DNA of 16,089 bases from a virus (lineage: Duplodnaviria; Heunggongvirae; Uroviricota; Caudoviricetes), in IMG/VR virus record IMGVR_UViG_2529293138_000003. One strand, written 5' to 3'. Shown one piece after another: positions 1 through 16,089 of the stretch. The position numbers and the translations under genes are program-made. The number at the start of each line of letters is the position of its first letter. Positions within the stretch are counted from its first letter, which is position 1. The notes below the pieces were generated by a model. It made no database searches, had not been told where the DNA came from, and saw only the letters and a list, made by a program, of their open reading frames with translations.

Positions 1-229
1 CAAGAGCAATATGTATCTGCTCGATCATTCGGTTTGGAAAGCGGATGTTACGGGTAGTTGTTCTGCTGGTTTTATTTTTTGATGACATGATGTTGTCCCG
101 TGTTCAGTGTTGCTGATTTGTATTGTCTGAAGTTGTTTTTACGTTAAGTTGATGCGGATCAATTAATGCGACACCTGCGCCAAAATTGATTATTTGACGT
201 GGTTTGATGGCGTAGATGCACGTTGTGAC

Positions 230-275
230 ATGTAGATGATAATTATTATCATTTTGCGGGTCCTTTCCGGCGATC
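230..275. promoter_or_regulatory. cosQ: Approximate cosQ region upstream of cosN; contains a perfect 8-bp-arm palindrome atgataat-t-attatcat at 236..252
   Basis: Palindrome read directly from the sequence. Position relative to the cohesive end matches where lambda cosQ lies; exact cosQ boundaries are not recalled with certainty. Confidence 0.5.
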
Positions 276-287
276 CGACAGGTTACG

Positions 288-299
288 GGGCGGCGACCT
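288..299. other. cosN: cosN cohesive-end sequence GGGCGGCGACCT (the 12-nt 5' overhang generated by terminase nicking), present here in joined form
   Basis: Exact 12-mer gggcggcgacct at 288..299, preceded by ccgacaggttacg (lambda right-end-like) and followed by cgcgg...ctatttatgaaaattttccggtttaagg (lambda left-end-like). Confidence 0.9.
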
Positions 300-339
300 C
301 GCGGTTTTTCACTATTTATGAAAATTTTCCGGTTTAAGG

Positions 340-452
340 CGTTTCCGTTCTTCTTCGCCGTAACCTAATGTTTTTATTTAAAACACCCCCTGAAAAGAAA
401 GGAAACGACAGGTGCTGAAAGCGAGCTTTTTGGCCTCTGTCGTTTCCTTTCT
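340..452. promoter_or_regulatory. cosB: cosB terminase-binding region: R3 (~340..355, gcgtttccgttcttct), AT-rich putative IHF site I1 (~360..395), R2 (396..411, agaaaggaaacgacag) and R1 (437..452, ctgtcgtttcctttct); R2 and R1 are exact inverted copies of each other
   Basis: R2 and R1 are 16-nt reverse complements, seen directly; R3 shares the cgtttcc core. This matches the known gpNu1-binding R elements of lambda. The IHF site is inferred from position and AT-richness only. Confidence 0.8.
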
Positions 453-476
453 CTGTTTTTGTCCGTGGAATGAACA

Positions 477-996
477 ATGGAAGTCAACAAAAAGCAGCTG
501 GCTGACATTTTCGGTGCGAGTATCCGTACCATTCAGAACTGGCAGGAACAGGGAATGCCCGTTCTGCGAGGCGGTGGCAAGGGTAATGAGGTGCTTTATG
601 ACTCTGCCGCCGTCATAAAATGGTATGCCGAAAGGGATGCTGAAATTGAGAACGAAAAGCTGCGCCGGGAAGTTGAAGAACTGCGGCAGGCCAGCGAGAC
701 AGATCTCCAGCCAGGGACTATTGAGTACGAACGCCATCGACTTACGCGTGCGCAGGCCGACGCACAGGAACTGAAGAATGCCAGAGACTCAGCTGAAGTG
801 GTGGAAACCGCATTCTGTACTTTCGTGCTGTCGCGGATCGCAGGTGAAATTGCCAGTATTCTCGACGGGATCCCCCTGTCGGTGCAGCGGCGTTTTCCGG
901 AACTGGAAAACCGACATGTTGATTTCCTGAAACGGGATATCATCAAAGCCATGAACAAAGCAGCCGCGCTGGATGAACTGATACCGGGGTTGCTGA

Positions 997-1022
<26 letters not shown>
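477..1022 (+). CDS. nu1: Terminase small subunit gpNu1 (181 aa), N-terminal winged helix-turn-helix that binds the cosB R sites
   Basis: ORF 477..1022; the translation MEVNKKQLADIFGASIRTIQNWQEQGMPVL... matches lambda gpNu1 from memory; same length; sits immediately downstream of cosB. Confidence 0.95.
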
Positions 1023-4703
<3,681 letters not shown>

Positions 4704-4723
<20 letters not shown>

Positions 4724-6035
4724 TCTCCCGCATATTGCCAGCATGGCCTTTAATGAGCCGCTGATGCTTGAACCCGCCTATGCGCGGGTTTTCTTTTGTG
4801 CGCTTGCAGGCCAGCTTGGGATCAGCCGCCTGACGGATGCGGTGTCCGGCGACAGCCTGACTGCCCCGGAGGCACTCGCGACGCTGGCGTTATCCGGTGA
4901 TGATGACGGACCACGACAGGCCCGCAGTTATCAGGTCATGAACGGCATCGCCGTGCTGCCGGTGTCCGGTACGCTGGTCAGCCGGACGCGGGCGCTGCAG
5001 CCGTATTCGGGAATGACCGGTTACAACGGCATTATCGCCCGTCTGCAACAGGCTGCCAGCGATCCGATGGTGGACGGCATTCTGCTGGATATGGACACAC
5101 CCGGCGGAATGGTGGCAGGGGCATTTGACTGCGCTGACATCATCGCCCGTGTGCGTGACATAAAGCCGGTATGGGCGCTGGCCAATGACATGAACTGCAG
5201 TGCAGGGCAGCTGCTTGCCAGTGCCGCCTCCCGGCGTCTGGTCACGCAGACCGCCCGGACAGGCTCCATCGGCGTCATGATGGCTCACAGTAATTACGGT
5301 GCTGCGCTGGAGAAACAGGGTGTGGAAATCACGCTGATTTACAGCGGCAGCCATAAGGTGGATGGCAACCCCTACAGCCATCTTCCGGATGACGTCCGGG
5401 AGACACTGCAGTCCCGGATGGATGCAACCCGCCAGATGTTTGCACAGAAGGTGTCGGCATATACCGGCCTGTCCGTGCAGGCTGTGCTGGATACCGAGGC
5501 TGCAGTGTACAGCGGTCAGGAGGCCATTGATGCCGGACTGGCTGATGAACTTGTTAACAGTACCGATGCGATCACCGTCATGCGTGATGCACTGGATGCA
5601 CGTAAATCCCGTCTCTCAGGAGGGCGAATGACCAAAGAGACTCAATCAACAACTGTTTCAGCCACTGCTTCGCAGGCTGACGTTACTGGCGTGGTGCAAG
5701 CGACGGAGGGCGAGAACGCCAGCGCGGCGCAGCCGGACGTGAACGCGCAGATCACCGCAGCGGTTGCGGCAGAAAACAGCCGCATTATGGGGATCCTCAA
5801 CTGTGAGGAGGCCCACGGACGCGAAGAACAGGCACGCGTGCTGGCAGAAACCCCCGGTATGACCGTGGAAACGGCCCGCAGCATTCTGGCCGCAGCACCA
5901 CAGAGTGCACAGGCGCGCAGTGACACTGCGCTGGATCGTCTGATGCAGGGGGCACCGGCACCGCTGGCTGCAGGTAACCTGGCATCTGATATCCATAAAG
6001 AATTACTTAATACACCTGAAGCTTTACCGGTATAA
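4704..6035 (+). CDS. C: Prohead protease gpC (S49/ClpP-like serine protease family), about 443 aa, GTG start at 4704 preceded by gaggaggagaaga
   Basis: The ORF track extends to an upstream ATG at 4569 inside B, but the strong Shine-Dalgarno gaggagg sits 5-13 nt before the GTG at 4704 and the product then begins VTAELRNLPHIASMAFNEPLM (lambda gpC N-terminus). It is 4 codons longer than lambda gpC as I recall it (439 aa). Confidence 0.85.
5418..6035 (+). CDS. nu3: Scaffolding protein gpNu3, made from an internal in-frame start within C (nested gene sharing the C-terminal ~205 codons)
   Basis: In-frame ATG at 5418 (MDATRQMFAQKV...), exactly 238 codons after the C start, as in lambda (C 4418 / Nu3 5132). 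Acidic, Ala/Gln-rich product typical of scaffold proteins. Confidence 0.75.
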   Translation: MDATRQMFAQKVSAYTGLSVQAVLDTEAAVYSGQEAIDAGLADELVNSTDAITVMRDALDARKSRLSGGRMTKETQSTTVSATASQADVTGVVQATEGENASAAQPDVNAQITAAVAAENSRIMGILNCEEAHGREEQARVLAETPGMTVETARSILAAAPQSAQARSDTALDRLMQGAPAPLAAGNLASDIHKELLNTPEALPV

Positions 6036-6044
6036 GAGGCAGTT

Positions 6045-6377
6045 ATGGCGACAAAAGAAGAGTTTAACCATTACCAGCCGCTGGGTAACAGTGATCCGGC
6101 TCATACAGCAATTGCGCCTGGCGGATTGAGTGCGAAAACGCCTGCAATGACCCCGCTGATGCTGGATGGCACTACCCGTAAGCTGGTTGTGTGGGATGGC
6201 ACCACCGACGGTGCTGCCGTTGGCATTCTGGCGGTTGCTGCTGACCAGACCAGCACCACACTGACGTTCTACAAGTCCGGCTCGTTCCGTTATGAGGATG
6301 TGCTCTGGCCGGAGGCTGCCAGCGACGAGACGAAAAAACGGACCGCGTTTGCCGGAACGGCAATCAGCATCGTTTAA
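6045..6377 (+). CDS. D: Head decoration protein gpD (110 aa), N-terminal part divergent from lambda
   Basis: ORF 6045..6377; the C-terminal two thirds ([30 protein letters not shown]...[10 protein letters not shown]) match lambda gpD; the N-terminus [27 protein letters not shown] differs at several positions from lambda as recalled. Confidence 0.9.
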
Positions 6378-6394
6378 CTTTACCCTTCATCACT

Positions 6395-6419
6395 AAAGGC
6401 CGCCTGTGCGGCTTTTTTT
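6395..6419 (+). terminator. Intrinsic-terminator-like hairpin between D and E: aaaggccgc-ctgt-gcggctttt followed by a T-run
   Basis: GC stem ggccgc/gcggc with a 4-nt loop, then seven T (6413..6419), read directly from the sequence; lies 18 nt after the D stop and 14 nt before the E start. Confidence 0.6.
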
Positions 6420-6432
6420 ACGGGAATAATTT

Positions 6433-7458
6433 ATGTCGATGTACACAACCGCCCAGCTGCTGGCGGCAAATGAGCAGAAATTTAAGTTTGATCCGCTGTT
6501 TCTGCGTCTCTTTTTCCGTGAGAGCTATCCTTTCACCACGGAGAAAGTCTATCTCTCACAAATTCCGGGACTGGTAAACATGGCGCTGTACGTTTCGCCG
6601 ATTGTTTCCGGTGAGGTTATCCGATCCCGTGGCGGCTCCACCTCTGAATTTACGCCGGGATATGTCAAACCCAAGCATGAAGTGAATCCGCAGATGACCC
6701 TGCGTCGCCTGCCGGATGAAGATCCGCAGAATCTGGCTGACCCGGCTTACCGTCGTCGCCGTATCATTCGGCAGAATATGCTGGATGAAAATCTGGCGAT
6801 TGCCCAGGTCGAAGAGATGCAGGCAGTTTCTGCCGTGCTTAAGGGCAAATACACCATGACCGGTGAAGCCTTCGATCCGGTTGAGGTGGATATGGGCCGC
6901 AGTGAGGCGAATAACATCACGCAGTCCGGCGGCACGGAGTGGAGCAAGCGTGACAAGTCCACGTATGACCCGACCGACGATATCGAAGCCTACGCGCTGA
7001 ACGCCAGCGGCGTGGTGAATATCATCGTGTTTGACCCGAAAGGCTGGGCGCTGTTCCGTTCCTTCAAAGCCGTCAAGGAGAAGCTGGATACCCGTCGCGG
7101 CTCTCATTCCGAACTGGAGACAGCGGTAAAAGACCTGGGCAAAGCGGTGTCTTATAAGGGAATGTATGGCGATGTGGCCATCGTCGTGTATTCCGGGCAG
7201 TACGTGGAAAACGGTGTCAAAAAGAACTTCCTGCCGGACAACACGATGGTGCTGGGTAACACTCATGCACGCGGTCTGCGCACCTATGGCTGTATTCAGG
7301 ATGCGGATGCACAGCGCGAAGGCATTAACGCCTCTGCCCGTTATCCGAAAAACTGGAAGACATCCGGCGATCCGGCGCGAGAGTTCACCATGATTCAGTC
7401 AGCACCGCTGATGCTGCTGGCTGATCCTGATGAGTTCGTGTCCGTACAACTGGCGTAA
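6433..7458 (+). CDS. E: Major capsid protein gpE (341 aa)
   Basis: ORF 6433..7458 (MSMYTTAQLLAANEQKFKFDPLFLRLFF...); length and sequence match lambda gpE. Confidence 0.97.
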   Translation: MSMYTTAQLLAANEQKFKFDPLFLRLFFRESYPFTTEKVYLSQIPGLVNMALYVSPIVSGEVIRSRGGSTSEFTPGYVKPKHEVNPQMTLRRLPDEDPQNLADPAYRRRRIIRQNMLDENLAIAQVEEMQAVSAVLKGKYTMTGEAFDPVEVDMGRSEANNITQSGGTEWSKRDKSTYDPTDDIEAYALNASGVVNIIVFDPKGWALFRSFKAVKEKLDTRRGSHSELETAVKDLGKAVSYKGMYGDVAIVVYSGQYVENGVKKNFLPDNTMVLGNTHARGLRTYGCIQDADAQREGINASARYPKNWKTSGDPAREFTMIQSAPLMLLADPDEFVSVQLA

Positions 7459-7460
7459 TC

Positions 7461-7478
7461 ATGGCCCTTCGGGGCCAT
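7461..7478 (+). other. Perfect 7-bp stem with a UUCG tetraloop (atggccc-ttcg-gggccat), 3 nt after the E stop codon
   Basis: Read directly from the sequence; followed by tgtttctctg and then the FI Shine-Dalgarno ggaggag. Confidence 0.6.
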
Positions 7479-7499
7479 TGTTTCTCTGTGGAGGAGTTC

Positions 7500-7895
7500 A
7501 TGACGAAAGATGAACTGATTGCCCGTCTCCGTTCGCTGGGTGAACAACTGAACCGTGATGTCAGCCTGACGGGGACGAAAGAAGAACTGGCGCTCCGTGT
7601 GGCAGAGCTGGAAGAGGAGCTTGATGACACGGATGACGCTGCCGGTCAGGATACATCTGTCAGCCCGGAAAATGCGCTGACCGGACATGAAAATGAGGTG
7701 GTATCAGCACAGACGGATACCGTGACTGATACGGCTGCTCTGGTCACGGTTGTGGCACTGGTGACGCTGCATACTGATGCACTTCACGCCACGCGGGATG
7801 AGGCTGTGGCATTTGTGCTGCCGGGAACGGCGTTCCGTGTCTCTGCCGGTGTGGCAGCTGAAATGACAGAACGTGGCCTGGCCAGAATGCAATAA
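7500..7895 (+). CDS. FI: DNA-packaging accessory protein gpFI (131 aa)
   Basis: ATG at 7500 preceded by gtggaggag; product MTKDELIARLRSLGEQLNRDVSLTG... as in lambda gpFI. The ORF track's upstream start at 7461 lies inside the hairpin and is unlikely. One codon shorter than lambda gpFI (132 aa as recalled). Confidence 0.9.
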   Translation: MTKDELIARLRSLGEQLNRDVSLTGTKEELALRVAELEEELDDTDDAAGQDTSVSPENALTGHENEVVSAQTDTVTDTAALVTVVALVTLHTDALHATRDEAVAFVLPGTAFRVSAGVAAEMTERGLARMQ

Positions 7896-7906
7896 CGGGA
7901 GGCGCT

Positions 7907-8260
7907 GTGGCTGATTTCGATAACCTGTTCGATGCTGCCATTGCCCGCGCCGATGAAACGATACGCGGGTACATGGGAACGTCAGCCACCATGACATCCG
8001 GTGAGCTGTCCGGCGCTGTGATACGTGGTGTTTTTGATGACCCTGAAAATATCAGCTATGCCGGACAGGGCGTGCGCGTTGAAGGCTCCAGCCCGTCCCT
8101 GTTTGTCCGGACTGATGATGTGCGGCAGCTGCGGCGCGGCGACACGCTGACCATCGGTGAGGAAAACTTCTGGATAGACCGGATTTCGCCGGATGATGGC
8201 GGAAGCTGTCATCTCTGGCTTGGGCGGGGCGTACCGCCTGCCGTTAACCGTCGCCGCTGA
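7907..8260 (+). CDS. FII: Head-tail joining protein gpFII (117 aa), GTG start
   Basis: ORF 7907..8260, Shine-Dalgarno gggagg at 7897..7902; MADFDNLFDAAIARADETI...; matches lambda gpFII. Confidence 0.93.
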   Translation: MADFDNLFDAAIARADETIRGYMGTSATMTSGELSGAVIRGVFDDPENISYAGQGVRVEGSSPSLFVRTDDVRQLRRGDTLTIGEENFWIDRISPDDGGSCHLWLGRGVPPAVNRRR

Positions 8261-8271
8261 AAGGGGGATGT

Positions 8272-8850
8272 ATGGCCATAAAAGGTCTTGAGCAGGCCGT
8301 TGAAAACCTCAGCCGTATCAGCAGAACGGCGGTGCCCGGTGCCGCCGCAATGGCCATTAACCGCGTTGCTTCATCCGCGATATCGCAGTCGGCGTCACAG
8401 GTTGCCCGTGAGACAAAGGTACGCCGGAAACTGGTAAAGGAAAGGGCCAGGCTGAAAAGGGCCACGGTCAAAAATCCGCAGGCCAGAATCAAAGTTAACC
8501 GGGGGGATTTGCCCGTAATCAAGCTGGGTAATGCGCGGGTTGTCCTTTCGCGCCGCAGGCGTCGTAAAAAGGGGCAGCGTTCATCCCTGAAAGGTGGCGG
8601 CAGCGTGCTTGTGGTGGGAAACCGTCGTATTCCCGGCGCGTTTATTCAGCAACTGAAAAATGGCCGCTGGCATGTCATGCAGCGTGTGGCCGGGAAAAAC
8701 CGTTACCCCATTGATGTGGTGAAAATCCCGATGGCGGTGCCGCTGACCACGGCGTTTAAACAGAATATTGAGCGGATACGGCGTGAGCGTCTTCCGAAAG
8801 AGCTGGGCTATGCGCTGCAGCATCAACTGAGGATGGTAATAAAGCGATGA
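8272..8850 (+). CDS. Z: Tail completion protein gpZ (192 aa)
   Basis: ORF 8272..8850, Shine-Dalgarno aaggggg upstream; length and sequence match lambda gpZ. Confidence 0.93.
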   Translation: MAIKGLEQAVENLSRISRTAVPGAAAMAINRVASSAISQSASQVARETKVRRKLVKERARLKRATVKNPQARIKVNRGDLPVIKLGNARVVLSRRRRRKKGQRSSLKGGGSVLVVGNRRIPGAFIQQLKNGRWHVMQRVAGKNRYPIDVVKIPMAVPLTTAFKQNIERIRRERLPKELGYALQHQLRMVIKR

Positions 8851-9242
8851 AACATACTGAACTCCGTGCAGCCGTACTGGATGCACTGGAGAAGCATGAC
8901 ACCGGGGCGACGTTTTTTGATGGTCGCCCCGCTGTTTTTGATGAGGCGGATTTTCCGGCAGTTGCCGTTTATCTCACCGGCGCTGAATACACGGGCGAAG
9001 AGCTGGACAGCGATACCTGGCAGGCGGAACTGCATATCGAAGTTTTCCTGCCTGCTCAGGTGCCGGATTCAGAGCTGGATGCGTGGATGGAGTCCCGGAT
9101 TTATCCGGTGATGAGCGATATCCCGGCACTGTCAGATTTGATCACCAGTATGGTGGCCAGTGGCTATGACTACCGGCGCGACGATGATGCGGGCCTGTGG
9201 AGTTCTGCCGATCTGACTTATGTCATTACCTATGAAATGTGA
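8847..9242 (+). CDS. U: Tail terminator protein gpU (131 aa)
   Basis: ORF 8847..9242; ATGA overlap with Z; matches lambda gpU. Confidence 0.95.
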
Positions 9243-9249
9243 GGACGAT

Positions 9250-9990
9250 ATGCCTGTACCAAATCCAGCAATACCGGTGAAAGGTGCCGGAACCACCCTG
9301 TGGGTTTATAACGGGAGCGGCGACCCTTATGCGAAACCGCTTTCAGACGTTGACTGGTCGCGTCTGGCTAAAGTTAAAGACCTGACGCCCGGCGAACTGA
9401 CCGCTGAGTCCTATGACGACAGTTATCTCGATGATGAAGATGCGGACTGGACCGCGACCGGGCAGGGGCAGAAATCCGCCGGAGATACCAGCTTCACGCT
9501 GGCGTGGATGCCCGGAGAGCAGGGGCAGCAGGCGCTGCTGGCGTGGTTTAATGAAGGTGATACCCGTGCCTATAAAATCCGCTTCCCGAACGGCACGGTC
9601 GATGTGTTCCGTGGCTGGGTCAGCAGTATCGGTAAGGCGGTGACGGCGAAGGAAGTGATCACCCGTACGGTGAAGGTCACCAATGTGGGCCGTCCGTCAA
9701 TGGCAGAAGATCGCAGTACGGTGACGGCGGCAACCGGTATGACCGTGACGCCTGCCAGCTCCTCGGTGGTGAAAGGGCAGAGCACCACGCTGACCGTGGC
9801 ATTCCAGCCGGAGGGCTCAACTGACAAGAGCTTCCGTGCGGTGTCAGCGGATAAAACAAAAGCCACCGTGTCGGTCAGTGGTATGACCATCACCGTGAAA
9901 GGCGTTGCTGCAGGTAAGGTCAACATTCCGGTTGTATCCGGTAATTGTGAACTTGCTGCGGTTGCAGAAATCACTGTCACCGACAGTTAA
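9250..9990 (+). CDS. V: Major tail tube protein gpV (246 aa) with C-terminal Ig-like (Big_2-type) domain
   Basis: ATG at 9250 preceded by tgaggacg; product [20 protein letters not shown]... equals the lambda gpV N-terminus. The ORF track's start at 9220 is inside U and lacks support. The C-terminal ~85 residues ([25 protein letters not shown]...) resemble the dispensable Ig-like domain of lambda gpV. Confidence 0.95.
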
Positions 9991-10005
9991 TCCGGAGAGT
10001 CAGCG

Positions 10006-10428
10006 ATGTTCCTGAAAACCGAATCATTTGAACATAACGGCGTGACCGTCACGCTTTCTGAACTGTCAGCCCTGCAGCGTATTGAGCATCTCGCCCTGAT
10101 GAAACGGCAGGCAGAACAGGCGGAGTCAGACAGCAACCGGAAGTTTACTGTGGAAGACGCCATCAGAACCGGTGCTTTTGTGGTGGCTATGTCCCTGTGG
10201 CATAACCATCCGCAGAAGACAAAGCAGCCTTCCATGAATGAAGCCGTTAAACAGATTGAGCAGGAAGTGCTTACCACCTGGCCTACAGAGGCAATTTCTC
10301 ATGCTGAAAACGTGGTGTACCGGCTGTCCGGTATGTATGAGTTTGTGGTGAATGATGCCCCTGAACAGGCAGAGGACGCTGGGCCTGCAGAGCCTGTTTC
10401 TGCGGGAAAGTGTTCGACGGTGAGCTGA
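10006..10428 (+). CDS. G: Tail assembly chaperone gpG (140 aa)
   Basis: ORF 10006..10428, Shine-Dalgarno ggagag upstream; matches lambda gpG. Confidence 0.95.
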   Translation: MFLKTESFEHNGVTVTLSELSALQRIEHLALMKRQAEQAESDSNRKFTVEDAIRTGAFVVAMSLWHNHPQKTKQPSMNEAVKQIEQEVLTTWPTEAISHAENVVYRLSGMYEFVVNDAPEQAEDAGPAEPVSAGKCSTVS

Positions 10429-10844
10429 GTTTTGCCCTGAAACTGGCGCGCGAGATGGGGCGACCCGACTGGCGTGCCATGCTTGCCGGGATGTCATCCA
10501 CGGAGTATGCCGACTGGCACCGCTTTTACAGTACCCATTATTTTCATGATGTTCTGCTGGATATGCACTTTTCCGGGCTGACGTACACCGTGCTCAGCCT
10601 GTTTTTCAGCGATCCGGATATGCATCCGCTGGATTTCAGTCTGCTGAACCGGCGTGAGGCTGACGAAGAGCCTGAAGATGATGTGCTGATGCAGAAAGCG
10701 GCAGGGCTTGCCGGAGGCGTTCGTTTTGGCCCGGACGGGAATGAAGTTATCCCCGCTTCCCCGGATGTGGCGGACATGACGGAGGATGACGTAATGCTGA
10801 TGACAGTATCAGAAGGGATCGCAGGAGGAGTCCGGTATGGCTGA
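10006..10844 (+). CDS. T: gpG-T fusion tail assembly chaperone produced by -1 frameshifting at 10404..10410; the T portion occupies 10410..10844
   Basis: The T frame has no independent strong start; the -1 frame ORF 10410..10844 overlaps the G 3' end and ends 8 nt into H. Same architecture as lambda G/G-T. Confidence 0.85.
10404..10410 (+). promoter_or_regulatory. Programmed -1 ribosomal frameshift slippery heptamer G GGA AAG, the G to G-T frameshift site
   Basis: gggaaag at 10404..10410, with GGA and AAG in the G reading frame; the -1 frame remains open through 10844. Confidence 0.85.
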
Positions 10845-13398
10845 ACCGGTAGGCGATCTGGTCGTTGATTTAAGTCTGGATGCGGCCAGATTTGACGAGC
10901 AGATGGCCAGAGTCAGGCGTCATTTTTCCGGTACGGAAAGTGATGCGAAAAAAACAGCGGCAGTCGTTGAACAGTCGCTGAGCCGACAGGCACTGGCTGC
11001 ACAGAAAGCGGGGATTTCCGTCGGGCAGTATAAAGCCGCCATGCGTATGCTGCCTGCGCAGTTCACCGACGTGGCCACGCAGCTTGCAGGCGGGCAGAGT
11101 CCGTGGCTGATCCTGCTGCAACAGGGTGGTCAGGTGAAGGACTCCTTCGGCGGGATGATCCCCATGTTCAGGGGGCTTGCCGGTGCGATCACCCTGCCGA
11201 TGGTCGGGGCCACCTCGCTGGCGGTGGCGACCGGTGCGCTGGCGTATGCCTGGTATCAGGGCAACTCAACCCTGTCCGATTTCAACAAAACGCTGGTCCT
11301 TTCCGGTAATCAGTCAGGTCTGACGGCAGATCGTATGCTGGTCCTGTCCAGAGCCGGGCAGGCGGCAGGGCTGACGTTTAACCAGACCAGCGAGTCACTC
11401 AGCGCACTGGTTAAGGCGGGGGTAAGCGGTGAGGCTCAGATTGCGTCCATCAGCCAGAGTGTGGCGCGTTTCTCCTCTGCATCAGGCGTGGAGGTGGACA
11501 AGGTCGCTGAAGCCTTCGGGAAGCTGACCACTGACCCGACGTCGGGGCTGACGGCGATGGCGCGCCAGTTCCATAACGTGACGGCGGAGCAGATTGCGTA
11601 TGTTGCTCAGTTGCAGCGTTCCGGCGATGAGGCCGGGGCATTGCAGGCAGCGAACGAGGCCGCAACGAAAGGGTTTGATGACCAGACCCGCCGCCTGAAA
11701 GAGAACATGGGCACGCTGGAGACCTGGGCAGACAGGACAGCGCGGGCATTCAAATCCATGTGGGATGCGGTGCTGGATATTGGTCGTCCTGATACCGCGC
11801 AGGAGATGTTGATTAAGGCAGAGGCTGCGTTTAAGAAAGCAGACGACATCTGGAATCTGCGCAAGGATGATTATTTTGTTAACGATGAAGCGCGGGCGCG
11901 TTACTGGGATGATCGTGAAAAGGCCCGTCTTGCGCTTGAAGCCGCCCGAAAGAAGGCTGAGCAGCAGAGTCAACAGGACAAAAATGCGCAGCAGCAGAGT
12001 GATACCGAAGCGTCACGGCTGAAATATACCGAAGAGGCGCAGAAGGCTTACGAACGCCTGCAGACGCCGCTGGAGAAATATACCGCCCGTCAGGAAGAAC
12101 TGAATAAGGCACTGAAAGACGGGAAAATCCTGCAGGCAGATTACAACACGCTGATGGCGGCGGCGAAAAAGGATTATGAAGCGACGCTGAAAAAGCCGAA
12201 ACAGTCCGGCGTGAAGGTGTCTGCGGGCGATCGTCAGGAAGACAGTGCTCATGCTGCCCTGCTGACGCTTCAGGCAGAACTCCGGACGCTGGAGAAGCAT
12301 GCCGGAGCGAATGAGAAAATCAGCCAGCAGCGCCGGGATTTGTGGAAGGCGGAGAGTCAGTTCGCGGTACTGGAGGAGGCGGCGCAACGTCGCCAGCTGT
12401 CTGCACAGGAGAAATCCCTGCTGGCGCATAAAGATGAGACGCTGGAGTATAAACGCCAGCTGGCTGCACTTGGCGACAAGGTTACGTATCAGGAGCGCCT
12501 GAACGCGCTGGCGCAGCAGGCGGATAAATTCGCACAGCAGCAACGGGCAAAACGGGCCGCTATTGATGCGAAAAGCCGGGGGCTGACTGACCGGCAGGCA
12601 GAACGGGAAGCCACGGAACAGCGCCTGAAGGAACAGTATGGCGATAATCCGCTGGCGCTGAATAACGTCATGTCAGAGCAGAAAAAGACCTGGGCAGCTG
12701 AAGACCAGCTTCGCGGGAGCTGGATGGCAGGCCTCAGGTCCGGCTGGAGCGAGTGGAAAGAGACTGCCACGGACAGTATGTCGCAGGTTAAAAGTGCTGC
12801 CACGCAGACCTTTGATGGTATTGCGCAGAATATGGCGGCGATGCTGACCGGCAGTGAGCAGAACTGGCGCAGCTTCACCCGTTCCGTGCTGTCCATGATG
12901 ACAGAAATTCTGCTTAAGCAGGCAATGGTGGGAATTGTCGGGAGTATCGGCAGCGCCATTGGCGGTGCTGCCGGTGGCGGCTCATCAGCGTCAGGTGGTA
13001 CAGCCATTCAGGCAGCTGCGGCGAAATTCCATTTTGCGACCGGAGGATTTACGGGAACCGGCGGCAAATATGAGCCAGCGGGGATTGTTCACCGTGGTGA
13101 GTTTGTCTTCACGAAGGAGGCAACCAGCCGGATTGGCGTGGGAAATCTTTACCGGCTGATGCGCGGCTATGCCACCGGCGGTTATGTCGGTACACCGGGC
13201 AGCATGGCGGACAGCCGGTCGCAGGCGTCCGGGACGTTTGAGCAGAATAACCATGTGGTGATTAACAACGACGGCACGAACGGTCAGATAGGGCCACAGG
13301 CACTGAAGGCTGTTTATGACGTAGCCCGTAAGGCGGCAATGGATGTTGTGACCGGGCAGATGCGCGATGGTGGTCTGTTCTCCGGAGGTGGACGATGA
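10837..13398 (+). CDS. H: Tail tape measure protein gpH (853 aa)
   Basis: ORF 10837..13398, Shine-Dalgarno aggaggag at 10822..10829; long coiled-coil-rich protein with an N-terminal hydrophobic stretch and a C-terminal Gly-rich region; length equals lambda gpH. Confidence 0.97.
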   Translation: MAEPVGDLVVDLSLDAARFDEQMARVRRHFSGTESDAKKTAAVVEQSLSRQALAAQKAGISVGQYKAAMRMLPAQFTDVATQLAGGQSPWLILLQQGGQVKDSFGGMIPMFRGLAGAITLPMVGATSLAVATGALAYAWYQGNSTLSDFNKTLVLSGNQSGLTADRMLVLSRAGQAAGLTFNQTSESLSALVKAGVSGEAQIASISQSVARFSSASGVEVDKVAEAFGKLTTDPTSGLTAMARQFHNVTAEQIAYVAQLQRSGDEAGALQAANEAATKGFDDQTRRLKENMGTLETWADRTARAFKSMWDAVLDIGRPDTAQEMLIKAEAAFKKADDIWNLRKDDYFVNDEARARYWDDREKARLALEAARKKAEQQSQQDKNAQQQSDTEASRLKYTEEAQKAYERLQTPLEKYTARQEELNKALKDGKILQADYNTLMAAAKKDYEATLKKPKQSGVKVSAGDRQEDSAHAALLTLQAELRTLEKHAGANEKISQQRRDLWKAESQFAVLEEAAQRRQLSAQEKSLLAHKDETLEYKRQLAALGDKVTYQERLNALAQQADKFAQQQRAKRAAIDAKSRGLTDRQAEREATEQRLKEQYGDNPLALNNVMSEQKKTWAAEDQLRGSWMAGLRSGWSEWKETATDSMSQVKSAATQTFDGIAQNMAAMLTGSEQNWRSFTRSVLSMMTEILLKQAMVGIVGSIGSAIGGAAGGGSSASGGTAIQAAAAKFHFATGGFTGTGGKYEPAGIVHRGEFVFTKEATSRIGVGNLYRLMRGYATGGYVGTPGSMADSRSQASGTFEQNNHVVINNDGTNGQIGPQALKAVYDVARKAAMDVVTGQMRDGGLFSGGGR

Positions 13399-13724
13399 AA
13401 ACCTTCCGCTGGAAAGTGAAACCCGGTATGGATGTGGCTTCGGCCCCTTCCGTAGGAAAGGTGCGCTTTGGTGATGGCTATTCCCAGCGAGCGCCTGCCG
13501 GGCTGAATGCCGACCTGAAAACGTACAGCGTGACGCTTTCTGTTCCCCGTTGGGAGGCCACGGCGCTTGAGTCGTTTCTGGCTGAGCACGGGGGCTGGAA
13601 ATCCTTTCTGTGGACGCCGCCTTATGGCTACCGGCAGATAAAGGTGACCTGCGCAAAATGGTCGTCGCGGGTCAGTATGTTGCGTGTTGAGTTCAGCGCA
13701 GAGTTTGAACAGGTGGTGAACTGA
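13395..13724 (+). CDS. M: Tail tip assembly protein gpM (109 aa)
   Basis: ORF 13395..13724; ATGA overlap with H; matches lambda gpM. Confidence 0.95.
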   Translation: MKTFRWKVKPGMDVASAPSVGKVRFGDGYSQRAPAGLNADLKTYSVTLSVPRWEATALESFLAEHGGWKSFLWTPPYGYRQIKVTCAKWSSRVSMLRVEFSAEFEQVVN

Positions 13725-14422
13725 TGCAGGATATCCGACAGGAAACACTGAATGAATGCACCCGTGCGGGGCAGTCGGCCAGCGTGGTGCTCTGGGAAAT
13801 CGATCTGACAGAGGTTGGTGGAGAACGTTATTTTTTCTGTAATGAGCAGAACGAAAAAGGTGAGCCGGTCACCTGGCAGGGGCGACAGTATCAGGCGTAT
13901 CCCATTCAGGGGAGTGGTTTCGAACTGAATGGCAAAGGCACCAGTACGCGCCCCACGCTGACGGTTTCTAACCTGTACGGTATGGTCACCGGGATGGCGG
14001 AAGATCTGCAGAGTCTGGTCGGCGGAACGGTGGTCCGGCGTAAGGTTTACGCCCGTTTTCTGGATGCGGTGAACTTCGTCAACGGAAACAGTGACGCCGA
14101 TCCGGAGCAGGAGGTGATCAGCCGCTGGCGCATTGAGCAGTGCAGCGAACTGAGCGCGGTGAGTGCCTCTTTTGTACTGTCCACGCCGACGGAAACGGAC
14201 GGCGCTGTTTTTCCGGGACGTATCATGCTGGCCAACACCTGCACCTGGACCTATCGCGGCGATGAGTGCGGTTATCACGGTCCGGCGGTCGCGGATGAAT
14301 ATGACCAGCCAACGTCCGATATCACGAAGGATAAATGCAGCAAATGCCTGAGCGGTTGTAAGTTCCGCAATAACGTCGGCAACTTTGGCGGCTTCCTTTC
14401 CATTAACAAACTTTCGCAGTAA
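13724..14422 (+). CDS. L: Tail tip protein gpL (232 aa), C-terminal cysteine cluster
   Basis: ORF 13724..14422; TGATG overlap with M; cysteines in ...CTWTYRGDECGYHG...DKCSKCLSGCKF... consistent with the known Fe-S cluster of gpL. Confidence 0.95.
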   Translation: MQDIRQETLNECTRAGQSASVVLWEIDLTEVGGERYFFCNEQNEKGEPVTWQGRQYQAYPIQGSGFELNGKGTSTRPTLTVSNLYGMVTGMAEDLQSLVGGTVVRRKVYARFLDAVNFVNGNSDADPEQEVISRWRIEQCSELSAVSASFVLSTPTETDGAVFPGRIMLANTCTWTYRGDECGYHGPAVADEYDQPTSDITKDKCSKCLSGCKFRNNVGNFGGFLSINKLSQ

Positions 14423-14427
14423 ATCCC

Positions 14428-15171
14428 ATGGCACAGACAGAATCAGCAATTCTGGCGCACGCCCGGCGATGTGCGCCAGCGGAGTCGTGCGGCTTCGTGG
14501 TAAGCACGCCGGAGGGGGAAAGATATTTCCCCTGCGTGAATATCTCCGGTGAGCCGGAGGCGTATTTCCGTATGTCGCCGGAAGACTGGCTGCAGGCAGA
14601 AATGCAGGGTGAGATTGTGGCGCTGGTCCACAGCCACCCCGGTGGTCTGCCCTGGCTGAGTGAGGCCGACCGGCGGCTGCAGGTGCAGAGTGATTTGCCG
14701 TGGTGGCTGGTCTGCCGGGGGACGATTCATAAGTTCCGCTGTGTGCCGCATCTCACCGGGCGGCGCTTTGAGCACGGGGGGACGGACTGTTACACGCTGT
14801 TCCGGGATGCTTATCATCTGGCGGGGATTGAGATGCCGGATTTTCATCGCGAGGATGACTGGTGGCGTCACGGTCAGAATCTCTATCTGGATAATCTGGA
14901 GGCCACAGGGCTGTATCAGGTGCCGTTGTCATCAGCACAACCGGGCGATGTGCTGCTGTGCTGTTTTGGTTCATCGGTGCCGAATCATGCCGCCATTTAC
15001 TGTGGTGATGGCGAGCTGCTGCACCATATTCCTGAACAACTGAGCAAACGAGAGAGGTATACCGACAAATGGCAGCGACGCACACACTCCCTCTGGCGTC
15101 ACCGGGCATGGCGCGCATCTGCCTTTACGGGGATTTGCAACGATTTGGCCGCCGCATCGACCTTCGTGTGA
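14428..15171 (+). CDS. K: Tail tip assembly protein gpK, long form of 247 aa with an MPN/JAB (JAMM) metalloprotease-like domain plus an NlpC/P60-like cysteine peptidase domain; alternative internal start at 14572 gives the 199-aa form annotated in lambda
   Basis: Continuous ORF from the ATG at 14428 (5 nt after the L stop). JAMM signature H-S-H-P-x6-S-x2-D (HSHPGGLPWLSEAD) with an upstream Glu in RCAPAESCGF; the C-terminal half carries Cys/His typical of NlpC/P60. The ATG at 14572 has a good Shine-Dalgarno (ggagg) but would cut off the N-terminal part of the JAB domain. Confidence 0.8.
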   Translation: MAQTESAILAHARRCAPAESCGFVVSTPEGERYFPCVNISGEPEAYFRMSPEDWLQAEMQGEIVALVHSHPGGLPWLSEADRRLQVQSDLPWWLVCRGTIHKFRCVPHLTGRRFEHGGTDCYTLFRDAYHLAGIEMPDFHREDDWWRHGQNLYLDNLEATGLYQVPLSSAQPGDVLLCCFGSSVPNHAAIYCGDGELLHHIPEQLSKRERYTDKWQRRTHSLWRHRAWRASAFTGICNDLAAASTFV

Positions 15172-15740
15172 AAACGGGGGCTGAAGCCATCCGCGCACTG
15201 GCCACACAGCTCCCGGTGTTTCGTCAGAAACTGAGCGACGGCTGGTATCAGGTACGGATTGCCGGGCGGGACGTCAGCACGTCCGGGTTAACGGCGCAGT
15301 TACATGAGACTCTGCCTGATGGCGCTGTGATTCATATTGTTCCCAGAGTCGCCGGGGCCAAGTCAGGTGGCGTATTCCAGATTGTCCTGGGGGCTGCCGC
15401 CATTGCCGGATCATTCTTTACCGCCGGAGCCACCCTTGCAGCATGGGGGGCAGCCATTGGGGCCGGTGGTATGACCGGCATCCTGTTTTCTCTCGGTGCC
15501 AGTATGGTGCTCGGTGGTGTGGCGCAGATGCTGGCACCGAAAGCCAGAACTCCCCGTACACAGACAACGGATAACGGCAAACAGAATACCTATTTCTCCT
15601 CCCTGGATAACATGGTTGCCCAGGGCAATGTTCTGCCGGTTCTGTACGGTGAAATGCGCGTGGGGTCACGCGTGGTTTCTCAGGAGATCAGCACGGCAGA
15701 CGAAGGGGATGGTGGTCAGGTTGTGGTGATTGGTCGCTGA
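15069..15740 (+). CDS. I: Tail tip assembly protein gpI (223 aa), overlaps the K 3' end by 103 nt in a different frame
   Basis: ORF 15069..15740; ubiquitin-like N-terminal region and Gly/Ala-rich hydrophobic middle, as in lambda gpI. Confidence 0.93.
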   Translation: MAATHTLPLASPGMARICLYGDLQRFGRRIDLRVKTGAEAIRALATQLPVFRQKLSDGWYQVRIAGRDVSTSGLTAQLHETLPDGAVIHIVPRVAGAKSGGVFQIVLGAAAIAGSFFTAGATLAAWGAAIGAGGMTGILFSLGASMVLGGVAQMLAPKARTPRTQTTDNGKQNTYFSSLDNMVAQGNVLPVLYGEMRVGSRVVSQEISTADEGDGGQVVVIGR

Positions 15741-15758
15741 TGCAAAATGTTTTATGTG

Positions 15759-15778
15759 AAACCGCCTCCGGGCGGTTT
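15759..15778 (+). other. Hairpin aaaccgcc-tccg-ggcggttt in the I-J intergenic region, terminator-like with a weak T-tail
   Basis: 8-bp stem (5 G:C plus 3 A:T) with a 4-nt loop, read directly; followed by ta-tcgtttatggag, which contains the J Shine-Dalgarno. Confidence 0.5.
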
Positions 15779-15800
15779 TATCGTTTATGGAGCATGACGA

Positions 15801-16089
15801 ATGGGTAAAGGCAGCAGTAAGGGGCATACCCCGCGCGAAGCGAAGGACAACCTGAAGTCCACGCAGCTGCTGAGTGTGATCGATGCCATCAGCGAAGGGC
15901 CGGTTGAAGGTCCGGTGAATGGATTAAAAAGCGTGCTGCTGAACAGTACGCCGGTGCTGGACAGTGAGGGGAATACCAATATATCCGGCGTCACGGTGGT
16001 GTTCCGGGCCGGTGAGCAGGAGCAGACACCGCCGGAGGGATTTGAATCCTCCGGCTCCGAGACGGTGCTCGGTACAGAAGTGAAATATG
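15801..16089 (+). CDS. J: Central tail fibre / host-specificity protein gpJ, N-terminal fragment (first ~96 codons; continues beyond the window)
   Basis: ATG at 15801 preceded by tggagcatgacga; translation MGKGSSKGHTPREAKDNLKSTQLLSVIDAISEGPVEGPVNGLKSVLLNSTPVLD... matches the lambda gpJ N-terminus; no stop before the window end. Confidence 0.9.
   Translation, partial: MGKGSSKGHTPREAKDNLKSTQLLSVIDAISEGPVEGPVNGLKSVLLNSTPVLDSEGNTNISGVTVVFRAGEQEQTPPEGFESSGSETVLGTEVKY

Follow-up and report, generated by a model that had tools for sequence, protein, structure and literature searches.

The spacer between the major capsid gene E and the packaging-chaperone gene FI of this lambda-type phage carries a short RNA hairpin of which the stem, rather than the U-rich tail behind it, is conserved, and this conservation is that of a structure in the + strand RNA. 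The earlier note had argued that the spacer is not a neutral one. The comparison of E-family phages bears this out, as the stem is under purifying selection among the lambda-like copies, the two arms covary in somewhat more distant relatives, and stems of unrelated sequence are found at the same position across the E family. Tentatively, and with somewhat less than even confidence, we read the element as a terminator-type stem-loop on the sense late transcript that has been selected for its structure and that marks the 3' boundary of the capsid cistron, where, being read through by the polymerase, it may act as a barrier to 3' exonucleases and prolong the life of the D-E message.

The E-FI hairpin and its surroundings

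The window, i.e. the complete 16,089-nt stretch of DNA that was analysed, corresponds to the left arm of a phage or prophage of the lambda type, with 96.7% identity to phage lambda along its whole length (for E, the DNA identity to lambda and 434 is 96-97%). The genes are arranged in the order nu1, A, W, B, C/nu3, D, E, FI, FII, Z, U, V, G/T, H, M, L, K, I and J, the last being represented by its start only. Successive late genes mostly lie between -155 and +15 nt apart, and gaps of more than 20 nt occur in only three places, namely D-E (55 nt), E-FI (41 nt) and I-J (61 nt). A terminator-like hairpin is present in all three of these gaps. The relevant features are collected in Table 1.

Table 1. 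Genes, hairpins and signals around the capsid region of the window
Feature	Position	Strand	Remarks
D	6045-6377		PF02924 (Pfam)
D-E hairpin, AAAGGCCGC-CUGU-GCGGCUUU, followed by a seven-U run	6395-6419 (stem-loop 6395-6416)	+	16 nt ahead of the E start; the record of phage 434 has it as a rho-independent terminator
E, major capsid protein, 341 aa	6433-7458	+	PF03864 (Phage_cap_E), E = 2e-70; TAA stop at 7456-7458
E-FI hairpin, 5' arm AUGGCCC	7461-7467	+	only 7461 varies (A/G) among 118 lambda-like copies
E-FI hairpin, UUCG tetraloop	7468-7471	+	closed by C7467-G7472; C(UUCG)G loop of the UNCG class
E-FI hairpin, 3' arm GGGCCAU	7472-7478	+	the same in all 118 lambda-like copies; changes together with the 5' arm in relatives
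Pyrimidine-rich, U-rich tail UGUUUCUCUGU	7479-7489	+	passes a loose terminator-like scan (5 U in 8)
FI Shine-Dalgarno sequence GGAGGAG, near-consensus	7490-7496	+	3 nt before the ATG at 7500; read from the sequence; RBS annotated in the phage 434 record
FI, DNA-packaging chaperone, 131 aa	7500-7895	+	PF14000 (Packaging_FI), E = 3e-50
FII	7907-8260		PF05354 (Pfam)
I-J hairpin, 8 bp, AAACCGCC-UCCG-GGCGGUUU (UNCG loop), followed by UAUCGUUUAU	15759-15778 (region 15756-15781)		

The hairpin that the earlier note had described, with a 7-bp stem and a UUCG loop, is indeed present in the E-FI gap. It spans positions 7461-7478, starting at the third base past the E stop (with 2 nt between) and ending 21 nt before the FI ATG. 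Positions 7456-7502 read TAA-TC-ATGGCCC-TTCG-GGGCCAT-TGTTTCTCTGTGGAGGAGTTC-ATG, in which the part between the stem and the FI start is composed of TGTTTCTCTGT-GGAGGAG-TTC. The stem consists of seven Watson-Crick pairs, five of them G-C, and can be extended by at most three weak pairs. RNAfold predicted -13.2 kcal/mol for positions 7456-7483 (z = -3.1), a value equalled by none of 200 shuffles, and the hairpin persists in its 81-nt context, in the MFE structure as well as in the centroid. Within the window as a whole, nine distinct perfect hairpins of at least 7 bp were found (ten rows, in which one locus appears twice), against 7.6 +/- 2.8 in dinucleotide shuffles. In addition, 75 of the 16,064 sliding 26-nt windows of the + strand folded equally well or better, the better-folding ones lying mostly within GC-rich coding sequence, and the E-FI hairpin is absent from the 15 best non-overlapping folds of the window. 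The existence and the energy of the hairpin alone are not above chance; its non-random features are its location and its conservation. No Rfam family reached its gathering threshold anywhere in the window, and in a permissive scan the sole match on the hairpin scored 14 bits against a gathering score of 45, which is noise.

Several other observations concern the same few nucleotides. A second perfect 7-bp hairpin, AGTTCAT-GACGAAAG-ATGAACT (7495-7516), spans the FI start codon. In lambda proper GTCC is found in place of GTTC, which results in a C·A mismatch; the FI-start hairpin is therefore polymorphic among lambda-like phages, and it could modulate the translation of FI. The first base of the E-FI stem is at the same time the first base of an ATG (7461), which is located 2 nt past the E stop in the frame of FI and is followed by an open frame up to the FI ATG, corresponding to FI with a 13-aa N-terminal extension. 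An analogous long form of FI is annotated in the GenBank record of phi80. This alternative start was rejected as the reason for the conservation of the element, considering that it is found in ~12 of 33 lineages, about as often as expected by chance, and lacks a Shine-Dalgarno sequence. Finally, three proteins of 441-467 aa (P0005, P0008 and P0009) carry both PF03864 (E) and PF14000 (FI). They were not accepted as E-FI fusions and are probably assembly indels, as the FI frame differs from that of E and the lengths do not fit.

Conservation of the stem from lambda-like phages to distant E-family loci

The closest relatives were represented by 118 lambda-like copies from IMG/VR and GTDB contigs, which were aligned with the stem left unconstrained. 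The stem is broken in none of them. Only one of its 14 sites varies, against 11 of the 27 other non-coding sites (Fisher p = 0.03), and this sole variant, A to G at 7461, turns an A-U pair into G·U. The variable non-coding sites outside the stem fall in the loop, the tail, the Shine-Dalgarno sequence and the spacer. The loop reads UUCG in 111 of the 118 copies and UUAG, UUCU or UUCA in the remainder, and the tail variants seen among close relatives include TGTTTCTCT, TGTTTTTCT, TTTCTCTCT and TGTCTCTCT. This pattern of substitution indicates that the stem of the lambda-like copies is under purifying selection. The element was also found in 3204 of 5426 complete E. coli genomes. Short contigs with 95-98% identity to lambda E, many of them with low coverage, were also encountered in the 'genomes' of unrelated organisms, among which Bradyrhizobium, Chromatium, Kitasatospora, Paenibacillus, an Akkermansia MAG and others (L087-L102, L105, L119, L121, L125, L132, L134, L136, L138-L144, L147, L150-L152, L155-L157 and L160); these look like lambda DNA contamination or spike-in.

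Moderately distant relatives, including N15, phi80, HK225 and elements of Kluyvera, Phytobacter, Trabulsiella, Buttiauxella, Enterobacter, Pluralibacter and Citrobacter, have the GGCCC/GGGCC core of the stem in common. Among the 24 distinct sequences of this set the two outer pairs covary, as AU/GU/GC and UA/CG/UG, respectively. Paired cells made up 94.6% of the total, against 35-57% when the 3' partners were slid by 1-3 columns, and the covariation score was equalled in 1 of 500 shuffles. The closing pair is G·U in 9 of the 24 sequences, where the other strand would have A·C. Given this frequent occurrence of G·U pairs, the constraint must be sought in the sense-strand RNA, i.e. the late transcript, and not in a DNA palindrome.

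Further out, at around 50 more distant loci with E-type capsid genes down to 34% protein identity, the place directly behind E is taken by GC-rich stems that are unrelated in sequence. The hosts include Providencia, Serratia, Aeromonadaceae, Amphritea, Glaciecola, Halopseudomonas, Ectopseudomonas and Parashewanella, as well as E. coli with its 21-like prophages, and 27 non-redundant IMG/VR contigs were added. Examples of such stems are CGGCGGG-GAAA-CCCGCCG, AGGGGC-UACG-GCCCCU, CGGGGGC-GAAAU-GCCCCCG, GUCACACC-UUCG-GGUGUGAC and AGGCGCGC-UGCG-GCGCGCCU. The loops of these other lineages are UCCG, UGCG, UACG, GAAA, GCAA or unrelated; UNCG and GNRA loops sit on unrelated stems in Parashewanella, Serratia, Ectopseudomonas and Providencia, and many lineages have other loops. 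When the best 30-nt hairpin within 60 nt past the stop codon was determined for 33 non-redundant loci, its mean energy was -14.7 kcal/mol, against -7.8 for shuffles and -8.5 for coding controls from the same loci (p <= 0.05 in 29 of the 33; Wilcoxon 5e-7). A post-E hairpin was recovered in all 27 of the more distant viral contigs. Moreover, when ranked by stability among all 30-nt folds of the 3.4-4 kb locus, it comes first in 16 of 50 loci, where around one would be expected, and within the top three in 25 of the 50. The loci themselves are phylogenetically related; the stems are not, and were therefore counted as independent solutions. In Erwinia endophytica (L117, 2512-2545) a small tandem duplication (CTGGCGTAACCCCTGGCGTAA) of the terminal 9 nt of E, CTGGCGTAA, is found just ahead of the hairpin.

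The tail has followed another course. In the window the stem, with 7 bp, 5 G-C pairs and a 4-nt loop, agrees with what is described for intrinsic terminators (a GC-rich stem of ~5-14 bp and a short loop), and the tail UGUUUCUC, having 5 U in 8 and being interrupted by a G at the second position, passes only a loose scan criterion. Closely related variants with a better U-tract exist (UUUCUCUC). Over the 50 lineages, the post-E tail is U-rich (at least 6 U in 10) in 20 and U-poor (at most 3 U) in 17, and in the Pseudomonas-type group the stem is immediately followed by the Shine-Dalgarno sequence for the next gene. Considering that 17 of the 50 lineages are U-poor and yet have kept the stem, it is the stem and not a full terminator that constitutes the conserved feature.

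A hairpin equivalent to the D-E hairpin, often with a GGCCGC core, precedes E in most E-family loci, the Pseudomonas-type ones included. It takes the form of an A-tract, a GGCCGC-type stem and a U-run, with a U-rich tail in 32 of 50 E-family loci, and it has the canonical terminator shape more consistently than the post-E hairpin. A weak, sub-threshold Rfam match to isrK, an Hfq-binding sRNA encoded by a Salmonella prophage, was obtained at 6348-6418 (17 bits against a gathering score of 50, E = 0.58); this match runs up to the D-E hairpin and is probably due to no more than a generic terminator shape. With one conserved hairpin behind the decoration gene D and another behind E itself, E is bracketed by two. 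It is a rather improbable idea that this bracketing, from the enterobacterial to the Pseudomonas- and marine-type phages, amounts to a conserved 'capsid expression cassette' of the E capsid family. Such a cassette would possibly be cut out of the 27-kb late RNA by processing, giving a stabilised message for D-E or for E only, or the hairpins could possibly act as insulators, so that the capsid protein is expressed by antiterminated polymerase only. If the latter were true, lysogens would be kept from leaking a protein that is sensed by host defence systems.

Possible functions: stabilisation, termination or insulation

The mechanism that we tentatively prefer would work as follows. The Q-modified polymerase would read through the hairpin while making the ~27-kb late mRNA, and the hairpin would fold in the finished RNA. 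An endonuclease would cut the U-rich single-stranded spacer or a site further downstream, after which the hairpin would mainly block the 3'-to-5' exonucleases (PNPase, RNase II). In this way the D-E segment of the message might outlive the distal part, which would add to an output of E that is set first by translation initiation. For polymerase that has not been modified by Q, the hairpin could act as a weak intrinsic terminator. Read-through, the barrier to exonucleases and any differential effect on E and FI are inferred steps; what the comparison shows is a stable, structure-conserved stem-loop directly 3' of a highly expressed cistron. The fact that a hairpin directly follows each of the shell-protein genes, D and E, is the arrangement expected of 3' stabilisers of the cistrons of abundant proteins. 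The I-J hairpin does not fit this rule, as the product of I, which we take to be of low abundance, is encoded ahead of it. Against a barrier also stands the modest size of the stem, which is just 7 bp with around -13 kcal/mol, and similar folds are found inside coding sequence. Furthermore, considering the size of its footprint, a ribosome terminating at the E stop would melt the hairpin 2 nt downstream each time. Similarly, the strong Shine-Dalgarno sequence that FI itself possesses counts against framing the hairpin as an element that sets stoichiometry, a framing that starts from the assumption, made in the earlier note, of FI acting in catalytic amounts. The classical account places the ratios of the lambda late proteins at the level of translation initiation, as the title of Sampson et al. 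(1988, PNAS 85:5439) has it. Consequently, the share of the hairpin in stoichiometry is probably secondary, and an effect on stability may be small. If the hairpin did measurably stabilise the capsid message, a layer of mRNA decay would be added to the late-gene stoichiometry of lambda; a stabilising role would also account for the frequent occurrence of hairpins right after phage capsid genes. With 18 nt, the element makes up a compact and portable module.

A rival reading of the hairpin is that of a leaky intrinsic terminator, at which some polymerases would stop after E so that less mRNA is made for FI and the tail genes, or which would insulate downstream late genes from polymerase that is not modified by Q, e.g. 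in a lysogen. We consider this reading to be on the unlikely side. The GC-rich stem with the tail behind it does pass the terminator-like scan, and good U-runs are found in many relatives besides, such as GCUCCCG-UUUUUC in 21-like phages, CCCGCCG-AUUUUU in Providencia and GGGCCG-UUUCUUUU in Phytobacter, in keeping with the 20 U-rich lineages; homologous hairpins are labelled as rho-independent terminators in N15 and HK225. However, the U-tract of the window is interrupted at its second position, and the 17 lineages that lack a U-tract keep the stem all the same. A ribosome coupled to the polymerase would, by established knowledge of translation, be expected to hinder folding only 2 nt past the stop. 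Moreover, a much better terminator-like hairpin is located in front of E; as a hairpin of canonical shape thus precedes the most heavily expressed late gene, such hairpins are not strong stops in lytic growth. A polymerase modified by Q is resistant to intrinsic terminators. The late genes of lambda form a single ~27-kb transcript from pR' that requires antitermination by Q (PMC10695390). This Q dependency of late transcription argues against much termination during lytic growth. In support of termination, a predicted terminator starts from the stop codon of the capsid gene in SPP1, an unrelated siphovirus (PMC6316719), and phage operons have been found to be tuned by weak terminators (PMC9163698).

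A further rival reading gives the hairpin a role in translation. By re-forming behind the ribosome that terminates on the very heavily translated E, it could stop ribosomes or 30S subunits from sliding further and reinitiating, be it at the FI start or at AUG 7461, which is in frame with FI, and it could prevent long-range pairing of the FI ribosome-binding site, FI then being made by independent initiation only. In every lineage the hairpin is situated between the capsid stop and the next Shine-Dalgarno sequence, to which it is directly adjoined in the Pseudomonas-type group. Most other late genes are separated by distances that are typical of coupling, E-FI being one of three exceptions, a strong Shine-Dalgarno sequence precedes FI, and AUG 7461 is buried in the stem. 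Yet the gap of 41 nt in combination with that Shine-Dalgarno sequence would already uncouple the two genes without a hairpin, a like hairpin precedes E, where high translation is wanted, and an upstream in-frame start is found at about the chance rate, all of which makes insulation of FI translation a rather improbable function. Very unlikely is the possibility that the hairpin plays no part in expression today, being a relic or the mark of a module boundary, e.g. a fossil terminator kept where the head-shell and head-completion modules were joined by recombination. The DNA similarity to 21-like phages stops inside E and does not extend into FI, which is compatible with a mosaic joint nearby, but a relic would decay and would show neither purifying selection and compensatory changes in the stem nor the repeated replacement by unrelated stems in lineages down to 34% protein identity. 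The perfect inverted repeat could, finally, act at the level of the DNA, as a cruciform or as the binding site of a dimeric protein, and the antisense strand folds nearly as well (-12.5 kcal/mol). We give this hardly any credence, as the frequent G·U pairs of the + strand (at pair 1 in 9 of 24 sequences) correspond to A·C mismatches in the DNA or on the other strand, and as the stems differ wholly between lineages, so that there is no common binding site. A site for RNase III was rejected, given that the stem has 7 bp and the enzyme would need ~two helical turns (~20 bp) of double-stranded RNA.

Comparison with annotated and experimentally studied hairpins

The element is of a known kind that has been annotated before, i.e. 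an ordinary terminator-type hairpin in the best-studied of phages. The RefSeq record of lambda and the record of 434 have no feature at the E-FI hairpin, and our literature searches yielded no paper on it. In N15 a stem_loop at 7053-7073, between gene 8 and gene 9, is described as 'putative rho-indep. transcription terminator', and in HK225 a 'rho-independent terminator' is found at 7009-7028; in all cases the label is a prediction. Both resemble the window in their location in the gap between an E-type capsid gene and an FI homologue, in the GGCCC/GGGCC core and in the length of 7 bp. They differ in the loop (AUUC and UGUC versus UUCG), in the closing pair (G-C versus A-U) and in the distance to the stop (9 versus 2 nt).

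Lambda itself offers a precedent in sib/tI, by which int is retroregulated: a 3' hairpin affects the upstream gene in a way that is set by the antitermination state of the polymerase. Retroregulation by sib involves RNase III cleavage of a long extended stem, whereas the 7-bp stem of the window is too short a substrate for that enzyme. Outside lambda, the terminator T-phi of T7, located after gene 10, is the textbook case of a proven partial terminator, T7 using its own RNA polymerase. In SPP1 the predicted terminator (8775-8815) starts from the stop codon (8775-8777) of capsid gene 13 (7803-8777) (PMC6316719). SPP1 and T7 have in common with the window that, in a long late unit, a stable hairpin immediately follows the gene of the most abundant structural protein. 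Their capsid families and polymerases are different ones, while the window depends on a host enzyme that is antiterminated by Q and has an imperfect U-tract.

CUUCGG hairpins are common in the intergenic regions of phages, and one located 5' of gene 32 of T4 stabilises the mRNA of that gene (PMC8948821, citing Tuerk 1988). The T4 hairpins share with the window the very stable C(UUCG)G tetraloop and the setting in a phage intercistronic spacer. This motif has several known roles, however, and the loop of the window is not strictly kept among lambda-like copies and is replaced in other lineages. Similar in arrangement to the preferred reading are the malE-malF REP element, studied by Newbury et al. 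in 1987, and the Rhodobacter puf hairpin, studied by Belasco et al. in 1985, both of which are reportedly experimentally proven intercistronic 3' stabilisers. As in the window, a stem-loop is positioned between a cistron of high and one of lower expression, and the mechanism proposed for the window, a block of 3' exonucleases resulting in segmental mRNA stability, is the same as theirs. These elements are longer or more complex than the 7-bp hairpin of the window, which is a putative stabiliser and not homologous to REP. By analogy, the logic of malE-malF and puf, together with the association of CUUCGG hairpins with intercistronic regions, would fit a role of the E-FI hairpin as a barrier to exonucleases.

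Follow-up and report, generated by a model that had tools for sequence, protein, structure and literature searches.

Gene K of lambda-type phages very probably encodes a functional gpK of 247 amino acids, which starts at the ATG at position 14428 of the sequence studied here and combines a JAB domain with an NlpC/P60 domain. The 199-amino acid form given in the λ reference would be an annotation artefact due to one missing G, and λ would encode the same long protein. The window, by which we mean the whole stretch of 16,089 nucleotides that was analyzed (IMGVR_UViG_2529293138_000003), is the left arm, carrying head and tail genes, of a lambda-type phage or prophage and shows 97.5% identity to phage 2H10 and 96.7% identity to λ. 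All features described below lie on the plus strand and their coordinates are those of the window unless λ is specified. The long form of K is already known and the present finding is an annotation correction, not a discovery; its value lies in curation, the open reading frame (ORF) itself being an ordinary and already annotated member of a well-described family.

Gene L (13724..14422), which matches λ L at 13429..14127, encodes the tail tip hub protein of 232 amino acids according to the list of ORFs and to Pfam (Phage_tail_L, E = 7e-101). Its TAA stop codon at 14420-14422 is followed 5 nt downstream by the ATG at 14428, the first one of the K ORF, and the ORF list confirmed the claim of an earlier reading made from the sequence only that the frame stays open from there through 15171. 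Full-length gene K (14428..15171) thus encodes a JAB/JAMM and NlpC/P60 protein of 247 amino acids and 28.15 kDa. Genes M and L abut, their stop and start codons overlapping, and K in turn overlaps gene I (15069..15740; 223 amino acids; Pfam Lambda_tail_I at residues 14-97), which shares 103 nt (15069-15171) with the 3' end of K. The codons absent from the 199-amino acid annotation are codons 1-48 (14428..14571), encoding a helix (residues 2-15), two strands (21-27 and 30-36) and the motif P17-x-E19-x-C21-G22. The short form starts at the ATG at 14572, which corresponds to the annotated λ K start and closes the segment 14423-14574 singled out by the earlier reading; its N-terminus would be MSPEDWLQ and it is devoid of Glu19, whereas N-terminal peptides of the long form would be those from MTQTESAILAHAR to EPEAYFR. 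The probability of finding such a 48-codon extension open by chance is about 0.10 on its own; the case for the long form is decided by homology.

The domain content of the two forms was compared with Pfam, using cut-offs of 25 bits for JAB and 23 bits for NlpC/P60. The 247-amino acid protein matches Prok-JAB (PF14464) with 52.8 bits over residues 2-104, corresponding to profile positions 2-112 of 114. The 199-amino acid form scores 23.3 bits, below the cut-off, and covers the last 50 profile positions only; it retains the NlpC/P60 match. This second domain (C40; 14758..15099, residues 111-224) aligns with all 105 positions of the PF00877 profile (1-105 of 105) at 50.7 bits. The earlier reading had expected the two matches at about residues 10-110 and 120-240. 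Within the JAB domain, Glu19 (GAG, 14482-14484) belongs to the CAPAESCGF stretch and is followed by the metal-binding signature H68-S69-H70-x7-S78-x2-D81 (14629..14670; codons checked). All elements of the JAMM/MPN+ catalytic motif E-x(n)-H-S/T-H-x7-S-x2-D are present as E19, H68, S69, H70, S78 and D81, and together with the complete Pfam match they bear out the proposal that the long form holds a complete JAB/MPN motif. The catalytic residues of the NlpC/P60 domain are Cys121 (14788-14790), His187 (14986-14988) and His199 (15022-15024). Both domains would be catalytically active.

An AlphaFold model of K built on 94 homologues reached a pLDDT of 96.9. In this model, residues 1-48 correspond to the helix and the two strands mentioned above, which are predicted to form three core elements of the MPN fold. 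The short form, whose start at 14572 lies downstream of Glu19, indeed lacks both this residue and the N-terminal β-strands, as had been stated. Foldseek aligned the model with the Pyrococcus desampylase JAMM1 (5ld9/5lda) at a TM-score of 0.66-0.69 on the target and an rmsd of 2.5 Å, and the PDB profile and Foldseek matches to JAMM1 5ld9/5lda, 2kks and 2kcq begin at profile positions 3-14. The C-terminal domain was matched to MepS/Spr by both Foldseek and the PDB profile search, and by Foldseek also to LytE and to Clostridium difficile (Acd) autolysins.

The extent of the protein is shared by distant relatives. Among 98 cluster representatives of comparable length and less than 65% identity (34-61%), the alignment begins at residue 19 or before and reaches at least residue 215 in 95 cases; in the remaining three it begins at residues 2-17, so that all 98 cover the N-terminus of K. 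In the 94-sequence alignment, H68, H70 and D81 are invariant (94/94), E19 is found in 93 sequences, and S69 and S78 in 89 each; in the N-terminal motif, G22 is again present in all 94, C21 in 90 and P17 in 85. The NlpC/P60 residues C121, H187 and H199 are each conserved in 93 of the 94. This family-wide conservation of both active sites supports the suggestion that functional gpK unites a JAB and an NlpC/P60 domain. Relative to the window protein, mean identity amounts to 33% for residues 1-48, 37% for residues 49-104 and 42% for residues 105-226. Among close relatives, codons 1-48 display a dN/dS of 0.26 and their variable sites are distributed over the three codon positions as 11/7/23, with third-position variation in excess; the segment is under purifying selection. 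The order L-K-I was also encountered in diverse viral contigs, where K measures 237-251 amino acids and starts in most cases a few nucleotides from the L stop codon. A locus search with a 38% identical homologue as query returned no match. Two further possible starts, GTG at 14497 (224 amino acids) and GTG at 14536 (211 amino acids), were rejected as both are located downstream of the near-invariant Glu19.

The ATG at 14428 is not preceded by a Shine-Dalgarno (SD) sequence, its anti-SD duplex being evaluated at +0.7 kcal/mol, and initiation at this position would for that reason rely on translational coupling to L. Further downstream, an internal GGAGG (14556-14560) separated by an 11-nt spacer from the ATG of Met49 (14572-14574; the whole element spanning 14556..14574) yields an anti-SD duplex of -9.5 kcal/mol, similar in strength to those of genes H, M and I, and is labelled ribosome binding site in record OM418626. 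A strong internal site and none at the long start would suit the view that lambda-clade phages make two nested K products at a set ratio, 247 amino acids from 14428 and 199 amino acids, essentially NlpC/P60 alone, from 14572. Nested in-frame pairs are familiar in λ, with C/Nu3 and S107/S105. The GGAGG and the ATG are kept in the four close E. coli and Shigella relatives examined, and Iyer et al. noted phages whose TAPK consists of the NlpC/P60 domain only (PMC1779556). However, the two signals are not conserved together: Escherichia albertii retains GGAGG with ATC at codon 49, Citrobacter retains the ATG without SD, and a 48% identical Shigella homologue retains GGAGG with ACG at codon 49. The persistence of GGAGG in the absence of the ATG probably reflects conserved coding of E-P-E rather than a conserved ribosome binding site. 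Moreover, Met49 occurs in only 12 of the 94 homologues, the consensus being Ile; codon 49 specifies Ile in the diverse viral contigs, 15 of 16 of which lack an SD before it. The spacer of 11 nt exceeds the optimum, and the 199-amino acid product would hold a broken half of a JAB domain. Two nested products at a set ratio are an unlikely account of gene K. Some initiation at Met49 may still occur and give rise to a minor 199-amino acid product in lambda-clade phages, which is not a conserved feature among the homologues compared.

The short annotation of λ K, for its part, can be traced to one nucleotide. Pairwise alignment placed the anticipated single-base difference at a G in window position 14562, absent from J02459/NC_001416 between λ C14266 and T14267 and thus 10 nt before the annotated K start. 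The sequence-only reading had given the λ coordinates correctly (L 13429..14127, K 14276..14875, I 14773..15444) and had deduced that the distance between the L stop and the I start is 1 nt longer than in the reference; we measured 647 nt in the window and 646 nt in NC_001416. It had further proposed that the corresponding upstream segment of the reference is out of frame with K, hence the short annotation. This segment turned out to be a separate 76-amino acid ORF (λ 14133..14363), whose first 45 residues are common with long K and which then runs out of frame. With the reference frame broken in this manner, the next ATG provided with a Shine-Dalgarno was chosen and K was annotated short. As to whether λ shares the reading-frame continuity of the window, the expected break does exist in the reference record, but as a biological difference it does not stand: real λ DNA carries the G and is therefore continuous like the window.

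The G is present in the resequenced λ imm434, in the λ records PV340536 and KT232076 and in DE3. Additional copies of λ DNA came from scanning the bacterial species with one genome each, which uncovered at least 16 assemblies containing λ contigs. These assemblies belong to Neobacillus, Shewanella, Pseudomonas, Chromatium, Bradyrhizobium, Kitasatospora and others, and the contigs, most of them covered about 1x, measure between a few hundred bases and about 48.5 kb. In such unrelated bacteria, they evidently result from laboratory contamination and can serve as independent resequencings of λ. Throughout the four resequenced λ or DE3 records and 16 contaminant contigs, the G is the only difference from NC_001416 13300-15600, or from the part of this region that is covered. 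Conversely, 3957 complete E. coli genome records contained 7328 homologous sites, and not one of these was identical to the G-less reference stretch.

It could be argued that the λ cI857 S7 stock sequenced in 1982 had truly lost the G by mutation and made its tails with a split or truncated K, the JAB domain being dispensable in the laboratory. For laboratory λ, a real frameshift is indeed known in the tail gene stf (PMC10721106), and the G is lacking not only in J02459 and NC_001416 but in two further GenBank records, OR974322 and OR474059, making 4 of 122 phage records. One of these two is an UNVERIFIED, unannotated engineered strain and the other an isolate with reference coordinates. All four G-less records also carry an extra G near position 138 that is peculiar to the reference; since OR974322 and OR474059 share it, along with the reference coordinates, both look reference-derived. 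With respect to resequenced λ imm434, this extra G displaces all downstream coordinates of NC_001416 by one, as far as 14266, where the other G brings them back into register. A private mutation is further contradicted by the presence of the G in every independent resequencing, including the many contaminant laboratory λ contigs, and the GGAGGCG context is GC-rich, where gel-reading errors would be expected. For cI857 ind1 Sam7 DNA, which is the sequenced genotype, a commercial supplier is reported to list a 1-bp deletion at 138 and a 1-bp insertion at 14266, which would likewise speak against a mutation. Feiss et al. (2022) counted nine differences from the 1982 sequence common to laboratory λ strains, with the sites unlisted (PMC9119081); the resequenced λ hybrids differ from it, among other sites, in the G at 14266/14267 and in the one near 138, and the paper is silent on the effect on gene K. 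A true mutation of the sequenced stock is very improbable, and from the records compared the missing G appears to be a defect of J02459 rather than a biological variant. A programmed +1 frameshift in λ K was also considered and dropped, as it is unnecessary when real λ DNA carries the G.

That only the 199-amino acid K is real, the upstream 144 nt being an untranslated spacer or a decayed JAB remnant, agrees with the historical annotation retained in the DE3, HK630 and λ imm434 records and with the strong internal SD, but is barely credible in view of the low dN/dS and third-position variation of codons 1-48, the near-invariant P-x-E-x-C-G, the inclusion of this segment in every distant homologue, the fall of JAB below the Pfam cut-off with loss of the catalytic Glu and three core fold elements, and a resulting 148-nt non-coding gap that would be unusual for an operon in which L and K nearly abut in most relatives.

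The 247-amino acid protein is already well represented in databases. The exact window protein is RefSeq WP_064717010.1, a 'C40 family peptidase' of 247 amino acids, and at least 1000 contigs carry the λ 247-amino acid K, one of its names being 'metal-dependent protease of the PAD1/JAB1 superfamily'. Annotations of long K include those of the 2025 λ record PV340536 (34915..35658), of phage 21 and of PGAP (WP_000194779.1). The truncated version persists in J02459, NC_001416, UniProt TIPK_LAMBD, DE3, HK630 and λ imm434. In the entries for close relatives, the length given to this ORF is 199, 211, 224 or 247 amino acids, and the authors of the Feiss et al. study assigned 247 amino acids to phage 21 while keeping 199 for λ imm434.

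In the literature, the listing of the λ K JAMM motif dates from 2004 (PMC300881) and the description of its combination of JAB and NlpC/P60 domains from 2006 (PMC1779556). An HHpred survey of 2020, which relied on truncated K, saw no more than 'a peptidase domain, residues 52-182 of 199' (PMC7291167). Our full-text literature search found no published link between the missing G at 14266 and the truncation of K; the matches to '14266' were unrelated papers only, and the site is unmentioned in the MutaMouse λ-gt10, ISS nanopore and CRISPRi essentiality papers. The canonical entry for λ K lists a protein without 48 residues, among them the catalytic Glu and three core JAB elements, and clone sets and structure predictions made from the reference annotation would inherit this truncation. 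The 247-amino acid protein is also the precondition for testing a prediction made in 2006 on the processing of gpI.

In their analysis, Iyer, Burroughs and Aravind described gpI (TAPI) as possessing a ubiquitin-like N-domain whose C-terminal glycine is conserved and predicted that the JAB domain of TAPK releases this N-domain (PMC1779556). The gpI of the window has the corresponding layout, with a ubiquitin-like N-domain, a Gly-rich hinge (G96..G100-G101) and a hydrophobic C-terminal part. G96 is found in 22 and G101 in 21 of 23 gpI homologues, and P92, G96 and G101 are kept between the ubiquitin-like domain and the hydrophobic segment, residues 96-101 being encoded at 15354-15371. The start of gene I also deserves a comment: the Lambda_tail_I match begins at gpI Met14 (ATG 15108), where the SD duplex is -1.5 kcal/mol against -9.3 kcal/mol at the ATG at 15069, and one record starts the gene at a TTG further in. 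Natural K-I fusions exist and are highly similar to one another.

The properties of λ gpK and gpI reported in the literature bear on this prediction. gpK is needed for tail assembly (PMC10721106, PMC12617516) and absent from virions (PMC10721106). By cryo-EM, gpI was resolved from residue 101 onward (PMC11101478) and in other maps only from residue 134/135, and virion mass spectrometry recovered one gpI peptide, whose position is not given (PMC10721106). The missing gpI N-domain is compatible with its removal by a peptidase but is not proof, as flexibility explains it equally well.

The preferred reading of gene K as a 247-amino acid protein can be extended into a working scheme. Gene K would be translated from the ATG at 14428, coupled to translation of L, into a 28 kDa non-virion tail-tip assembly protein endowed with two putative peptidase domains, an N-terminal JAMM/JAB zinc-isopeptidase domain (E19, H68, H70, S78, D81) and a C-terminal NlpC/P60 cysteine-peptidase domain (C121, H187, H199). 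During tail-tip assembly, the JAB domain would cut the ubiquitin-like N-domain off gpI at the conserved C-terminal glycine, and gpI or a different tail protein might then be the target of the NlpC/P60 domain. That full-length gpK is an active double peptidase whose JAMM domain removes the gpI N-domain at G96 to G101, leaving only the C-terminal part in the virion, is a tentative proposal which we hold to be doubtful at present. If true, it would constitute a ubiquitin-style maturation step encoded by a virus, which may have escaped study in part because work on λ used truncated K. One of the K domains might also make the cut that converts gpH to gpH*, K being a candidate for this reaction solely by virtue of being a peptidase.

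The closest known counterpart is λ long K itself (TAPK, UniProt TIPK_LAMBD), from which window K departs at 6 of its 247 residues (identity about 98%), both belonging to the same 90% identity cluster. λ shares the L-K-I-J gene order and a K that joins JAB to NlpC/P60, and its gpK is absent from virions; we see no biological difference between the two, the reference record alone listing 199 amino acids on account of the missing G. With the JAMM/MPN+ isopeptidases, such as the prokaryotic and archaeal JAMM1 (5ld9/5lda) and AfJAMM (1r5x) or the eukaryotic Rpn11, CSN5 and AMSH, K shares the E-x(n)-H-S-H-x7-S-x2-D motif and, as modelled, the MPN fold. Such enzymes cleave ubiquitin-like proteins behind their C-terminal Gly-Gly, and the gene following K encodes a ubiquitin-like domain with conserved glycines. 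Unlike them, K is fused to a second, papain-like peptidase and works in virion assembly instead of protein turnover. With MepS/Spr of E. coli and LytE/CwlO of Bacillus subtilis, it shares the Cys-His-His catalytic set and the fold; in contrast to them, no signal peptide or cell-wall-binding module was noted in K on inspection. gpK being cytoplasmic and not incorporated into the virion, a peptidoglycan substrate seems unlikely and a protein or isopeptide substrate more plausible.

Not all copies of K are intact. Some chromosomal homologues in Shigella and E. coli are truncated or frame-broken, one of them being reduced to 113 amino acids, and these probably belong to decaying prophages. At the other end of the protein, residues 227-247 are barely conserved (6.7% identity, 59% gaps) and are encoded in the overlap with gene I. 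Across this overlap (15069-15171, K residues 214-247), synonymous divergence is low and the K-frame dN/dS is 0.67, as would be anticipated with the constraint acting on the I frame.
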